Shown piece after piece: positions 1 through 64,000 of a DNA stretch of 64,000 nucleotides. The stretch's first letter is position 1. The number at the start of each line of letters is the position of its first letter. This stretch comes from an uncultured Gemmatimonadales bacterium (lineage in GTDB: Bacteria > Gemmatimonadota > Gemmatimonadetes > Longimicrobiales > Gaopeijiaceae), in the NCBI GenBank assembly GCA_963809895.1, contig CAWELD010000003.1, positions 2,432,001 to 2,496,000 on the forward strand, in the 5' to 3' direction. The notes under the pieces are model-generated. The model made no database searches and was not told the DNA's origin. It worked only from the letters and a program-made list of their open reading frames with translations. Made by a program: the position numbers and the translations under genes.

Positions 1-2
1 AA

Positions 3-1292
3 TGGTGGCGGGTGAACGCGGCCCCCATCCGCGACCGCGAAGGCACGATCCGTTCGGCGGTGGTGACCAGCGAAGACATCACCCGGCACCGTACCACGGA
101 GGAGGCGCTCCGGCAGAGTCAGGAACAGCTCCGCCACGCCCAGAAGATGGAGGCGGTGGGACGCCTGGCCGGGGGCATGGCCCACGACTTCAACAACCTC
201 CTCACCGCGATTCTCGGGTACGGGGAGTTCCTCCTCGAACAGATGGAACCCGACTCCCGTTCACGCGAGGACGTCACGGAGATCGTGGACGCGGCCGTGC
301 GGGGCCGCTCGCTGACCCATCAGCTCCTGGCGTTCAGCCGGAAGAGCAGCTGGCGACCCGAGATCGTGACCGTGAACGAGGTGGTGCGCGCCTCCGGTCG
401 ACTCCTGGAGAGGGTACTGGGCGAAGGTGTGGTGCTGGACACGTCGCCCGATCCCGACGCCGGGACCGTGCGGGTCGACCGCAATCAGCTCGAGCAGGTG
501 CTGGTGAACCTCGCCCTGAACGCCCGTGACGCCCTGGGCGAGTCGGGCGGGGCGATCCGCATCGCCTCCGCCACGGTGGACCTCCGCCAGCCCCGGGTCC
601 GGGAGCCCGAAGCGGTGCCGGCGGGCCGGTGGGCCACCATCGCCGTGTCCGACGAGGGCGTGGGGATGGCCGACGAGGTGCGGGCCCACGTCTTCGAACC
701 CTTCTTCACCACCAAGGAACGCGGCCGCGGCACCGGTCTGGGCCTGGCCACCGTCTACGGCATCGTGAAGCAGGCCAAGGGCTTCGTCACGGTGGAGTCG
801 GAGCCCGGCCGTGGCAGCACCTTCACGGTCTACCTGCCCGTGGCTTCCCAAGCGGCCGTGGTCGACGACGACCCCGCACCGACCCGGGCCCTCCCGGCGG
901 GCACGGGTCTCGTGCTCCTGGCCGAAGACCAGCAACAGGTGCGCTCGTTGATCGCTCGGCGGCTCCGCTCGGCGGGGTACGAGGTCGTGGAGGCGCGCCA
1001 CGGTCGAGAAGCGCTCCAGGCCTTCGAACGACTCGACGGCGAGGTAGACCTGGTGCTCACCGACGTGGTCATGCCCGAGATGGACGGGCGCGCGCTCGCC
1101 GCCGAGCTCCGAGCCAGGGCCCCGAACCTCCCCGTCCTCTACATGTCCGGCTACACCGGCGGCGACCGGGACCAGGACGCGCGCTCCGGGAGCGCCATTC
1201 CCGAGGTCGATCTGCTGCTGAAGCCCTTCGATGCGGAGGAGCTTCTGGCGCGGGTCGCCGAGCGCCTCCGGAGGGATGCCGTCCAGGATTGA
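3..1292 (+). CDS. Hybrid sensor histidine kinase/response regulator, 5'-truncated by the window edge
   Basis: H-box [14 protein letters not shown]-box [10 protein letters not shown]-boxes DEGVGM and [15 protein letters not shown]-terminal receiver [13 protein letters not shown]-like tail at the start; frame is open to the window start. Confidence 0.95.
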
Positions 1293-1377
1293 TGCCTGCG
1301 ACCAGGGGCGGGGCTATCTTGGCCGGCACGGTCGACGGCGAGACGAAGTCGGAAGACGAGCGGAGGAGGTGTGACCC

Positions 1378-2151
1378 ATGACGAGCATTCCCCGAGGGCG
1401 ATTCTGCTGGTACGAGTTGATGACCACGGATCCGGGCGCGGCCGATGACTTCTACGCGGCAGTGGCGGGTTGGGGCACCGAGGAGTGGCAGGGGAGCGAC
1501 CCACCCTACACGTTGTGGAAGAACGGCCCCACGGCCCTGGGCGGCCTCATGGAGCTTCCCGGGGAAGCCGCGGCGGCTGGCGTGCCGCCGCACTGGATCG
1601 CCTACGTGTCGACGCCCGACTTCGACGCCTCGCTGCAGGAGGCCCGGGCGACTGGCGCCGAGCTCGTGTGGGGACCCCGGAGCCTGCCCGGCGTGGGACG
1701 GTTCGCCGGCATGCGGGATCCGCAGGGAGCCATGTTCGCCCTGTACGAGCCCGCCGGCGAGGCCCCGGGTCACGACGGCGTCGCCGGTCCGGGCGAGTTC
1801 TCCTGGCACGAGCTTGCCACCAGCGACTGGGAGCAGGCGTGGCGTTTCTACGCCGCCCTCTTCGACTGGCAGAAGGGCGAGGCCATGGACATGGGCGAGA
1901 TGGGCACGTACCAGATCTTCAACCGGGGTGCTCACCCCGTGGGGGCCATGTTCGACAAGCCGCCCCAGATTCCCGTGCCCAACTGGCTCCTCTACGTGAG
2001 AGTCCCCGATATGGACGCGGCGATGGAGGCCGTGCGGAATGGGGGCGGTCAGGTGCTCCACGGTCCGATGGACGTCCCCGGCGGCGACTCGATCACCCAG
2101 TGTCTGGATCCGCAGGGTGCGGCGTTCGCCCTGCACCACGTGGCTTCCTGA
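1378..2151 (+). CDS. VOC/glyoxalase family protein (tandem VOC domains)
   Basis: Duplicated GxFxWxEL...FY...FxW...DPQGAxFAL repeats; RBS GGAGG upstream. Confidence 0.92.
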   Translation: MTSIPRGRFCWYELMTTDPGAADDFYAAVAGWGTEEWQGSDPPYTLWKNGPTALGGLMELPGEAAAAGVPPHWIAYVSTPDFDASLQEARATGAELVWGPRSLPGVGRFAGMRDPQGAMFALYEPAGEAPGHDGVAGPGEFSWHELATSDWEQAWRFYAALFDWQKGEAMDMGEMGTYQIFNRGAHPVGAMFDKPPQIPVPNWLLYVRVPDMDAAMEAVRNGGGQVLHGPMDVPGGDSITQCLDPQGAAFALHHVAS

Positions 2152-2152
2152 T

Positions 2153-4786
2153 TCACTCGCCCCGCATGGCCGTCACCGGATCCACGCGAGTGGCCCGAAG
2201 CGCCGGGACGAGGCTGGCCACCACCGCCACCGCGGCGAGGACACTGGTCACGATCCCGTAGACCACGGGATCCCGGGGACCGACGCCGTAGAGCTGGCTG
2301 GACAGGAAGCCGGCCAACAGCAGGGCGGCTGCGAGCCCCAGCAGGAGGCCCAGGCCCGCCACGGCGCCCCCCTCGCGGAGCACCATCCGCCGAACATCCG
2401 CCGCCGAGGCGCCCAAGGCCATGCGTATGCCGAGCTCGGAGCTGCGCTGCGCCACGGCGTACGCCAGGACGCCGTAGACCCCCACGGCGGCCAGGACGAG
2501 GGCCATCACCCCGAACGCCACCAGCAGCAGCGTGCTGAATCGGTCCCGCGCCATGGCGTCGCCCACCACGTCGTGCATGGCACGCACGCGGCTCATGGCC
2601 ACCTGCGGATTCACCTCCGCAAGTGCCGCCCGAGCGCCGTCGACCAGGGTCAGCGGGTCCCCGTCGGTGCGGAGCAGCACGGTCATTCTCCGCATGGGAC
2701 CCTGCCGGAAGCTGAAGTAGAAGGCCGGCTGCGCGGGTGTCCGGATTCCCTCGTAGGGCATGTCCTTCACCACGCCCACGATCTCGGCCTCGCTCATGAG
2801 GACCGCCCCCAGCGGTCCCCAGCGGTACGCGAGCCCGGCAAGGCGGTGCCCCACCGGGTCCTCGCCGGGAAAGAACCGCCGCGCCATGGCCTCGTTCACG
2901 ACCACCGCTCCCGGCGCGTCCAGGCGATCGGCCGCTTGCAGGGTGCGGCCCTCGTCCAACGGTGTGCCCAACGTCTCGAAGACCTCGGGACTGGCATGCC
3001 GGAAGAAAGCGCGCCGCTCCTGACCCGGCTGCGTGGGGTCGTCCACGATGGAGAAGGGTTGCGAGTAGTCGAGCCCCTCGCCCAGCGGCAGGGTCGACAC
3101 CGCCGCCGCGGAGCGCACGCCGGGAATCTCACGCACACGCGCCAGATAGCGGTCGTAGAAGTCGATGACCCCCTGGTCCTCCTCGGCGGCCCCCTGGCTC
3201 ACGTCCAGCTGCAGCGTCAGCAATCCGTCGGCCCGGAATCCCGTATCCACCGCCCGGAGCTGCATGAAGCTCCTCACCAGGAGACCGGCACCCACGACCA
3301 GGATCACGGCCAGCGCGAGCTGCGCCACCACGAAGGCGTTCTGGAGTCGGATGCCACGCACGCCCCGTGTGCCCCGGGCACCCTCCCGGAGCGCCGAAAA
3401 ACTGCCGGGGCCCAGGATGCGCACCACGGGCGCCAGACCGAAGAGGAGGCCGGTGAGGAGCGTCGCTCCGACCACCGCCAGCAGGATCCCCCCGTTCAGA
3501 CCCACCTCGTCCACCCGGGGCAGTCCGGCCGGCGCGATACGGCGCAGCGCGGCGATCCCCGCCCAGGCCAGGCCCAGGCCCGCCACACCACCCAGCGTGG
3601 CCAGCACCAGGCTCTCGGTGAGAAGCTGGCGGGCGATGCGCCGGCGTCCGGCACCGAAGGCCTGACGCACCGCGACCTCGCGGGCCCGGACCTCGGCCCG
3701 GGACAGGAGCAGGTTGGCGACATTGGCGCAGGCGATCAGTAGGATGAAGGCGGTGGATGCCAGCAGGATCCACAGCGCGCTCCTGGTGCTGCCGACCACC
3801 GTGTCCGCCAGGCCCTCCACCGCCACGCCCCAGCCGCGGTCCTCCTCGTGGATCTCGCCCAGCCGCGTGGCCACCGCCGCCATGTCAGCCCGGGCGCGCT
3901 CCACCCCGGCCCCGGGCTCCAGGCGTCCCACGACGCTCATCCAGCGCGCGATCCTGCCCTGGATGGTCATGGGCCAGTTCATGTTGATCCACAGGTCCGC
4001 CTCGGCGGGCCAGCGCTGACGGTCCGCCACGACGCCGACCACCTGGAAGTTGGACCCGTCGATGGTGATGTCGCGTCCCACCACCGCTGGATCGGCCCCG
4101 AAGGAGCTGCGCCACAACGCCTCGCTCAGAATCACGACCTGGGTGGACCCCGGGCCGTCACCGGCGCCGAAGGTGCGCCCGAGCAGAGGCGGCACGCCGA
4201 GCACGTCGAAGTAGTTCTCCGTGGTGAAGACCTGTGTGATCTGCTGCGCCACCTCGTCGACCCCGGTGAGCGTTCCGGTGGTGGGCCAGTAGGCGGACAT
4301 GCCCGAGAAGGTCGTGGCCTGCTCCCGCCAGTCGCCGAAGTCCTGGGGCGAGACGAAGTAGCGGTCCTGCCCCTCTTCCGGGTTGTGGGTCCACAGCAGC
4401 GCGAGCTGGTCCGGGTCCTTGAACGGCAGCGGCTCCAGAAGCACGGCGCGCACCACGGAGAAAATGGCCGTCACCCCGCCGATGCCCAGGGCCAGGGTGA
4501 GGACGGCGACCACCGTGAACAGGGGGTTCTTTCTCAGGGCACGAAGGGCGTAACGGACGTCCTGCACGGTGACCTCCAGATGTCTCGTTCCGCGGGCTTC
4601 GCGGGACTGTTCCTTGAATCGCTCGACGCCGCCGAACGCCACCAGGGCACGCCGGCGAGCCTCCTGCGGCGGCACGCCCCGGCGCAGCAGGCGCTCCGTC
4701 TCCATCTCGATGTGGAAACGCACCTCTTCGTCCAACTCCTCCTCCACCCGGTCCCGCCGCGCCAGCGATCGGAGCCGGAGCGTCAC
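2153..4786 (-). CDS. Duplicated orphan ABC permease (ADOP type, MacB/FtsX-like) #1
   Basis: Prefix ELDEEVRFHIEME...A...FGG; QDVRYALRAL; LLIACANVANLLL; ELGIRMALGA; C-terminus PALRATRVDPVTAMRGE; start codon uncertain (see findings). Confidence 0.93.
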   Translation of the reverse strand: MTLRLRSLARRDRVEEELDEEVRFHIEMETERLLRRGVPPQEARRRALVAFGGVERFKEQSREARGTRHLEVTVQDVRYALRALRKNPLFTVVAVLTLALGIGGVTAIFSVVRAVLLEPLPFKDPDQLALLWTHNPEEGQDRYFVSPQDFGDWREQATTFSGMSAYWPTTGTLTGVDEVAQQITQVFTTENYFDVLGVPPLLGRTFGAGDGPGSTQVVILSEALWRSSFGADPAVVGRDITIDGSNFQVVGVVADRQRWPAEADLWINMNWPMTIQGRIARWMSVVGRLEPGAGVERARADMAAVATRLGEIHEEDRGWGVAVEGLADTVVGSTRSALWILLASTAFILLIACANVANLLLSRAEVRAREVAVRQAFGAGRRRIARQLLTESLVLATLGGVAGLGLAWAGIAALRRIAPAGLPRVDEVGLNGGILLAVVGATLLTGLLFGLAPVVRILGPGSFSALREGARGTRGVRGIRLQNAFVVAQLALAVILVVGAGLLVRSFMQLRAVDTGFRADGLLTLQLDVSQGAAEEDQGVIDFYDRYLARVREIPGVRSAAAVSTLPLGEGLDYSQPFSIVDDPTQPGQERRAFFRHASPEVFETLGTPLDEGRTLQAADRLDAPGAVVVNEAMARRFFPGEDPVGHRLAGLAYRWGPLGAVLMSEAEIVGVVKDMPYEGIRTPAQPAFYFSFRQGPMRRMTVLLRTDGDPLTLVDGARAALAEVNPQVAMSRVRAMHDVVGDAMARDRFSTLLLVAFGVMALVLAAVGVYGVLAYAVAQRSSELGIRMALGASAADVRRMVLREGGAVAGLGLLLGLAAALLLAGFLSSQLYGVGPRDPVVYGIVTSVLAAVAVVASLVPALRATRVDPVTAMRGE

Positions 4787-4822
4787 CGCCCGCAGGCGGT
4801 CGGCGAGCCCTGAGCAGGACCC

Positions 4823-5158
4823 TCATGCGCGACGGGCCTGGAGGATGGCCTCCACGGCGCCGCTGAACAGATCCCACTGCGCCCGTTCCTCGCCCAATTG
4901 GGCGCGACCCAGCGCCGTGAGGCGATAGAACTTGGCGCGCCGGTTGTTTTCCGAGGATCCCCACTCGGACCGGATCCAGCCGCGGTGCTCCAGCCGGTGG
5001 AGCGCGGGATAGAGCGAGCCCTGGTTCACCTGGAGCACCTCGCTGGACATGTCCCGGATGCGCTGTGACACACCCCAGCCGTGCATGGGCTCGTCCAGCG
5101 ACAGCACCTTCAGAATGAGCAGCTCCAGCGTGCCCTGAAGGAGATCCGCCCGCGTCAT
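4823..5158 (-). CDS. PadR family transcriptional regulator (ADOP-associated) #1
   Basis: DLLQGTLELLILK, HGWGV, GSLYPALHRLE, ENNRRAKFYRLT; alternative ATG at 5167. Confidence 0.95.
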   Translation of the reverse strand: MTRADLLQGTLELLILKVLSLDEPMHGWGVSQRIRDMSSEVLQVNQGSLYPALHRLEHRGWIRSEWGSSENNRRAKFYRLTALGRAQLGEERAQWDLFSGAVEAILQARRA

Positions 5159-5178
5159 GGCATGCACCTCACGAGTGA

Positions 5179-5197
5179 CCTGTCGAAGCTTGAGGGG
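5179..5197. promoter_or_regulatory. Imperfect palindrome, putative PadR operator
   Basis: CCTGTCGA-AGC-TTGAGGGG just upstream of padR #1 (5/8 dyad match). Confidence 0.35.
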
Positions 5198-5253
5198 AAC
5201 GCGTCACGGTATTGGACGCCACGCTCCAGCGAAAGGTTGCGATGAGAAACCGA

Positions 5254-5292
5254 CCGGCCCCGGCACACCCGCGGAGGGCATGCCGGGGCCGG
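5254..5292 (-). terminator. Hairpin downstream of glnA, probable intrinsic terminator
   Basis: CCGGCCCCGGCA...TGCCGGGGCCGG 12-bp stem, followed on the minus strand by TCGGTTTCTC. Confidence 0.55.
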
Positions 5293-5332
5293 GAGTCGCC
5301 GGCGTCTGCCGGCGGCGCCTACCGCCGCGTCG

Positions 5333-7519
5333 TCACTTCACGAACAGCATGTCCCGGTAGGTGGGGATGGGCCACAGGTCGTCGGGGATCACCTTCTCCA
5401 GGCGATCCACCACCGCCCGCACCGCGCTCATGGCCGGAACGATGTGGTCCCGCATGTGCCGCGCCTTGGAATCCAGTTCGTCACCGCCGAGCTCGGCGTT
5501 CTGCTCCACCAGGACGTCCAGCGTCTCCCGCAGCTCGTCGATGAGGCCCGCCAGCTCTCTGGCCGTCTCCTCGAGGCCCGCGCTCTTCACGCCGAGCCGG
5601 TCGCCCCGGTCCAGCGTGGTGAGCAGCTCCGACAGGTAGCGGGTCGCTGCCGGCAGGATCATGGTGCGCGCCATGTCGGCCGCGGTCTCGCCCTCGATGT
5701 TGATGGTCTTGAAGTACTGCTCCAGGAGGATCTCGTGTCGGCTCTCGAGCTCCCGGCGCGACAGCACGCCGTAGGTCTCGAAGAGCTCGGCGTTCTTGGC
5801 GTCCACCAGCGACGGAAGCGCGTCCAGCGTCGTGCGCTGGTTGAGCAGCCCGCGGCGCTCCGCCTCCTCCACCCACTCCGGCGAATAGCCGTCGCCGTTG
5901 AAGATGACCCGCTTGAACCCCTTGACCTCGCGACCCAGGAGCTCCCGGAGAGCGTCTCCCAGCTCCTCGCCCCGCTCGCACGCACCCTCGAGCTCCGTGA
6001 CCATCTCGTCGATGGCCTCGGCGACGATGGTGTTGAGGACCGTGGCCGGCATGGAGATGCTCTGGCTCGAGCCCAGCGCGCGGAACTCGAACTTGTTGCC
6101 CGTGAAGGCGAAGGGCGAGGTGCGGTTACGGTCGCCCGCGTGGCGCGGCAGATGGGGCAGCGTCTTGACCCCGAGCCCCAGCAGGCCGCCGGCCTTGCTC
6201 CCGCTGGCGCTCCCCACGTTCTCGATTTGCTCGAAGACGTCGGTGAGCTGATCCCCCAGGAAGACCGAGATGATCGAGGGCGGCGCCTCGTTGGCGCCCA
6301 GGCGATGGTCGTTGCCGGCGAAAGCGATGGACGCCCTGAGCAGGTCCTGATGCCGCTCCACGGCACGCAGGACCGCCGAGCAGAAGAAGAGGAATTGCAT
6401 GTTGTCGTGCGGGGTCTCACCGGGCTCCAGCAGGTTCTGGCTCTCGGTGCCGAACGACCAGTTGAGGTGCTTGCCGCTCCCGTTCACACCGGCGAACGGC
6501 TTCTCGTGCAGGAGGCACACCAGCCCGTACTTGCGGGCGACGCGCCGCAGCGTGCTCATGGTGAGCTGCTGATGGTCGGCGGCGATGTTGGAGTCCTCGT
6601 AGATGGGCGCCATCTCGTACTGAGCCGGCGCGACCTCGTTGTGGCGGGTCTTCACCGGCACGCCCAGTCGGTAGAGCTCCAGCTCCACCTCGTTCATGCA
6701 ATCCAGCACCCGATCGGGAATGGAGCCGAAGTAGTGGTCCTCGAGCTCCTGGCCCCGGGGCGGCTTGGCGCCGAACAGGGTGCGGCCCGTGGTCACCAGG
6801 TCGGGCCGCCGGTAGACGAACTCCTCGTCGACCAGGAAGAACTCCTGCTCGGGCCCCAGGGTGGCCCGCACCACCCGCGCCGGCGTCTCGAACAATGCCA
6901 ACGCACGCATGGCCTGATCGTTGAGCGCCTGGATGGACCGCAGCAGCGGCGTCTTCTGGTCCAGGGCCTCGCCGGTCCACGAGGCGAAGGCCGTGGGGAT
7001 GGCCAGGTACGCGCCGCCGGCCCCCTCCATGAGGAAGGCGGGCGACGTCGGATCCCAGGCCGTGTAGCCCCGGGCCTCGAAGGTGGCGCGCAGTCCGCCG
7101 GACGGGAACGAGGAGGCATCGGGCTCGCCCTGCACGAGCTCGAGCCCGCTGAACTCGGTGATGGCCCGTCCGTCGCCCGTGGGCGCCAGGAAGGAGTCGT
7201 GCTTCTCGGCGGTGAGTCCCGTGAGCGGCTGGAACCAGTGGGTGAAGTGCGTGGCGCCCTTCTCCAGCGCCCAGTCCTTCATGGCCACAGCCACCGCGTC
7301 GGCCACGGTCGGGTCCAGCTCGGTGCCACCCTCGATGGTCCGCAGGAGAGCCTTGTAGGCGGGCCGGGGCAGCCGGGCCTGCATCTGGGCCAGGTTGAAG
7401 GTGTTCTCGCCGAACACCTCTTCGAGGCTCACCTTCTTCTTCTTGCCGTTGGTGCCGGCGGGCGACTGCTTCACGGCCGCCAGGCTGTCGAATCTCCGGG
7501 GGGTCACGACGCGGGTCAT
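5333..7519 (-). CDS. glnA: Glutamine synthetase type III
   Basis: [89 protein letters not shown]; 728 aa. Confidence 0.97.
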
Positions 7520-7600
7520 GGCAGGGCTCCGAACGGGACGGGGGTACGGGCGACGGTCCCAAGATGCCGCGTCACATCGGGCCCTTCAAGGCGCTTCGCC

Positions 7601-7660
7601 GTGATTATTGCATAATTTGTATTAGCCTAATTTATTTTCTTTATGATAACACGAAAACTC
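7601..7660. promoter_or_regulatory. AT-rich island between divergent glnA and ATPase-like gene
   Basis: GTGATTATTGCATAATTTGTATTAGCCTAATTTATTTTCTTTATGATAAC in a GC-rich background; several TTA..TAA dyads. Confidence 0.7.
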
Positions 7661-9055
7661 ATCGGACGCTCGCTGGAGCAGAAGCTCCTGGCGGATGTCC
7701 TGGACAACGCGGGGCCGGTCCTGGTGGTGATTCGCGGCGCCACCGGCGTGGGCCGCTCCACCCTGATCAGGGCCGCGCTGCCCCGACGCCGGGTCGCCTG
7801 GGTCCAGGGCGTGCCCCTCCCGGACGCGGTCCTGCGCCAGGTGGTTCTCGGCACGCTGGTGGAAGCCGAGGTGGTGGGTCCCGACGTGGAAGGGGATCCT
7901 CCGGAATGGCGCGCGCTCCTCGACGGTGTGGGTGAGCGCGTGGAGCGCACCCGGGAGCCCTGCATCCTGGTCCTGGACGACGTGGAGCACCTCGTGCGCG
8001 CTGGCGGTGGCCTCGCCGAAGCGCTGACCGACTTCTGGCGGGGGCTCCGCGCTCACGGACTCCCCGCCTTCGTGATCCTGACGTCGTCCGACCGCGACGC
8101 CCTGGACCACCTGGTGGGGCCCGAGGGGCCGTTGGCCGAGGCACCGGCGCTGGATCTGGAGCTCGAAGACCTGGAACTGGGAGCCGTCGCCGGGCACCTG
8201 TCCGCCTGGCCCGTCCGCGACCGTCTACTCGGGTGGGCAGCGTTCGGGGGCCGCCCCTCGCGGCTCAGGCACGTGGATCCCTCGCTGCAACTCGCCAGCA
8301 ACGTGCAGCGGCTCCTGCTGGACCCCGACGGCCCCCTCCATCGCGAGGGGCTGGAGACGTTGGCTCGTCACGTACAGAAACCCGAGCGCTACGCCGGCAT
8401 CCTCCGGGCGCTGGGCCGGGGTGCTCGGGACTGGGGGGAGATCCTGACGAGCGTGCAGGACTTCCAGTCCGGCAACCAGCTGGCGCCCTACCTGGCCACG
8501 CTCGACGATGCGGACCTCATCCGCACCGAGCGCTCCCTCGACGCCGGTCCCCGCTCCCGCAGCCGCCGCTACGAGATCCCCGACCCGTTTCTCGGCTTCT
8601 GGTTCGGCTGCGTGCTGGGCGAGCTCGGGGCCCTTCACCGCCGGGCTCCGGGTGACGTCTGGCGGCAGCGGGTCCGGGAATGCCTGGAGCGCCACGCTGG
8701 ACGCGTCATTCCAAGGGCGGTGCGTCGCTTCCTCCTCGAGCGGGGCGATACCGTGCTCCCCGCCAGGGCCCGGGAGGCCGGTGCCCTCTGGGGCACGGAC
8801 TACGAGGTGCCGGTGGCCGGCACGCTGCGAAACGGCGCCCCGGTCTACGGCGCGTGCGTCTGGGGCCGCACGGCACGCCCCGAAGACGACGAGCGACTCC
8901 TGGCGGCCATTCGCGAGACGCGGTACGGCTTCGGGCGGGAAGCCCGGATACGCATCGTGATCGCGCCCGACGGCGCCACCGATCAGCTCCTGCGGCGCGC
9001 GGCGCGCCACAACCTCTTGTGGGTCGTCACGCTGGAGGATCTGCTGGGATCCTGA
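7643..9055 (+). CDS. Archaeal-type ATPase (ATPase_2 + winged helix + DUF234-like), catalytic motifs degenerate
   Basis: N-terminal LIGR; P-loop-like GATGVGRST; ILVLDD; GGRP; YLATLDDADLI; RYEIPDPFLGFWF; C-terminal W...EVPV...GACVW. Confidence 0.75.
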   Translation: MITRKLIGRSLEQKLLADVLDNAGPVLVVIRGATGVGRSTLIRAALPRRRVAWVQGVPLPDAVLRQVVLGTLVEAEVVGPDVEGDPPEWRALLDGVGERVERTREPCILVLDDVEHLVRAGGGLAEALTDFWRGLRAHGLPAFVILTSSDRDALDHLVGPEGPLAEAPALDLELEDLELGAVAGHLSAWPVRDRLLGWAAFGGRPSRLRHVDPSLQLASNVQRLLLDPDGPLHREGLETLARHVQKPERYAGILRALGRGARDWGEILTSVQDFQSGNQLAPYLATLDDADLIRTERSLDAGPRSRSRRYEIPDPFLGFWFGCVLGELGALHRRAPGDVWRQRVRECLERHAGRVIPRAVRRFLLERGDTVLPARAREAGALWGTDYEVPVAGTLRNGAPVYGACVWGRTARPEDDERLLAAIRETRYGFGREARIRIVIAPDGATDQLLRRAARHNLLWVVTLEDLLGS

Positions 9056-9158
9056 TGGCAGGACGCCGGAACGCCGCGCCGGGTGCGGGGGACAAGGGTG
9101 TCCGCCGACGCGGGGCGGCGCGGCCGCCCCCGACGTTCACCTTCAGGGAGCGAACGAC

Positions 9159-10016
9159 ATGGATTCGTTGGACCTTCCCGCACTCGTCTCCACCGTTCAG
9201 GGACTGTTGGCCACGTGGGGCCTCAAGGTCCTGGGTGCCCTCGCCATCGTTGTCGTGGGCCGCATCCTCGCCGGCTGGCTGCGCGGGCTCTCGGCCAAGG
9301 GCCTGCGCCGGGCGAGGATGGACGAGACCCTGGTCCCGTTCCTGGCCAACCTGATCTACGCCGGGCTACTCGCCTTCGTCATCCTGTCGGCGCTGCAGGT
9401 CCTGGGGATTCCCACGACGTCGGCGGTGGCGGTGCTGGGTGCCGCCGGCCTGGCCGTGGCTCTGGCCTTCCAGGGCACGCTCTCGAATTTCTCGTCGGGC
9501 GTCATGCTCCTCACCTTCCGGCCGTTCCGCGTCGGCGATTTCGTGGAGGCCGGCGGCGTGAGCGGCACGGTCAAGGAGATCGGCGTCTTCCTGTCGACAC
9601 TGGCCACGCCGGACAACGTTAGCATCGTGGTGCCCAACTCGAAGATCTCAGGCGAGATCATCAAGAACTACACCACCAACGACACCCGGCGCGTGGACCT
9701 GGTCATGGGCGTGGGTTACGACGACGACCTGGACGTCGCCATCCGCACCATCCACGAGGTCCTGGACGCCGACGACCGTGTCCTCGCCGAGCCAGAGCGG
9801 CTGGTGGCGGTGGACAATCTGGGTGCGTCGTCGGTGGACATCGTGGTGCGGCCCTGGGTGGCCACGCCCGACTACTGGGGCGCCAAGCGCGATCTGACCA
9901 AGGCGCTCAAGGAGGAGCTGGAAGCGGCTGGCTGCAACATCCCCTATCCGCAGCGCGACCTGCACCTCTTCTACGAGAACGCGCCGGTGACCGGCGACGG
10001 GCAAGCCACGGCCTGA
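9159..10016 (+). CDS. mscS: Small-conductance mechanosensitive channel
   Basis: GAAGLAVALAFQGTLSNFSSG, RPFRVGDFVE, VPNSKI, IPYPQRDLH. Confidence 0.95.
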   Translation: MDSLDLPALVSTVQGLLATWGLKVLGALAIVVVGRILAGWLRGLSAKGLRRARMDETLVPFLANLIYAGLLAFVILSALQVLGIPTTSAVAVLGAAGLAVALAFQGTLSNFSSGVMLLTFRPFRVGDFVEAGGVSGTVKEIGVFLSTLATPDNVSIVVPNSKISGEIIKNYTTNDTRRVDLVMGVGYDDDLDVAIRTIHEVLDADDRVLAEPERLVAVDNLGASSVDIVVRPWVATPDYWGAKRDLTKALKEELEAAGCNIPYPQRDLHLFYENAPVTGDGQATA

Positions 10017-10054
10017 GGCTCGGCCTCGTGCCACCGGGGCGGCCGAGCCGATCC

Positions 10055-12305
10055 TCAGCGACGGATAGGCTCTGCGATCCGGCCGTCCACCCCGGTGGAG
10101 GGCACCAGCTCCAACGCGCGCCCCATGGGAGCGTGCAGAACCGCGTCGCCGCCCCGCGCGAACGCAACCACATGGCCGTTGGCCGCGTCTCTCACCACGA
10201 CGAGCGGGTTGTGCGCCGGGTCCCAGCGCAGCCGGACGCGCTCCCCGGGTAGACGCTCCACGGCGACCGCTGAAGGCGTCGCTGCAGCGGGGGCCCTTAT
10301 CTCGGTGGTCCGGACCCCGTCGCCGAGTCGAAGTGCTGCCAGTGCTCGCCCCGGATCTACCGGTACTGCGAAGGCGAACACGGCCGCTCCGTCGCCGACG
10401 TCGGCCACAGGCGTCGGCCGGAAACTCAGGTCGAAGACGCTGGCGCCGGTATCGTCCACGCCCTGGAGCCGGTACGGCCCCGCCTCGGCCGGGAGCGAGG
10501 GGGGCACCACCGCCCTGAACGCCGGCTCCAACACCAACGAGTCGCCCTCCGCCCGACCCCACACGATCAGCGATTCCGTCGGCTGACGAGAGGCGAGCGT
10601 CGCGGCCTCCGCCTCGGCGGCCCGGAACGCCAGCACGCCTTCGTACGTGTAGTCGCTGATCCAGAAGCGGTCGCCACAGTACGTGTAGGCCATGATGTCC
10701 GTGCGGTCCGGAAGCGGAATGCTGGAGTTCTTGATGTCGAAGCCGTAGATGCCGGTCGCCGCGTCGGCGTACGGGTAGTCTTCGTCCACACCTTCGGCTG
10801 TGCCGCACGGAGGATGACGACGCCCCCACGTGTGGCCCAGTTCATGGGCCACCAGAAGGGATTCCGTTTCCACCCCCACCGCCGCGGGCCCGCCCACCAT
10901 CCCCCATCCGCTCCACGCCGCGTTCTCCACGGAGGGCAGGACGCCGTAGTAGTAACGCTGGGATCCGTCGGCCACCCTGGCCGCCAGCACGCTGGCGACG
11001 ATGGGCGGGAAATCTTCGGACTGGCGGAGGTCGTACTCGCTGAGGTCCAGCGGCTCCCCCCTCACATCGCCGTCGATCTCGTCCAGCGGGTACATGCTCT
11101 CCACGTACCAGAGCATGAGCTCCGGGTTGTCGATGGCCCCCACCGCCCCGTTCACCAGGATCGGCACGAAGGTGACCTTGAACGGCGCGACCTCCTCCAC
11201 CACCGGCGACATGACCGCACCTCCACCGGGAAAGTCGTTGTCGCCCTCGTCGGTCTCCCCGATCTCGTCCTCGGGATCGACCTTCACCTCCACGCGGAGA
11301 CCGGGCGCCACCCACCGACCCTGCATCTTCAGGTTGTAGGAGCCGGGGGAGGACTCGCTCACTCCGGGTCCAGGAACGAAGTCCGGCGACGGAGCGAGGA
11401 TCTGGTCCACCAGGACCGCACCCCCGGCGTCGCGCAATGTCACTCGCACGTCCGGGCGTTGGCCGGTGGCGCGGCTCGCCTCGACGAACACCCTCAGCAA
11501 CCCGTCTCGCCCCGCCACCAGTGGCACGTCTCCGTTCCAGCGCTGGACACCCTGCACCAGATAGGCATTGGCCACCGTCAGATCGAGCGTAGTGGGATCG
11601 GCCACCGCGGAAAAATGAACCTCGCCCACCGACCCACCCGCCACGCGAGCCGTCGCCTCGGCAGCGCCCGCCTCTCGACCCATGCTCCAGGTGGCCGAGG
11701 CCACGCCGTCGGCGCCGGTGATGTCGTTCGCGCCTTGCAGGGTGCCGGCGCCCGCCGCCCACTCCACCTGGGCGCCCGCCACCGGATTCCCCCAGTGGTC
11801 CTCGACGCGCACGCTCAGCGGCTCGGGCAACGGCTCACCCGCCTCGGCGTGCTGGCCGTCACCCGAGAGCGCCACCATCTCTTCCGGCGCTCCGCCGACC
11901 GCCGTGGCCCTGACGGTTGCCGGAGGCACGCCGGAGACGCTCACGGTCGCGGCCACCTCGCCGGCCGCCGTGCCGAGCGTCCAGGTGGCCGAGGCCCGTC
12001 CGTCGCTGCCGGTCTCGGTCGATGCGGGCGAGAAGTCCCCTCCACCGGTCGGAACCGACCAGCTCACCACGACTCCCGGCACGCCTCCTCCCTCCTCGTC
12101 GGTCACCCACACCGTGACCGGCGCCGGCAGGGCCGTCCCCACCGTGGCCTGCTGCCCGTCACCCGACAGCACTCTCACCTCGGTGGGGACCGGAGGCGAC
12201 GACGCGTCTCCCCCGCAAGCGAGGGCGAGGGCGGTGAGGAGAAGGGCGGCCCCGGCGCGGGACGGGGAGATCCGACGGGCTCGAAAGAACCGTGAGGTGA
12301 GCATT
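10055..12305 (-). CDS. Lipoprotein with Ig-like (Big_1) repeats and metzincin zinc peptidase (M66-like)
   Basis: Lipobox LALAC; two GDGQ...P.P..V.V.D..G.PV.G..V.W repeats; HELGHTWGRRH (HExxHxxGxxH) and Met-turn DIMAY; start set at MLTSRFF, not the ORF-track start. Confidence 0.8.
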
Positions 12306-12449
12306 GCTTGCCTGGCAGGCGACCGCTTCACGAGCTGGTCGGCGGGTCGCATCCACGTCTGGAACCGGACCGAGACCGGGTCCACTGCGGATAAGGTACG
12401 TCGCTTGCGACCGTTCATTTCGGTCGAGCCGGACGTACCGGCACGTCGA

Positions 12450-12481
12450 TTGCGATCTCCATCCTCGAAACATACAATGTA
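12450..12481 (+). promoter_or_regulatory. Sigma70-like promoter of padR #2 overlapped by a TACA-A-TGTA palindrome
   Basis: TTGCGA (12450-55), 17-nt spacer, TACAAT (12473-78); palindrome 12473-12481. Confidence 0.6.
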
Positions 12482-12518
12482 GTGATCGTAGCCCAGGTCA
12501 CCCCGACGGAGGCAGGTC

Positions 12519-12854
12519 ATGGCCCTCGGCGAACTCGAGCAGGTCGTCCTCTTTGCGCTCGCCCGCCTCGAAGGACAGGCCCACGGCGCCTCCATCTCAC
12601 GGGAGATCGAAGAGCGCGTCGACCGTGTCGTCGCGCCCGGCGCCCTCTACACCGTCCTGGACAGGCTCGAGAGCAAGGGGTTCGTCGAGTCGTGGATCGG
12701 TGACTCGACGCCCGAGCGGGGCGGCCGACGACGGAAGGAATACCGCCTTCTTCCGGAGGGCGCCCGGGAGCTGCGCGACTGGTACTCGGGAATCCGGAGG
12801 ATCGCCGAAGATGCGTTGCCGAACCTGGACGCCATCGCTGAGGGGGCGACATGA
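12519..12854 (+). CDS. PadR family transcriptional regulator #2
   Basis: LGELEQVVL, GALYTVLDRLESKG, ERGGRRRKEYRL; RBS GGAGG. Confidence 0.93.
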   Translation: MALGELEQVVLFALARLEGQAHGASISREIEERVDRVVAPGALYTVLDRLESKGFVESWIGDSTPERGGRRRKEYRLLPEGARELRDWYSGIRRIAEDALPNLDAIAEGAT

Positions 12855-15574
12855 CGCGCGGTCCGGATCCGCGCCCCCGCCGGACGCTGCTCTCCGTGTG
12901 CCGCGGACTGACGCGCTGGGTGGCGGAGCGCCTCCTGCCCGACGACAGCCGGGAGTTCATCGTCGGCGACCTCGAGGAGCTGCATCGTACCTGGACGGAA
13001 CGTCACGGAAGGGCGGCCGCCGACCGGCGGTACATCAGGGCGCTCGGAGCCTCCGTCCTGGCTCGCCTGGGAAGGAGAGCGCGGCGGCCGGCGCGAGACG
13101 CGTGGCGCTCCCGGACGCGCCACACGGAGGAGTTCGTCACCGACCTCCGCCACGCCGCCCGCGACATACGGCGACGCCCCGGACTCGTGGCGGCCGTCTC
13201 GCTCACGCTGGGCATCGGCGTGGGCGGCGCCGCCACCGTGTTCGGCATGGTGGATCAGCTTCTGTTGCGACCACCGCCGGGTGTCCACGACGCGGGGACC
13301 GCTGCCTTCCTGGAATTCGCCACGCCTGACCGTGGCCAGGAGGGGGTCTCCATTCCCCTCGCTCGAGCGGTGCGGGAGGCGGCGGGCACCCTGAGCGGCC
13401 TCGCCACATTCGACTACCTCCAGGTCCATCTCTCGGCCGATGGCGGCCGGCCCCTGAACAGGCGCTCCTACACCGTGTTCGGCGACTACTTCGAGCTACT
13501 GGAGGTGCGACCGCGCGTGGGACGTCTGCTCGCGGCATCGGAGACGGGCCCGGGCTCGGACCCGACGCGCGCCGTCATCAGCGAAAGCCTCTGGGACGAT
13601 CTGTTCGCCCGGGACCCGGACGTCGTCGGTCGGCACTTCGAAGCGAACGGGAAGACGCTCACGGTCCTGGGAGTCGCGGCGGAAGGATTCCGTGGCACGG
13701 ATCGGAGCTGGGGCGTAGACCTTTGGGTGCCGCGGTCGGCATTCTCGCTGCTGACGAACTATCCCATCGAGCGACTCTGGCTCGAGAGCAATCGACTGAA
13801 TCAGGATTTCGTGGTGAGGGCCGCCGACGGCGCGAGCACCGATGCGGTCGCATCCGAAGTGAACGCGATTCTCCAGGGTCTTGCCCAGGTCCAGCCGGAC
13901 CAGGCGACGTACCTGTCGACTCTGAAGGCGGTGGTTCATCCCGGCGTGACCATCCCGGTCGGTCGTCGCTCCTACGTCCTGCCGGCACTCACGGTGTTCT
14001 CGGTGGCGGGGCTTCTGATCCTTCTCATCACCTGCGCCAACGTGACGAACCTGCTCCTGGTACGCGCATCCAGATCAAGCGGGGAAATCGCGGTGCGGAG
14101 GGCGTTGGGGGCATCGAAGTCGCGCATCGTGCGAGGAGCGCTCGTAAGGAGCCTCCTGTTGGCCACGTCGGGCGTCGTGGTCGGGTTCGGCGTGGCGTGG
14201 TTGATCGGCCGCGCGATCCAGGGAGAGAGTCTCTGGGGATTCCCGGGATTCGAGGGACTCGCATTGGATTGGAGCGTGGTGATCTTTGCCGGCGGCTCGA
14301 TCGTGGTGACGGCGCTGCTGTCGGGGATCGTGCCGGCGATGGTCGAAGCGCGCTTCAAGCCGGAGGCCGGCCTACGAGACGTCGCACCTCAGGCCACGCG
14401 CCGCCACGATCGGCTGAGACACGCCATGTCGGCGCTCCAGATCGGACTCTCTCTGAGTCTACTCATCGGGAGTATCCTTCTGCTCCGCACCGTCAGAAAC
14501 CTCTTCGACGTGGATCCCGGCTTGGACATGGCCGGTGTCTACGTGGCCTCGATCGATATGGGAACCGAGAGCCTGGAAGGTGACGCCCTGCGCGCATTCC
14601 ACCGCCGACTCCTGGATGGCCTGGCCGACGTGCCGGGTGTCTCGGGCGTAGCGCTGCAGTCGTTCTACGGCCCCTATGAAGGCGCCCTCTCCAGTCGAGT
14701 CACGACATCACCCGACGCGGACGAAGCGCCCGCCTGGCTCGGCACCCACTGGGTGACGCCCGGTTGGTTCGATCTGCTCGGGGTCGCGGCGGTGCGCGGC
14801 CGCCTGTTCCGGGCCGGTGAATCGGCATCCGCGACCCACACGTCCGTCGTGGTCACGTCCAAGCTGGCGAATCGCCTGTTCGGCGGGACCGATGTGGTCG
14901 GACGCGCACTGTGGATCGGGGGCAGAGATCTTCACGAGGCCCGCATCATCGGGGTCGTGGGTGACGTCCGCTTGATAGATCTCGCGTCACCCCCCGATGA
15001 AGCCCTCTTCCTGCCCTACCCTCCCGATCAGACCGATCCCGTCACCGCCCTGATCCGGGTGACCGACAGTGGAGCCGGCGCAGCCGAGCGGCTCCAGCGT
15101 GCCATCGCGGCGCTCGCCCCAGCGTTCCCCATTCCGCAGCTTCAACTGCTACGCTCACGCGTCGAGGAGGACTTCTCGGAACAACGGGTCCTCTCCCGTC
15201 TCCTCGGGGTCTTCTCCACCCTCGCGTTGCTGCTGGCGGGCGTGGGCCTCTACGGAGTCATCGCCTTCACTGTGGCTGGAAGGCGGCGGGAATTCGCCAT
15301 TCGCATGGCGTTGGGGGCCGACCGGGCCAGGATCTCGAAGCTGGCCCTTCGATCGGCCCTGTTCCCTGTCCTCGTCGGCACGGCGCTGGGCCTGGTGGGC
15401 GCGTACGGTCTCTCCAGGCTCCTGGAGAGCCACCTCTTCGGAATCGCCGCGCTCGACCCCGCATCCTATCTCGGAGCCGCCGCGCTGATGGCCACGGTGG
15501 CGATCGTCGCCGCGTGGCTACCGGCCCGCACCGCTGCCCGTACCGACTCCGTGACCACGCTGGCCAGCGAGTAG
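12851..15574 (+). CDS. Duplicated orphan ABC permease (ADOP type) #2
   Basis: ATGA overlap with padR #2; IVGDLEE; LLITCANVTNLLL; EFAIRMALGA; LPARTAARTD. Confidence 0.92.
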   Translation: MTRGPDPRPRRTLLSVCRGLTRWVAERLLPDDSREFIVGDLEELHRTWTERHGRAAADRRYIRALGASVLARLGRRARRPARDAWRSRTRHTEEFVTDLRHAARDIRRRPGLVAAVSLTLGIGVGGAATVFGMVDQLLLRPPPGVHDAGTAAFLEFATPDRGQEGVSIPLARAVREAAGTLSGLATFDYLQVHLSADGGRPLNRRSYTVFGDYFELLEVRPRVGRLLAASETGPGSDPTRAVISESLWDDLFARDPDVVGRHFEANGKTLTVLGVAAEGFRGTDRSWGVDLWVPRSAFSLLTNYPIERLWLESNRLNQDFVVRAADGASTDAVASEVNAILQGLAQVQPDQATYLSTLKAVVHPGVTIPVGRRSYVLPALTVFSVAGLLILLITCANVTNLLLVRASRSSGEIAVRRALGASKSRIVRGALVRSLLLATSGVVVGFGVAWLIGRAIQGESLWGFPGFEGLALDWSVVIFAGGSIVVTALLSGIVPAMVEARFKPEAGLRDVAPQATRRHDRLRHAMSALQIGLSLSLLIGSILLLRTVRNLFDVDPGLDMAGVYVASIDMGTESLEGDALRAFHRRLLDGLADVPGVSGVALQSFYGPYEGALSSRVTTSPDADEAPAWLGTHWVTPGWFDLLGVAAVRGRLFRAGESASATHTSVVVTSKLANRLFGGTDVVGRALWIGGRDLHEARIIGVVGDVRLIDLASPPDEALFLPYPPDQTDPVTALIRVTDSGAGAAERLQRAIAALAPAFPIPQLQLLRSRVEEDFSEQRVLSRLLGVFSTLALLLAGVGLYGVIAFTVAGRRREFAIRMALGADRARISKLALRSALFPVLVGTALGLVGAYGLSRLLESHLFGIAALDPASYLGAAALMATVAIVAAWLPARTAARTDSVTTLASE

Positions 15575-15586
15575 ACGCGCCCGACC

Positions 15587-17533
<1,947 letters not shown>

Positions 17534-17566
17534 TCAGGGATGGGGTTCCGGGGAAGGGGCCGTGCC

Positions 17567-17875
17567 CTATCCTTCCTCCGACAGCACGAAAACCAGCTTC
17601 TCCAGGGGAGCGTCCTCGTGGCCCTCGTTGAGCCGTGAGAGGATCTCCCCCTTGATCATGTTCAGCTCCATCAGCCAGGCGCTGGAGCGCACCTCCACGA
17701 ACAGCGTGGCCTCGGCCACGGAGCGGGGCCGGGTCACCCCGGCGATGCGCTCCCCTACCCTGGCGGCCCACTCCTCCAACACCGAGGCCCGCTCGACCTG
17801 GCGGCGCATCCCCTTCTTGTCGAGGAAGTCGCCGAGCAGGTCACCCACCCGCGTGGGACCCCTCGAGCCCGTCAC
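17567..17875 (-). CDS. DUF721 / DciA family protein
   Basis: Lies between recF and gyrB; W...VGE.IA..T.P...LFVEV.SSAW..EL; GTGA overlap with recF. Confidence 0.88.
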   Translation of the reverse strand: MTGSRGPTRVGDLLGDFLDKKGMRRQVERASVLEEWAARVGERIAGVTRPRSVAEATLFVEVRSSAWLMELNMIKGEILSRLNEGHEDAPLEKLVFVLSEEG

Positions 17876-18990
17876 GTCTGGATCCTGCCACCGGCGATGT
17901 GCCAGCGCGGCAGCACGTCTTTCCGTAGGCGCACGTCGCTCTCCTTGGGCGCCGTGAGGATGACCTGTCCGGTCTCCTCACGCTCGATCAGCGCCAGGAT
18001 GCGCTCCCCCCGCCCCTGGTCCAGCTCGGCGAAGACATCGTCCAGCAGCACCAATGGCTCCTGGCCCCGGGCCTCACGAATGGTGCGAGCTTCGGTGAGC
18101 CGGAGCGCCAGCGCCGCCGTGCGCCGCTGCCCGCCGGACCCGAACTCTCGAACCTCGAGATCCCGCTCCCCCTCCAACGAGATGGAGAGCTCGTCGCGGT
18201 GCGGGCCCACGACCGTGGTACCCAGGCGCCGCTCTCGCCCCGCCGAGTCGGCCAGCGCCTCGCCGAAGGCCGTGGCCATCCCCTCCAGCGTCGTCTCTCC
18301 GTCGAGACGCACGCTGGGCTTGTAGCTCTGCACGGCGCCCTGGCCCCCGGACACCTCCACGTAGAACGCCGTGAAGGCGTCCCCCCAACCCTCGATCCAG
18401 CGGGCCCGCTCGTACATGACGCGTGCACCGGCGCGGACCAGACCGTCGTCCCACAAGCCAACCATGTCAGCCGACTGATCCTCCTTCAGAGCCGCGTTCC
18501 GCTGCGACAGGATGTGCCTGTATTCCTGGAGCGCGCCCAGATAGCCCTCCGCATTGAGCGAGAGAACGATGTCGAGGAAGCGCCTCCGCTCCGCCGGTCC
18601 CTCGTTGATGAGCGACACGTCGGCAGGTGAGAACACGACCGCGGCCAATCGGCCCAGAGCGTCGGACAGGCGTTCGGGCTCGCGCCCCTCCACGGTGACC
18701 TTCTTCCGCCTTCCGCTGCGCTGGAAGGCCGCCGTCAGCGTGGGTCGGGGCGCGCACTCCTCGTCCTCCAGCCCGGCCACGATCCGAAACGCCTCTTCGC
18801 CGAAGGCCACGAGCTGATCGTCCCGCGCTCCGCGGAAGGACCGGAAGGTCTCGAGATAGTAGATGGCCTCGAGGAGATTGGTCTTCCCCTGGGCGTTCTC
18901 ACCCACCAGGGCCGCACCTTCGGGGGGTACGGTCACCTCCTGGACGCCCAGGTTGCGGAAGTGCCGGAGGGACAGCTGTCTCAGGCGCAC
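17872..18990 (-). CDS. recF: DNA replication/repair protein RecF
   Basis: FRNL, GENAQGKTNLLEAI, GPHRDEL, GSGGQRR, LLDDVFAELD; start moved to GTG at 18990. Confidence 0.96.
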   Translation of the reverse strand: MRLRQLSLRHFRNLGVQEVTVPPEGAALVGENAQGKTNLLEAIYYLETFRSFRGARDDQLVAFGEEAFRIVAGLEDEECAPRPTLTAAFQRSGRRKKVTVEGREPERLSDALGRLAAVVFSPADVSLINEGPAERRRFLDIVLSLNAEGYLGALQEYRHILSQRNAALKEDQSADMVGLWDDGLVRAGARVMYERARWIEGWGDAFTAFYVEVSGGQGAVQSYKPSVRLDGETTLEGMATAFGEALADSAGRERRLGTTVVGPHRDELSISLEGERDLEVREFGSGGQRRTAALALRLTEARTIREARGQEPLVLLDDVFAELDQGRGERILALIEREETGQVILTAPKESDVRLRKDVLPRWHIAGGRIQT

Positions 18991-19237
18991 GCGCGCGCGT
19001 CGGGAGGGACTCCAATGGGCATGGAGAAAACTACCACATCCGGAGGTCCGGGACCACCCCGGCCGAGGGGCTGAAATGCCAGACGCCGCAACGATTTCGG
19101 GGCCATCCATCGGCAGACGGCTCAGCCCGGACTGACACCTTCGGAGGCCCATCGGCGTATTCATACCCGGAGCCATGATCGCGCTGGCGGCCGGGGGGAG
19201 CATCCGGCCGGACCCGCGACTCCCAGGGAGACCCGGA

Positions 19238-19636
19238 ATGCCCCTCTCGAAGACCCTTCGCCTGGCTGCGGCGGTGTTGTTCGCCGCAAGTCTGCCCTCG
19301 TGCGCCACCACCGCCCGCTATCCCGGGGATCGGCAAGCCAACGCGGTCACCATCGTCGTCAACAACAAGAGCTCGACGCTGAGCTCCATGACCGTGCACC
19401 TGCTGACTCCCGATGGCGTGCGCCAGCGCCTGGGCACGGTGAACCTGAACGAGTCCCGCTCCTTCACGGTCCAACGCGCGTACATCAGCGGCACCTACCG
19501 CCTCATGGCCGAGCCCCTGGGTCAGCGCGACCTCTACTCCCACGAGTTCACGCTCTCGGAAGGCGACCTCGTGGAATGGAACCTGAAGCAGAACTACGTT
19601 CAGCTTCGCGGGACGACGCGCACCTACGAGGACTGA
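19238..19636 (+). CDS. Hypothetical lipoprotein (beta-rich)
   Basis: Signal peptide with LPSC lipobox; GC3-biased codons. Confidence 0.75.
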   Translation: MPLSKTLRLAAAVLFAASLPSCATTARYPGDRQANAVTIVVNNKSSTLSSMTVHLLTPDGVRQRLGTVNLNESRSFTVQRAYISGTYRLMAEPLGQRDLYSHEFTLSEGDLVEWNLKQNYVQLRGTTRTYED

Positions 19637-19665
19637 GGCCCGTCGACGCGGACCTCGACCAGGGG

Positions 19666-20451
19666 TCAGCCGCCGCCGAACTCCGGCTTCCGCTTCTCCA
19701 GGAACGCCGTCATCCCCTCCTTCATGTCGTCGGTGGAGGCGAGCAGGCCGAAGAGGGCGGACTCGAAGTCCAGCGCTTCGCGGGTCGAGCTGTCCATGGC
19801 GCGATAGATGGACTCCAGCGCCATGCGCACCGCCACCGGACCATTCTTGGTCACCCGGCGGAGGGACGCCTTGGCACGCTCCAGCAACTCGGCGCGGGGG
19901 ACCACCGCGGTGACGAGCCCCATGGCTTCGGCTCGCGCGGCGTCCACCATGTCGCCGGTGAGCGTCATCTCCACCGCGCGGCCCAGGCCCACGAGTCGGG
20001 CCAGGCGGATGGTCCCGCCGTAGCCGGGAATGATGCCCAGCCCGACCTCGGGGAGGCCGAAGCGGGCGTTCTCGCTGGCGATGCGCATGTGGCAGGCCAG
20101 CGCCAGCTCGCATCCGCCCCCCAGCGCGTAACCGCCCACCGCGGCCAGCACCGGCTTGGGAAAACGCTCGATGGCCAGGTACACCGCCTGGCCCGCGCGG
20201 CTGACGGAGACGCCGGACTGGGGCGTCATCACCGCCAGCTCGCCGATGTCCGCGCCCGCGACGAACGCCTTCTCGCCGGCGCCCGTGACGATGACGCCGC
20301 GCACGTCGTCGTCGCCGCGAAGCTCCTCGAACACCTGGCCGAGCTCGCCGATGACCTCGGCGTTCAGGGCGTTCATCTTCTCCTGCCGGTCCACGGTGAC
20401 GACGGCGAGGTCACCGTCCCAGTCCACCCGGATGTAGTTCAGATCGCTCAT
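19666..20451 (-). CDS. Enoyl-CoA hydratase/isomerase (crotonase)
   Basis: AFVAGADI, ALGGGCELALAC, FGLPEVGLGIIPGYGGT. Confidence 0.95.
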   Translation of the reverse strand: MSDLNYIRVDWDGDLAVVTVDRQEKMNALNAEVIGELGQVFEELRGDDDVRGVIVTGAGEKAFVAGADIGELAVMTPQSGVSVSRAGQAVYLAIERFPKPVLAAVGGYALGGGCELALACHMRIASENARFGLPEVGLGIIPGYGGTIRLARLVGLGRAVEMTLTGDMVDAARAEAMGLVTAVVPRAELLERAKASLRRVTKNGPVAVRMALESIYRAMDSSTREALDFESALFGLLASTDDMKEGMTAFLEKRKPEFGGG

Positions 20452-20615
20452 CGGATTCGGTCGATGGAAAGGCCACACGGAAGGGCCGGACGCGGGGTCG
20501 GACCCGGAGCGGGGAACGTAGAGGGTGGACGTCCCACACGGCAATGGAAAAAGCCGGTCCGACCCCTTACCTTTGGCGCCCGTGCATCCCTCGCAGAGCA
20601 AGGAGTCCCAGCGCA

Positions 20616-21086
20616 ATGAGCCGGTCCCTGAACAAGGTCACGCTCATCGGCAACGTCGGCAGCGACCCCGAGATCCGGGCCACGTCCGGAGGGTCCCGCG
20701 TCGCCAAGGTGTCCCTGGCCACCAACCGGAGCTTCCAGGACCGGACCGGCCAGCAGCAGGAGAAGACCGAGTGGCATCGCCTCACCTTCTTCGGTCGGCT
20801 CGCGGACATCGTCGAGCAGTACGTCAAGAAGGGCGACCGCCTCTACGTCGAGGGACGGATCGAGTACTCCCAGACGCAGGACGACTCCGGCAACACGCGC
20901 TACTGGACCGACATCGTCATCAACGAGATGATCATGCTCGGCTCCGGCGGCGGAGGCGACATGGGAGGCGGCGATCCGGGTGGCAGCTACGGTGGCGGCC
21001 GCTCGGGTGGATTCGGTGGGGGTGGCCAGGGCGGCGGACAGGGCGGCGGCTCGCTCTCCGAGCCGGACGACGACCTGCCCTTCTGA
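20616..21086 (+). CDS. ssb: Single-stranded DNA-binding protein
   Basis: SLNKVTLIGNVG, TEWHR, Gly-rich linker, C-terminal DDDLPF. Confidence 0.98.
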   Translation: MSRSLNKVTLIGNVGSDPEIRATSGGSRVAKVSLATNRSFQDRTGQQQEKTEWHRLTFFGRLADIVEQYVKKGDRLYVEGRIEYSQTQDDSGNTRYWTDIVINEMIMLGSGGGGDMGGGDPGGSYGGGRSGGFGGGGQGGGQGGGSLSEPDDDLPF

Positions 21087-21103
21087 GGCTCACTTCGAAG
21101 AAA

Positions 21104-21145
21104 CGAAACCCCGCCGCGTCCGAATCGTGACGCGGCGGGGTTTCG
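21104..21145. terminator. Bidirectional intrinsic terminator between ssb and the cytochrome c gene
   Basis: CGAAACCCCGCCGCGTC / GACGCGGCGGGGTTTCG perfect 17-bp stem. Confidence 0.85.
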
Positions 21146-21167
21146 CACACTGCGGGGTCGTGGCGGG

Positions 21168-22064
21168 TCAGCCCTCGCCCCCCGTGGGACGCGGGGGCAG
21201 CGAACGCAGGAAGAGCCACACCGCCTGGAGCTCGTCGTCTTCCATGGAACGCGTGGAGCGCCACGGCATGACGTCCGACAGCTGGGTGCCGTCGGGCCGG
21301 CGTCCTTCCGTGAGTGCACGCTTGAAGTCCTCGAAGGCCCAGTTCCCCAGCCCCTCGTCGGGATTGGGCGTGAGGTTGGCCGAGCGAGGTGCGCCCGGCT
21401 GAATCTCGACGCCCCCGTTGAGCTCCTCGCCGTGGCAACCGGCGCACAACGTGGCGAGGTAGGCCCCGTATTCGCGGGTGGCGCCTCGGGCGGGCGCTTC
21501 GACCGGCGATGCGTGGTGATCGATGCGGTTCGCCTCGACGAGTCCCCCGCTCGTGATGATCATGCGCGCCACCGGACCCAGGGTGCGTGGCCCGAGGTCG
21601 TGGTCGACGGGTGGCAGCGTCTGCAGGTAGGCTACGATGCGGCCCAGGTCACCGTCCCCGAGCCTGGCGTACTCCGACGAGGGCATGATGACGAGCAGTC
21701 GGCCGTCGTGCCCGATCCCGTGTCGTAGCGCCCGGAACCAGTCCTCCGGCGCGTTGGTGGCACCGACGCCGCCCTGCCCAGGCGTCAGGTTGGGTGCCAC
21801 GATGTGTCCCATGGGCGCCGCGTCGATCAGCACCTGGCCGCTCAGGTCCGGCCCATGACATTCGGTGCACCCGAACGCCACCGTCAGACGCTTGCCTTCG
21901 GCGAGGGATTCGGGGTCCGTGGGGATCGGCGGAACCCGCACCTCCACATCGAACGACTTCGACAGTTTGCGTGCGCTCAGCGCGTACACGCCCCCCACCG
22001 CCACCACCAACACGAGCACCAGCACACCCACGCCCACGACCAACCACTTCAGGACTCGCTTCAT
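21168..22064 (-). CDS. Membrane-anchored di-heme cytochrome c
   Basis: N-terminal TM; CTECH and CAGCH; NLTP motifs; MP axial Met. Confidence 0.93.
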   Translation of the reverse strand: MKRVLKWLVVGVGVLVLVLVVAVGGVYALSARKLSKSFDVEVRVPPIPTDPESLAEGKRLTVAFGCTECHGPDLSGQVLIDAAPMGHIVAPNLTPGQGGVGATNAPEDWFRALRHGIGHDGRLLVIMPSSEYARLGDGDLGRIVAYLQTLPPVDHDLGPRTLGPVARMIITSGGLVEANRIDHHASPVEAPARGATREYGAYLATLCAGCHGEELNGGVEIQPGAPRSANLTPNPDEGLGNWAFEDFKRALTEGRRPDGTQLSDVMPWRSTRSMEDDELQAVWLFLRSLPPRPTGGEG

Positions 22065-22068
22065 ACGC

Positions 22069-22416
22069 TCAACCTCCGGGATTGTCGACGTCCTCCTCCC
22101 ACAAGCCCATGAGATAGGTGTCGTAGAGATCGGGATGAGCCCGGTAGTCCTCGACCCACACCTCGAAGGGCGGAAGCACGACTCGCGCCGAGAGCCACTC
22201 CGTGGCCACCTGCATCATGCCCATGTATGAAACGTCGCCCACACCACCCCCTTCACGGGCGGCCTTCTGGGCAACGAGGTAGATTTCGTCCGGCGTGAGA
22301 TACAACAGCAGATCGGCGAGTTGGGCCGAACAGTAGTCCAGGTACTTCGCCCGGAGGATTCCCTCCGTCTCCTCACGACTCGGGTCGCGGGGCTTGGGCG
22401 GATCGGCGCCGTTCAC
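22069..22416 (-). CDS. Hypothetical protein consisting of novel domain A only
   Basis: LRAKYLDYCSAQ...LPPFEVWVEDY; paralogous to ORFs at 23230 and 25230; GTG start at 22416 inferred. Confidence 0.8.
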   Translation of the reverse strand: MNGADPPKPRDPSREETEGILRAKYLDYCSAQLADLLLYLTPDEIYLVAQKAAREGGGVGDVSYMGMMQVATEWLSARVVLPPFEVWVEDYRAHPDLYDTYLMGLWEEDVDNPGG

Positions 22417-22601
22417 GCGGTGCCCCCGGAAGCTCGATGGGTCAGTCCCGCCACAGGAGCCGACTGCGCGCATCCGCAATGCCGCACCCGGCCGAGAACC
22501 AACCTATGGATGTCGCGGGTCGCGCACCTGCGCAAGGGCGGACACGATCCCCGGGGGTTGCCCGGAGCCCTTCGCGGGTAGCGACTTGCGACGTTCGGGC
22601 T

Positions 22602-22805
22602 TCAGGTGGCCAGCGGCGACGCCGTGGCTTCGGAGCCGGTATCGTCACGCCGCTCGCGCAGGTGACGATAGATGGATCGGCGCGTGAGTCCGTACAGCAC
22701 CACCCGGCTCAGGAACTCCGGGTCGCTCTTCTGAACCTCTTCGGCCTCGGCCGCGATGTCTCGGGGCAGACGAACGTTCAGTTGCACGGAACAGGTCTCC
22801 CACAT
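22602..22805 (-). CDS. Small ribbon-helix-helix-like protein (67 aa)
   Basis: SVQLNVRLPRDIAAEAEEV has an RHH-like beta-strand+helix pattern; RBS GGAG upstream of ATG 22805. Confidence 0.65.
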   Translation of the reverse strand: MWETCSVQLNVRLPRDIAAEAEEVQKSDPEFLSRVVLYGLTRRSIYRHLRERRDDTGSEATASPLAT

Positions 22806-22987
22806 GCGCCGACTCCGAAAGGAATTGTTGAAAAGTTGATAACTGGCAGATGTCCCGCGCCGCCGCCGGATCCCGGCCCGGGCGGCACTCGCACAGCCCA
22901 CTCTGCTGGCTGCGGGAACGAAGAATAGGGCGCTTCTTTCCGGGGCGCAAGGCTCGTCCAGGCAACAAGGCTGAGCCGAATAGAATA

Positions 22988-23016
22988 CGTAAGTCCCTGT
23001 CCAGCAAACACTTACG
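22988..23016. promoter_or_regulatory. Perfect spaced palindrome CGTAAGT-N15-ACTTACG
   Basis: Read directly; lies in an AT-enriched 420-bp intergenic region. Confidence 0.65.
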
Positions 23017-23229
23017 ATTATGGCCGTTTCGCCGAATTCAAGCGTTCCCTCGGCTGCGCGAGAGCGCGATTTTTTGAACTTTTTTTGGAGGATGTGCTTT
23101 GATTCCGGGATGTTCCGAGATCAAGGCATCGAGAAATGACCCCGGATCCGTCGCGCGAATTTTGCAAATAATTGGAGCGCGCCGCGTAACCGCGGTCGAG
23201 CGCCGATCGGCGCCGGGCGAGGCGCGGAC

Positions 23230-23838
23230 CTACGGCAGCGCCGAGCGGAGGAAGGCGCGCAGCGTGGCTTCATCGAAGCTGCGGAAACGCTCGCGGACCG
23301 GGGTCAGATGCTCTTCCCGGAAGATGTCGGCGGTGCGCACGGAGTCGCGCTCGGGCGGGCGATGGAACTGGATGGCGCCGCGCCATCCCTCCTCCACCGG
23401 ATGGACGCACAGGGCGGCGACCCATTCCGCCGACGCCACGACGAAGGTCCGCACGTCCACGGTGACGGGCTCACCACCCGGTACCGCGGGCCCTTCGGCC
23501 AGCGGCGGCTCCACATCCACCAGATAGGCGCCCCGATTGAGGTGGAAGTCCTCGAGCCACGCTCCGAAGGGGGGCAGCGGCAGAAGCTCGGCGCAGTGGG
23601 CGGCGAGCTGTTCAAGCGTCGGCTCTCCCCGCACGGCCTCCCCCTGTCCGGCCCGGAACTGGCGCACCAGGGCGCGCACGCCCTCCCTGGGCACAATGGC
23701 GAGCAGGTCCCGTCCCTGGCGTTGGCGATACGCCTCGTAGCGCGCGCGCAGGGCTTCTGTGGCCGGGTGACTCTCCGCGGGTCCCTGTCGGGGGATGTGG
23801 GCGTACCGGGCTCCACCGGCGCCGAGCTCGGTGGCCAT
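23230..23838 (-). CDS. Hypothetical protein, novel domains A-B
   Basis: LRARYEAYRQRQ...LPLPPFGAWLEDF, then WRGAIQF...VRTADIF...LRAFLRSAL; 1-nt TGATG overlap with the upstream ORF. Confidence 0.82.
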   Translation of the reverse strand: MATELGAGGARYAHIPRQGPAESHPATEALRARYEAYRQRQGRDLLAIVPREGVRALVRQFRAGQGEAVRGEPTLEQLAAHCAELLPLPPFGAWLEDFHLNRGAYLVDVEPPLAEGPAVPGGEPVTVDVRTFVVASAEWVAALCVHPVEEGWRGAIQFHRPPERDSVRTADIFREEHLTPVRERFRSFDEATLRAFLRSALP

Positions 23839-24725
23839 CAGTGCACCGTCCCCATCTCGGACACCACGGGAGCCACGCGCACGGTCCTGGCGGCCGGAAG
23901 TCGGTCCCTGAGGCGGGCCAGCGTCTCTCGCTTGCCGAAGGTTGCGACCACACCGTCCACGGCCTGGAAGCGTTCCGGCTCGAAGCGCGCCAGCAGGCCC
24001 GCCAGCCCCGCGCGCACCCGTCCCAACTCCTCACGCAGCTCCTCCATGGTGAGGGGCAGCGGGAACCGGACCTGGTACCCGCCGGCGGCCGCCGGCGACG
24101 CCGGCACCAGCCGACGAAGGTCGGTGCCCGGGAACACCTCGCTCAGGGCATCCTCCAGCGTGTGATCCGGCGCGGCCGTGGGTGTGCGGAGGAGGAGGGC
24201 GTTGTCGTCGTAGTCCAGGTGGGCCCTCACCAGGCGCCCGGGGGCGACCGAGATACGGACTGCCGTGCCGTCGTTCAGGTCGAGATCGCGACACACGTCC
24301 CGGAATCCCAGGCGGAGCAGCGAGGGGCGGGTGAGCGGACCGAAGCCCACGCGCTCCAGGACCGAGAGTGCCAGACGAAAGCAGAAGCGCGACAGGTCGC
24401 CCCGATCCCGGCCGCTGGCGGCGGCGCGCACCAGCTCGGCCACGTGCTCGAGCGTCGGCTCGTACACCCAGTCGAGCACCACGAGCTCGCCACTCAGGTC
24501 CAGGAGCTTCACGTCGGCGCTGCCGAGGTCCACCACTTCGGCCGACGAGGCGTAACGGCCCTCGAGGACCAATGCCACACCGATGTCCTGGATGCGGCCC
24601 CCGGGCACGTCCACTTCGTGCACGTCGCGGTACTGGACCACGGCGCGGGTCAGCGGCAACTCGCAGACGCCGGGCACGTCGGCCATGGCTTCCGGTCGAC
24701 TGTCGAGGTTGAGGCTCGTGTGCAT
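23838..24725 (-). CDS. Hypothetical protein (295 aa)
   Basis: Normal codon bias, protein-like composition, translationally coupled to the downstream gene. Confidence 0.8.
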   Translation of the reverse strand: MHTSLNLDSRPEAMADVPGVCELPLTRAVVQYRDVHEVDVPGGRIQDIGVALVLEGRYASSAEVVDLGSADVKLLDLSGELVVLDWVYEPTLEHVAELVRAAASGRDRGDLSRFCFRLALSVLERVGFGPLTRPSLLRLGFRDVCRDLDLNDGTAVRISVAPGRLVRAHLDYDDNALLLRTPTAAPDHTLEDALSEVFPGTDLRRLVPASPAAAGGYQVRFPLPLTMEELREELGRVRAGLAGLLARFEPERFQAVDGVVATFGKRETLARLRDRLPAARTVRVAPVVSEMGTVH

Positions 24726-24803
24726 GTCGTATTCCCCGTGGATTCGCGCGTGCGCGTCACGGGGAGAGCATGCGTCAGGATCGTCGGAGGGTACACGCCG
24801 ACC

Positions 24804-24833
24804 TTGACACCCGCTCGACGAGCCTTGTATCCT
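24804..24833 (+). promoter_or_regulatory. Sigma70-like promoter
   Basis: TTGACA (24804-09), 18-nt spacer, TATCCT (24828-33). Confidence 0.65.
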
Positions 24834-24838
24834 CTTCG

Positions 24839-24919
24839 ATAGTCAATCGAATGGAAACGGGCTCGCCAGCCCGTGCCGCGCGGGAGTTCCGGTGCCAGCC
24901 GGAGCTCCCGCGTTTTTTT
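24839..24919 (+). ncRNA. Candidate ~80-nt small RNA or attenuated leader
   Basis: Promoter directly upstream; hairpin ACGGGCT-CGCC-AGCCCGT; 14-bp terminator stem + T7; no credible ORF ends here. Confidence 0.55.
24879..24919 (+). terminator. Rho-independent terminator
   Basis: CGCGGGAGTTCCGG-TGCCAG-CCGGAGCTCCCGCG-TTTTTTT; the G-U wobble works only on the + strand. Confidence 0.85.
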
Positions 24920-25229
24920 CAGGGGTGGCGACGCCGAGGCACCACCACGCTTTTCTTGTAATTTTCTCCCGCCCCACGAAGGGGCGACGCAGGCCCGGCA
25001 GACGCGGTGCCACCCGCATCGTCCGGGCCTGATGCGACGGGTCGTCTACCCCGTCTGCGCTACGATAACCAACTGTTTACGACCCCCGCAAGAAGATTCG
25101 CTGCAGCGGGCCCGGAACCGCGCATTCCCACGTCCGCGGCGATGCCAATCGCCAGGGTCGGGATCTCCCGGCGGGGACCCGCCAGCCTCCAGGTTGCCAC
25201 CGCCGCAGAAGCCGATCACCTTGCCGGAT

Positions 25230-25940
25230 ATGGTCACGCCCACCCCCGATCGCTCCGCGCCACCGGTGCCGGAGCACCGCATCCGCCGCCGCTCCGTCGG
25301 CTTCCTGGATCGCGAGGGCCAACGATGGGCCTGCTTCCTGGTGAGCTATCCCGATGGCGACGGCGCCTGGCGGGGGCATTTCGCGTTCCGCCCGTCCGGC
25401 GGGCACGGCGACGGCCATCAGGTGCGTACCACCGACATCTTCGTCGAGCCGTCCGAGGCGGAGATCCAGGTGAAGGCGCGCGGACTGGGGCGCCCCCTGC
25501 TTCGTGCCCTGCTGGACTCGGCCCTGCACGTGCGTTCGCGGGCCGACGACGACTCCCCGTTCCTCCGCCGCTGGTTCCGGGAGCTTCTGGCGGAACACTC
25601 TCGCATGCCCGACGGACCGGCCGAAGGCGGCGTGGGCGAAGCGTCCGATCTCGACGAGTTGAGATCGCTGTACGCGTCGTATCGGCTCGACCAGGTCGCG
25701 CACTTCATCGCCCTGGTGCGTCCCGAGGAGTTCGAAGGCGCGGTCGCGCACGTGCTCGAAGGCGAGCGTATCGACTTCGCCGCCCGCGATCGGCTCCAGC
25801 TCGCCATGCTGGTGGTGGAGTTCATCGAGGAGCGGCTCCCGCTCCCGCCCTTCGAGGTCTGGGTGCGCGACTATCTCGAGCACGCGGAGCGCTACCACAT
25901 CTACGCGCACACGCTGCACCGCGAAGGGCGGCTGCCCTGA
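25230..25940 (+). CDS. Hypothetical protein, novel domains B-A
   Basis: WRGHFAF...VRTTDIF...LRALLDSAL, then LRSLYASYRLDQ...LPLPPFEVWVRDY; start ATG 25230 inferred. Confidence 0.82.
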   Translation: MVTPTPDRSAPPVPEHRIRRRSVGFLDREGQRWACFLVSYPDGDGAWRGHFAFRPSGGHGDGHQVRTTDIFVEPSEAEIQVKARGLGRPLLRALLDSALHVRSRADDDSPFLRRWFRELLAEHSRMPDGPAEGGVGEASDLDELRSLYASYRLDQVAHFIALVRPEEFEGAVAHVLEGERIDFAARDRLQLAMLVVEFIEERLPLPPFEVWVRDYLEHAERYHIYAHTLHREGRLP

Positions 25941-25968
25941 GCGACGGCCACCGCCCCCACGCCGAGCC

Positions 25969-27534
25969 TCAGCTCACGAGGTAGCCCGCCGCCAGGGCAC
26001 GGAACTCCTCCACCTGGGCCGACTCCCAGTCGGCGTCGCGGCCCAGCTCCCCTGCCATGAGCTCGGCAGCGACGGGCGCGGCCTCCATGGCGGCCCGCGC
26101 GTCGAGAAGCAGCGAACGGGTGCGCCGTGACAGGACGTCGTCCAGCGTGCGTGCCATCTCGTGACGCGCCGCCCACACGACCTCGGCACGCAGCGCGGGC
26201 AACCGCGGATGCAACACGTCGCCCAGTCCCTCCTGAGACATGGCCAGACGGCGCACCTCGGGCGCGTCCGACCCGTGCACGGCCAACGCGCCGTCCGAGG
26301 GCTCCTCAGGCCAGTGGCCATGGATCGGCAGGTCCTTGGTCGGACACGGCACGGGCTCCAGGCCCGCCAGCGTCGCCGCGTGATCCACGGTGTCCTCGGC
26401 CATGCGCCGATAGGTGGTCCACTTGCCTCCGGTGATGGTCACGAGTCCCGACGACGAGATCTGCAGGGTGTGATCACGGGACAGGGCAGCGGTGTCGTCG
26501 CCCTCACCTCCGGCGGCCACCAGTGGGCGCAGCCCGGCGAAGGCGCACAGCACCTCGGCGGGGTCCGGGTCCCGGGTCAGGTAGCGGGCGGCGTGCCGGA
26601 GCACGAAGGCCACCTCTTCGTCCAGGGGACGGGGTTCCAGCGAAACGTCGTCCATCGGCGTGTCGGTGGTCCCCACCAGCACGCGGTCGTGCCAGGGCAC
26701 CGCGAACAGCACCCGGCCGTCGTCGGTCCTGGGCACCATGATGGCCGAATCGCCGGGCAGGAACGTCCGGTCCAGCACCAGGTGGATACCTTGGCTCGGG
26801 CGGATCATGGAGGACGCGTCGGGATCGTCCATGCGCCGAATCGAGTCGGCGAACACGCCGGTGGCGTTCACGACCACGCGAGCCTCCACCTCGAGCTCCG
26901 CCCCTCGCTCCAGGTCTGTGGCGCGCACACCGGTGACGAATCCGTCGGCGTCCCGGAGAAGGGCGTCCACGCGGGCGTAGTTCACCAGCGTCCCGCCGTG
27001 TTCGGCAGCGGTGCGCGCGAGGTGGATCAGCAGGCGGGCATCGTCGAATTGGCCGTCGTGGTAGACGACGCCGCCGCGGAGCCCGTCAGGCTCGATGGTG
27101 GGAAGCCGCTCCAGTGTCTCCTCGCGCGACAGCAGGCGCGATGGCCCGAAGCCGTACTTGCCGGCCAGGGCATCGTAGACCTTGAGCCCGATGCCGTAGA
27201 ACGGCGCCTCCCACCAGTCGTAGTTGGGCACCACGAAGGCCAGGTCGTGGACGAGGTGCGGAGCATTGCCCCGCAGGATCCCGCGCTCCCTGAGCGCCTC
27301 CATGACCAGGGGGATGTTGCCCTGCCGAAGGTATCGGACGCCACCATGCACAAGCTTGGTGCTTCGCGACGACGTGCCCTTGCCGAAATCGCTCGCCTCC
27401 AGGAGGACCACGTCGTAGCCCCGGGCCGCGGCGTCCACCGCCACGCCGACGCCGGTGGCTCCCCCGCCGATGACTGCCACGTCCCACGGCTCCGTTCTCC
27501 GCTCCAGGCGTTGCAGCATCTCGTCACGATTCAT
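25969..27534 (-). CDS. glpD: FAD-dependent glycerol-3-phosphate dehydrogenase/oxidase
   Basis: IGGGATG, GTSSRSTKLVHGGVRYL, DGQFDDARL, GGKWTTYRRMAE. Confidence 0.96.
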   Translation of the reverse strand: MNRDEMLQRLERRTEPWDVAVIGGGATGVGVAVDAAARGYDVVLLEASDFGKGTSSRSTKLVHGGVRYLRQGNIPLVMEALRERGILRGNAPHLVHDLAFVVPNYDWWEAPFYGIGLKVYDALAGKYGFGPSRLLSREETLERLPTIEPDGLRGGVVYHDGQFDDARLLIHLARTAAEHGGTLVNYARVDALLRDADGFVTGVRATDLERGAELEVEARVVVNATGVFADSIRRMDDPDASSMIRPSQGIHLVLDRTFLPGDSAIMVPRTDDGRVLFAVPWHDRVLVGTTDTPMDDVSLEPRPLDEEVAFVLRHAARYLTRDPDPAEVLCAFAGLRPLVAAGGEGDDTAALSRDHTLQISSSGLVTITGGKWTTYRRMAEDTVDHAATLAGLEPVPCPTKDLPIHGHWPEEPSDGALAVHGSDAPEVRRLAMSQEGLGDVLHPRLPALRAEVVWAARHEMARTLDDVLSRRTRSLLLDARAAMEAAPVAAELMAGELGRDADWESAQVEEFRALAAGYLVS

Positions 27535-27669
27535 GGGCTCTCGTCCGGGGATTCGGGGTGCGGCACGCGGCCTCCACGGGGGTCATGGTACGGTGTCGCG
27601 GCCCGTCGCGTCACCCCGCGGTGCGTGTTATGCTTTTCGGCTCGCTCGCGTCCTTCGGCCGGCTGTATC

Positions 27670-28473
27670 GTGAACCCTACGCTCCTCGCCCTCGTCAGCG
27701 TCGCCCTGGTCAGCCTGCTGTCGCTGGCCGGGCTCCTGACGCTCTCGCGCAACACCGAGGTCCTGCAGCACCGCCTCCCGCTCCTGGTGAGCCTGGCGGC
27801 GGGGGTGCTCGTGGGGAGCGCGGTCCTGCACCTCCTCCCCGAGGGCATGGAAGCGCTGGGGCCGGGCCTGCGGCTGCCCCTGCTGTTCCTGGTCGGGTTC
27901 CTCGGGTTCTTCGTCCTCGAGCGCTACCTGTGGTTCCATCACCACGGCCCCGACGTCGGTCCGGCGGACCCCCGGGGCGAAGGCCACCGCTCGGGTCACG
28001 GGCTGGAGGAGAACTGTCCGGATCCCCACCCGGTCGTGGTGATGAACCTGGTGGGCGACGGGGTGCACAACCTCATCGACGGGATGGCCATCGGTGCCGC
28101 GTACCTGGTGGACCCCGCCGCGGGATTCGCGACGACCTTGGCCATCGTCCTGCACGAGATCCCCCAGGAGATCGGAGATTTCGCGGTTCTGGTCCACGGC
28201 GGCCTCTCCGTCCGGCGCGCCCTGGTGCTCAACTTCCTGTCGGCGCTGGCCGCGGTGGTGGGCACGGTGGCGGCCCTCCTGGTGGGGGGCTCCGTCAGCG
28301 GCTTCTCCGCCATGTTGTTGCCCGTGACAGCAGGGAGCTTCCTTTACATCGCCGCCGCCGACCTGATCCCCGAGATCCACCGCCACGGGGACCGGAGCCG
28401 GGCTGCCGCCCAGAGCTTCTTCCTCTTCCTCGGGGTCGCCGTCACCCTGGTGCTCAAGGTGACTCTGCCGTGA
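27670..28473 (+). CDS. ZIP family zinc/metal transporter
   Basis: HLLPE, His-rich loop, GDGVHNLIDG, LHEIPQEIGDF, DLIPE. Confidence 0.95.
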   Translation: MNPTLLALVSVALVSLLSLAGLLTLSRNTEVLQHRLPLLVSLAAGVLVGSAVLHLLPEGMEALGPGLRLPLLFLVGFLGFFVLERYLWFHHHGPDVGPADPRGEGHRSGHGLEENCPDPHPVVVMNLVGDGVHNLIDGMAIGAAYLVDPAAGFATTLAIVLHEIPQEIGDFAVLVHGGLSVRRALVLNFLSALAAVVGTVAALLVGGSVSGFSAMLLPVTAGSFLYIAAADLIPEIHRHGDRSRAAAQSFFLFLGVAVTLVLKVTLP

Positions 28474-28519
28474 TCCGCACGGGCGCGGTCCCGACCCCAT
28501 GCCCCGCGCTCCTTCCAGG

Positions 28520-28549
28520 TTGACTGGTCGCCCCCGCGAGGGCTAGCTT
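28520..28549 (+). promoter_or_regulatory. Sigma70-like promoter of rpsU
   Basis: TTGACT-N18-TAGCTT. Confidence 0.55.
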
Positions 28550-28596
28550 TCAGAGCTTTGTCGCTTTAGTTGGTTCAACCGAGGAGAGTGATTCTC

Positions 28597-28794
28597 TTGG
28601 AAGTCACCATCCAGGATAACGAGAGTCTCGAGCGGGCCCTCCGCCGTTTCAAGCGGAAGGTTCAGCGCTCCGGCCTCTACTCCGAGCTTCGCAAGCGGCG
28701 CTATTACGAGAAGCCCAGCGCGCAGCGGAAGCGGAAGAGAGAAGCGGCCATCCGGCGCGAGCGTCGGCGTCAGCGGCGAAACACCCGGCGCTGA
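28597..28794 (+). CDS. rpsU: 30S ribosomal protein S21
   Basis: [24 protein letters not shown] start after GAGGAG. Confidence 0.97.
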
Positions 28795-28827
28795 CCGACG
28801 GTCCGGGACACTCGTCCTCGGACGGAA

Positions 28828-28862
28828 GAAAGGAGCCCTTCCCAGCGGGAGGGGCTCTTTTC
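28828..28862. terminator. Bidirectional terminator after rpsU
   Basis: GAAAGGAGCCCTTCCC-AGC-GGGAGGGGCTCTTTTC. Confidence 0.85.
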
Positions 28863-28865
28863 GTT

Positions 28866-29657
28866 TCAGGCGGAGCGCCGCCGGAGGAACAGGCTGTCGA
28901 GGGAATCCCAGGCCTCCAGGGCCTCGGGCGCGCACAGCTCCGATACGAAGCGGATCAGGAGCCGTTCCCATCCCCCGGGCATGCGGAGCTCGGTGGGGGT
29001 GGAGCCGATCGTGGAGCTCAGATACCGACACAGGTTCGCGCTGGTCACCCACCCCAGCCGCTGGGCGGCGCGCAAGGTGGTGAAGCCACGCCCGCGGAGC
29101 ACGTGAGCCACGCTCAGGGCCCGGAACCAGCGCAGGTAGGAAAAGGGGGATTCCAGGGAACGGCGACGGAAGCGGGCCTTCAGGGCTCCCGCCGACAGTC
29201 CCGTGAGGCGTTCCAGTGCGCCCAGATCACCGTATCGATGGGGTAGCGCCATGGCACGGCGCCCCAGCCCGCGCAGCGCCGACGGCAGGGGGCGCCCGGC
29301 GATGCGATCCAGATCCCGCAGCGCCGTGTCGAGCCAGAGGCGCCCACCCTGCTGCCGAAGCCCGGGCTGGAGCCGGGTCGCCAGATAGGCCGGCCAGGAC
29401 CGGGGCAGGCCGTCCGTCTTCCAGCCGTCCCTCCAGATCGCGGACTCACGCTCCGAGATCGTCAGGATGGGCACCGACCGCCCGCTCCCGTCCTGTACCG
29501 CCCTGCGAACTTTCTCCGTGGTCACCGCCACCCGCGGGAACCCGAGGTGCAACGCGAGCTCGACCTCGTCGGCGTCCGCCAGAACGTCCTCTTCGGGCGA
29601 AGCCGCCAGGCGCACAGCGGCTCGCAGGCCGGGATCGGAACGAAGAATGACGATCAT
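28866..29657 (-). CDS. AraC-like helix-turn-helix regulator
   Basis: LERLTGLSAGALKARF...SPFSYLRWFR...AAQRLGW.TSANLCRYL...GSTPTELR resembles the two AraC HTH motifs. Confidence 0.72.
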   Translation of the reverse strand: MIVILRSDPGLRAAVRLAASPEEDVLADADEVELALHLGFPRVAVTTEKVRRAVQDGSGRSVPILTISERESAIWRDGWKTDGLPRSWPAYLATRLQPGLRQQGGRLWLDTALRDLDRIAGRPLPSALRGLGRRAMALPHRYGDLGALERLTGLSAGALKARFRRRSLESPFSYLRWFRALSVAHVLRGRGFTTLRAAQRLGWVTSANLCRYLSSTIGSTPTELRMPGGWERLLIRFVSELCAPEALEAWDSLDSLFLRRRSA

Positions 29658-29660
29658 GCT

Positions 29661-29969
29661 CTAGTAGGTCGCTGAAGAAGGGGAGCACCCCGCGTTGGGA
29701 GCGCCACGGCCCCTCAACCTAGGCGAAGCGACGAAGGCATAGCCATAGCTACGTCGAGGAGCTTCAACGACGGAGGAGGGGCCGTGCCGCCCCAACCCAC
29801 TGCCGTCCAAGTTCATAGGCCACATACGGATGGGCGCATGGCGGTTCCGCGGTTGATCCATCGTCTCTCCTCCTCGCCGTAGCGCTGCTACGACTCGTCG
29901 TCGCTCCTTGCCTGAACGCGCGAAAGCGCCATGCGCGCGGGGTACTCCCCTTCTTCAGCGACCTGCTAG
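29661..29969. mobile_element. 309-bp element with 34-bp terminal inverted repeats (MITE-like or invertible segment)
   Basis: 29661-29694 is the reverse complement of 29936-29969 at 32/34 nt; CTAG at both ends; no transposase. Confidence 0.75.
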
Positions 29970-30018
29970 TATTGCGACTCGGGCACCGTTCCGGCCAGGG
30001 GTTGTGGACGGATCGGGC

Positions 30019-30915
30019 TCAGACCGGAAGGGGAACGGGCTCGTCGCCGGACCAGTCGTAGAACCCCTCGCCGCTCTTCCGCCCGTACCTTCCCAACGCC
30101 ACCATGCGTCGCAGGAGCGGCGGCGGTGCGTAGCGGGGCTCCCGGTACTCGTCGAACATGATCTCCGAGATACGCAGGAGCGTGTCCACGCCCACGAAAT
30201 CACACAGCCGGAAGGGCCCCATGGGGTGTCCGCAGCCCAACACCATGGCCTTGTCGATGTCCTCCAACGTGCCGACGCCCCGCTCGAGTTGGCGGATGGC
30301 GTCGAGCATGTACGGCACCAGGAGGAGGTTCACCAGAAAGCCCGACCGGTCCTGCGCCATCACGGGCTCCTTGCCCAGCGAGCGGGCGAACGCCAGCACC
30401 CCGCCGAGGGTCGCCTCGGAGGTGGCGATGGTTCGCACCACCTCCACCAGCGTCATCACCGGCACCGGGTTGAAGAAGTGGAGCCCGACGAAGCGATCGG
30501 GCCGCGAGGTGCGGGCCGCCATGTCGGTGATGGGGAGGGAACTGGTGTTGGACGCGAACACCGTGTGCTCTCCGCAGACACCGTCCAGCGTGCCGAACAC
30601 CTGGTGCTTGACCTCCGGATCCTCCACCACCGCCTCGATCACCAGGTCGCAGTCCGCGAGCTCCGGCAGCTCGGTGGTGAAGCTCATGCGGCCCAGAGCC
30701 GCATCCCGGTCATCGCGCGTCAGCTTCTCCCGCTCCACGCCTCGCGCGAGCGACGCCTCGACACGGGCACGTCCCGACGCCAACGAGCCATCGTCGACCT
30801 CTCTCACCCGCACCGGATACCCGGCACGGGCGATGACCTCGGCGATCCCGCTCCCCATGAGCCCACACCCCACGACGCCCACCTTGTCGATCTTCATGCT
30901 CGACTCCGTCGTCAC
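30019..30915 (-). CDS. 3-hydroxybutyryl/3-hydroxyacyl-CoA dehydrogenase
   Basis: VVGCGLMGSGIA, IEAVVE, SNTSS, GLHFFNPVP, HPMGP. Confidence 0.95.
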   Translation of the reverse strand: MTTESSMKIDKVGVVGCGLMGSGIAEVIARAGYPVRVREVDDGSLASGRARVEASLARGVEREKLTRDDRDAALGRMSFTTELPELADCDLVIEAVVEDPEVKHQVFGTLDGVCGEHTVFASNTSSLPITDMAARTSRPDRFVGLHFFNPVPVMTLVEVVRTIATSEATLGGVLAFARSLGKEPVMAQDRSGFLVNLLLVPYMLDAIRQLERGVGTLEDIDKAMVLGCGHPMGPFRLCDFVGVDTLLRISEIMFDEYREPRYAPPPLLRRMVALGRYGRKSGEGFYDWSGDEPVPLPV

Positions 30916-31802
30916 CGTGAGCCTCCGGCAGGCCGGGGGCCCTCATCGTCGTCGTCCAGGTTGAGAAGCAGCCGGCGCGCACCGTGGAACTGGCGCTCGG
31001 CCCAGCGGCGCCAGGAGGCAGGGGGAGGCTCCAGAACCTCGCCGGTCTCCAGCCGGTCCAGCACGCCCTCGACCTCGGCGTGCACGTCCAGGAACTTGCG
31101 GCGGTGCCCCCGGCCTGCCAGGCGCACCGCCAGCCAGCCGACCAATCCCGCCACGACCCCTCCCGAGGCGACACCCAGCGCCACGGGAGCGACCATGGAT
31201 ACGAGGAACCCCACCCCCACCCCACCGGCCGCTGCCGCCAGCCCTCCGCCGAAGGCCATGCCCCCCACGTAGTCGCCCCGGATGCCCGGGTCCACGACGA
31301 ACTCCACCATGGTGCGGCCCGGATCCACCGGCTCCAGCGTCACCTCCACCGAGCGGGCGGAGGCCACGAAGTACTTCTTGGAGGTCGCGCTGGCCGCCCG
31401 TGCCAGCTGCGAGATCCAGTCCACCGCCGGCCGGTACTGCAGGAAGGTGGGAGATCGGCGCACCCGCTGCAGGAGTCGCCCCGCCACCATGAAGTCGTCC
31501 AGCTGAGCGGACAGCTCGTCGGTGGTCCCGTCGACGACGCGGGAGGCGTGCACCAGCTCGGGCCCCAGGAGCCGATCGAGAATCTTGCCGTCGGGGGCCG
31601 CGCCGGCGCGCACCTCGGCCAGGGCCTGTCTCACGTAGCGCTCGGGGAGGCCGACCTCACGGGCGATCCGGTAGACCTCCCCCTCACCGAGATCCCCCTC
31701 TCCCTGCTCCGCCTCGCGCGCGGCCAGCTCGGAGGCACGACGGATCACCTCGTCGAACTGTGTGCGGGTCAGGCTACTCCCCGGTTGCCGTTCGTTGGTC
31801 AC
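30912..31802 (-). CDS. Hypothetical membrane protein
   Basis: N-terminal VIRRASEL...IAREVGLP helical unit; two Gly/Ala-rich TM helices; GTGA overlap with the downstream gene. Confidence 0.82.
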   Translation of the reverse strand: MTNERQPGSSLTRTQFDEVIRRASELAAREAEQGEGDLGEGEVYRIAREVGLPERYVRQALAEVRAGAAPDGKILDRLLGPELVHASRVVDGTTDELSAQLDDFMVAGRLLQRVRRSPTFLQYRPAVDWISQLARAASATSKKYFVASARSVEVTLEPVDPGRTMVEFVVDPGIRGDYVGGMAFGGGLAAAAGGVGVGFLVSMVAPVALGVASGGVVAGLVGWLAVRLAGRGHRRKFLDVHAEVEGVLDRLETGEVLEPPPASWRRWAERQFHGARRLLLNLDDDDEGPRPAGGSR

Positions 31803-31816
31803 GGGTCAAACACCTC

Positions 31817-33022
31817 TCAGAGGACCTCCACCACCACGGCGCCGCCCTGGCCCCCGCCGATGCACGCCGAGCCGACGGCGTAGCGACCACCCCGGCGGCG
31901 CAGCTCGTGCAGCAGGTGCACGGTGATGCGCGCACCCGACGCCGCCAGAGGATGCGTGAGGGCGATGGCGCCGCCGTCCACGTTGGTCTTCTCGGGATCC
32001 AGCCCGAGCTCCTTCTCCACCGCCACGTACTGGGGCGCGAAGGCCTCGTTCACCTCCACCAGGTCCATGTCGTCGAGCTCGAGTCCGGCGATGTCGAGCG
32101 CCTGCCGAATGGCGGGCGCGGGTCCGATGCCCATGATGCGGGGATCCACCCCGACGAAGGCCCACGAGACGAGGCGCCCCAGGGGCGTGAGCCCGTGCTC
32201 CTCCGCCCAGGCGGCGTCGGCCAGCACCGCGCTGGCGGACCCGTCGCCGATGCCGCTGGCGTTGCCCGCGGTGACCAGGCCGTCTTCGCGAAAATACGGG
32301 CGCAGCCCGGCCAGTGTTTCCGGCGTGGTGTCGGGCCGCATGTGCTCGTCGCGGGCGTAGGTGGCCGGACCCTTGCGCGTCTTCACGGTCACGGGAACGA
32401 TCTCCTGGTCGAAGCGCCCTTCCTCCCAGGCTCGCCTGGCCCGCTGCTGGGAACGGTAGGCCACCTCGTCGGCCTCGGCCCGGGTCACGCCGTAGCGCTC
32501 GGCGAGCTCCTCGGCGGTCTGGGCCATGGTGAGGCCGCACTGCGAGTCCAACAGCGCCTGCCACAACAGGTCCTCGAAATACGGCCCGGCCTCGCCCAGC
32601 CTGAGCTCGCCCCAACGAGCCCCCCGCACCACGTGCGGCGCCTGGCTCATGGATTCGGTGCCGCCGGTGAGCACGCAGCGGGCACCATCCAGGAGGATCT
32701 CCTTGGCGCCCTGCACGATGGCCTCGAAGCCGGACCCGCACAGCCGATTGACGGTCAGCGCAGGCCGTTCCTGCGGCACGCCACAGCGGAGCGCCACGTG
32801 GCGAGCGAGGTAGATGGCGTCGGACGAGGTCTGGAGCGCGTTGCCGAAGAAGGTGTGATCCACCTGCTCGGGCCCGACGCCGGCGGCCTCCAGCGCCCCT
32901 TCGCTGCTGATCACGCCCAGATCCGTGGCCGACAATCCCTTGAGCGACCCGCCGAAGCTCCCGAAGCCCGTGCGCTTCCCCGACAGGAACACGATGTCCC
33001 GACTCTGACCCTGCGTCGCCAT
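31817..33022 (-). CDS. Acetyl-CoA C-acyltransferase (thiolase)
   Basis: VNRLCGSG, TAGNASG, NEAFA, GAIALTHPLAASG, CIGGGQG. Confidence 0.96.
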   Translation of the reverse strand: MATQGQSRDIVFLSGKRTGFGSFGGSLKGLSATDLGVISSEGALEAAGVGPEQVDHTFFGNALQTSSDAIYLARHVALRCGVPQERPALTVNRLCGSGFEAIVQGAKEILLDGARCVLTGGTESMSQAPHVVRGARWGELRLGEAGPYFEDLLWQALLDSQCGLTMAQTAEELAERYGVTRAEADEVAYRSQQRARRAWEEGRFDQEIVPVTVKTRKGPATYARDEHMRPDTTPETLAGLRPYFREDGLVTAGNASGIGDGSASAVLADAAWAEEHGLTPLGRLVSWAFVGVDPRIMGIGPAPAIRQALDIAGLELDDMDLVEVNEAFAPQYVAVEKELGLDPEKTNVDGGAIALTHPLAASGARITVHLLHELRRRGGRYAVGSACIGGGQGGAVVVEVL

Positions 33023-33103
33023 TCGACCTCTCCTGTGATGCCCGCCCGCTCTCCCCCTAATCTACCCAGGATGCGCGGGCAGGGACCACCGCTACCGGGT
33101 CGC

Positions 33104-35191
33104 TCAGCGGGGAATCAACGGCAGCGTGACGTGCGAAGGATGCTCGGCGTCGTGCAGGATGCGCTGACGGGCCACCACCCAGGTCGTGTCCCGCTCGTTG
33201 TCTCCCCCGGTGTTCAGGTTGCGGTCGTACTTGGGAAACGCCGCCGACTCCACGGTGACGCGGAGCCGATGTCCCGGGGGCAGAACCAGCGACGTGAACC
33301 AGAGATCGATGTCGTAGCGATAGGCCCGGCCCGGCTCCGGAAGCTCGGGTCGGCCGAACCCGTTCCGGAAGCGGGCGCGCACGATCCCGTCCTGGATCCT
33401 GAGCGCCCGCCCGTCGGGATGCACGTCCAGGAGCATGACGTGCCAGTCGGTGTCACGGGCGTCGGTGACGGCCCACAGCGTGGCGGACATGGGTCCGGTG
33501 ATCTCCATGGGCTCATCGAGGACGGCCGAGGTGAAGACGAGCATGTCTCGCCGCTCCGCGTCCACGCGGGCGTAGTCCTCGTTGATGCTCAGCTCGAGCT
33601 CCCTGGCATCCACGAGATACGGCGTGGGGTCGGCGGGGTCGTAGCTGAAGGTGTCCGCGGGCTCGCCGACGGGGGGGACGGTGTCCAGGCGTCCGTCGCC
33701 CCCGGCAGTGTTGGCCGACCCGCCCGAGTGCAGGTAGAAGTCCGTCCAGCGGGTACGCGCCAGCGGCCAGCCGTCCTCCTTGCGCCAACGGTCGTCGCCC
33801 ATGACGAAGATGTCCACCGGGGGCTCGGCCTCCACCCCGTTGTCCACACCCTTGAGGTAGTGGTCGAACCAGCGGAGTTGAAGCGCGCGGGGATCGATGC
33901 GGGCCTCGGGTCCGAAATCCCCGTTCACGTAGTCCAGGCCTTTATGGGCACCCGCGTCCATGACGATGCGCTGAAAGGGATGGCCGGGGATGGTGTCCAG
34001 GCCCTGGAAGTTCCGGATCGTGCCCCGGGCATCGTCGTACCAGCCCGCGATTCCCAGGACCGGAACCTGCACGCGGTCCAATCGGTTCTCGATGCCCAGC
34101 CCCAGCCAGTAGGCGTCCTGGCGCTGATGGTCGAACCAGTCGTCCCAGAACCCGGGCCTGGGACACCCGGCCTCCTCGGCGCTCTCGATCACCGGCAGGT
34201 GCCGGAAGGCGGGAACCAGGTCCAGGTTGCTCATGTCCGAGAGCGTCTCCCGGACCGCGGTCAGGCAGAGCCACGGGATGATGGTCGGGGAGAAGACCAT
34301 GTCGATGTAGGGCACCAGCCGCACCGGGTCGGCGGTGGCCACCTGAGGGGCGATGGCGGCCAGGTGCGGAGGCGCGGCGATGGCGGCGTACCAGGCGTAC
34401 AGACCGGGATTGGAGCGTCCGATCATGCCCACCCGGCCATTGCTTCCGGGCAGCGACCCCGCCCATTCCACGGCGTCGTAGCCGTCCTGCTCCTGGCCCG
34501 CGTTCATGTCGAGCACGCCCCCCGACCCACCGCGGCCACGCACGTCCTGCTTGACGTAGATGTAGCCGCGCGACGCCCAGAAGACGCCCGCCGCCGTATC
34601 GGTGCGCAGATACGGGGTGCGCTCCATCACGACGCCGAAGGGCCCTTCGCCCACCGGGCGAGCGACGAAGTTCATGAGCACCGTGCCGTCGCGGGCCTTC
34701 ATGGGGACGGCGGAATCGATGGTCACGGCGAAGGCCGAATCGGAAACGGGCCCCCGCCAGAGCGGATGGACGCTCTCGAAGGCCGCGGGCGAGTCCCGGC
34801 GCACCAGCCACACGCGCTCCACCGCCTCGCCGTTCTGATATCGGCGGCCCGTCAGGGTGTCGCCGGCAAGGGCCGCTCGAATCGCGGCGTCCCCGGCGAG
34901 GGTCAGGTGGAGCGAGTCTCCGCGCACTTCCAACCCGAGGATGCTCGCCAGGGTCTCCCCGGTTCTCCGCTTCAACCAGCTCGCGTCCGCATCGCCGGGG
35001 ACCAGGTGGGCGAATCCGAAGCGGCGACGCGCCTCGAACCCTCCGCTGGGCTCCCCTCCCAGCATGCGGTAGTAGTCCCAGTCCCCGCTGAGATCCGCCG
35101 GGGATCCGCCGGAGTCGGCACAGCCCACCAGGGGAAGCACCGCCGCTCCGGCGCACAGGAGGACGGCGAGACGGTGCCGGAAGGGGATCAT
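33104..35191 (-). CDS. CocE/NonD family hydrolase (S15-like), lipoprotein
   Basis: Lipobox LVGC; RTPY; QDVRGRGGSGG; nucleophile GRSNPG; GWYD; C-terminal beta-sandwich. Confidence 0.9.
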   Translation of the reverse strand: MIPFRHRLAVLLCAGAAVLPLVGCADSGGSPADLSGDWDYYRMLGGEPSGGFEARRRFGFAHLVPGDADASWLKRRTGETLASILGLEVRGDSLHLTLAGDAAIRAALAGDTLTGRRYQNGEAVERVWLVRRDSPAAFESVHPLWRGPVSDSAFAVTIDSAVPMKARDGTVLMNFVARPVGEGPFGVVMERTPYLRTDTAAGVFWASRGYIYVKQDVRGRGGSGGVLDMNAGQEQDGYDAVEWAGSLPGSNGRVGMIGRSNPGLYAWYAAIAAPPHLAAIAPQVATADPVRLVPYIDMVFSPTIIPWLCLTAVRETLSDMSNLDLVPAFRHLPVIESAEEAGCPRPGFWDDWFDHQRQDAYWLGLGIENRLDRVQVPVLGIAGWYDDARGTIRNFQGLDTIPGHPFQRIVMDAGAHKGLDYVNGDFGPEARIDPRALQLRWFDHYLKGVDNGVEAEPPVDIFVMGDDRWRKEDGWPLARTRWTDFYLHSGGSANTAGGDGRLDTVPPVGEPADTFSYDPADPTPYLVDARELELSINEDYARVDAERRDMLVFTSAVLDEPMEITGPMSATLWAVTDARDTDWHVMLLDVHPDGRALRIQDGIVRARFRNGFGRPELPEPGRAYRYDIDLWFTSLVLPPGHRLRVTVESAAFPKYDRNLNTGGDNERDTTWVVARQRILHDAEHPSHVTLPLIPR

Positions 35192-35198
35192 GACCCCG

Positions 35199-36281
35199 TC
35201 ACACGAATTCCGCGGCCGGCGGGGGCTCCTTCAGATGCTGGCGGAAGGCCTGCTTGTTGTTGGCGCGCATGTAGGCCTCGGTGGGGTCGATGACCCCGGC
35301 CATCAGGTATTCCAGGATGTGCTGATCCAGGAGCTGCATGCCGTCCTTCTTGCCCGTCTGGATGATGGACGGGATCTGGAAGACCTTGTTCTCCCGGATC
35401 AGGTTCGAGATGGCCGACGTGCCCACCATGATCTCCAGCGCCGCGGTGCGCCCGCTGCCGTCCTTCTTGCGCAGCAGCACCTGCGAGATCACGCCCTTGA
35501 GCGATTCCGCCACCATGGCCCGGATCTGCTCCTGCTGATCCGCCGGAAAGACGTCGATGATGCGGTCGACGGTCTTGGGGGCGGAGTTGGTGTGGAGCGT
35601 GCCGAAGACCAGGTGCCCCGTCTCCGCCGCGGTGATGCCGAGCTCGATGGTCTCCTTGTCGCGCATCTCCCCCACCAGGATGACGTCGGGATCCTCACGG
35701 AGAGCGGCCCGCAGCGCGTTGGAGAAGCTCTTGGTGTTGGTCCCCACCTCGCGCTGGTTCACGAGGCACTTCTTGTTGGGGTGGGTGAACTCGATGGGAT
35801 CCTCGATGGTGAGGATGTGCTCCGCCCGGGTCTCGTTGATGAGGTCGACCATGGCCGCCAGCGTCGTGGACTTGCCCGAACCCGTGGGTCCGGTGACCAG
35901 GACGAGCCCCTTGGTCATCATGCAGAACTTGCGCACCGGGTCCGGGAGGCCCAGGTCGTCGGCGGTGAGGATCTCCGAAGGGATCGTCCTGAAGACCGCC
36001 CCCAGGCCCTTACGCTGCCAGAACACGTTCACGCGAAAACGCGCCAGGCCCTCGATCTCGTAGGCGAAGTCGAAATCCTGCGTGTCGAGGAAGCGGATAC
36101 GCCACTCCTCGTCCATGATCTCGTAGACCAACGTCTCCATGTCCTTGGGCGTCAGCTCGCGGAACTTGATGCGCTGGATGTGCCCGTGCACCCGCATGAC
36201 CGGAGGCGACCCGGTGGTCAGGTGGAGATCCGAGCCGTTGTGCTGGACCAGGACTTTGAGGAATTGATCGATCTGGGCCAT
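35199..36281 (-). CDS. pilT: Type IV pilus retraction ATPase
   Basis: GSDLHL, GPTGSGKSTT, TIEDPIE, ALREDPDVILVGEMRD, TLHT, AISNLIRE. Confidence 0.95.
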   Translation of the reverse strand: MAQIDQFLKVLVQHNGSDLHLTTGSPPVMRVHGHIQRIKFRELTPKDMETLVYEIMDEEWRIRFLDTQDFDFAYEIEGLARFRVNVFWQRKGLGAVFRTIPSEILTADDLGLPDPVRKFCMMTKGLVLVTGPTGSGKSTTLAAMVDLINETRAEHILTIEDPIEFTHPNKKCLVNQREVGTNTKSFSNALRAALREDPDVILVGEMRDKETIELGITAAETGHLVFGTLHTNSAPKTVDRIIDVFPADQQEQIRAMVAESLKGVISQVLLRKKDGSGRTAALEIMVGTSAISNLIRENKVFQIPSIIQTGKKDGMQLLDQHILEYLMAGVIDPTEAYMRANNKQAFRQHLKEPPPAAEFV

Positions 36282-36320
36282 CAGGCGTCCCGTATCGCGG
36301 GGGAACCAGTCATATCGAAG

Positions 36321-37577
36321 TTACGCACGCAGAGGCGCGAGGGACCATTCCAACGATGCAGCGCCCAGCGGCCGGATCTCCAGTTCCCACCGTATGCCGG
36401 CCTCGTGGGCGAGGCGCCGGTCGGCGCCGTCCGGCCAGCGCGCGAAGACGACGCCGGCTACGTCCGCCACCGCGTCCGTCAGGCCGACTCCGGTCTCCGA
36501 TAGATCCACGGTGACCACGTCGAAGCCGAAGTCGCGCAACCCCTCGAGCACCTCGGCACGGCCCTGGTCCTCGGACGGCAGACGGACCTGGAGCACATCG
36601 TCACGCGGCGGCGCGGTGGCCGAGCCCAGGTGCACGCTCCGCCACGACGGATCCAGTAGAAGGGCAGGCAGATGACACAGGATGTCCGGGCCGATGTCGT
36701 CTGGAGCCACCACGGCGAAGCGCGCGGACCCGGAGCGCGCGAGCAACCGAATCTCGCCGAGGAGCGCAGGCGGGGGAGGCGGAAAACGATCGTGCAGGAG
36801 GCTGCGCTCCTCCATGGGCCGGAACAGATACTCCCGCCCGCCGGGGCCGGACAGGAACTCCACTTCCACGGGGGTGACGATACCCTCGCGATTGAGGCTT
36901 CCGCGGTAGCGCGCACGATCACCCGACAGCTGCGAGGACGGAGGAGGCGACACCGCGCGGTCCAGGTCGGCTTCCCAGTTGCCCTCCAGGCGATGGCGGC
37001 GGGCCGTGCCGGCATCGTGATACCAGAACCAGGCACGGTGCTGGCGCACCGAGATGCCGAAGCGGGTCGCGGCCGCCTCCAGCGCCATCCCCAGACCCGC
37101 CCCCAGGGTGACGGGAGCCGGCCGACGGGCAACGTCTCCCGCGTGCACGCGGGTGTACACCTGTTGGATCAACTCGCGGATGCGCTCCCCGGATGCCAGC
37201 GCGAGCTCGATACGCCGGTCGGTGCGCGCCGAGAGCTCCTCCACGGCCTGCGTTCGAATGGGCGAATCCACCACCACGGTGAGCGCGTCGGCAGTCCGCA
37301 GGATCGGCATGGTGAGGTGGGCCAGCGCCCACTCCGGCGTGACCAGCGCGGCCGCATCGGGATCGATGGAGTCGGCGTCGGGAAAGATGTAGGGGAGGTC
37401 GAACTGCGAGGCGAGCCCCCATTCCAGTTCTTCCTTCGACACGAGCCCCAGAGCCAGGAGCGCTTCGCCGAAGTAGCCCCCCGTCTTGCGTTGGTGCTCC
37501 AGCGCCCGATCCACGTCGCTCTCGTCGATCCGACCCAGTCCCATGAGGATCTGGCCCAGGTTTGGTCGTTCGGTCAT
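36321..37577 (-). CDS. MshEN/GspE N-terminal domain protein with degenerate PilB-like C-terminus
   Basis: Tandem LGQILMGLGRI...ALEHQ and FGEALLALGLV...GLASQ motifs; no Walker A. Confidence 0.78.
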   Translation of the reverse strand: MTERPNLGQILMGLGRIDESDVDRALEHQRKTGGYFGEALLALGLVSKEELEWGLASQFDLPYIFPDADSIDPDAAALVTPEWALAHLTMPILRTADALTVVVDSPIRTQAVEELSARTDRRIELALASGERIRELIQQVYTRVHAGDVARRPAPVTLGAGLGMALEAAATRFGISVRQHRAWFWYHDAGTARRHRLEGNWEADLDRAVSPPPSSQLSGDRARYRGSLNREGIVTPVEVEFLSGPGGREYLFRPMEERSLLHDRFPPPPPALLGEIRLLARSGSARFAVVAPDDIGPDILCHLPALLLDPSWRSVHLGSATAPPRDDVLQVRLPSEDQGRAEVLEGLRDFGFDVVTVDLSETGVGLTDAVADVAGVVFARWPDGADRRLAHEAGIRWELEIRPLGAASLEWSLAPLRA

Positions 37578-37808
37578 GCCTCACCCCGCGGGTGGTGATC
37601 GATCACTCGGCATCGTGCTCTTCGGCCGACGCCCGTCCCCGTGGTCCGTGATGGCGACGCCATCCCCTGAGAGGACCGCAATCCGGGTCATGGTGATGGG
37701 AGGGCGTGGCGTGAGCGGGATCCACCGGATGCGCGAAGCGTGGCGCTCTGAAGTGGACGGGCCTCGGGATAATAGAGCCGGCACGGACGGCGGCGCTACC
37801 TGCACGCG

Positions 37809-38294
37809 TCATCGAAAGAACCCTCGTGGCTCCTCGACGACGACCGCGCCGTTCCCGGGGTCTCCGTTGCCCTCCATGACGAAGGGGTAGCGGCCCGGGG
37901 GGGCGTCGTGGAAGTCCACCACCCACCGTGCACCCCGTGCCAGCAGCGGGGGGCTTGCGAGTTGACGTCCCGCCTCCAGCCAGCGCCGGGCGTCGGCGGA
38001 CAGGGAATCCCCCGGGAAGCGGACGAGGTGAACGAGGCCGTCGTCCACCCGGAAGCTGATCCGGTCGCCCACCCGTACCGTCGTGATCCTCGGCTGGACG
38101 GCCTCACGGCCCTCCCGAGCCTGGAGACTGACGGTGTGCACCCGGTCGCGAGAGGTGAGGCCGAGGGAGTCCCGCAGGACCCGGTCCGGCTGCAGCTCCG
38201 GCGGGGCGTCGCAGGAGGCGGCGAGCACGCACAGCAGCGCGCACAGGACCGCCTGGGACCCAGGGCGCGCCCGGCGGTCGCATCCCGCCGCCAC
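37809..38294 (-). CDS. Lipoprotein with a cupredoxin-like fold lacking type-1 Cu ligands
   Basis: Lipobox LAASC; P..TTVRVGDRISF...H...; PPGRYPF...GAVVV; GTG start 38294 inferred. Confidence 0.65.
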   Translation of the reverse strand: MAAGCDRRARPGSQAVLCALLCVLAASCDAPPELQPDRVLRDSLGLTSRDRVHTVSLQAREGREAVQPRITTVRVGDRISFRVDDGLVHLVRFPGDSLSADARRWLEAGRQLASPPLLARGARWVVDFHDAPPGRYPFVMEGNGDPGNGAVVVEEPRGFFR

Positions 38295-38295
38295 G

Positions 38296-38952
38296 TCAGC
38301 CTTCCCCGACCTCCTCGCCACAGGCGACGCAGAAGCGCCAATCCGGGTCCAGGGTCTCTCCACACGACGGGCACGGCCGCGTCCGGATATCGGTGCCGCA
38401 GTAGGGGCAGAAGCGCAGATTGGAGCGCTCCGGCAGCGCCTCGCCACACCAGCGGCAGTCTCCGGCCCCGGTGACCACGGCGCCTCCTCCCTGGACCACC
38501 TCTCCCACGTCGCCGCCTCCGCCCTCGGCCCCGTCGCCCGCCGAGGCGGTCACCGGATCACCCCCGCCGTCTTCCGCGGACCGTTCGGGCAGATCCAGCT
38601 CGAGTTCGTCGGGAATCCGGTCGGGCACCAGGCGGACGTCGGCTGCGGCATAGTCACGGTACACCCCGGTGTTGGGATTCGAGGACTCGAGCTCTTCCCG
38701 GATCTCTTCGATGGCGGCGTCCGACTCCAGCCGCACGAGCTCGCCTTCACCCACCAGCAGACGAAGGAGGACGTGCTCGTAGTCACCGTTCATGTCGAGG
38801 CCGAGACGGTCCCGGTACGTACGATACGGGACCAGGTTCTGATAGATCTCGGCCACGGTGAAGGGCTCTTCGACGGCCTTGGGATCCCGGCGTCGGAGTG
38901 ATTCGACCAGGAGGCGATGGAAGCGGAGGAGAGGGCTGTCGGTGGAAGTCAT
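38296..38952 (-). CDS. Double zinc-ribbon domain protein
   Basis: CRWC, CPYC, CPSC, CVAC at the C-terminus; unknown N-terminal domain. Confidence 0.88.
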   Translation of the reverse strand: MTSTDSPLLRFHRLLVESLRRRDPKAVEEPFTVAEIYQNLVPYRTYRDRLGLDMNGDYEHVLLRLLVGEGELVRLESDAAIEEIREELESSNPNTGVYRDYAAADVRLVPDRIPDELELDLPERSAEDGGGDPVTASAGDGAEGGGGDVGEVVQGGGAVVTGAGDCRWCGEALPERSNLRFCPYCGTDIRTRPCPSCGETLDPDWRFCVACGEEVGEG

Positions 38953-38965
38953 GACCGGAAGGGAA

Positions 38966-40075
38966 TCAGGGGCGAAGGAGGTCGTCTTCGAGGGTCAGCA
39001 GCCGTGCAGCGACGGCAGCCCGCAGGAACACCTCGGGATCCTGGAAGGGGATCCGCGTACCGCTCTGCTCGTGCCAGCGCTCGGCCATGCGACGCATGAA
39101 CTGGACCAGCGTCTCGTGGTTGAACCCGGCCTGGTCACGCATCTGGCGTACGATCTGGAGCCAGGTTCCCCGGAAGGCCTGGCCGTCGTGCTGGCGCACG
39201 CGATGCACGGAGTGGTCGCCCGTGCCAGCGCCGAAGAGCTCGAGCTGGCTCGGATCGGGGGGCTCGTGAGGGCGTCCACCGCCCGCCGCGGCCTCGATTT
39301 CCGCCAGGAGCCGATCGATGGGATCGTCCAGGATCTCCAACTCCCGCAGCCGAGCCTCCCATGGCGTCAGGCGCGCATCTCCGGCCTCCATCTGCCAGAG
39401 GGCCCGCTTCAGCTCCATGATGCGCCAGACCGCGAGGGCATCCCAGTGCTCGACGGGCGGCACGCGCTCGAACTCGCGCAGCGCCCCCTCCCAATCACCG
39501 CGATCGTACAGGAGGTGGCCGAGATAGATGCGAGCCTCGTGGAGATCGGGGTCGAGCCTGAGGGCGCGACGAATCTGGCGACCGGCGCCCACTTCGTCGC
39601 CCAGCCGATGCAGCGCGTATCCCAGCGACGCCGCGGACTCGGCGCTGTCCGGCCGCACGGCCGCCGCCCGCGCGAACAGATCCCGGGATTCGGCATAGAG
39701 CCCTTCCCTGTACAGCGCCCGGCCCATGGTGAGGAGGAGCTCTTCGTCCTCGTCGTAGCCCATGGCCTCCACCTGACGGAAGAGGGTCAGGGCGGGCTCG
39801 CGCTCACCGAAGCGCAGGAGGGTCTCGCCCATGCCCACCATGGCGTCCTCGTGCCCGGGGTCCAGCACGAGTGCCCGCTCGAAGGCGTGCCGTGCCCAGG
39901 CGAACTCCTCCCGGGCGAGGCGGGCGTATCCCATTCCCACGTAGAGCTCGACGGCGTTGGGATAAAGAGAAAGGCCCTCCTTGAGCATCTCGAGGGCCCC
40001 GTCGTAGTCGCCGTCGTTGTAGAGCCGGTGTGCCTGTTCGTCGTATTCCTCGGAACTGAGGAATCGGTCCGGCAT
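38966..40075 (-). CDS. Tetratricopeptide repeat protein with an unknown C-terminal domain
   Basis: About six TPR-like repeats (e.g. AFERALVLDP, ALRLDPDLHEARIYLG). Confidence 0.9.
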   Translation of the reverse strand: MPDRFLSSEEYDEQAHRLYNDGDYDGALEMLKEGLSLYPNAVELYVGMGYARLAREEFAWARHAFERALVLDPGHEDAMVGMGETLLRFGEREPALTLFRQVEAMGYDEDEELLLTMGRALYREGLYAESRDLFARAAAVRPDSAESAASLGYALHRLGDEVGAGRQIRRALRLDPDLHEARIYLGHLLYDRGDWEGALREFERVPPVEHWDALAVWRIMELKRALWQMEAGDARLTPWEARLRELEILDDPIDRLLAEIEAAAGGGRPHEPPDPSQLELFGAGTGDHSVHRVRQHDGQAFRGTWLQIVRQMRDQAGFNHETLVQFMRRMAERWHEQSGTRIPFQDPEVFLRAAVAARLLTLEDDLLRP

Positions 40076-40189
40076 GGAGCATGCCTCCTGGCAGGTTGGA
40101 CCGCGGTTCAGACCCGGCCTAAGTCTAATGGACGGTCCGGGCGCGGACCAGGCTCGAACGGGCGCCTTCGGCGACCCGGGGGCCGACCC

Positions 40190-40579
40190 TCACACCGGCC
40201 GCCCGTAGCGGACTCCACAGGCCGTGCAGATCAGGTATCCTCCGACGCGCTGCAGGCGACGTGGGGGATCCACGTGGCGCGGACAGTCCGGGTCGTCGCC
40301 GGCCTGCTGCTGCTCCTTCACCTTCTGTCGCTCGGTGCGGGTCGCCTTGGGCACGGCCAGGCTGAACCGGAGCGACGACGCCGAGCATTCGAAGAGCGCC
40401 ACCCCGGAGCCGTCGTCTTCCGGACGGACACGCAGGAGCTCCAGGAACCCCCCCATGGGCGAGGGCAGACGATTGCCCGCGTAGTACTGGCGGAGAAGCT
40501 CCTTGGACGCCTTGCCGCCCTTGCCCAGAGGGATGCCGTCGGAGGGTACGGGAGCCTGGGTGTGCCAGCCTGGTGCCAT
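40190..40579 (-). CDS. Hypothetical protein with a C-terminal CxxH...CxxC zinc finger
   Basis: CPRH...CTACG; ATG 40579 with GAGG RBS. Confidence 0.72.
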   Translation of the reverse strand: MAPGWHTQAPVPSDGIPLGKGGKASKELLRQYYAGNRLPSPMGGFLELLRVRPEDDGSGVALFECSASSLRFSLAVPKATRTERQKVKEQQQAGDDPDCPRHVDPPRRLQRVGGYLICTACGVRYGRPV

Positions 40580-40700
40580 GAGCCGCCTCGACGGAAAATT
40601 GAATGGCGCCGGTCCCGGCGGCGCCAGATCGGCGCCGAAGTATATGCTCCGACCCTCAGGGCCGCCACCGCCCCTCCGCGACCCGGGTTCCCACACGCGA

Positions 40701-40735
40701 AACGGGGCGGGACCCGTGTGAGTCCCCGCCCCGTT
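40701..40735 (-). terminator. Hairpin after the 86-aa ORF
   Basis: AACGGGGCGGGAC / GTCCCCGCCCCGTT stem with one bulge; weak U-tract. Confidence 0.45.
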
Positions 40736-40787
40736 CTGTCCTCCCCTGTGGCCGCGCGCGGCGCGGCTCGAGGATCGCTCGCAAGCC

Positions 40788-41048
40788 TCAGGCGGCGTTT
40801 GCGCCATCCTTGGACTTGGCGGTATTCTCGGCGCCGTGCGGAATGGCCGGCTGGCAGAAACGCATTCCCACCTGATAGAGGCCTTCCAGATCGGTGTCGG
40901 TGAGATCTGGATAGCGTTCGGCGACGTAGTCGATCGTCTCGTCCATCCAGACCTTCTGGTCCTCGGGGGAGGCCTGCAGCACCCCACATCGGTTGATATG
41001 GCTGAAGAGCTCGTCACGAGCCCGATCCAGCAGTTTTTCTTTGGGCAC
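40788..41048 (-). CDS. Hypothetical small helical protein (86 aa)
   Basis: Strong RBS GGAGGT before GTG; globular composition. Confidence 0.8.
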   Translation of the reverse strand: MPKEKLLDRARDELFSHINRCGVLQASPEDQKVWMDETIDYVAERYPDLTDTDLEGLYQVGMRFCQPAIPHGAENTAKSKDGANAA

Positions 41049-41167
41049 GAGGCACCTCCCTGTATCGGCGCGGGTGGAGACTACCCTTCACCACCCGTAG
41101 CGCATTGGTACATGCTTCAGCCCGGGATTATAACGTAGCCGTCACCAACGGCCAAGCGGACTCCATC

Positions 41168-42784
41168 ATGCCCCCAACGCCGGACAGCCATCACCCCCAG
41201 GCCGTCACCCTGGAGGTCTTTCGTCATCTCTTCGCCGCCCTCGCGGAGGAGATGGGCGCAGCGCTGCGCCGCTCCGCCTTCTCCCCCAACATCAAGGAAC
41301 GCCGGGACTATTCCTGCGCCCTCTTCGACGCACGAGGACGGCCGGTGGCCCTGGGCGATCACATGCCGGTGCACCTCGGCGCCATGCCCATGAGCGTGGA
41401 GGCGGCGCTCGAGGTTCTGGGCACGCTCGCGCCCGGCGACGTCGCCCTCCTCAACGACCCGTTCCGGGGTGGCACCCACCTGCCGGACATCACCGCGGTC
41501 GCGCCGGTGTACGAGGAGGGCCGCGGCGGTCCGGACGCCCTGCTCGGCTACGTCGCCGCCCGGGCCCATCATTCGGATGTGGGCGGCATGACGCCCGGCT
41601 CCATGCCCCTGGCGCGGGAGATCGTCCAGGAAGGTCTGCGGATCCCTCCGATCCGCCTGGAAAGGGCCGGAGAGCGGGACGACGATGCCTGGCGCCTGAT
41701 CCTGGCCAATGTGCGCACCCCCGAGGAGCGCGCGGGTGACCTCGACGCCCAGATGGCGGCGCTGCACGCGGGCCGCGTCCGCCTCCTGGAGATGGTCCGC
41801 CGCCGTGGGGCCCTTGCCGTGCGCAACGCCATGGACGAGCTCATCGCCTACGCGGACCGCCTCATGGCCGCCGGGCTGGAGCGCATTCCCGACGGCCGCT
41901 ACACCGGCGCCGATGCCCTGGAGGACGACGGCTTCGGCACCGGCCCCATCCCCATCACCGTGGCGCTGACCGTGGACGGCGGCCGGGTGACGGTGGACTT
42001 CTCGGGCTCGTCGCCCCAGGTGCCGGGAGGCGTCAACGCGGTGGCAGCCATCACGGCGTCTGCGACCCGCTACGTGCTCCGGTGCGTGGTGGAGGACCTC
42101 CTGGGGGTCGCCCTCCCCGCCGGTGGCGGCTCGCTCCAGCACGTGCAGCTGGTGCTCCCCGAGCGTTCCGTGGTGAACGCCGCGCCCCCGGCCTCGGTGG
42201 CCGCCGGCAACGTGGAGACCAGCCAGCGCATCACCGACGTGCTCCTGCTGGCGTTCGGCGAGGCGCTCCCGGACCGCATGCCCGCCCTGTCCCAGGGGAC
42301 CATGAACAACACCACCGTGGGCGGCATCGATCCCCGTAGCGGGGCGCCGTTCGCCTACTACGAGACGGTGGGTGGCGGCATGGGGGCGGGACCGTCGGGA
42401 CCGGGCCTCTCGGGCGTGCACAGCCACATGTCCAACTCGCTCAACACACCGGTGGAGGCGTTGGAGCACGCCTATCCCTTCCGGATCGTCCGCTATGCCC
42501 TGCGCCACGGCTCGGGAGGCGCCGGCCTGCACCGGGGCGGCGACGGGCTCCGACGCGACCTGCGCCTCCTCACCGACGGACAGGTGACGCTCCTGAGCGA
42601 GCGCCGACGCACCGGACCCGCCGGGCGAGCCGGAGGCGAAGACGGCGCACCGGGTCGGAACGTGCACATCGTGGGTGGAGAGGAGAAATCCCTGCCCGCC
42701 AAGGTTACCTTTGACGCCCGCGCCGGCGAGGTGGTCAGCATCCGCTCGCCCGGTGGCGGCGGTTGGGGCGCACCCCCGGACTGA
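41168..42784 (+). CDS. Hydantoinase B / 5-oxoprolinase subunit B family
   Basis: [56 protein letters not shown]. Confidence 0.95.
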
Positions 42785-42826
42785 CCACATCGCACGCATC
42801 CGCTCCCCTCGCCCCCGCGACATCCC

Positions 42827-43261
42827 ATGAAGATCCTACTCTCGCTCGTATGCGACGAAGCCCATCAGGATCGCGAGGGACGCCTGCACGTTCGTGGGCA
42901 GTACCTGGACCTCTACGCCCCGGGCTTTCCGGCCAAGCACGACCTCACGCTGGTGGCCATCCTGGAGTGGACCCACGGCGAACAGGGGCGCTTCAACTTC
43001 ACGGTCGAGCTGGCCGGGCCTTCGGGAAAGCCCAGTCTGCGCGGGGACGGCTACACGGAGGTCGTCGCCACCGAGCCCAGGGGACCTCGTGCGCGCACGT
43101 ACTACATTCAGCCCCTCGAGGACGTGGTCTTCGCCGACCCGGGTGAATATCGCTTCCGGATCCGGGTGAAGGGGGAGTGGCACGACGGCCCCATCCTCTA
43201 TCTGTGGGAGACGCCCGACGAGTCCCGGGACTCCGGCGACGCCGGGCCGGGCGGCGCGTGA
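42827..43261 (+). CDS. DUF6941-like beta-sandwich protein
   Basis: CDEA...GRLHV.G...PGFP...F..PGEY.F pattern. Confidence 0.7.
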
Positions 43262-44316
43262 CGCCAGCGGGTCTCCTCCACCCCCGGCGCAGCCGAAGGG
43301 TGGGCATCGTGCTCCTCACCGGCATCGGTGACGTGGTCCACGGGCTGCCTCTGGCCCGCGACCTCAAGCGAGAGGATCCCGGGCGTGAGGTCGTGTGGAT
43401 CGCCGAACCCGCGCCGGCACAGGTGGTCCTGCACCATCCCGACGTCGACCGGGTGGTGGTCTTCCGCAAAGACGAGGGGCTCCGGGGCGTCATGGCCGTG
43501 TTCGAGGCCTTTCGCGGCCGGAGCTGCGACCTGACCCTCAACCTCATGCGCTACGTCAAAGGGGTCTTCCCGGCCCTGGCCACCGGAGCGTCCGTGCGCC
43601 TCGGCCTCCCTCCCTCCAAGACCCGTGACGGCGTGCGCTTCTTCAACACGCATCACCTGGCGGAGACCCCCTGGTGCCACACGCAGGATCTCTTCCTGCG
43701 GTTCCGCGAGCCCCTGGGCCTCGATCCCGACGCCCCGGTGGAGTGGCGCATCACCTTCTCCGACCAGGAGCGCCGCGCGCGCGACGCCTTCTTCGAGTCG
43801 CTCCGTCGCCCGGGACGCCCGGTGGCGGGTGTGGTCCTGGCCACCGCCAACCCTTCGAAGGACTGGCCGGCGGCCCGCTATCCGGAGCTGGTGCGCCGCC
43901 TGCACGACGAAGCGGGGCTCACGCCGCTCCTGATCGGCGGCCCCTCACCGGTGGAGGCCCGGGTGGCCGAGCGCATCGTCCGTGAGTCCGGCGTCCCGGT
44001 CGAGAACGGCCTGGGAGATTCGGTGCGGGCCATGATGTGGATGGTGGACGGCGTCGACGTCCTGGTGAGCCCCGACACCGGGCCCCTCCACATCGCCCAC
44101 GCGCTGGAGACCCCGGTGGTGGGGCTGTTCGGCCACACCAACCCCTGGCGGGTGGGGCCCTGGCGCCGCTATCACGAGCTGATGGTCGATGCCTACACCG
44201 AGGCGGGCGACGCTCCGGACCCCTCGGCGTACGCCCCCAGGCACGGACGCATGGACGACATCCCCGTGGACCAGGTGATGGACAAGGTCGCCCTCGCCCG
44301 GAGGCGGTACCCGTGA
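43258..44316 (+). CDS. Glycosyltransferase family 9 (heptosyltransferase-like) #1
   Basis: GIGDVVH, KDWP, SPDTGPLHIA; GTGA overlap. Confidence 0.93.
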   Translation: MTPAGLLHPRRSRRVGIVLLTGIGDVVHGLPLARDLKREDPGREVVWIAEPAPAQVVLHHPDVDRVVVFRKDEGLRGVMAVFEAFRGRSCDLTLNLMRYVKGVFPALATGASVRLGLPPSKTRDGVRFFNTHHLAETPWCHTQDLFLRFREPLGLDPDAPVEWRITFSDQERRARDAFFESLRRPGRPVAGVVLATANPSKDWPAARYPELVRRLHDEAGLTPLLIGGPSPVEARVAERIVRESGVPVENGLGDSVRAMMWMVDGVDVLVSPDTGPLHIAHALETPVVGLFGHTNPWRVGPWRRYHELMVDAYTEAGDAPDPSAYAPRHGRMDDIPVDQVMDKVALARRRYP

Positions 44317-45095
44317 TCCCGCCGGATGGCTTCCGGGAGGTCCGCGCGGTGGGCGCCAGGGGATTCGCGCGCGCCGAGGCCGTGGAATGGATCACCTCGG
44401 CCCTGACGCGCTGGGGGAGCCTGGCGCGCGCCGGTGCCCACGCCGACGACGCGCTGGAGCTCCACGGCCGCAGCACCGTGCACGCGGTCCCGGCGCCGGA
44501 CGGCGGGCGCTGGGTCATCCGGCGCTATCGCCGCGGCGGATGGATCGCGTCGCTTCTGGACGACCGCTACCTCCGTCAGGGCACGCCGCGGCCGCTGCTG
44601 GAAACCCGCGCGAGCCAGGTCGCCCGGGGTCGCGGGGTGGCCACGCCCAAGATCATCGCCGGCGTCGTCTATCCGGGGGGACTCTTCTACCGGGCCGACC
44701 TCGTGAGCGAATACGTTCCGGACTCGCTGGACCTGGCGGAGATGCTCTTCGGAGGCGACGATGGCCGACCGGACGGAACCGATCCGGCGCTGCGCGCCGC
44801 CTGCCTGGAGGGTGCCGGGCAACTCGCGGTCCGGCTCGCGGCGGCAGGAGTGCGCCACCGCGATTTCAACGCCAAGAACGTGCTCGTGCAACTGGGAGAC
44901 GAGGCACCGCGGATGCTGGCTCTGGACCTGGACCGCGCCACCGTGCACCGTCGGGGGTCCGTGGATGCGGGGGGCATGGGGGCGAGGCTCGAACGCTCGC
45001 TGCGCAAGTTCGAGCGCCGGACCGACCGCTTCCTGCGCGAGCAGGAGTGGCAGGCCCTGGCGCGTGGCCTGGACATCAGCCCGGAGCAGCCGTGA
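44313..45095 (+). CDS. Kdo kinase / LPS kinase (KdkA-like)
   Basis: RRYRRGG, YRADL, HRDFNAKNVL, LDLDR, RLERSLRK. Confidence 0.88.
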   Translation: MIPPDGFREVRAVGARGFARAEAVEWITSALTRWGSLARAGAHADDALELHGRSTVHAVPAPDGGRWVIRRYRRGGWIASLLDDRYLRQGTPRPLLETRASQVARGRGVATPKIIAGVVYPGGLFYRADLVSEYVPDSLDLAEMLFGGDDGRPDGTDPALRAACLEGAGQLAVRLAAAGVRHRDFNAKNVLVQLGDEAPRMLALDLDRATVHRRGSVDAGGMGARLERSLRKFERRTDRFLREQEWQALARGLDISPEQP

Positions 45096-46150
45096 GCGTC
45101 GAGGAGCGAGTCTTTCCCGAAGGGCCGCCCCGGGAGATCTGCATCATGATGCTGAGCGCCATCGGCGATGCGGTCCACGTGCTGCCGGTGGCCAACGCCC
45201 TCAAGCGCCATTGGCCGGAGACCCGCATCACCTGGGTCATCCAGCCCGTCCCCCACCTGCTCGTGCGGGGTCACCCCGCCATCGATCGCTTCCTGCTCTT
45301 CCGGCGCCGGCGCGGTCTGGACGCGTGGGAGGGATTCCGGGACCTGGCCCAGCAGTATCCGCAGCGGCCCTTCGACCTGCTCCTGGCACTGCAGGTCTAC
45401 TTCAAGGCCGGCATCCTCACGGGACTGGCGCCGGCCCGGGTGAAGCTGGGCTTCGACCGCGAGCGCGCCCGCGATCTGAACTGGCTCTTCACCAACGAGC
45501 GCATCCCCTTCCACGGCCAGCATCACGTGCAGGACCAGTACCTCGAGTTCCTGGAGCACCTGGGCGTGAACCCGCACCCGGTGACGTGGGATATCCGACT
45601 CACCCCCGACGAGCGCATGGCCCAGCGCCGGTTCCTGGACGAGATGGGACGGCCGGTGTGCGCGGTGGTGGTGGGCACGTCGAAGCGGGCGAAGAACTGG
45701 AGCCCGGAGGGCTACGCCAGGGTCCTCGAGGCCCTGGAGAGTGACTTCGGACTCCGCCCCGTGCTGGTGGGAGGGCCCTCTCCGGTGGAGCGCGAGCTGG
45801 CCGATCGCATTCTCGCCCTCACGCGCGCCACCACCGTGGTGGACACGCTCGGCAACGATCTGCGCCGGCTGGTGTGGATCGTGGACGGCAGTGCCCTGGT
45901 CATCAGCCCCGACACCGGCCCGTTGCACATCGCCCGGGCGCTGGAGACCCCGGTGGTGGGGCTCTACGGCTACACGAACCCGAAACGCACGGGCCCCTGG
46001 CGCCGCTTTCAGGACCTGGTGGTGGACGGCTACGCCGCCTTTCCCGGAGAAGCCTATCCCGTGTCGCCGGAATACCGGGACGGGATGAAGCGCGTCACCG
46101 TCGAAGCGGTGCTCGACAAGGTGCAACTCGCCACGGAACGATACCTGTAG
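45092..46150 (+). CDS. Glycosyltransferase family 9 #2
   Basis: LSAIGDAVH, KNW, SPDTGPLHIA; GTGA overlap. Confidence 0.93.
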   Translation: MSVEERVFPEGPPREICIMMLSAIGDAVHVLPVANALKRHWPETRITWVIQPVPHLLVRGHPAIDRFLLFRRRRGLDAWEGFRDLAQQYPQRPFDLLLALQVYFKAGILTGLAPARVKLGFDRERARDLNWLFTNERIPFHGQHHVQDQYLEFLEHLGVNPHPVTWDIRLTPDERMAQRRFLDEMGRPVCAVVVGTSKRAKNWSPEGYARVLEALESDFGLRPVLVGGPSPVERELADRILALTRATTVVDTLGNDLRRLVWIVDGSALVISPDTGPLHIARALETPVVGLYGYTNPKRTGPWRRFQDLVVDGYAAFPGEAYPVSPEYRDGMKRVTVEAVLDKVQLATERYL

Positions 46151-46154
46151 CCCC

Positions 46155-46703
46155 TCACCAGGGCAGATACATGCGCACCGCCAGGAAGGCGAATCCCGCC
46201 ACGGCTCCCAGCAGCGCCTCGTACTCCCGGTTGCGCCGGTAGCGCGCCAGCGAGAAGCCCGCGCCACCGTCGGCCCCCGGTGCGCGGTACCGGGTCAGGC
46301 GCGGAAGCAGGAGCGGGACGTGTCTCGCATAGTGACGGTACGCGTCGCCGAAGAGCTCCTCCAGCAGCTTGGCCTCGCCACGCATGGTGCGTCCGTAGAC
46401 TACCACGAAGAAGACCAGGAAGAGACCCACGAAGAGCCAGCGCCCCCCGGCGACCGTGACCCCCAGACCCAGGAACAGGGTCCCGAGATAGAGGGGGTTA
46501 CGGGTGCGGGCGTAGGGTCCGGTGGTGGTGAGGGCCTTGTCCTTGTGGATGTGCCCGGCGGACGCCGCCCGGATCAGGAGGCCCAGGACCGCCAATCCGA
46601 CTCCCACGGTGAAGGCGGCCGGGGTCGGCCGCGCGAACCACAGGAAGGGAACGATGAGGAGCCAGACCGCCCGCAGGCGGAGCGTGCGCATGCTGATCGA
46701 CAT
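46155..46703 (-). CDS. Isoprenylcysteine carboxylmethyltransferase (ICMT/PEMT) family membrane protein
   Basis: GPYARTRNPLYLG, EAKLLEELFG.AY..Y. Confidence 0.9.
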   Translation of the reverse strand: MSISMRTLRLRAVWLLIVPFLWFARPTPAAFTVGVGLAVLGLLIRAASAGHIHKDKALTTTGPYARTRNPLYLGTLFLGLGVTVAGGRWLFVGLFLVFFVVVYGRTMRGEAKLLEELFGDAYRHYARHVPLLLPRLTRYRAPGADGGAGFSLARYRRNREYEALLGAVAGFAFLAVRMYLPW

Positions 46704-46718
46704 GGCACAAGATAGCCC

Positions 46719-47522
46719 TCAAGCGCCCGGCGTGTAGCCCTCTTCCACCTTCTTGAGGTGCAGCGAGATGGACCCGACCAGAGGAACCTCGGAGCGCATG
46801 TAGACGAGGCGGCGCTCGGCGTCGTCCGTGAAGTAGAGCTCGGCCTTGCCACCCTCGCCGAAGAGCCCGGTGGTCTTGATGATGGGCTGCACCACGATGC
46901 ACTGGAACTTCCCGGCCGGGACTTCCTTCTCTTCGCGCCGCAGGACCTTCACCACCACGGGATTGCCCTCTTCCTTGAAATAGGAGTCGAAGGTGTAGGT
47001 CTTGCCGACCTCCAGGGGAAGCGTGCGCACGAAATAGACGAAGGCGATCTCGTCCCGGGGGGCGTCTCCGGGGCTGACCCCGTCGTTGTCTTCCTCGTCG
47101 GTCCGCTCCCAGCGCTTCTCTTCGGGATAGATCGCGTATTCGCGCAGGCTCTTGTACTTGACCTCGTGGATGTCCTGCACGAACTGACGCGACGCCAGGG
47201 TGCGCACGTCCATCCAGGAATGGAGGCGATCGTGAACCTGCACGGCCCCGAAGAACGCGCTCCCGTCCAGGTCCATGCTCACGTGGTACGTGGGCAGGCC
47301 GCGGATGTCCTCGACGCCGTGAACCGTCATGTGGCCTTCACCCACGCTGAAGACGCCCAGCTTCACCTGATACGTCAGACGCTCGCCGACCTCGAAGGGC
47401 ATGGTGGGCGGAGCGGTGGGCTTCACGTCCGTGGGCAGCTGGACTCGCTGCATCTCCTGGGCCCCCGCCACGCCGTGGCCGGCGAGGGTCAGCAGGATCG
47501 CCAGCAGGGTCGTCCGGGTCAT
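46719..47522 (-). CDS. DUF3108-like exported protein
   Basis: Signal peptide; GERLTY; EEKEVPAGKF. Confidence 0.8.
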   Translation of the reverse strand: MTRTTLLAILLTLAGHGVAGAQEMQRVQLPTDVKPTAPPTMPFEVGERLTYQVKLGVFSVGEGHMTVHGVEDIRGLPTYHVSMDLDGSAFFGAVQVHDRLHSWMDVRTLASRQFVQDIHEVKYKSLREYAIYPEEKRWERTDEEDNDGVSPGDAPRDEIAFVYFVRTLPLEVGKTYTFDSYFKEEGNPVVVKVLRREEKEVPAGKFQCIVVQPIIKTTGLFGEGGKAELYFTDDAERRLVYMRSEVPLVGSISLHLKKVEEGYTPGA

Positions 47523-48274
47523 GCCGCCTCCCCGTCTTCCGCGTCCCAGAGACGCCGGCTCCGCAGCCCCAGAAGCGCGCGCAGCGTCCGGAAGGCCTTG
47601 AAGCGCGAGGTGCGCGCGTGCAGGGGGTAGCGCAGCCCCAGCTCCACATCCTCGATGCGGCGGGCGTGCCGCGCCACGCTACCCAGCAGCTCCAGGCTGG
47701 CGGCCCAGGGCTCCGGCGACGCACACAGCGCCTCGTCTTCACGAAGCGCCTTCTTGAGAACCACGATGCGGTAGGCCCGGAACCCGCACAGGGGATCGGC
47801 CACCGGGGCACCTCCGTGGGTGCGTCCCAGAACCCACGGCGCCAGCCGGTGCGCCCAGTGCAGAGAGCGGTGGTCGCCGACGCCGGGCCGCTCGTGGGCA
47901 CCAGCGACGATGTCCGCCCCACCCTCCAGCGTCTTGACGAGGTCCACGACATGGCCGGGGTCTTCGGAGAAGTCGGCCTGCAGCACCACGGCGGCGTCTC
48001 GCTTCGGATAGGGCGCCACCCGCACCGCCTCCCGCAGGAGCCGGTCGACGGCCCGGCCGTATCCCAGCCGCTGCTCGGACCGGATTACGGTGAGGGGAAG
48101 GTGGTCGCGGTAGCGCCCCAGGACCTCCGGCGTGTCGTCACCGGAGGCGTCGTCCAGAACCAGGACGTGGAAGTCGCGCTGGAACTCCGGGTCCGTCAGG
48201 ACCTTGCGCAGCTTCCACAGGACCGGCCCCAGAGTGGATGCCTCGTCGTGGACGGGAAGACAGATATAGATCAC
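47519..48274 (-). CDS. Glycosyltransferase family 2
   Basis: CLPVHDE, VLDDASGD, GYG, QAD, DPLCGFRAY. Confidence 0.88.
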   Translation of the reverse strand: MIYICLPVHDEASTLGPVLWKLRKVLTDPEFQRDFHVLVLDDASGDDTPEVLGRYRDHLPLTVIRSEQRLGYGRAVDRLLREAVRVAPYPKRDAAVVLQADFSEDPGHVVDLVKTLEGGADIVAGAHERPGVGDHRSLHWAHRLAPWVLGRTHGGAPVADPLCGFRAYRIVVLKKALREDEALCASPEPWAASLELLGSVARHARRIEDVELGLRYPLHARTSRFKAFRTLRALLGLRSRRLWDAEDGEAA

Positions 48275-48388
48275 GGGGTTCGCTGACGTTCGGGGACGGG
48301 ACGCCGGACGTGGAGGCGCGGGCCGGCCTACTTCGATATATACGGAGAAGGCCAGCCCCCGGTTCCTGGCCCGGACCGGGTGCGAAGC

Positions 48389-49303
48389 CTACGCGCCCGC
48401 CGGTGCGGCGGGGGGCGGGCGCGTCTTCCAGCGCTTGTGCTGCCAGAAGTACTGTTCGGGAGCCGATCGCACCCAGCGCTCCAGGGCCCGGGTGTGGGCG
48501 GCCGTGAGGGCCTCCACGTCTCGCTCCAGGTCTCCGGTGGGCGTGATGGCCACCTCTTCCAGGACGACGCGGTACTGATGACGCTCGCCGTCCACGCGGA
48601 GCGCGATGCCCAGGAAGAGGGGGGCCCCGGTGCGCAGCGCGAAGAGCGCCGGCCCGCGATAGGTGGACGCCAGGCGGCCGAAGAACTCCACGAAGACGCC
48701 GGCGGCCCGGGCGTTCTGGTCGGCCACCAGGGCGGCCACGCGCCCGGCGTGGAGCGAGCGCAGCACTTCGCGTGGCGCGGCACCCCGTGCCACGACCCGC
48801 ATGCCCAGGCGGGCCCGGGCCTCCACCAGGTCCTGATCGAAGAGGCGGTTCCCCTGCACCAACGCCACCGCGTCGACGGGAATGCCCCGTACCGCCAGCG
48901 CGGCGCCGCCGATCTCCCAGTTTCCCAGGTGGCCGGTGACCACGATGGCGCCCCCGGCTTGGTCGAGAGATCGGCGCAGCGCATCCAGCCCCTCCACCCG
49001 GGTCACGCGCTCCACCCGCTCCCGGTCTCCACCGCCCAGGCGGAAGGTGGCCACCGCCTCGCGCCCCAGATGCCGGTAGCTGGCCCGGGCCACCCGACGA
49101 CGCCACCCCGGCGACCGGTCCGGAAACGCCGCGGCCAGGTTGTCGTCCACCACGGCGCGGCGGATCCTGAGCACGACCCCGGCCTTCCACCCGAGCAGGG
49201 CCCCGAAGCCCAGGGCGACCGACTCGGGGAGCAGTCGCAGCGTGCCACGCAGGAGCCGGAAGCCGGCGTACTCCAGCCGGTGCCGCAGGGTGGGGGGCTT
49301 CAG
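48389..49303 (-). CDS. Lipid A late acyltransferase (LpxL/HtrB family), probable CTG start
   Basis: GHLGNWE, LVADQ, FFG, PEQYFWQHKRWK; N-terminal anchor RHRLEYAGF... extends to the CTG at 49303. Confidence 0.9.
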   Translation of the reverse strand: MKPPTLRHRLEYAGFRLLRGTLRLLPESVALGFGALLGWKAGVVLRIRRAVVDDNLAAAFPDRSPGWRRRVARASYRHLGREAVATFRLGGGDRERVERVTRVEGLDALRRSLDQAGGAIVVTGHLGNWEIGGAALAVRGIPVDAVALVQGNRLFDQDLVEARARLGMRVVARGAAPREVLRSLHAGRVAALVADQNARAAGVFVEFFGRLASTYRGPALFALRTGAPLFLGIALRVDGERHQYRVVLEEVAITPTGDLERDVEALTAAHTRALERWVRSAPEQYFWQHKRWKTRPPPAAPAGA

Positions 49304-51129
49304 GACCGTTCCTCGAACTGGAGCTCGTAGAGCCGTCGGTAGACGCCGGCCTCGGCCAGCAGAGTCTCGTGGCGCCCCCGCTCCACGATGTGACCGTCGT
49401 CCAGCACCACGATCTGGTCGGCCCGTTGGATGGTGGACAGTCGGTGGGCGATCACGAACACGGTGCGTCCCTGGAGAAGGCGCTCGATGGCGTCCTGGAC
49501 CAGGCGCTCGGACTCGGTGTCCAGCGCGCTGGTGGCCTCGTCGAAGATGAGGATCGGCGGGTCGCGCAGCAGCGCCCGGGCGATGGCGATGCGCTGGCGC
49601 TGTCCGCCGGAAAGCTCGGTGCCGCGCTCGCCCACGACGGTGTCGTAGCCGGCGGGCAGCGCCGAGATGAACCCGTGGGCGTTGGCGGCCCGGGCGGCGC
49701 GCTCCACCGCGTCGGCGTCGGCGTCGGGCCGGCCGTAGGCGATGTTGGCGCGCACGGTGTCGTGGAAGAGGACCGTCTCCTGCGAAACGATGCCCAGCGC
49801 GGCCCGCAGCGATGCGATGGCGATGTCCCGGATGTCCACGCCGTCGACGGTGATCCGGCCCTCGCTCACCTCGTAGAAGCGCCCCAGGAGATCCACCATG
49901 GTGGTCTTGCCCGCGCCCGAAGGCCCCACGAGCGCCACCACGCTTCCCCGCGGCACCGTGAGGTCCACCCCGGCGAGGACCGGCTCGCCGGGACGGTAGG
50001 AGAAGGAGACGTCCTCGAATCGGATCTCCTCCTCCAGGCCGGGAAAGGACCGGGCGTGCTCCCGGTCGCGGATCTCCACCGGCGCGTCCAGGAACTCGAA
50101 GACCCGTTCCGCCCCCACCAGCCCCGGCTGCACCAGCGCCGGGAACTTGGCCACGTACTTCACGGGCGCGTAGAGCTTGAGGCTGAGCCCCAGGAAGCCC
50201 ACGAAGGCGGCGCTGCTCAGGACCTGGTCCACCAGCACCAGGCGGGCGCCGTACCAGAGGATCACCACCGTGCCCACCGCCGCCAACATCTCGGTGAGGG
50301 GCGCGGCCAGCGCCCTCAGGCGCTCGGTGCGGACGAAGGTCCGGAAATAGTCACCGGTGAGCCCGTGGAAGCGGCCTCGCTCCATGTCCTCGGCGCCCGA
50401 CGACTTCACCAGCCGGATGCCCGACAGCGTCTCCTGGATGTGCGCGTTCACCTCGCCCGCGAGGTTGAGGACCCGCCGGTCGCCCCGCCGCAGCCGCTTC
50501 ACCAGCGGACCCCAGATGGCCATGGTCCCGGGAATCACGACGAAGGCCGCCAGCGTGAGCTTCCACGACACGGCGACCATGAAGGTCACCGCCGCGGCGA
50601 ACTCGAACACCGACGACAGGATCTTGGCCAGCTCCTTGGTGAGGAGCGTGCGCAGCTGCTCCACGTCGTGGGTCAGCCGCGACACGATCTGGCCCATGCG
50701 GGTGCGGCCGAAGAAGGCCAGGTCCAGGTCCAGGAGGTGGTCGTAGACCTGATCGCGGAGGTCCCGGGTCACACCCTGCTCCACCCGGGCCACCAGATAG
50801 GCGCGGGCGAAGTCGAAGACGTTCTTGAGGGCGAAGACCACCACGATCATGAGGATGATCCCCTGAACCGCGTCCAGGGGATTGCCGGACAGATCGACCA
50901 CCTTGTAGACGGTGGCGTCCAGGAAGCGGTCCATGAGGCTCGCCCCGCCTGCGCCCCCGCCGGGCAGCGTGCTGGTCGAGCCGCCGTTGAAGAGGGCGGA
51001 CACGAAGGGGATGAGCAGCACGTACGAGAAGGCGTCCAGCGACGCGAAGGCGACCGTAGCCACCACCGATGCCAGAAAGACCGGCAGGTGGGGACCGAGA
51101 TAGCGCAGGATACGGCCGTAGAGCTTCAA
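49300..51129 (-). CDS. msbA: MsbA-like ABC transporter (fused permease/ATPase)
   Basis: TM domain plus GPSGAGKT, LSGGQRQR, DEATSALD, IAHRLST; TTG start after GGAG; lpxL adjacent. Confidence 0.82.
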   Translation of the reverse strand: MKLYGRILRYLGPHLPVFLASVVATVAFASLDAFSYVLLIPFVSALFNGGSTSTLPGGGAGGASLMDRFLDATVYKVVDLSGNPLDAVQGIILMIVVVFALKNVFDFARAYLVARVEQGVTRDLRDQVYDHLLDLDLAFFGRTRMGQIVSRLTHDVEQLRTLLTKELAKILSSVFEFAAAVTFMVAVSWKLTLAAFVVIPGTMAIWGPLVKRLRRGDRRVLNLAGEVNAHIQETLSGIRLVKSSGAEDMERGRFHGLTGDYFRTFVRTERLRALAAPLTEMLAAVGTVVILWYGARLVLVDQVLSSAAFVGFLGLSLKLYAPVKYVAKFPALVQPGLVGAERVFEFLDAPVEIRDREHARSFPGLEEEIRFEDVSFSYRPGEPVLAGVDLTVPRGSVVALVGPSGAGKTTMVDLLGRFYEVSEGRITVDGVDIRDIAIASLRAALGIVSQETVLFHDTVRANIAYGRPDADADAVERAARAANAHGFISALPAGYDTVVGERGTELSGGQRQRIAIARALLRDPPILIFDEATSALDTESERLVQDAIERLLQGRTVFVIAHRLSTIQRADQIVVLDDGHIVERGRHETLLAEAGVYRRLYELQFEERS

Positions 51130-51149
51130 GCAGTCTCCGGGTGCGACGA

Positions 51150-53747
51150 TCAGGGCAGGAGGGCCGCACGCAATCCCCCCGCCACGAGCGTGGAGATGTT
51201 GGTGAGGACGGTGGGCAGGGCCAACCCGCCCGGCGCGGCCAGATACCGTCCCTCCCAGCGGGGATCGAACTTCTCCTTGTAGGCCCGCAACCCCTGGAAG
51301 TTGTAGAAGTGCTCCCCGTAGCGGAACACCGCCGCGCCCAGGCGGTCCCAACGGGGCGCCATGGGCCTGTCTTCCAGACCCGACAGGGGAGCCATCCCCA
51401 GATTGAAGGTGGCGTAGCCCTGCTGCCGACCCCACAGCATGAGCTGGACGAACATGTACTCCATGCAGCTCCGTGGGGCCGTGGCGGGATCGTAGCGCAT
51501 GAGGTCCACGGAGAGCTCCTGGCCGGGAGCCGCCGGAAACAGATTGGCGAAGGCCACCGGCCGCTCCTCGACGGACACCAGGGCGACGGGCAGCCGTCGC
51601 AGGTAGTCCTCGGAAAAGGCACCCAGGCTGAAGGCCTTCTCGCGGGCGCCCTTGTCCGCCAGCCAGGCGTCGGAGATCTCGCGAAGCCTGGGAAGGTGGG
51701 GACCGACCTCGGTGGCGGGCAGCACCGAGAAGCGGCCGCCCTCCTGCTCCACCTTGCGCACCGTGCGCCGCAGCCCGCTGCGGGATCCCCCCTCGAGGCC
51801 GAACTCGGCCAGGGGCACCAGGGCTTCCTCACCGAGCTTCAGGAGCCGGAGGCCTGCGTCGGCGTAGAGGCCCAGATGACGCGGATGCGCCTGATAGAAG
51901 ACCGGCCAGCCTCCGTGGCGGAGGGCCATGCTCCGGAACTCCCACACGAGATCGGGAAGCGCGCCGTCCTCGCCCACGGGATCGCCCATGGACACCCAGC
52001 TGCGACCCTCGACGCCGAACATGACGAACCCCCGGCGCCCGGGATCGAGGAAGAAGGCCTTGTCACCCAGAAGGGCCAGATTGGCGTAGGAGCGGGGCGA
52101 CCGGGCCACCAGCTCCACGACGGCGTCGGGAATCACGCCCCGCGGCTCGGCTTCCGGCGGCACCGAAGGCCGCAGGAGCCGCGTCGCGCCGAAGAGGAGG
52201 AGCACGAGAGAAGCCCCCACCGCCCCCCGGAGAAACCGCGGCGCGTCGGCGCTGGCCGCGAAGCGCCACCAGACGTCGTGGGTGTAGCCCACGTTCCGGA
52301 AGGCGAAGAACCCGATCCAGAGGGCGGCCAGGAGCGTGGCTACGATCCCCATGGCCCAGCCCGGGCTGAAGGGCTCGGCGGTGAGTGACGAGGACCGGAA
52401 GAACTCCCGGTGCGAGGGCAGGAGCGCCGTCAACACCAGGAGCTGCGTCAGCGCCGAGATACCGATCCCCCCCCGGGTCACGGTGAGGACCAGCCCCACG
52501 CCCAGCAGCATGAGCGTCAGGTGATAGGCCCCGTCGAGCCGGCGAGCCAGGCCCCAGGCCAGGACCAGGAGTCCCGCTCCCACCACGCTGCCGAGAAAGT
52601 GGGAGACCTCCAGGACCGGGAGCGGGACCGCCTCGGCGAGCCAGCTGAGGCGAGCGGCCGGCAGCGGGAGCGAGCCGGTGACGAGCAGCAGCGCTCCCGC
52701 GATGAAGACGGCCGCGGACAGCGCCAGAGGCACCACGCCCGAGACCCCTTCGCCGACGCGCCCCATGGTGCGGCCCACCACACCACGCCTCACCCACAGC
52801 TCGTAGACCCCCAGCATGAGCGTGGCCAGCAGCAGGGGCAGGAGGTAGTAGACGGCCCGGTAGACCAGGAGCGAGGCCACCAGCGCGTCGTCGGCCACCC
52901 GATCCGGGAGTACCACGAGCAGGACCGCCTCGAACACCCCCAGTCCTCCGGGAACGTGGCTGATGAAGCCCACGATCTGCGCCAGGAGGAACGCGCTCAG
53001 GAAGAGGGGAAAGGACAGGCCGTGGTCCGAGGGCAGAAGCACGTAGAGGACGGCGGCGGCCACGGTCCAGTCGGCGAGGCCCGCCAGCACCTGCTTTACC
53101 GCCAGCCCCGGTCGGGGCAGGGTGACGCTCCAGCGTCCCAGGCGCAGCGGACGGCGGACCCGGGCCGCGGCGACCAGGTATCCCCCGGCCAGAATCAACA
53201 GCAGAACGCCCAGCGGAAGGGTCGTGAGACCGTGCCCGGTGCCCGGCAACGGCAGGGGCTCCAGGCTGAACGCCATGCCACCCACCACCACGAAGCCCAG
53301 CCAGAAGGTCCCGGAGTAGAAGGCGACGATGCGCGCGAACGCACCGGCCTCGACGCCCCAGGAGGCGTACAGGCGATAGCGGATGGGGGCCCCCGTGAGT
53401 AACGGGAACCCCAGCGCGTTGCTGAAGGCGTATCCGAGGAAGGAGGCGAAGGCGGCCTGCCGATAGGGCACGTCGGCGGTGACATAGCGCAACGCCAGCG
53501 CGTCGTAACTCGTGAGGATGGCGTAGCTGGCCGCCGTGAAGAGGAGGGCCAGTCCCACGCGGTAGGGCGCCAGCGCCTCCAGCTCCTCCATGACCTCGGC
53601 CAGGGCGTGCGCGCCCAGCTCCCTCTGCAGCACGACGAAGGCGCCGACGAGGAGGGCCACCGCCAGGAGCGGCGCCATCCACCGGCGCCAACCCGCGTGG
53701 GTGGCTCCAGCGTCACCGGGCCCCTCCACGCCTTCTTCGGGCCTCAC
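51150..53747 (-). CDS. mprF: Bifunctional lysyl-phosphatidylglycerol synthase/flippase
   Basis: PGGLGVFE, YRAVYYLLP, LALLGDK, SVDLMRY, NLGMAPLSG, YNFQGLRAYKEKF. Confidence 0.95.
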   Translation of the reverse strand: MRPEEGVEGPGDAGATHAGWRRWMAPLLAVALLVGAFVVLQRELGAHALAEVMEELEALAPYRVGLALLFTAASYAILTSYDALALRYVTADVPYRQAAFASFLGYAFSNALGFPLLTGAPIRYRLYASWGVEAGAFARIVAFYSGTFWLGFVVVGGMAFSLEPLPLPGTGHGLTTLPLGVLLLILAGGYLVAAARVRRPLRLGRWSVTLPRPGLAVKQVLAGLADWTVAAAVLYVLLPSDHGLSFPLFLSAFLLAQIVGFISHVPGGLGVFEAVLLVVLPDRVADDALVASLLVYRAVYYLLPLLLATLMLGVYELWVRRGVVGRTMGRVGEGVSGVVPLALSAAVFIAGALLLVTGSLPLPAARLSWLAEAVPLPVLEVSHFLGSVVGAGLLVLAWGLARRLDGAYHLTLMLLGVGLVLTVTRGGIGISALTQLLVLTALLPSHREFFRSSSLTAEPFSPGWAMGIVATLLAALWIGFFAFRNVGYTHDVWWRFAASADAPRFLRGAVGASLVLLLFGATRLLRPSVPPEAEPRGVIPDAVVELVARSPRSYANLALLGDKAFFLDPGRRGFVMFGVEGRSWVSMGDPVGEDGALPDLVWEFRSMALRHGGWPVFYQAHPRHLGLYADAGLRLLKLGEEALVPLAEFGLEGGSRSGLRRTVRKVEQEGGRFSVLPATEVGPHLPRLREISDAWLADKGAREKAFSLGAFSEDYLRRLPVALVSVEERPVAFANLFPAAPGQELSVDLMRYDPATAPRSCMEYMFVQLMLWGRQQGYATFNLGMAPLSGLEDRPMAPRWDRLGAAVFRYGEHFYNFQGLRAYKEKFDPRWEGRYLAAPGGLALPTVLTNISTLVAGGLRAALLP

Positions 53748-54457
53748 GGGACCTCCGCCACCCGCTCGAGGATGATCCTCGCCACCCCGGCCGGGTCGGC
53801 GATGCGATGTCCGCCCGGACGCTCCACCGCCTCCATCAGGCCAGGAGGCGCGTGGGGACACAGCGCTTGGGACTCGTCCTCACCATAGACGCACACAACC
53901 CTCAGATCCCTCATCTTCTCCAACTCGGGCATGACCGGCCGATCGGAATCCCGGTGCACGTTCCGCACGAGATCCACCCAGTGGAAGGTGAAGCTCGCGT
54001 TGGCCGTGGGCCCGAGCAGCGCCACGAGCTCCACCCGCTCCCGAAGGTCTGTGGGAAGCCGGGTCACCGCAAAGGGCATCAGGTCGGCGCCCCGCGAATA
54101 TCCGATCAGGATCACCCGCTCGTGGTCACCGCCGGCCAGGTGCTCGCGAAGCACACGCGTCACGTCGGCCGCCAGACCCTCCGGATCGCGAGGCGCCGAG
54201 GTGAGGTAGGTGCGCGCGCGCAGTCCCACGACCGGGATCCCCGCCGCCGCCAGACTGTCCGCCACGACCCGGTCGGCGCCCGCCCAGTCGCCGTCGCCGG
54301 AGATGAACATGGCCACGGGTCGCCCCGGGGGGGCCGCGACCCGGCCCGACGCCGGGACATCCACCAGCGGCAGCTCGCCGGGGGGAGCCCCGGTGCACGC
54401 CGACGAGGCCGCGAGGAGCCCGGCCAGCATGGATGGGAGAACGGGGAAGCGGCGCAT
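53744..54457 (-). CDS. AcvB/VirJ family lysyl-PG hydrolase (single domain)
   Basis: SGDGDW, GYSRGAD, CVYGEDE, PGGH; signal peptide; overlaps the mprF start. Confidence 0.88.
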   Translation of the reverse strand: MRRFPVLPSMLAGLLAASSACTGAPPGELPLVDVPASGRVAAPPGRPVAMFISGDGDWAGADRVVADSLAAAGIPVVGLRARTYLTSAPRDPEGLAADVTRVLREHLAGGDHERVILIGYSRGADLMPFAVTRLPTDLRERVELVALLGPTANASFTFHWVDLVRNVHRDSDRPVMPELEKMRDLRVVCVYGEDESQALCPHAPPGLMEAVERPGGHRIADPAGVARIILERVAEVP

Positions 54458-54519
54458 GGCGTCAGCCCGCCGACCGGGACCCCCCTTGCCCGCCGGCGGG
54501 GGCCCTTCCGGTCCGCCGC

Positions 54520-56094
54520 TCAGCGCGGCCTGGGGGTGAGGCGGGCCACAGGGACGACCATCTCCTCGGGTGAAATGCCCCCGTGCAGGAAGGAGTTCTT
54601 GTACTTGGCCTGGTACTCCCGGAGCTTCGTGGGATAGACGAAGAAGTGATCGTCCAGCGCCAACAGGTACGTGGTGCCCAGGCGGCCGGAGGGGAAGCGG
54701 ATGTCCCCCTGGTCGCGCGTGCTGAACACGTCGTCGGGCACCTCCGCCCTCAGGTCGACCCCGAACTTGTAGCGCAGGTTGGAGGTGGCGTCACGGCGGG
54801 CAAACACCGTGGTGGGGTGCTGGCACAGGATGGATCCGTGGTCCGTGGTGAGGACCACCCGGTGTCCCCCCGCCGCGGCCTCCTTGAGCACCTGGAAGGC
54901 AGTGGAGCGTTCGAACCAGGACCGGGTGAGGTCGCGAAGCGCCGCCTCGTCCTTGGCCACCTCCATGAGGATGGGGGACTCGGAGCGGCCGTGGGTCATG
55001 AGGTCCACGAAGTTGAAGACCAGCGCCACCACGGAGCCCGGCGTGCGCAGCGCCGAGCGGATGCGCGCGCGTACCTGCTCCGCCTCACGATCGGTGAAGA
55101 TCTTGTCGTAGTGGATGGGGACGTCACGCCCCGTCAGACGCCGGAGCTGCTCCGCCAGGAGCTCGTCCTCGAAAGCGTTGAGCGAGCCCTCGTCGTCGGA
55201 CTGATCCCACCACTCGGGCCGGGCACGGGCGATCTCGTCGGGGAACTGACCGCTGAAGATGGCGTTGCGGGCGTAGGGGGTCGCGGTGGGCAGGATCGAG
55301 TAGTGCAGCGACTCCTCGATCTCGAAGAAGGGGGCCAGCAGCGGCGCGATCACCCGCCACTGGTCCAGCCGCATGCAGTCCAGCACCACGAAGAAGACCG
55401 GCTCGTGGCCCAGCAGCGGCACCAGGTGACGCTTCACCAGGTCCACGGACAGATCCGGGCGGCCGTCGGCCGAGCGCATCCAGCGCGGATAGGTCTTCAC
55501 CATCCACTGCCCGAAGTCCCTGCGCAGGTCCACCATCATGGCCAGGATGCTGTCCAGGAGCCCCTCTTCGCCGGCCTGTTCCAGGCGAATGTGCCAGTCC
55601 ACGAGCTCCTGGAAGAGATCGGCGTAGTCCTGGGCGCTGTGGGCCTCGTGGCGCTTCACCGAGAGGCGCGAGAAGCGCGCGGCGAAGTCCTGGGCCACCT
55701 GCTGCTGCCGGATGGTGGAGCCCTCGAGGATGCGCGTGACCACGCTCAGCACCTGGCGGGGCGAGGTCGGCTTGACCAGGTAGTCGTCCACCCGGCGTCC
55801 GATGGCCTCGGTCATGGTCCGGTCTTCTTCCGACTTGGTGACCATCACCACCCGGGCGTGGGGGTCCTCGCGACGGAGCGCCTCCAGCACCTCCAGCCCC
55901 CGCCGGCCCGGCATCTGCTCGTCCAGGAGCACCAGGTCGTAGGGATTCTCGCGCAGAAGTGCCAGAGCGTCGTCGCCGTTGGAGATGGCGTCGACGTGAT
56001 AGCCCCGTGCCTGCAGGAAGAGAACGTGGGGGCGCAGGAGCTCCACCTCGTCGTCCACCCACAGGATGCGCTTGCCGCGGCTCACCTGGTTCAT
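54520..56094 (-). CDS. PorX-like response regulator: receiver + PglZ (alkaline phosphatase superfamily) domain
   Basis: ILWVDDE, LLDEQMPG, TKSEE; LDCMRLDQW, LPTATPYARNAIFSG, TTDHGS, HGGISPEEM. Confidence 0.9.
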   Translation of the reverse strand: MNQVSRGKRILWVDDEVELLRPHVLFLQARGYHVDAISNGDDALALLRENPYDLVLLDEQMPGRRGLEVLEALRREDPHARVVMVTKSEEDRTMTEAIGRRVDDYLVKPTSPRQVLSVVTRILEGSTIRQQQVAQDFAARFSRLSVKRHEAHSAQDYADLFQELVDWHIRLEQAGEEGLLDSILAMMVDLRRDFGQWMVKTYPRWMRSADGRPDLSVDLVKRHLVPLLGHEPVFFVVLDCMRLDQWRVIAPLLAPFFEIEESLHYSILPTATPYARNAIFSGQFPDEIARARPEWWDQSDDEGSLNAFEDELLAEQLRRLTGRDVPIHYDKIFTDREAEQVRARIRSALRTPGSVVALVFNFVDLMTHGRSESPILMEVAKDEAALRDLTRSWFERSTAFQVLKEAAAGGHRVVLTTDHGSILCQHPTTVFARRDATSNLRYKFGVDLRAEVPDDVFSTRDQGDIRFPSGRLGTTYLLALDDHFFVYPTKLREYQAKYKNSFLHGGISPEEMVVPVARLTPRPR

Positions 56095-56298
56095 GCTGGC
56101 CGGAAGTTGGCGGAGGAGGAGCGCCGGGAGAGCGCGTGAGGATCGTCTGAAGGTAGGAACCGGGCGAGTCCGGCGCGACCCGTGCCACCGCGTCGGGACG
56201 CCGCCCGGCCCGGCCGGTGCAACGCTTTCGGATCCCATGACGTCCACTATAATGAGCATCATGATATCTGCGCTCTCCGCCTTCGGACGCTCCACGCC

Positions 56299-56649
56299 AT
56301 GACTGCCGATCCCGACTCGTTCCTGCCGCTGACCACCCCCGAGTACCACGTGCTGCTGGCGCTGGGGGACCGGGCGCTGCACGGCTACGCCATGATGCAG
56401 TCGCTGGACGACAAGACCGGCGGCCGCGAGGCGCTCCTGCCGGGCACGCTCTACGCCACGGTGGCGCGCATGCTCACCCGGGGCCTGCTGACGGAGCTCG
56501 AGCACCCGCCGGAGAGCGACGCCGACCCCCGCCGGCGCTACTACCGGGTCACGCCGCTGGGGCGCGCGGTGGCCCGGGCCGAATCGGCGAGGCTGCGGCG
56601 ACTTCTGGAGGTCGCGGAACGCGAGAACCTGGCGCCGGAGCGTCCGTGA
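56299..56649 (+). CDS. PadR family transcriptional regulator #3
   Basis: HVLLAL, HGYAM, GTLYATV, RRRYYRVTPLG. Confidence 0.93.
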   Translation: MTADPDSFLPLTTPEYHVLLALGDRALHGYAMMQSLDDKTGGREALLPGTLYATVARMLTRGLLTELEHPPESDADPRRRYYRVTPLGRAVARAESARLRRLLEVAERENLAPERP

Positions 56650-59402
56650 CAGGGCCCGGCCGGCTCGTCGAGGGTCTCTTCGCCCTGGCGACCCGATGCT
56701 ATCCGCGCTGGATCCGGCACTCCATGGGCGCGCAGATGCGGGAGGCGTTCCGGGCCGGCTACCGGGAGCACCGGGCGCGAGGTGGCCGAGGGGCGGCACT
56801 GCGATACGCACTACGGGCCATCGCCGATGCGGTGGTCAACGGACTCGAGGAACGAACGCGAGGAGGCCCGGGCGACGTCCCGCGCACCTCGAACACGGGA
56901 GGAGGCATGCGGCGCTTGGCGGAGTGGCTTGCCGATCTGAAGCTGGCGGGACGGACGCTGCGCCGGTCCCCGGGATTCACCGGGGCGGCGATCCTGGTGC
57001 TGGCGCTGGGCATCGGCGCCAATGCGGCCATCTTCAGCGCGGTGAAGGCCACGCTGCTGGCGCCGCCCCCCTTCCCGGACCCCCAGCGCCTCGTGGTGTT
57101 GAACCTCACGGACTCGTCCACCACGGACCCCGGCCCGGCCCGGAGCTTCATCTGGTCCTATCCGAAGTATCGCGTGATGGCGGAGACCGAGGGCCGGCTG
57201 GCCGACCCGGTGGCCGCCTACGCCCGGCGCACCCTGACCCTCACGGGCCAGGGCGACGCCACGGTGGTCACGACGGAGCTGGTGACGCCGGACTACCTGG
57301 ACGTGCTGGGGATCACGCCGATGCTGGGACGGGATTTCGCGGCCTCGGACGACGTGGACGGCGCACCGCCCACCGTGCTGCTCTCGCACGGGATCTGGCA
57401 GGATCGCTTCGGCGCGGACCCCGGGGTCGTGGGCCGCTCCGTGACCCTCAACGGGCGCGCCGCCACCGTGATCGGCGTGGCGCCCGCCGGCTTCCGGGGC
57501 CTCACCGGACAGGCCCGCATGTGGGCGCCCATTCACACCGGTGCGCAGCTCATCACCCCCATCCTCGTCAGGGGAGCGCAGGCCCACTGGCTGCTGGCCA
57601 TCGGCCGGCTCCGGCCCGGCGCGACGGCCACGGCCATGGACGAGCAGATGCACGCCATCGGCCGCACCATCGCCGAGACCTACCCCGATTCCGATCCAAC
57701 CGTGATCCGGGGAGGCAACGCCGAATCGCTCATGGAAGCGCGCGTCAATCCACAGGCGCGCCGTTCCTTGCTCGTGTTGAGCGCCGCCGCGGCCCTCCTC
57801 CTTCTGGTTGCGTGCGGCAACCTCGCCGGCCTGCTGGTGGCCCGGGCCAGTGCCCGCGTGCGCGAAACGGCCGTACGCGTCGCCTTGGGTGCGGGGCGCT
57901 GGCGGGTCGCGCGCACATTGCTGACCGAGAGCGTCCTGCTGGCCGCCCTCGGAGGAGCCGCGGCCATGCTGGTGGCGCGCTTCGGCACCGACGCGCTGGT
58001 GGCCGCCTGGCCGGCGCGCTTCCTGGACGGGGGTTGGAATCTGCGCTTCGCCGATCTGGACCGGATTCGGGTCGATGGGTGGGTGCTGGCCTTCACCGGT
58101 GCTCTGGCGCTGGCCGCCGGGATCCTGTTCGGGGCCGTGCCCGCCCTGTCGGCGCTGCGGGTGCGCCCCGGGCGGGCTCTACGCGAAGGTGCGGCAGGGG
58201 CCGTGGGAGGTCGCAGCACGTGGGACGTGCGGAGCGCCCTCGTCGCCGGCGAGATGGCGCTGGCCCTGGTCCTTCTCGTGGGCGCGGGCCTGCTGCTCCG
58301 CTCGCTGGGGCAGCTCAACGCCGTGGACCGGGGCTACACGCCCGGGAACCTGGTGACCTTCGACGTGAGCCTGCCCAGCACCAGTCGCTGGGCCGACGAT
58401 CGCGCGGGTTTCTACGAGGACTACCTGAATCGGCTGCGGGGGATTCCCGGGGTGGAGAGCGCGGCCATGGGCTGCGTGGCGCCGGTGTCCGGCCACTGCA
58501 TGATCACGGGCGTGCGTGAAGCCGGGGACCGGAGCTGGCCCGAGGGGTCGCGGCCGGCCATCGGCGTGCACTACGTGAGCGACGGCTTCTTCTCGACGCT
58601 GGGCATTCCGGTCCTGGAGGGGCGCGACTTCGGCCCACAGGATCAGCGCGACTCGCCCCCGGTGATCGTGTTGAGCCAGGAGGCCGCCCGTCAGCTCTTT
58701 CCCGATGGCGGCGCGCTGGGCCGCCGCGTCGCCATGGGCACCGAGCTCACCTCCGACGAGGGCAGCTACGCCCAGGTCGTGGGCATCGTGGGCGACGTTC
58801 TCTTCGACCGCCCGGAGAACGGCATCATGCCCGAGGCCTTCATCAGCCATCGACAGGAGGACGGCTACGGGACCTTCTTCCTGCGGACCCGCGGCGAGCC
58901 CATGGCGGCTGTGCCGGCCGCCCGAGCGGCGCTGGCCGAGATCGATCCCGACGTGCCCCTGGCCAGCGTCGAGACGCTGGATCAGGTCGAGGCGGGAGCG
59001 TCGGCGGAGACGCGCTCCCTGGGTGGTCTGCTCGCGGTGTTCGCCGCGCTGGCCCTGATCATGGCGTGCACCGGCGTCTGGGCGGTGGTGGCCTACGCGG
59101 TCAGCCGCCGGACCCGGGAGCTCGGGTTGCGGGTCGCCCTCGGCGCCGAACCGGGGCAGGTGGTGGGTCTGGTCATGCGTAAGGGGCTGACGCTGGCGTT
59201 GGCGGGGGCGGCCCTGGGAGGGCTGGGCGCCTGGGCGGCCACTCGTCTCCTCCGGAGCCTGCTGTACGACGTGGCGCCATCGGACCCCACGGCCTTCGTG
59301 GGAGGCGTCGCCGCGCTACTGCTGGTGGCGGGGCTGGCCGCCTGGATCCCGGCGCGCCGGGCTACGAGACTCGACCCCATGGAGGCGCTCAGGGCCGACT
59401 GA
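56646..59402 (+). CDS. Duplicated orphan ABC permease (ADOP type) #3
   Basis: GTGA overlap with padR #3; LALGIGANAAIFS; VACGNLAGLL; ELGLRVALGA; PARRATRLDPMEALRAD. Confidence 0.93.
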   Translation: MTGPGRLVEGLFALATRCYPRWIRHSMGAQMREAFRAGYREHRARGGRGAALRYALRAIADAVVNGLEERTRGGPGDVPRTSNTGGGMRRLAEWLADLKLAGRTLRRSPGFTGAAILVLALGIGANAAIFSAVKATLLAPPPFPDPQRLVVLNLTDSSTTDPGPARSFIWSYPKYRVMAETEGRLADPVAAYARRTLTLTGQGDATVVTTELVTPDYLDVLGITPMLGRDFAASDDVDGAPPTVLLSHGIWQDRFGADPGVVGRSVTLNGRAATVIGVAPAGFRGLTGQARMWAPIHTGAQLITPILVRGAQAHWLLAIGRLRPGATATAMDEQMHAIGRTIAETYPDSDPTVIRGGNAESLMEARVNPQARRSLLVLSAAAALLLLVACGNLAGLLVARASARVRETAVRVALGAGRWRVARTLLTESVLLAALGGAAAMLVARFGTDALVAAWPARFLDGGWNLRFADLDRIRVDGWVLAFTGALALAAGILFGAVPALSALRVRPGRALREGAAGAVGGRSTWDVRSALVAGEMALALVLLVGAGLLLRSLGQLNAVDRGYTPGNLVTFDVSLPSTSRWADDRAGFYEDYLNRLRGIPGVESAAMGCVAPVSGHCMITGVREAGDRSWPEGSRPAIGVHYVSDGFFSTLGIPVLEGRDFGPQDQRDSPPVIVLSQEAARQLFPDGGALGRRVAMGTELTSDEGSYAQVVGIVGDVLFDRPENGIMPEAFISHRQEDGYGTFFLRTRGEPMAAVPAARAALAEIDPDVPLASVETLDQVEAGASAETRSLGGLLAVFAALALIMACTGVWAVVAYAVSRRTRELGLRVALGAEPGQVVGLVMRKGLTLALAGAALGGLGAWAATRLLRSLLYDVAPSDPTAFVGGVAALLLVAGLAAWIPARRATRLDPMEALRAD

Positions 59403-59440
59403 CGCCCTCCGGCGCACGGCGTGCGCGAGATCGCTCAGCC

Positions 59441-59480
59441 ACCGACCCCCGCCACTTGATAAACGGCGGGGGTCGGTTTC
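59441..59480 (+). terminator. Terminator hairpin after ADOP #3
   Basis: ACCGACCCCCGCC / GGCGGGGGTCGGT 13-bp stem ending in TTTC. Confidence 0.7.
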
Positions 59481-59559
59481 AATATAGGCGGCGCTTTTCT
59501 CCGGGGGACCGCGCCCCGACTCACCCCGCCACAACGCTGACGCCTGCGAAGGAGGACCC

Positions 59560-60042
59560 GTGAGGGGATATCTCGGCTTGGCCCTGCTCCTGGGGGCGGC
59601 CTGGGTCTTGTGGTCCTTCTACTTCACGCCACTCCTCCTCTCTCTCGGCGCTGCCTCGGTCCTCCTGGTCCTGTTCGTCGTCCACCGCATGAAGGTCGTG
59701 GACGATGAGGCCAATCAGGTGGATCTGGTGAACATCCGCACGATCCTCTACGTGCCCTGGCTGCTCTGGGAAGTCGTCAAGGCGAACCTGGACGTGGCCA
59801 AGCTGATCCTGGACCCGAAGGTCCCGATCTCGCCGCGCATGATCCGGGTTCCGGCCAGCCAACGCACGGCGCTGGGCAAGGTGGTCTACGCCAACTCCAT
59901 CACGCTCACGCCGGGCACCATCAGCGTGGACGTGGACGAGGAGGAGAGCACGATCCTGGTGCACGCCCTCACGAAGGGCGCCGCCGACGGCCTGGAGACC
60001 GGTGAGATGGATCGCCGGGTCAGCGCGCTGGAGGGCAACTGA
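59560..60042 (+). CDS. mrpE: Mrp/Mnh Na+/H+ antiporter subunit E
   Basis: ANSITLTPGT; VKANLDVA. Confidence 0.93.
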   Translation: MRGYLGLALLLGAAWVLWSFYFTPLLLSLGAASVLLVLFVVHRMKVVDDEANQVDLVNIRTILYVPWLLWEVVKANLDVAKLILDPKVPISPRMIRVPASQRTALGKVVYANSITLTPGTISVDVDEEESTILVHALTKGAADGLETGEMDRRVSALEGN

Positions 60043-60043
60043 C

Positions 60044-60313
60044 GTGTTCACCATGGCCCTCCTGGCGATCCTGGGTACCATGCTCCTGGCCCTGACCCGG
60101 GCCTGGCGCGGACCCACCGTCTACGACCGCATCCTCGCGGTCAACTCCTTCGGCACCGTGACGGTGCTCTTCATCGCGGTGCTGGGCTTCTTCAACGGCC
60201 GGCCCGACTTCCTGGACCTGGCGCTGCTCTACGCGCTCCTGAACTTCATCGGCACCTTCGCCATCCTGCGGTACTTCCTGTACGGCAACTTCCACGAGCC
60301 GGGACGGGACTGA
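60044..60313 (+). CDS. mrpF: Mrp/Mnh subunit F
   Basis: GPTVYDRILA; DLALLYALLNFIG. Confidence 0.92.
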   Translation: MFTMALLAILGTMLLALTRAWRGPTVYDRILAVNSFGTVTVLFIAVLGFFNGRPDFLDLALLYALLNFIGTFAILRYFLYGNFHEPGRD

Positions 60314-60315
60314 GG

Positions 60316-60639
60316 ATGGCCTGGGCACTGGACGCGCTGAGCTGGCTCTTCCTGGCCGTGGGATCGGTGTTCTGCCTCATCGGCGGACTCGGACTCCTGC
60401 GCATGCCCGGCTTCTACTCGCGCGCACACGCCTCGGGCATCACCGACACGCTGGGTGCCGGTTCGATCCTCATCGGCCTGACCTTCCAGGCCGGGTGGTC
60501 GCCCAACACCATCAAGCTGCTTCTCATCCTCTACTTCCTGCTGTTGACCAGCCCCACCGCGGCCCACGCCCTGCTCAACGGCGCGTACACCCGCGGGCTG
60601 AAGCCCAGGACGGAGAGCGATGCCGGAGGTGAGCCGTGA
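60316..60639 (+). CDS. mrpG: Mrp/Mnh subunit G
   Basis: GLLRMPGFYSRAHA; SPTAAHAL. Confidence 0.92.
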   Translation: MAWALDALSWLFLAVGSVFCLIGGLGLLRMPGFYSRAHASGITDTLGAGSILIGLTFQAGWSPNTIKLLLILYFLLLTSPTAAHALLNGAYTRGLKPRTESDAGGEP

Positions 60640-61355
60640 GCCTGCTCATCATCTTCGTGCTCCTGGCCATGCTGGCCGGTACCGCCATCACCGTGGCCCG
60701 GGTGCGGGGCGTCTTCGTGTCGGCCATGCTCACCGGCATCTACAGCCTGCTCAGCGCCGGATGGATGCTGGTGCTGGACGCCCCCGACGTGGCCTTCACC
60801 GAAGCGGCGGTGGGCGCGGGGATCTCCACGGTCCTCATGCTGAGCGCCCTGGCCCTCACCACCAATCGGGAGCACCGCACCGAGCACGTCGCGGCGCTGC
60901 CGCTGGCGGTGGCGATCTTCACCGGTGCGGTCCTGGTCTACGGCACGCTGGATCTGCCCATCATCGGTGACCCCGACGCACCCATCCACCACCACGTCGC
61001 CCCGCGTTATCTCGAGGATTCTCCCGAAGAGATCGAGGTACCGAACGTGGTCACCGCCGTGCTCGCTTCGTATCGGGGCTACGACACCCTGGGCGAGACC
61101 ACGGTGATCTTCACCGCCGGGCTCGGCGTGATCATCATCCTGGGCGGCGCCCGGCGGGTGCTGTCGTGGCAGCAGGACCGCAGCGCGGAGGACGCCGAGG
61201 GGACGGTGGAGCCGAGCGACTTCACCCAGGTCCCCGTGCCCGAGCCCACGCCGCCTCCCGAGCCCACCCGGGGCTGGGACGTGCGCGGCGAGGCCGCGCC
61301 CGAGGAGCCGCCACCGCCCGACGTAGACGAGGAAGACGAGGAGGACGAGTCGTGA
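60636..61355 (+). CDS. Mrp DUF4040 / MnhB-related subunit
   Basis: APDVAFTEAAVGAG; PNVVTAVLASYRGYDTLGE; acidic Pro-rich tail. Confidence 0.9.
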   Translation: MSLLIIFVLLAMLAGTAITVARVRGVFVSAMLTGIYSLLSAGWMLVLDAPDVAFTEAAVGAGISTVLMLSALALTTNREHRTEHVAALPLAVAIFTGAVLVYGTLDLPIIGDPDAPIHHHVAPRYLEDSPEEIEVPNVVTAVLASYRGYDTLGETTVIFTAGLGVIIILGGARRVLSWQQDRSAEDAEGTVEPSDFTQVPVPEPTPPPEPTRGWDVRGEAAPEEPPPPDVDEEDEEDES

Positions 61356-61774
61356 ACCACCTCCTGGTCCCCAGGGTCATGACCAAGCTCATGATCCCCT
61401 ACATCCTGCTGTACGCCCTGTACGTGCAGTTCCACGGGGACTACTCGCCCGGCGGGGGATTCCAGGCGGGCGTCATCTTCGCCTCGGCCGTGGTCCTCTA
61501 CACGCTCATCTTCCGGGTGGCGGAAGCCGAGCGGGCCGTGCCGCCCCGGGTGGTCCGCGTGCTGGCCGCCATCGGCCTCCTCACGTACGCCGGCGTGGGC
61601 TACGCGGCCATGTTCATGGGCGGGAACTTCCTCGATTACAACCAGCTGAGCCACGATCCGGTGCACGGGCAGCACCTGGGGATCATGCTGGTCGAGCTCG
61701 GTGTGGGCCTGGGCGTCGCGTCTGTGATGATCGCGATCTTCTATTCCTTCGTGGATCTGCTCAGGGGCAAATGA
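61352..61774 (+). CDS. mrpB: Mrp/Mnh subunit B
   Basis: HGDYSPGGGFQAG. Confidence 0.92.
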   Translation: MNHLLVPRVMTKLMIPYILLYALYVQFHGDYSPGGGFQAGVIFASAVVLYTLIFRVAEAERAVPPRVVRVLAAIGLLTYAGVGYAAMFMGGNFLDYNQLSHDPVHGQHLGIMLVELGVGLGVASVMIAIFYSFVDLLRGK

Positions 61775-62163
61775 CCTTCTCCGAATTCGCCACGCGGCAC
61801 CCGGAGCTCCTGGAGATCCTGGGCCACTACAACTACTGGATCGTCATCGTCCTGATGATGACCGGCTTCTACATCGTGGTGGCCCGCGACAACCTGGTGA
61901 AGAAGATCATCGGCCTGAACATCTTCCAGACCTCGGTCTTCCTGCTCTACATCTCCTTCGGCAAGGTGGCCGGAGGCACGGCGCCCATCCTCAAGGAGGG
62001 CATCGAGGTCTACACCAACCCCCTCCCCAGCGTCCTGATTCTCACCGCCATCGTCGTGGGTGTGGCCACGACGGCGGTGGGCCTCAGCCTCACGGTGCGC
62101 ATCTACGAGGAATACGGAACGCTGGAAGCCGACGACATCGCCCGACAGGACGAAGAGCCGTGA
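61771..62163 (+). CDS. mrpC: Mrp/Mnh subunit C
   Basis: NLVKKIIGL; NPLPSVLILTAIVVG. Confidence 0.93.
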   Translation: MTFSEFATRHPELLEILGHYNYWIVIVLMMTGFYIVVARDNLVKKIIGLNIFQTSVFLLYISFGKVAGGTAPILKEGIEVYTNPLPSVLILTAIVVGVATTAVGLSLTVRIYEEYGTLEADDIARQDEEP

Positions 62164-63641
62164 TCGAGGCCAACCTCCCGGTCCTCCAGATCGTGGTTCC
62201 GCTGGTGGCGGCACCGCTGTGCCTCCTCCTGCCGCGGCGCCAGTTGGTGACCGGCTTCGCCATCGCCGTCACCTGGGTGGCGTTCTTCATCTCGCTGAAG
62301 CTGTTGTCCACGGTGCTGGCCACGGGCCCCATCTCGTACCACCTGGGCGGTTGGGCCCCGCCGTGGGGCATCGAATACCGGGTGGACACGCTCAACGCGT
62401 TCGTGCTGGTCCTGGTGTCGGGGATCGGCGCCCTGGTGCTGACCTATTCTCCGCCCAGCGTCTCGGTGGAGATCCGGTACCGCGCGTACAGCATGTTCCA
62501 CTCCATGTACCTGCTGTGCCTGACGGGGCTGCTGGGCATCACCATCACCGGCGATCTCTTCAACGTCTTCGTGTTCCTGGAGATCTCGGCGCTGTCCTCG
62601 TACGTGCTCATCAGCATGGGCACCGATCGGCGCGCGCTGCCTGGAGCGTACGCCTACCTGATCATGGGAACCATCGGGGCGACCTTCATCCTCATCGGCA
62701 TCGGCCTGCTCTACGCCATGACGGGCACGCTCAACATGGCCGACATGCACGCGCGTCTGGCCGACGTGGAGCAGACCCGGGCCGTGATCGCCGCCTTCGG
62801 CTTCCTGACCGTGGGCATCAGCCTCAAGATCGCCCTCTTTCCGCTACACCTGTGGCTGCCCAACGCCTACGCCTACGCACCCTCCGTGGTCACCGCCTTC
62901 ATCGCGGCGACCTCCACCAAGGTCTCGGTCTACGTCCTGATCCGGGTCTTCCTGACCGTCTTCGGCATCGACTTCTCCTTCCACCAGATGCCGTTGGCGT
63001 ACGTGCTCATGCCGCTGGCGCTGGTGGGGATCGTGAGTGCGTCGCTGGTGGCGGTCTTCCAGAACAACATCAAGCGCATGCTGGCCTATTCGTCGGTGGC
63101 CCAGATCGGCTACATGGTGCTGGGCGTGAGCCTGGCCTCGGTCACGGGCCTCACCGGCGGCATCGTCCACCTGTTCAACCACGGCCTCATGAAGGGCGCC
63201 CTCTTCATGTGCATGGGAGCCATCGCGCTGCGGGTGGGGTCGGTGCACATCGACGACCTGCGCGGCCTCGGGCGGAAGATGCCCGTGACCATGGCGGCCT
63301 TCGTGGTCAGTGGCCTGAGTCTCATCGGCGTGCCCATGACCGTGGGCTTCATCTCCAAGTGGTACCTGGTGGCGGCCGCCCTGGAGCAGGGGCTGTGGTG
63401 GGTGGCGGTCATCATCCTGATCAGCTCGCTCATCGCCCTGGTCTACGTGTGGCGCGTGGTGGAGGTGGCCTACTTCGAACCTCCCAGGGAAGGACGTGAA
63501 GGTGTCCGGGAAGCCCCGCTCGTGATGCTCGTCCCCATGGTGATCCTGGCCGGGGCCACCATCTACTTCGGCATCACCACGACCTTCACGGCCAGCGTGG
63601 CCAGTGCCGCCGCGCGCTCGCTGCTGGGACTCGCCCCGTGA
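62160..63641 (+). CDS. mrpD: Mrp/Mnh subunit D
   Basis: GDLFNVFVFLE, FPLHLWLPNAY, LAYSSVAQIG, NHGLMK. Confidence 0.94.
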   Translation: MIEANLPVLQIVVPLVAAPLCLLLPRRQLVTGFAIAVTWVAFFISLKLLSTVLATGPISYHLGGWAPPWGIEYRVDTLNAFVLVLVSGIGALVLTYSPPSVSVEIRYRAYSMFHSMYLLCLTGLLGITITGDLFNVFVFLEISALSSYVLISMGTDRRALPGAYAYLIMGTIGATFILIGIGLLYAMTGTLNMADMHARLADVEQTRAVIAAFGFLTVGISLKIALFPLHLWLPNAYAYAPSVVTAFIAATSTKVSVYVLIRVFLTVFGIDFSFHQMPLAYVLMPLALVGIVSASLVAVFQNNIKRMLAYSSVAQIGYMVLGVSLASVTGLTGGIVHLFNHGLMKGALFMCMGAIALRVGSVHIDDLRGLGRKMPVTMAAFVVSGLSLIGVPMTVGFISKWYLVAAALEQGLWWVAVIILISSLIALVYVWRVVEVAYFEPPREGREGVREAPLVMLVPMVILAGATIYFGITTTFTASVASAAARSLLGLAP

Positions 63642-64000
63642 GCCCGGAGACGGCCATCGTCCTGGCCCTCGTCCTGCCCCTGGCGGGCGGGCTGCTGGTG
63701 TCCCGGCTGGGACGCGCTCCCAACGTGCGGGAGGCGGCGAGCCTCCTCACCGGGGGACTCCTGTTCGGCGTGGTGGTGACGCTGATTCCGGTGGTCTCCG
63801 GGGGAGCACGGCCCCGGGTCGACGTGCTTCAGGTGATGCCTGGCTTGTCCCTGGCCTTCGAGGTGGAGCCCCTGGGGCTCCTCTTCGCCCTGGTGGCCTC
63901 GGGACTGTGGATCGTCACCACCGCGTACGCCATCGGCTACATGCGCGGGCATCACGAAATCAACCAGACCCGCTTCTACACCTTCTTCGCGGTGGCCATC
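63638..64000 (+). CDS. Second MrpD/NuoL-like subunit, 3'-truncated by the window edge
   Basis: GTGA overlap; PNVREAAS...EPLGLLFALVASGLW...YAIGYM...QTRFY. Confidence 0.85.
   Translation, partial: MSPETAIVLALVLPLAGGLLVSRLGRAPNVREAASLLTGGLLFGVVVTLIPVVSGGARPRVDVLQVMPGLSLAFEVEPLGLLFALVASGLWIVTTAYAIGYMRGHHEINQTRFYTFFAVAI

Follow-up and report, generated by a model that had tools for sequence, protein, structure and literature searches.

Ribbon-helix-helix (RHH) regulators with a cognate partner include the Arc/MetJ/CopG family and type II antitoxins such as FitA and ParD. The locus described here, from an uncultured Gemmatimonadales bacterium, encodes a protein (P5) that is like them in its strand-helix-helix pattern, its length and its position upstream of a small partner gene (P1), and a complex model weakly suggests that it may also bind its partner. 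Unlike the known RHH regulators, P5 matches no family or PDB entry significantly, it is paired with a new domain that also occurs in paralogous fusions, which may be adaptors, and its locus is single-copy and vertically inherited, with remote upstream sites.

The Cheo-type box of LexA is GAAC-N4-GTTC; an operator-like motif at this locus has the same left half and spacing, whereas its right half is degenerate. In one family of the group (f1), a second LexA paralogue (LexA2) differs from canonical LexA in lacking, as judged by eye, both the Ala-Gly cleavage site and the Ser/Lys pair. Protein P4, like MazF/PemK/Kid and the KOW/SH3 barrels, is modelled with an SH3-like barrel at its N-terminus (Z 6–7, within background), but it continues into a helical linker and then an alpha/beta domain, and is without a sequence match to the PDB. 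A candidate small RNA shares two hairpins and a U-tract with BjrC68 and sX12, whereas its GCCA loops are unlike those of either family. TehB-like class I SAM methyltransferases are like the C-terminal part of proteins that carry a distant version (A-prime) of the domain found in P1, which is not a feature of this locus; the A-prime proteins differ from these enzymes in a degenerate glycine-rich motif I and in the N-terminal A-prime domain, and their genes are located elsewhere in genomes, without P5.

Results

The locus comprises five genes without a named family and one candidate small RNA at positions 22069..25940 of the window, the 64-kb stretch of DNA that was analysed (Table 1). The start of P2 overlaps the stop of P4, and all five genes had an excess of codon-position-3 differences in a comparison with one relative. 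No tRNA or tmRNA was found in the window. None of the five proteins could be placed in a family by searches of Pfam, NCBIfam, PADLOC and PHROG, in which the best E-values were 0.097–0.26; the initial annotation had recognised no family for domain A. PDB sequence-profile searches with A, P4, P5, A-prime and B returned nothing at E < 0.02. No paper on the cluster genes, the motif or the RNA was listed by searches of open full texts; a term search of PMC11651109 gave zero occurrences. Hypothetical-protein entries in papers' supplementary gene tables could include cluster proteins.

Table 1 Features of the locus, with positions counted from the first letter of the window.
Feature	Position	Strand	Description
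P1	22069..22416	-	Core gene; 115 aa from a GTG start, consisting of domain A alone
P5	22602..22805	-	Core gene, 5' of P1; 67 aa, ribbon-helix-helix-like by pattern only
DnaA-box-like 9-mer	22826..22834	-	TTTTCAACA, one mismatch, just 5' of P5 ribosome site
Sigma70-like promoter of P5-P1	22922..22950	-	-35 TTGCGC, 17 nt, -10 TATTCT; by eye
Inverted IHF-like half-site pair	22988..23016	.	CGTAAGT-N15-ACTTACG
Operator-like motif, upstream copy	23035..23047	-	Consensus G[GA]AAC[AG]NNTG[AG][AT]T
T-tract/A-tract element	23158..23172	.	Just 3' of P2 stop
P2	23230..23838	-	202 aa; domain A joined to domain B by a proline-rich linker
P4	23838..24725	-	295 aa; modelled as an SH3-like barrel (N-terminal) followed by an alpha/beta domain (C-terminal)
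Small-RNA sigma70 promoter	24804..24833	+	TTGACA-18-TATCCT
Candidate small RNA	24840..24920	+	Two hairpins, GCCA loops, U-tract terminator
P4-P2 sigma70-like promoter	25062..25091	-	-10 element overlaid by the operator-like motif (25066-25078)
P3	25230..25940	+	236 aa; domain B, then a linker helix, then domain A

The initial annotation had reported one domain (A) common to the ORFs of P1, P2 and P3, and the segments it quoted were found at the coordinates it gave. Local alignment of domain A scored 72 for P1-P2 (z 10.4), 109 for P1-P3 (z 17.3) and 79 for P2-P3 (z 10.8), values reached in 0/1000 shuffles in each case, and the alignment was significant in a profile-profile check, with probabilities of 98.5–99.2% among the three subfamilies. 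That annotation had overlooked domain B, common to the C-terminal part of P2 and the N-terminal part of P3 (score 78, z 11.0, 0/1000 shuffles). The domain order is opposite, A-B in P2 and B-A in P3; the two domains are thus fused in both orders and are also encoded by neighbouring genes, and in family f7 domain B is a separate gene directly after P1. Neither domain matches a catalogued family or PDB entry.

A quick tree of A domains placed P1, P2, P3 and A-prime each in a single group. P1 carries a near-invariant Cys inside a KYxD[YW]CSA[QR] motif, a residue that P2, P3 and A-prime lack. The model of P3 is all-helical, and its packing of A against B is not confident (pTM 0.54). Fold searches with this model gave no Foldseek match at E < 0.1 (best Z 5.6) and covered mostly domain B and domain A barely at all. 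A-prime is N-terminal to a TehB-like methyltransferase in families f4 and f5, where the C-terminal part of the protein matches 2i6g (E 2e-10) and TehB 2xva (E 1.4e-9), and a fusion of domain A to EAL was seen as one sequence on one contig. Mimicry of DnaA domain I by domain A was rejected: only a short LPxPxFExW motif is alike, the PDB match had E 1.3, and the N-terminus of the genome's own DnaA scored -1.3 bits, no better than shuffles.

The core of the locus is the RHH-like P5 with the A-only P1, and P2, P3 and P4 are accessory parts. P5 and P1 are adjacent in 70/74 genomes and unlinked in 4/74; P5 also lies beside P1 in 80/80 loci chosen by P1, and the two are 186 nt apart in this genome. 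P5 was found in 75/301 genomes of the phylum, in the same families as P1-type A, and was not found in 226. The 67-aa ORF, called RHH-like in the initial annotation, is real and conserved, and its RHH label comes from sequence pattern only: an N-terminal strand with alternating hydrophobic residues and then two helices can be seen in the alignment, the best Pfam match is Arc (E 0.11, in 1/23 members), and a PDB profile search with P5 returned no RHH chain. P5 and P1, compared with each other, are not homologous. P1 is the most widespread member, and 22/23 genomes of family f7 have one A match only; P1 is often without another A gene, so that a role as antagonist of P2 or P3, in line with the possible titrating function suggested in the initial annotation, is not supported.

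A complex model of two P5 and two P1 chains scored 0.38, against 0.01 for the best of three controls, with at least 88% of contacts shared between runs and a partner pLDDT of at least 67. The mark for the complex score was attained by 116/157 solved complexes and 2/215 mismatches. Scores at the mark yet no higher than 0.60 were obtained for 18/157 solved complexes and for both mismatches, and support from the model is therefore weak; P5 and P1 may form a complex.

Inheritance of the locus is vertical, within Longimicrobiales and neighbouring groups of Gemmatimonadota. It is single copy with stable synteny (45/47 genomes of f1 and 22/23 of f7), the same synteny is kept throughout one family at 60–77% identity, and its GC content is like that of the genome. 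Together with its restriction to the phylum and its conserved cis sites, this supports the first description of the locus as a lineage-specific, non-mobile regulatory module.

The 295-aa ORF of P4, noted as unknown in the initial annotation, is genuine and conserved; it was found in 35/301 genomes, and Gaopeijia maritima, which is in culture, has a recorded homologue. The best fold match of its barrel is the toxin-antitoxin chain 7bye_B (Z 7.1, rmsd 2.9, 79 aligned), and matches over about 80 residues to Kid and MazF (both Z 6.6) stand beside those to the KOW/SH3 RNA-binding domains of Ski2 (Z 6.7) and OapB (Z 6.3), all of which fall within the tool's stated background of Z 7–8. A search of the PDB and viral libraries with the P4 model gave no match at E < 0.001 (best Z 7.1).

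The candidate small RNA of the initial annotation is supported by its structure and covariation; it is about 80 nt long and antisense to the putative P4 leader. RNA-model matches below about 30 bits in families f2 and f3 resemble generic terminators and lie without cluster genes, as does one 37-bit match (L287). The Rfam families BjrC68 (24.8 bits against a gathering value of 39, E 0.0056) and sX12 (24.6 bits against 106, E 0.62) were rejected as below threshold. One metatranscriptome (0.11 of words) contained contigs over parts of P1, P2 and P4 and over 24676-24920, the last of which stops at the U-tract; these data give neither strand nor level, are weak, and carry no information on the parts left uncovered.

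The P5-P1 promoter is conserved in relatives. The operator-like palindrome of the initial annotation came without a position; the conserved candidate is the inverted repeat with 7-bp arms at 22988..23016, whose arms we take, from the general IHF consensus, to be IHF-like half sites. The pattern occurs once in the genome and is present in 42/79 loci (6/237 shuffles). A second, GC-rich palindrome of 14 bp at 23200-23213 was not seen, by eye, among the relatives listed. At the position of the DnaA-box-like 9-mer a perfect TTTTCCACA is present in 16/115 loci, perfect DnaA boxes occur in 22/115 loci including these, and the box count was 19/113 loci against about 2% by shuffle; the dnaA promoter of this genome also contains a perfect TTTTCCACA. 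The T4-N1..4-A3 pattern was found in 87/115 loci, a raw count without shuffle control.

GC skew along contig C3 has its minimum at 3,546 kb, beside dnaA, and its maximum at 959 kb. Some 1.1 Mb separate the locus (2,455 kb) from the former and 1.5 Mb from the latter, and an oriC or dif/terminus region was ruled out because the locus is far from both switches. Its usual downstream neighbour in f1 is ssb, which is convergent and not co-transcribed; genes that we presume from their motifs to be gyrB, recF and a dciA-like gene lie 3–6 kb away.

The operator-like motif was present upstream of P5 in 17/27 training loci and in 11/11 held-out f1 loci. At 232–261 nt upstream of P5 it exceeded 13 bits in 78/79 loci, against 5.5% of shuffles, a set in which some loci repeat training genomes (the 127 regions are 115 unique). 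It was also found at the P4 promoter in 18/21 loci (held-out 5/10), and the lexA2 promoter holds the third-best site genome-wide. An S24 domain and a LexA DNA-binding domain are both recognised in LexA2, which is apparently uncleavable in family f1. It was not found in 7/7 f7 genomes checked, nor in three f1 genomes (G167, G275, G151), and the motif was missing from its usual place in 10/10 LexA2-less genomes checked. In G024 and G194, LexA2, P5 and A are all absent together. LexA2 is present and the motif site absent in G268 and G086, and by strict pattern also at L042, L044 and L033. Because the genomes are kin, these losses perhaps represent three or four events. The motif core was detected in 15/30 lexA2 promoters (12% by shuffle), 2/13 held-out lexA2 promoters (11% by shuffle) and 5/15 lexA1 promoters as a control, and the full weight matrix exceeded 10 bits in only 5/30 lexA2 promoters. 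No other gene family recurred beside the motif in 30/60 sites from five genomes and 12 sites of the genome itself. Canonical LexA1 has its own repeat, TTCG[GC]-N6-TTCG[GC], in 15/15 lexA1 promoters; no exact copy of it occurs in the window, where chance alone would give 0.62, and membership of the canonical SOS (LexA1) regulon was rejected on this search for exact copies.

Discussion

With its gene set, two new domains, vertical inheritance, cis motifs and structured RNA, the locus is best read, tentatively and at a probability of roughly 0.45, as a lineage-specific transcription-control module in which LexA2 controls an RHH regulator, its A-domain partner and the A/B adaptors. P5 would bind DNA as an RHH dimer, and P1, which consists of domain A alone, would bind P5 as a co-regulator. 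P2 and P3 would be later adaptors in which module A, the part that binds P5, is linked to module B. LexA2 would bind the shared motif; lying over the -10 element it would repress P4-P2, and from a site some 130 nt upstream it would act on P5-P1 via an IHF bend, so that the two halves may be set oppositely. In some lineages a further layer would come from the small RNA and from P4, with its possibly RNA-binding barrel.

Domain A might instead be a dimerisation module, as the initial annotation proposed, with P1, P2 and P3 as homo- and heterodimers that mix domain-B valencies and a P1 decoy as one form. Three paralogues that are long separated in the quick tree are retained side by side, the P3 model is all-helical, and A-prime precedes a methyltransferase, a place where dimerisation domains are often found; this seems unlikely to us, however, as the tightest link of P1 is to P5, nearly all f7 genomes have a single A match and, P1 being often without another A gene, a decoy against P2 and P3 cannot be its basic job. 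The same fusions, N-terminal to the methyltransferase in f4 and f5 and once to EAL, would also suit a small sensor of ligand, metal or redox state that signals to P5, domain B, the methyltransferase or EAL. The near-invariant Cys kept in P1 points that way, but its absence from P2, P3 and A-prime makes a sensor a quite doubtful proposition, though one that can coexist with a transcription-control module.

That P5 is a nucleoid-associated RHH protein like CdbA or MatP, and that the intergenic DNA, with its IHF-like, DnaA-like and A-tract elements, is itself a functional chromosomal site of a chromosome-organising or cell-cycle module, we regard as rather unlikely. The unique IHF-like pair, the perfect DnaA boxes gathered largely at one place, the neighbouring ssb, gyrB, recF and dciA-like genes, and the hint of c-di-GMP in the A-EAL fusion favour such a role; against it, the locus is remote from both skew extremes, P5 was not found in most genomes of the phylum, ssb is convergent, the fusion is one sequence, and the likeness of domain A to DnaA domain I failed. 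Very unlikely is a domesticated toxin-antitoxin or anti-phage locus with P5 as antitoxin and P1 as toxin, and/or P4 as a MazF/PemK-like RNase held by P2 or the RNA. An RHH-like gene upstream of a small gene, the weak P5-P1 model, the P4/P2 stop-start overlap and the toxin-like matches of the P4 barrel are what such a locus might have, but those matches tie with KOW/SH3 domains within background, PADLOC and PHROG are without a match, and the locus is single copy with fixed synteny across a family rather than patchy, mobile or multi-copy. The distance between P5 and P1, their unlinking in some genomes and the rarity of P4 relative to P5 also speak against it.

Gemmatimonadota are abundant and poorly understood, and what this locus contributes is a pair of domain families not yet catalogued, a candidate for a new family of small RNAs and a candidate operator for a repurposed, apparently uncleavable LexA, with the likely SOS box of the group (the LexA1 repeat) as a by-product. 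As a P4 homologue is present in cultured Gaopeijia maritima, an experimental host may exist. At its most far-reaching, and quite improbably, the locus would be a new kind of cell-state switch, specific to Gemmatimonadota, in which a damage-blind LexA paralogue, IHF and DnaA set the level of an RHH-domain A complex, retuned by the A/B adaptors and by the antisense RNA with P4; gene control or nucleoid state would then be tied to replication, and domain A would be a new signalling or interaction fold that recurs in methyltransferases and in a c-di-GMP phosphodiesterase. Should P5-A binding and LexA2 control prove false, a well-defined orphan gene family remains; if both are true, the locus would represent a new regulatory circuit whose parts are mostly unknown.

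Gene content and domain architecture

The window covers C3:2,432,001–2,496,000 of the 5.3-Mb source genome. The five-gene cluster lies in a region with a G + C content of 0.67–0.70, similar to that of the remaining genome. The positions of the GC-skew minimum and maximum and of dnaA ruled out the locus as origin or terminus. Domain A, which the initial annotation had described as an ~85-aa helical domain common to three ORFs, was borne out by pairwise alignment (z 10–17, with 0/1000 shuffles as high). Its subfamilies gave profile–profile matches of 98.5–99.2%, and the genome holds exactly three copies, all within the cluster. P2 ends, and P3 begins, with a second shared domain, B (z 11.0), and the architectures are therefore A, A-B and B-A; in the P3 model, B is predicted to form a three-stranded sheet with two helices. 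Compared with a relative, all five genes differ mostly at codon position 3.

Features of the cluster, with positions in the window
Feature	Position	Strand
P1	22069–22416	minus
P5	22602–22805	minus
P2	23230–23838	minus
P4	23838–24725	minus
Hairpin just before P4 start	24733–24765	
Candidate small RNA	24840–24920	
P3	25230–25940	plus

The annotation had recognised no family for domain A, and no library searched (Pfam, NCBIfam, PADLOC, PHROG and PDB profiles) names any of the five proteins. An A profile search of 1.84 billion representatives returned 326 proteins at E values up to 0.001; among the 150 of these listed, the lengths of nearly all fit A, A-B or B-A. Literature searches found no paper on the cluster.

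A third copy of B is a stand-alone gene (G000:C3:3,194,749–3,195,057; L134:5750–6058) with orthologues in several relatives; on one side it has an mscS-like gene and on the other ABC transporter genes, as named from their motifs. In the P1 proteins of family f3 (L042, L043, L044 and L113), helices 2 and 3 are separated by a long insert of low complexity.

Distribution and conserved core

Named homologues belong to Gemmatimonadota, mainly Longimicrobiales. A P1 scan of 185,579 genomes gave 352 confirmed matches; among the 80 loci listed, 77 were titled Gemmatimonadota, two "uncultured bacterium", and one, a contig of 4 kb, came from a Gammaproteobacteria bin. P3 was matched in 31 of 41 relatives, and all five genes occurred in the same order in 16 of the first 20 fetched regions, two of the 16 being cut or frameshifted. 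Among 301 genomes of the phylum, A was found in 106, P5 in 75 and P4 in 35.

P5 and P1-type A co-distribute by family (45/47 in f1, 22/23 in f7, 1/1 in f6 and 1/4 in f2; in f3, 5/6 and 6/6, respectively). The two genes are adjacent in 70/74 genomes, and in 80/80 loci chosen via P1. Six of seven f7 loci run P5, P1 and then a separate B gene, the seventh having one gene interposed. P5 and P1 thus form the core, to which P2, P3 and P4 are additions. A tree of domain A, obtained by a quick search and with long branches that meet, resolved P1, P2, P3 and the distant subfamily A-prime as four groups (SH-aLRT 95, 98, 93 and 100).

The f1 flanks are stable: the convergent neighbour at one end is ssb or infA, and at the other end are glpD, rpsU and 3-hydroxybutyryl-CoA dehydrogenase; among the 78 neighbour proteins scanned no integrase or transposase was seen, in agreement with the earlier remark that the region lacks a mobile-element signature. 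In most f1 relatives ssb or infA directly follows P1, unlike the source genome, where a cytochrome c-type gene (21168–22064) lies between ssb and P1. Near rpsU are an AraC-type HTH protein (28869–29615), which matches Pfam HTH_18 at E 1.5e-7, and a protein of 296 aa without Pfam match (30912–31802).

Domains A and B outside the cluster

The A matches in f4 (27/125) and f5 (3/71) belong to A-prime (profile probability 92–96%). There the domain is N-terminal and is followed by a TehB-like methyltransferase fold (E 2e-10) whose glycine motif is degenerate; in f2 and f3, A-prime stands alone. The usual neighbours of the methyltransferase form (L094–L108) are an RlmI-like PUA methyltransferase, a cation-efflux gene and a dehydrogenase/aminotransferase pair. 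In one protein, P0334, a single sequence, P1-type A is fused to an EAL domain; this could be a genuine fusion or an accident of assembly or gene calling. A thus acts as a portable accessory module.

Eleven proteins (P0445–P0455; also L053) of ~188 aa combine a B-like domain with an unnamed C-terminal helical tail; they have no Pfam match, and the tail is reminiscent of Rho-N/HeH modules.

Elements upstream of P5 and P4

The layout upstream of P5 is fixed across loci. The operator-like motif G[GA]AAC[AG]NNTG[AG][AT]T lies 232–261 nt before the P5 start in 78/79 loci, some of which repeat training genomes, and the same score was passed by 5.5% of shuffles; in held-out f1 loci it was present in 11/11, once at 181 nt. 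About 35 nt past it, an inverted pair of IHF-like sites occurs in 42/79 loci versus 6/237 shuffles and once in the source genome, followed by a sigma70-like promoter. The motif is also found at the P4 promoter, where it overlies the -10 element in 18/21 loci, and then in 5/10 held-out loci.

The hairpin before P4 would cover its ribosome site; L029 and L034 have terminator-like hairpins at this place, and both also have the small RNA. Elsewhere (L171:2990–3980; G000:C5:26,990–27,979), two back-to-back motif copies precede a 250-aa protein without Pfam match.

A structured candidate small RNA

The small RNA proposed earlier is supported by a TTGACA/TATCCT promoter, a terminator, its fold (-48.3 kcal/mol, z -6.0) and covariation. 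In an 18-row alignment with 17 homologues chosen by similarity from fetched loci, 9/19 pairs change on both sides (29 covariation cells versus 8.0 ± 3.2 in shuffles, 0/500); all covariation is confined to the terminator hairpin, and the first hairpin, being conserved, is uninformative. The hairpin loops are GCCA. The RNA is single-copy in the source genome, matches no Rfam family at threshold, and is absent from many f1 loci; where present, it is antisense within the inferred P4 leader. Five held-out f3 matches (E 1e-8 or better) adjoin cluster genes, four of them P4, with the same promoter. One metatranscriptome contig stops at 24920, a weak hint. Two f3 genomes have a second, weaker copy ~300 nt from the first (L284:1110–1200, L113:8559–8645).

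LexA paralogues and the motif

A second lexA-like gene, lexA2 (G000:C3:644646–645287; L138:1492–2133), has the third-best motif site of the genome in its promoter; it lies downstream of gltX and encodes LexA DNA-binding and S24 domains. By eye, the cleavage site and catalytic pair look lost in f1 LexA2; in an f2 member they look intact. LexA2 occurs in 37/41 relatives. It was not found in 7/7 genomes of f7, nor in five of f1 (G167, G275, G151, G024 and G194), each of these genomes being at least 91% complete. The motif was missing from its usual place in 10/10 LexA2-less genomes with P5; the remaining two have neither P5 nor A. No other gene family recurs behind the motif among the genome-wide sites examined. 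Against a LexA2–motif link, G268, G086 and several loci of f3 and f1 possess LexA2 but lack the site, the motif core is found in 15/30 lexA2 promoters, only 2/13 held-out ones and 5/15 lexA1 promoters, and the joint losses represent few independent events. In P5 promoters of LexA2-less genomes (L114–L120, L344), AATCCACA often stands, by eye, in place of the motif.

The promoters of the canonical lexA1 carry a direct repeat, TTCG[GC]-N6-TTCG[GC], in 15/15 cases (L137, L326–L342), seen by eye also before recA (G000:C3 near 372,250); it is likely the SOS box of the group. Since this repeat differs and has no exact match within the 64-kb window, the locus is unlikely to be part of the classical SOS response.

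Predicted complex and interpretation

A predicted complex of two P5 and two P1 scored 0.38 (best control 0.01), with at least 88% of contacts agreeing between runs and partner pLDDT of at least 67. The mark for this score was reached by 116/157 solved complexes versus 2/215 mismatches, and at 0.60 or under by only 18/157 solved complexes and both mismatches. The model thus gives weak support to a P5–P1 complex, helped only by the prior, because the genes are linked. The P3 model (pLDDT 79.5, pTM 0.54) places B and A as separate units with a low-confidence linker, and its fold search, which barely covered A, gave no clear match.

Beyond the gene set, domains, inheritance, motifs and RNA structure established here, our preferred reading, at a probability of about 45%, is that P5 would bind DNA, A would bind P5, P2 and P3 would act as adaptors, and LexA2 with IHF would set the P4-P2 and P5-P1 units, perhaps in opposite directions. 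Dimerisation of A with A is an unlikely alternative. A role in chromosome or cell cycle seems slightly less probable still; a perfect DnaA-box 9-mer, TTTTCCACA, the form found in the source genome's dnaA promoter, lies just before the P5 ribosome site in 16/115 unique loci, and the window copy has one mismatch. That A is a sensor we consider improbable, and a toxin–antitoxin or defence function marginally more so. The P4 model (pLDDT 86.4, pTM 0.82) has an N-terminal barrel to which MazF/Kid-type and KOW/SH3 chains match equally (Z 6.3–7.1) and a C-terminal domain with matches of a generic alpha/beta kind (Z up to 6.8); every one of these scores is within the tool's background.

In its working, the locus would most resemble RHH regulators that have a partner protein, P5 being a putative RHH member by sequence pattern. 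The domains and the RNA of this cluster are new to the catalogues.

Follow-up and report, generated by a model that had tools for sequence, protein, structure and literature searches.

What is the task of a unit of promoter, hairpins and terminator that lies between two genes and ends neither of them? This question is raised by positions 24804-24919 of the window, the whole 64,000-nt stretch of DNA analysed here. As had been predicted, no gene ends at the element: the gene on its left (23838-24725) is encoded on the minus strand, and the next plus-strand gene begins at 25230. The original prediction proposed a self-contained RNA gene whose product would act in trans or govern read-through into the downstream gene. 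The evidence assembled below points to the operon on the left.

On the plus strand, the -35 hexamer TTGACA (24804-24809) is separated by an 18-nt spacer from the -10 hexamer TATCCT (24828-24833), as originally described. It was the only promoter-like site within positions 18000-32000 (14 kb), where 0.7 such sites are expected by chance, and a lone sigma-70-type site is therefore little proof by itself. As the putative sigma-70-type promoter of a small RNA (24804-24833), its -35 columns are conserved at 0.89-1.0 in 55 copies. From a start at 24840, deduced from the promoter motif, an RNA of about 80 nt (24840-24919) would comprise a 5' tail starting with a GNCA motif, hairpin H1, a linker, hairpin H2 and a U tract; three GNCA motifs occur per RNA. 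The predicted 7-bp hairpin was found as H1 (24857-24874; 24857-24863 paired with 24868-24874), with 88% of aligned cells paired. Its loop has the family consensus YCGCCAR, and CCA is present in 44 of 55 copies. The terminator hairpin H2 (24879-24919) was likewise as foreseen, with a 14-bp stem (24879-24892 with 24899-24912), T7 at 24913-24919 and one U-G pair (24887-24904) that assigns it to the plus strand. Family-wide, G-U outnumbers A-C in H2 by 47 to 8, which favours the same strand, and at least five U within 8 nt follow H2 in 50/55 copies. The H2 loop is UGCCAG, and its CCA is kept in 54/55 copies. An 83-nt fold had -48.3 kcal/mol (z -6.45), and 0 of 200 shuffles were equally stable.

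The 5' stretch, thought to be A-rich and unstructured, is unpaired in the short RNA, but 24846-24851 complements 24835-24840 in a covarying helix. Its conservation (0.56) is barely above that of the promoter spacer (0.52). Immediately 5' of the -35, a GGGCRYAC...CC motif at 24789-24803 is conserved and may form a small hairpin or bind a protein; 34 anchored copies showed no conserved -35 ahead of this motif, of the kind that would make it an alternative-sigma promoter. One metatranscriptome contig covers 24676-24920, has its end at the U tract and carries the family-consensus base at 24843; it is weak evidence, being unstranded, of low depth (6) and from a single study, it may be DNA, and it stops short of 25055. 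Only one RNA run was available (share 0.11), and stretches without coverage there prove nothing.

Relatives of the locus were collected by tracing the 295-aa gene (23838-24725), which was present in 25 of 41 genomes; the same element occupied the same position in five other genomes. With a covariance model built from 9 copies, promoter and hairpins, whose conservation in relatives had been set beforehand as the check on the prediction, were recovered in 40/151 genomes of the host family. A second model was used for the sister family (Longimicrobiales), in which 11/73 genomes held 2-3 tandem copies and 10 further genomes gave only weak, unrelated-looking matches. In a phylum sample of 151 genomes, strong matches and the 295-aa gene were restricted to the host's own order; annotations of homologous proteins assign the host to Longimicrobiales, Gemmatimonadota. 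Kin genomes are not independent in any of these counts. Synteny was strict: 36 of 37 new model loci lay directly upstream of the 295-aa gene, and the sole exception, devoid of the loops, was dropped. In an alignment of 56 rows fitted to the covariance model, which still includes L097 (removed from all 55-copy counts), 94.6% of cells pair compared with at most 57.7% in slid controls, and 12/12 pairs of the H2 terminator change on both sides. Across the family, loop letters are fixed while stems vary, and covariation, suggested at the outset as a check, was strong in the stems. Conservation, covariation and strand bias support the self-contained gene of about 80 nt, and the element, with its promoter, two hairpins and intrinsic terminator, is real.

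The small RNA was found only at this locus in the genomes searched: blastn, pattern and model searches revealed no paralogue in its own genome, no match was obtained among plasmids, and all 19 congeners of the host lack the element. Off-locus model matches that scored below about 37 bits (L042, L043, L048, L049, L054, L055, L097-L102 and L119-L127, with L100-L102 and L125 uninspected) were judged to be other terminators or leaders. Among these, L048, L119, L121 and L122, from the sister family, are promoter-hairpin-terminator units without CCA loops and possible further small RNAs or attenuators; in L119 a hairpin arm also begins right after the -10, and L048 precedes a short ORF. At L042:1460-1660 a leader peptide rich in aromatic codons and an attenuator lie upstream of a gene that we take to resemble DAHP synthase. 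Within the window, no Rfam family reached its gathering score; BjrC68 (RF02353), at 24.8 bits against a gathering threshold of 39, was seen in this genome only (one of ten loci scanned) and was rejected. In the openly searchable literature no earlier description was found, and motif lists in supplements could contain one. The RNA family is new for the phylum and is not a member of the known antisense families. In a quick tree of 71 proteins, presence and absence need 6 changes, of which 4 are forced; inheritance with repeated loss fits this tree without being proved by it, and the small RNA is apparently vertically inherited.

The 295-aa gene would be the first of the proposed target operon. 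Its stop overlaps the start of the 202-aa gene (23230-23838), the adjacency on which operon status is based, and the same-strand run (22069-23838) includes, downstream of the 202-aa gene, a small gene of the same cluster ending at 22602 and a 136-aa gene (22069-22479), all on the minus strand. To the right, the 236-aa gene (25230-25940, plus strand) has its own promoter at 25194-25222, a motif found in 33/37 loci and in 0 on the other strand; judged from its sequence, this gene is independent of the small RNA. Its -10 lies 7 nt before the ATG, which suggests a leaderless mRNA in this genome. The 136-aa, 202-aa and 236-aa genes (within 22069-25940) share two domains of no known family, in swapped order, and rpsU follows the cluster in many relatives.

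For the 295-aa protein, Pfam, NCBIfam and PADLOC gave no match, which does not exclude a family. Neither PDB-sequence and atlas matches nor clear fold matches were obtained for the cluster proteins, and the 236-aa protein had no fold match. The 295-aa model (pLDDT 88) had only weak fold matches. Its N-domain aligned with MazF (Z 6.4, rmsd 2.9, 80 aligned) and Kid (Z 6.0), tied with unrelated rows including KOW and OapB; the Pfam PemK model matched none of 136 members. No function is claimed for this protein because MazF and KOW/OapB align equally and no row reaches Z 8.

On the minus strand to the right of the RNA gene lies a promoter of the leftward operon (25062-25091; -35 at 25091-25086, -10 at 25067-25062), which points through the small RNA gene. 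Its motif is found right of the RNA in 54/55 copies, with the same pattern on the other strand in 1/55, and in 10/10 held-out copies. Minus-strand promoters in this place score 12.8-19.8 bits in 39/40 loci; between the 295-aa start codon and the terminator, none above 8.1 bits was found in 40/40 loci. The motif is 224-630 nt distant from the start codon where the RNA is present (39 loci); without the RNA the distance is 6-141 nt (22 of 28 loci). The promoter patterns behind these counts were written after the data had been seen, and all transcript starts are motif-based. Since the promoter is to the right of the RNA, the operon leader would read through the RNA gene antisense and hold its full complement. 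This putative leader of the 295-aa gene measures about 330 nt (24726-25055, minus strand). The promoters of small RNA and operon are convergent and 230 nt apart, and about 115 nt separate the small RNA from the 295-aa start codon. No leader peptide or small toxin ORF conserved in position and sequence was found opposite the RNA in 39 loci. In most family members, whether or not they carry the RNA, the spacer of the leftward promoter (25068-25085) retains a core resembling GTAAACA; this core is a candidate operator, perhaps for the protein of the small gene ending at 22602.

Three helices, H0, P2 and P1, each draw on sequence 5' of the small RNA start, and the short RNA forms none of them. H0 (24835-24851) pairs 24835-24840, in the -10/discriminator region, with 24846-24851 in the 5' tail; because its arms straddle the RNA start, only an RNA that extends across the promoter could form it. 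Cognate arms paired better than non-cognate arms (p<=5e-5; 55 copies, 36 after dereplication, which was done at 80% for all helix covariation tests), the control was not significant, and held-out copies gave p 0.003; against shuffles the signal was weak (z -1.05 vs -0.69 for the control). P2 (24817-24867) joins the promoter spacer (24817-24824) to the 5' arm and loop of H1 (24860-24867) and is an alternative to H1. Its cognate pairing was equally significant (p<=5e-5, control not significant) and repeated in held-out copies; in those of the sister family its plus-strand form was the stronger one (-14.8 vs -11.8). Plus-strand U-G pairs are common in P2. Wobble and energy tests against nulls did not fix the strand of H0, P2 or a small upstream hairpin, and a wobble count of 24 vs 9 failed against a composition null.

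P1 (within 24754-24879, minus strand) pairs the linker (24870-24879) with 24754-24763, the 5' arm of H(-1), a hairpin close to the gene, and is proposed to be an anti-terminator or anti-sequestrator. Its covariation had p<=5e-5 (34 loci; 23 dereplicated), and a coding-region control was not significant. Lineage-specific matches of 10-11 nt join linker and leader arm; an exact inverted match of at least 7 nt was present in 14/40 loci, compared with 3.4% of shuffles. The arm motif occurred in 18/40 loci with the RNA and in 0/28 without it; it was absent from 22/40 loci and from the tandem arrays. In co-transcriptional snapshots ending just past the arm, P1 formed with P>0.5 in 18/23 loci, compared with 2/23 for the full-length equilibrium fold; this test is partly circular because its 23 loci were chosen for having the arm motif. 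When the antisense region was blocked at equilibrium, pairing of H(-1) rose by more than 0.1 in 4/23 loci. H(-1) itself (24733-24765, minus strand; 24758-24765 with 24733-24740) buries the 295-aa gene's ribosome-binding site, which is 90-100% paired in the full-length leader fold of this genome. The minus strand gives the better fold of H(-1) (13 vs 5, p 0.003), and in other genomes this hairpin is terminator-like: a tract of at least five U followed it in 7/20 loci by an automated test. An earlier U-tract measure was dropped as confounded, the fold having swallowed the tract. Read on the minus strand, the H2 loop is YUNR in 44/55 copies and the H1 loop in 30/55; on the plus strand the figures are 0/55 and 2/55.

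An opposite-strand transcript thus appears to cross the element, and cis-antisense control of the left-hand operon, overlooked in the original prediction, is therefore proposed. The minus-strand YUNR loops, a likeness to the loop TTGGCG and the pT181-like anti-terminator pattern are the reasons for proposing a kinetic switch. On this comparative analysis we consider it fairly probable that the RNA is a chromosomal cis-antisense regulator which switches the leftward operon off, like pT181 or CopA/Inc. Conservation, covariation, synteny and promoter geometry support the proposal; expression, binding and direction of effect are predicted. The conserved promoter motifs suggest that transcription of the operon is driven from 25091-25062 and crosses the RNA gene on the opposite strand. 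As long as no antisense RNA is present, the nascent leader would, to judge from covariation and folding, form H0 and P2 and so free the strand for P1. P1 would engage H(-1) at its 5' arm and delay this terminating or ribosome-site-burying structure, and the gene would be on. When the small RNA is present, its CCA loops and 5' end would, by analogy, meet the UGG-containing YUNR loops of the leader; the duplex would remove the P1 strand and allow the proximal hairpin to form, stopping transcription in some genomes and translation in this one. Interference between the convergent promoters probably adds to the antisense effect.

The rival that survives best, unlikely as we judge it, makes the RNA a protein ligand or sponge, whose repeated GCCA loops would titrate an RNA-binding protein that is perhaps encoded in the cluster and also binds a similar leader motif. 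Sponges of the CsrB/RsmY type are independently transcribed RNAs with a repeated loop motif, GGA, on short hairpins. The three GNCA motifs, the fixed loops on covarying stems and the tandem copies, each with a promoter, would suit such a role, as would the weak likeness of the 295-aa N-domain to SH3-like barrels, among them the RNA-binding chains of KOW and OapB (Z 5.8). However, GCCA-loop hairpins are not in excess genome-wide (7 seen vs 10.4 expected), the element was found nowhere off this locus in the genomes searched, and a sponge leaves the helices across the start site and the 10-11 nt linker-leader matches unexplained. Searches of the host genome (one genome, 95% complete) found no Hfq, ProQ, CsrA (PF02599) or RRM; these results, together with the lack of a GCCA-loop excess, lowered both the sponge and the chaperone-dependent readings. 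Membership of the CsrB/RsmY/RsmZ sponges was rejected, since the loops here are CCA and not GGA and CsrA was not found. Two pairs of identical hairpins, the members of a pair about 200 nt apart, with CGCCAG or CTGGCG loops (G000 C3:613198 and 613394; C10:354592 and 354796) are probably within-gene repeats.

It is improbable that the functional molecule is a longer plus-strand RNA, starting upstream of 24804 at an undetected promoter, which would fold H0 and P2 into a rod bearing three loops of the GCCA type and of which the sigma-70 promoter would yield a shorter isoform. The plus-strand fold of P2 is equal or better, a 120-nt plus-strand form folds at -62.9 kcal/mol, the sole contig covers 24676-24920, and the GGGCRYAC motif immediately 5' of the -35 is conserved. 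Nevertheless, an upstream plus-strand promoter scored above 10 bits in only 3/40 loci, the anchored copies lack a conserved -35 ahead of the motif, and H(-1), like its U tract, is oriented to the minus strand.

Quite improbable is transcriptional interference alone, in which a strong plus-strand promoter and terminator would reduce the activity of the convergent operon promoter, any RNA-RNA pairing being incidental. The spacing of the convergent promoters would permit it, and the available text of PMC2879508 documents interference for RnaG/icsA; it requires, however, neither fixed loop letters such as the CCA of H2 nor covarying leader helices.

An attenuator or riboswitch governing read-through into the 236-aa gene, as first envisaged, is largely refuted and seems very improbable: the terminator does lie upstream of that gene in 37/40 single-copy loci, but no covarying antiterminator was found (cognate arms no better, p 0.42-0.99; positive control p<=5e-5), the gene has its own promoter, its distance from the RNA varies from 183 to 501 nt in single-copy loci, and other genes follow the RNA in two array genomes. 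The other original suggestion, a trans-acting sRNA base-pairing with distant mRNA targets through a 5' seed, has hardly any probability left: an independent promoter and terminator and conserved loops that could serve as seeds would suit it, but it is weakly opposed by a 5' tail conserved at no more than spacer level, by the failure to find Hfq or ProQ, for which an Hfq/ProQ-dependent sRNA with a conserved single-stranded 5' seed was rejected, and by the loss of the RNA along with the long leader in several lineages. A type I toxin-antitoxin system was likewise rejected, no conserved small toxin or leader ORF having been found opposite the RNA in the 39 loci; nor is the RNA an indispensable antitoxin of the kind expected beside a type III or MazF/PemK-type toxin, because the 295-aa gene persists without it in 28 loci.

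In the sister family, arrays of three distinct paralogues, each with promoter and terminator, occupy L032:402-1047, L033:4420-5012 and L051:1110-1734, and the paralogue types are orthologous between genomes. Two genomes keep a tandem array without the 295-aa gene beside it. Extra GCCAG-loop hairpins follow the last array copy, just before the minus-strand promoter. Within 60 nt upstream of array promoters (L033, L050, L051), up to 11 nt of a copy's H1 loop and arm recur on the same strand; such repeats of at least 7 nt occur in 5/15 array copies, in arrays without the P1 arm, and may give the leader a second target site.

Beyond the cis-antisense switch at this locus, a broader reading is offered tentatively and is itself rather doubtful: an old, vertically inherited chromosomal form of kissing-loop control, in which one sensing module works with interchangeable outputs (termination in some genera and burial of the ribosome site in others). 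In the sister family it would have multiplied within one leader into two or three tandem antisense genes that share the loop motif, differ in their stems and act as natural stacked gates. Such control would hold tightly off an orphan operon whose first protein, on this reading, carries a barrel like that of MazF. By analogy with T-boxes, UGG loops of the leader could also read uncharged tRNA ends. In the accessible parts of PMC3753616 and PMC4878617, antisense switches that combine kissing loops with an anti-terminator come mostly from plasmids; synthetic biology values them as parts because orthogonal variants are hard to make. If the reading is true, this family on the chromosome, which counts at least 65 natural variants with covariation, offers alternative outputs and forms tandem arrays, would be a ready parts library, and kissing-loop antisense control would be shown to be vertically inheritable. 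The phylum, of which the sampled genome shows no Hfq, ProQ or CsrA, also gains a new RNA family, and the orphan operon is flagged as needing tight control.

Among known systems, the cis-antisense switch proposed here is most readily compared with pT181 and pIP501, in which, as far as the available sections of PMC4878617 and PMC4485353 describe them, an antisense RNA opposite a 5' leader acts through its loops on a switch between anti-terminator and terminator. In pT181 the anti-terminator sequesters the 5' arm of the terminator unless the antisense RNA binds, and the difference between snapshot and equilibrium folds of P1 (18/23 vs 2/23) corresponds to the kinetic pattern given there (PMC4878617, in part). 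In contrast to both plasmid systems, the present locus is chromosomal, on a 3.68-Mb contig beside gyrB and recF; its target would be an orphan operon and not a replication initiator, Rfam similarity is lacking, and the output appears to alternate across genomes between termination and burial of the ribosome site.

CopA/CopT of plasmid R1 and the I-complex Inc/RNAI resemble the RNA in being short, ending in a terminator hairpin and using a loop as recognition site. Loop-loop chimeras of plasmid regulators share the loop TTGGCG (PMC3753616, available part), and the complement of many H1/H2 loops is identical to it or 1-2 positions off. Unlike CopA/Inc, the locus has no conserved leader peptide that could be found and no Rfam or plasmid sequence match. 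Two features of the plasmid kissing regulators recur here: an own promoter and terminator opposite the target leader, with starts taken from motifs, and YUNR recognition loops, on the minus strand; YUNR loops are described as general in loop-loop antisense pairing in the portion of PMC4485353 at hand.

RnaG/icsA of Shigella flexneri shares the convergent promoters and an RNA antisense to the leader that acts by attenuation and interference; in the same partly available source (PMC2879508) RnaG is 450 nt long and lies on the virulence plasmid, whereas the RNA described here is about 80 nt, chromosomal and kept in two families. MtlS/mtlA of Vibrio cholerae is, in the accessible text of PMC6597380, a chromosomal cis-antisense sRNA to a 5' UTR that represses translation. 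MtlS is described there as occluding the ribosome site directly, whereas the present RNA, some 115 nt away from the start codon, would act via a conformational switch.
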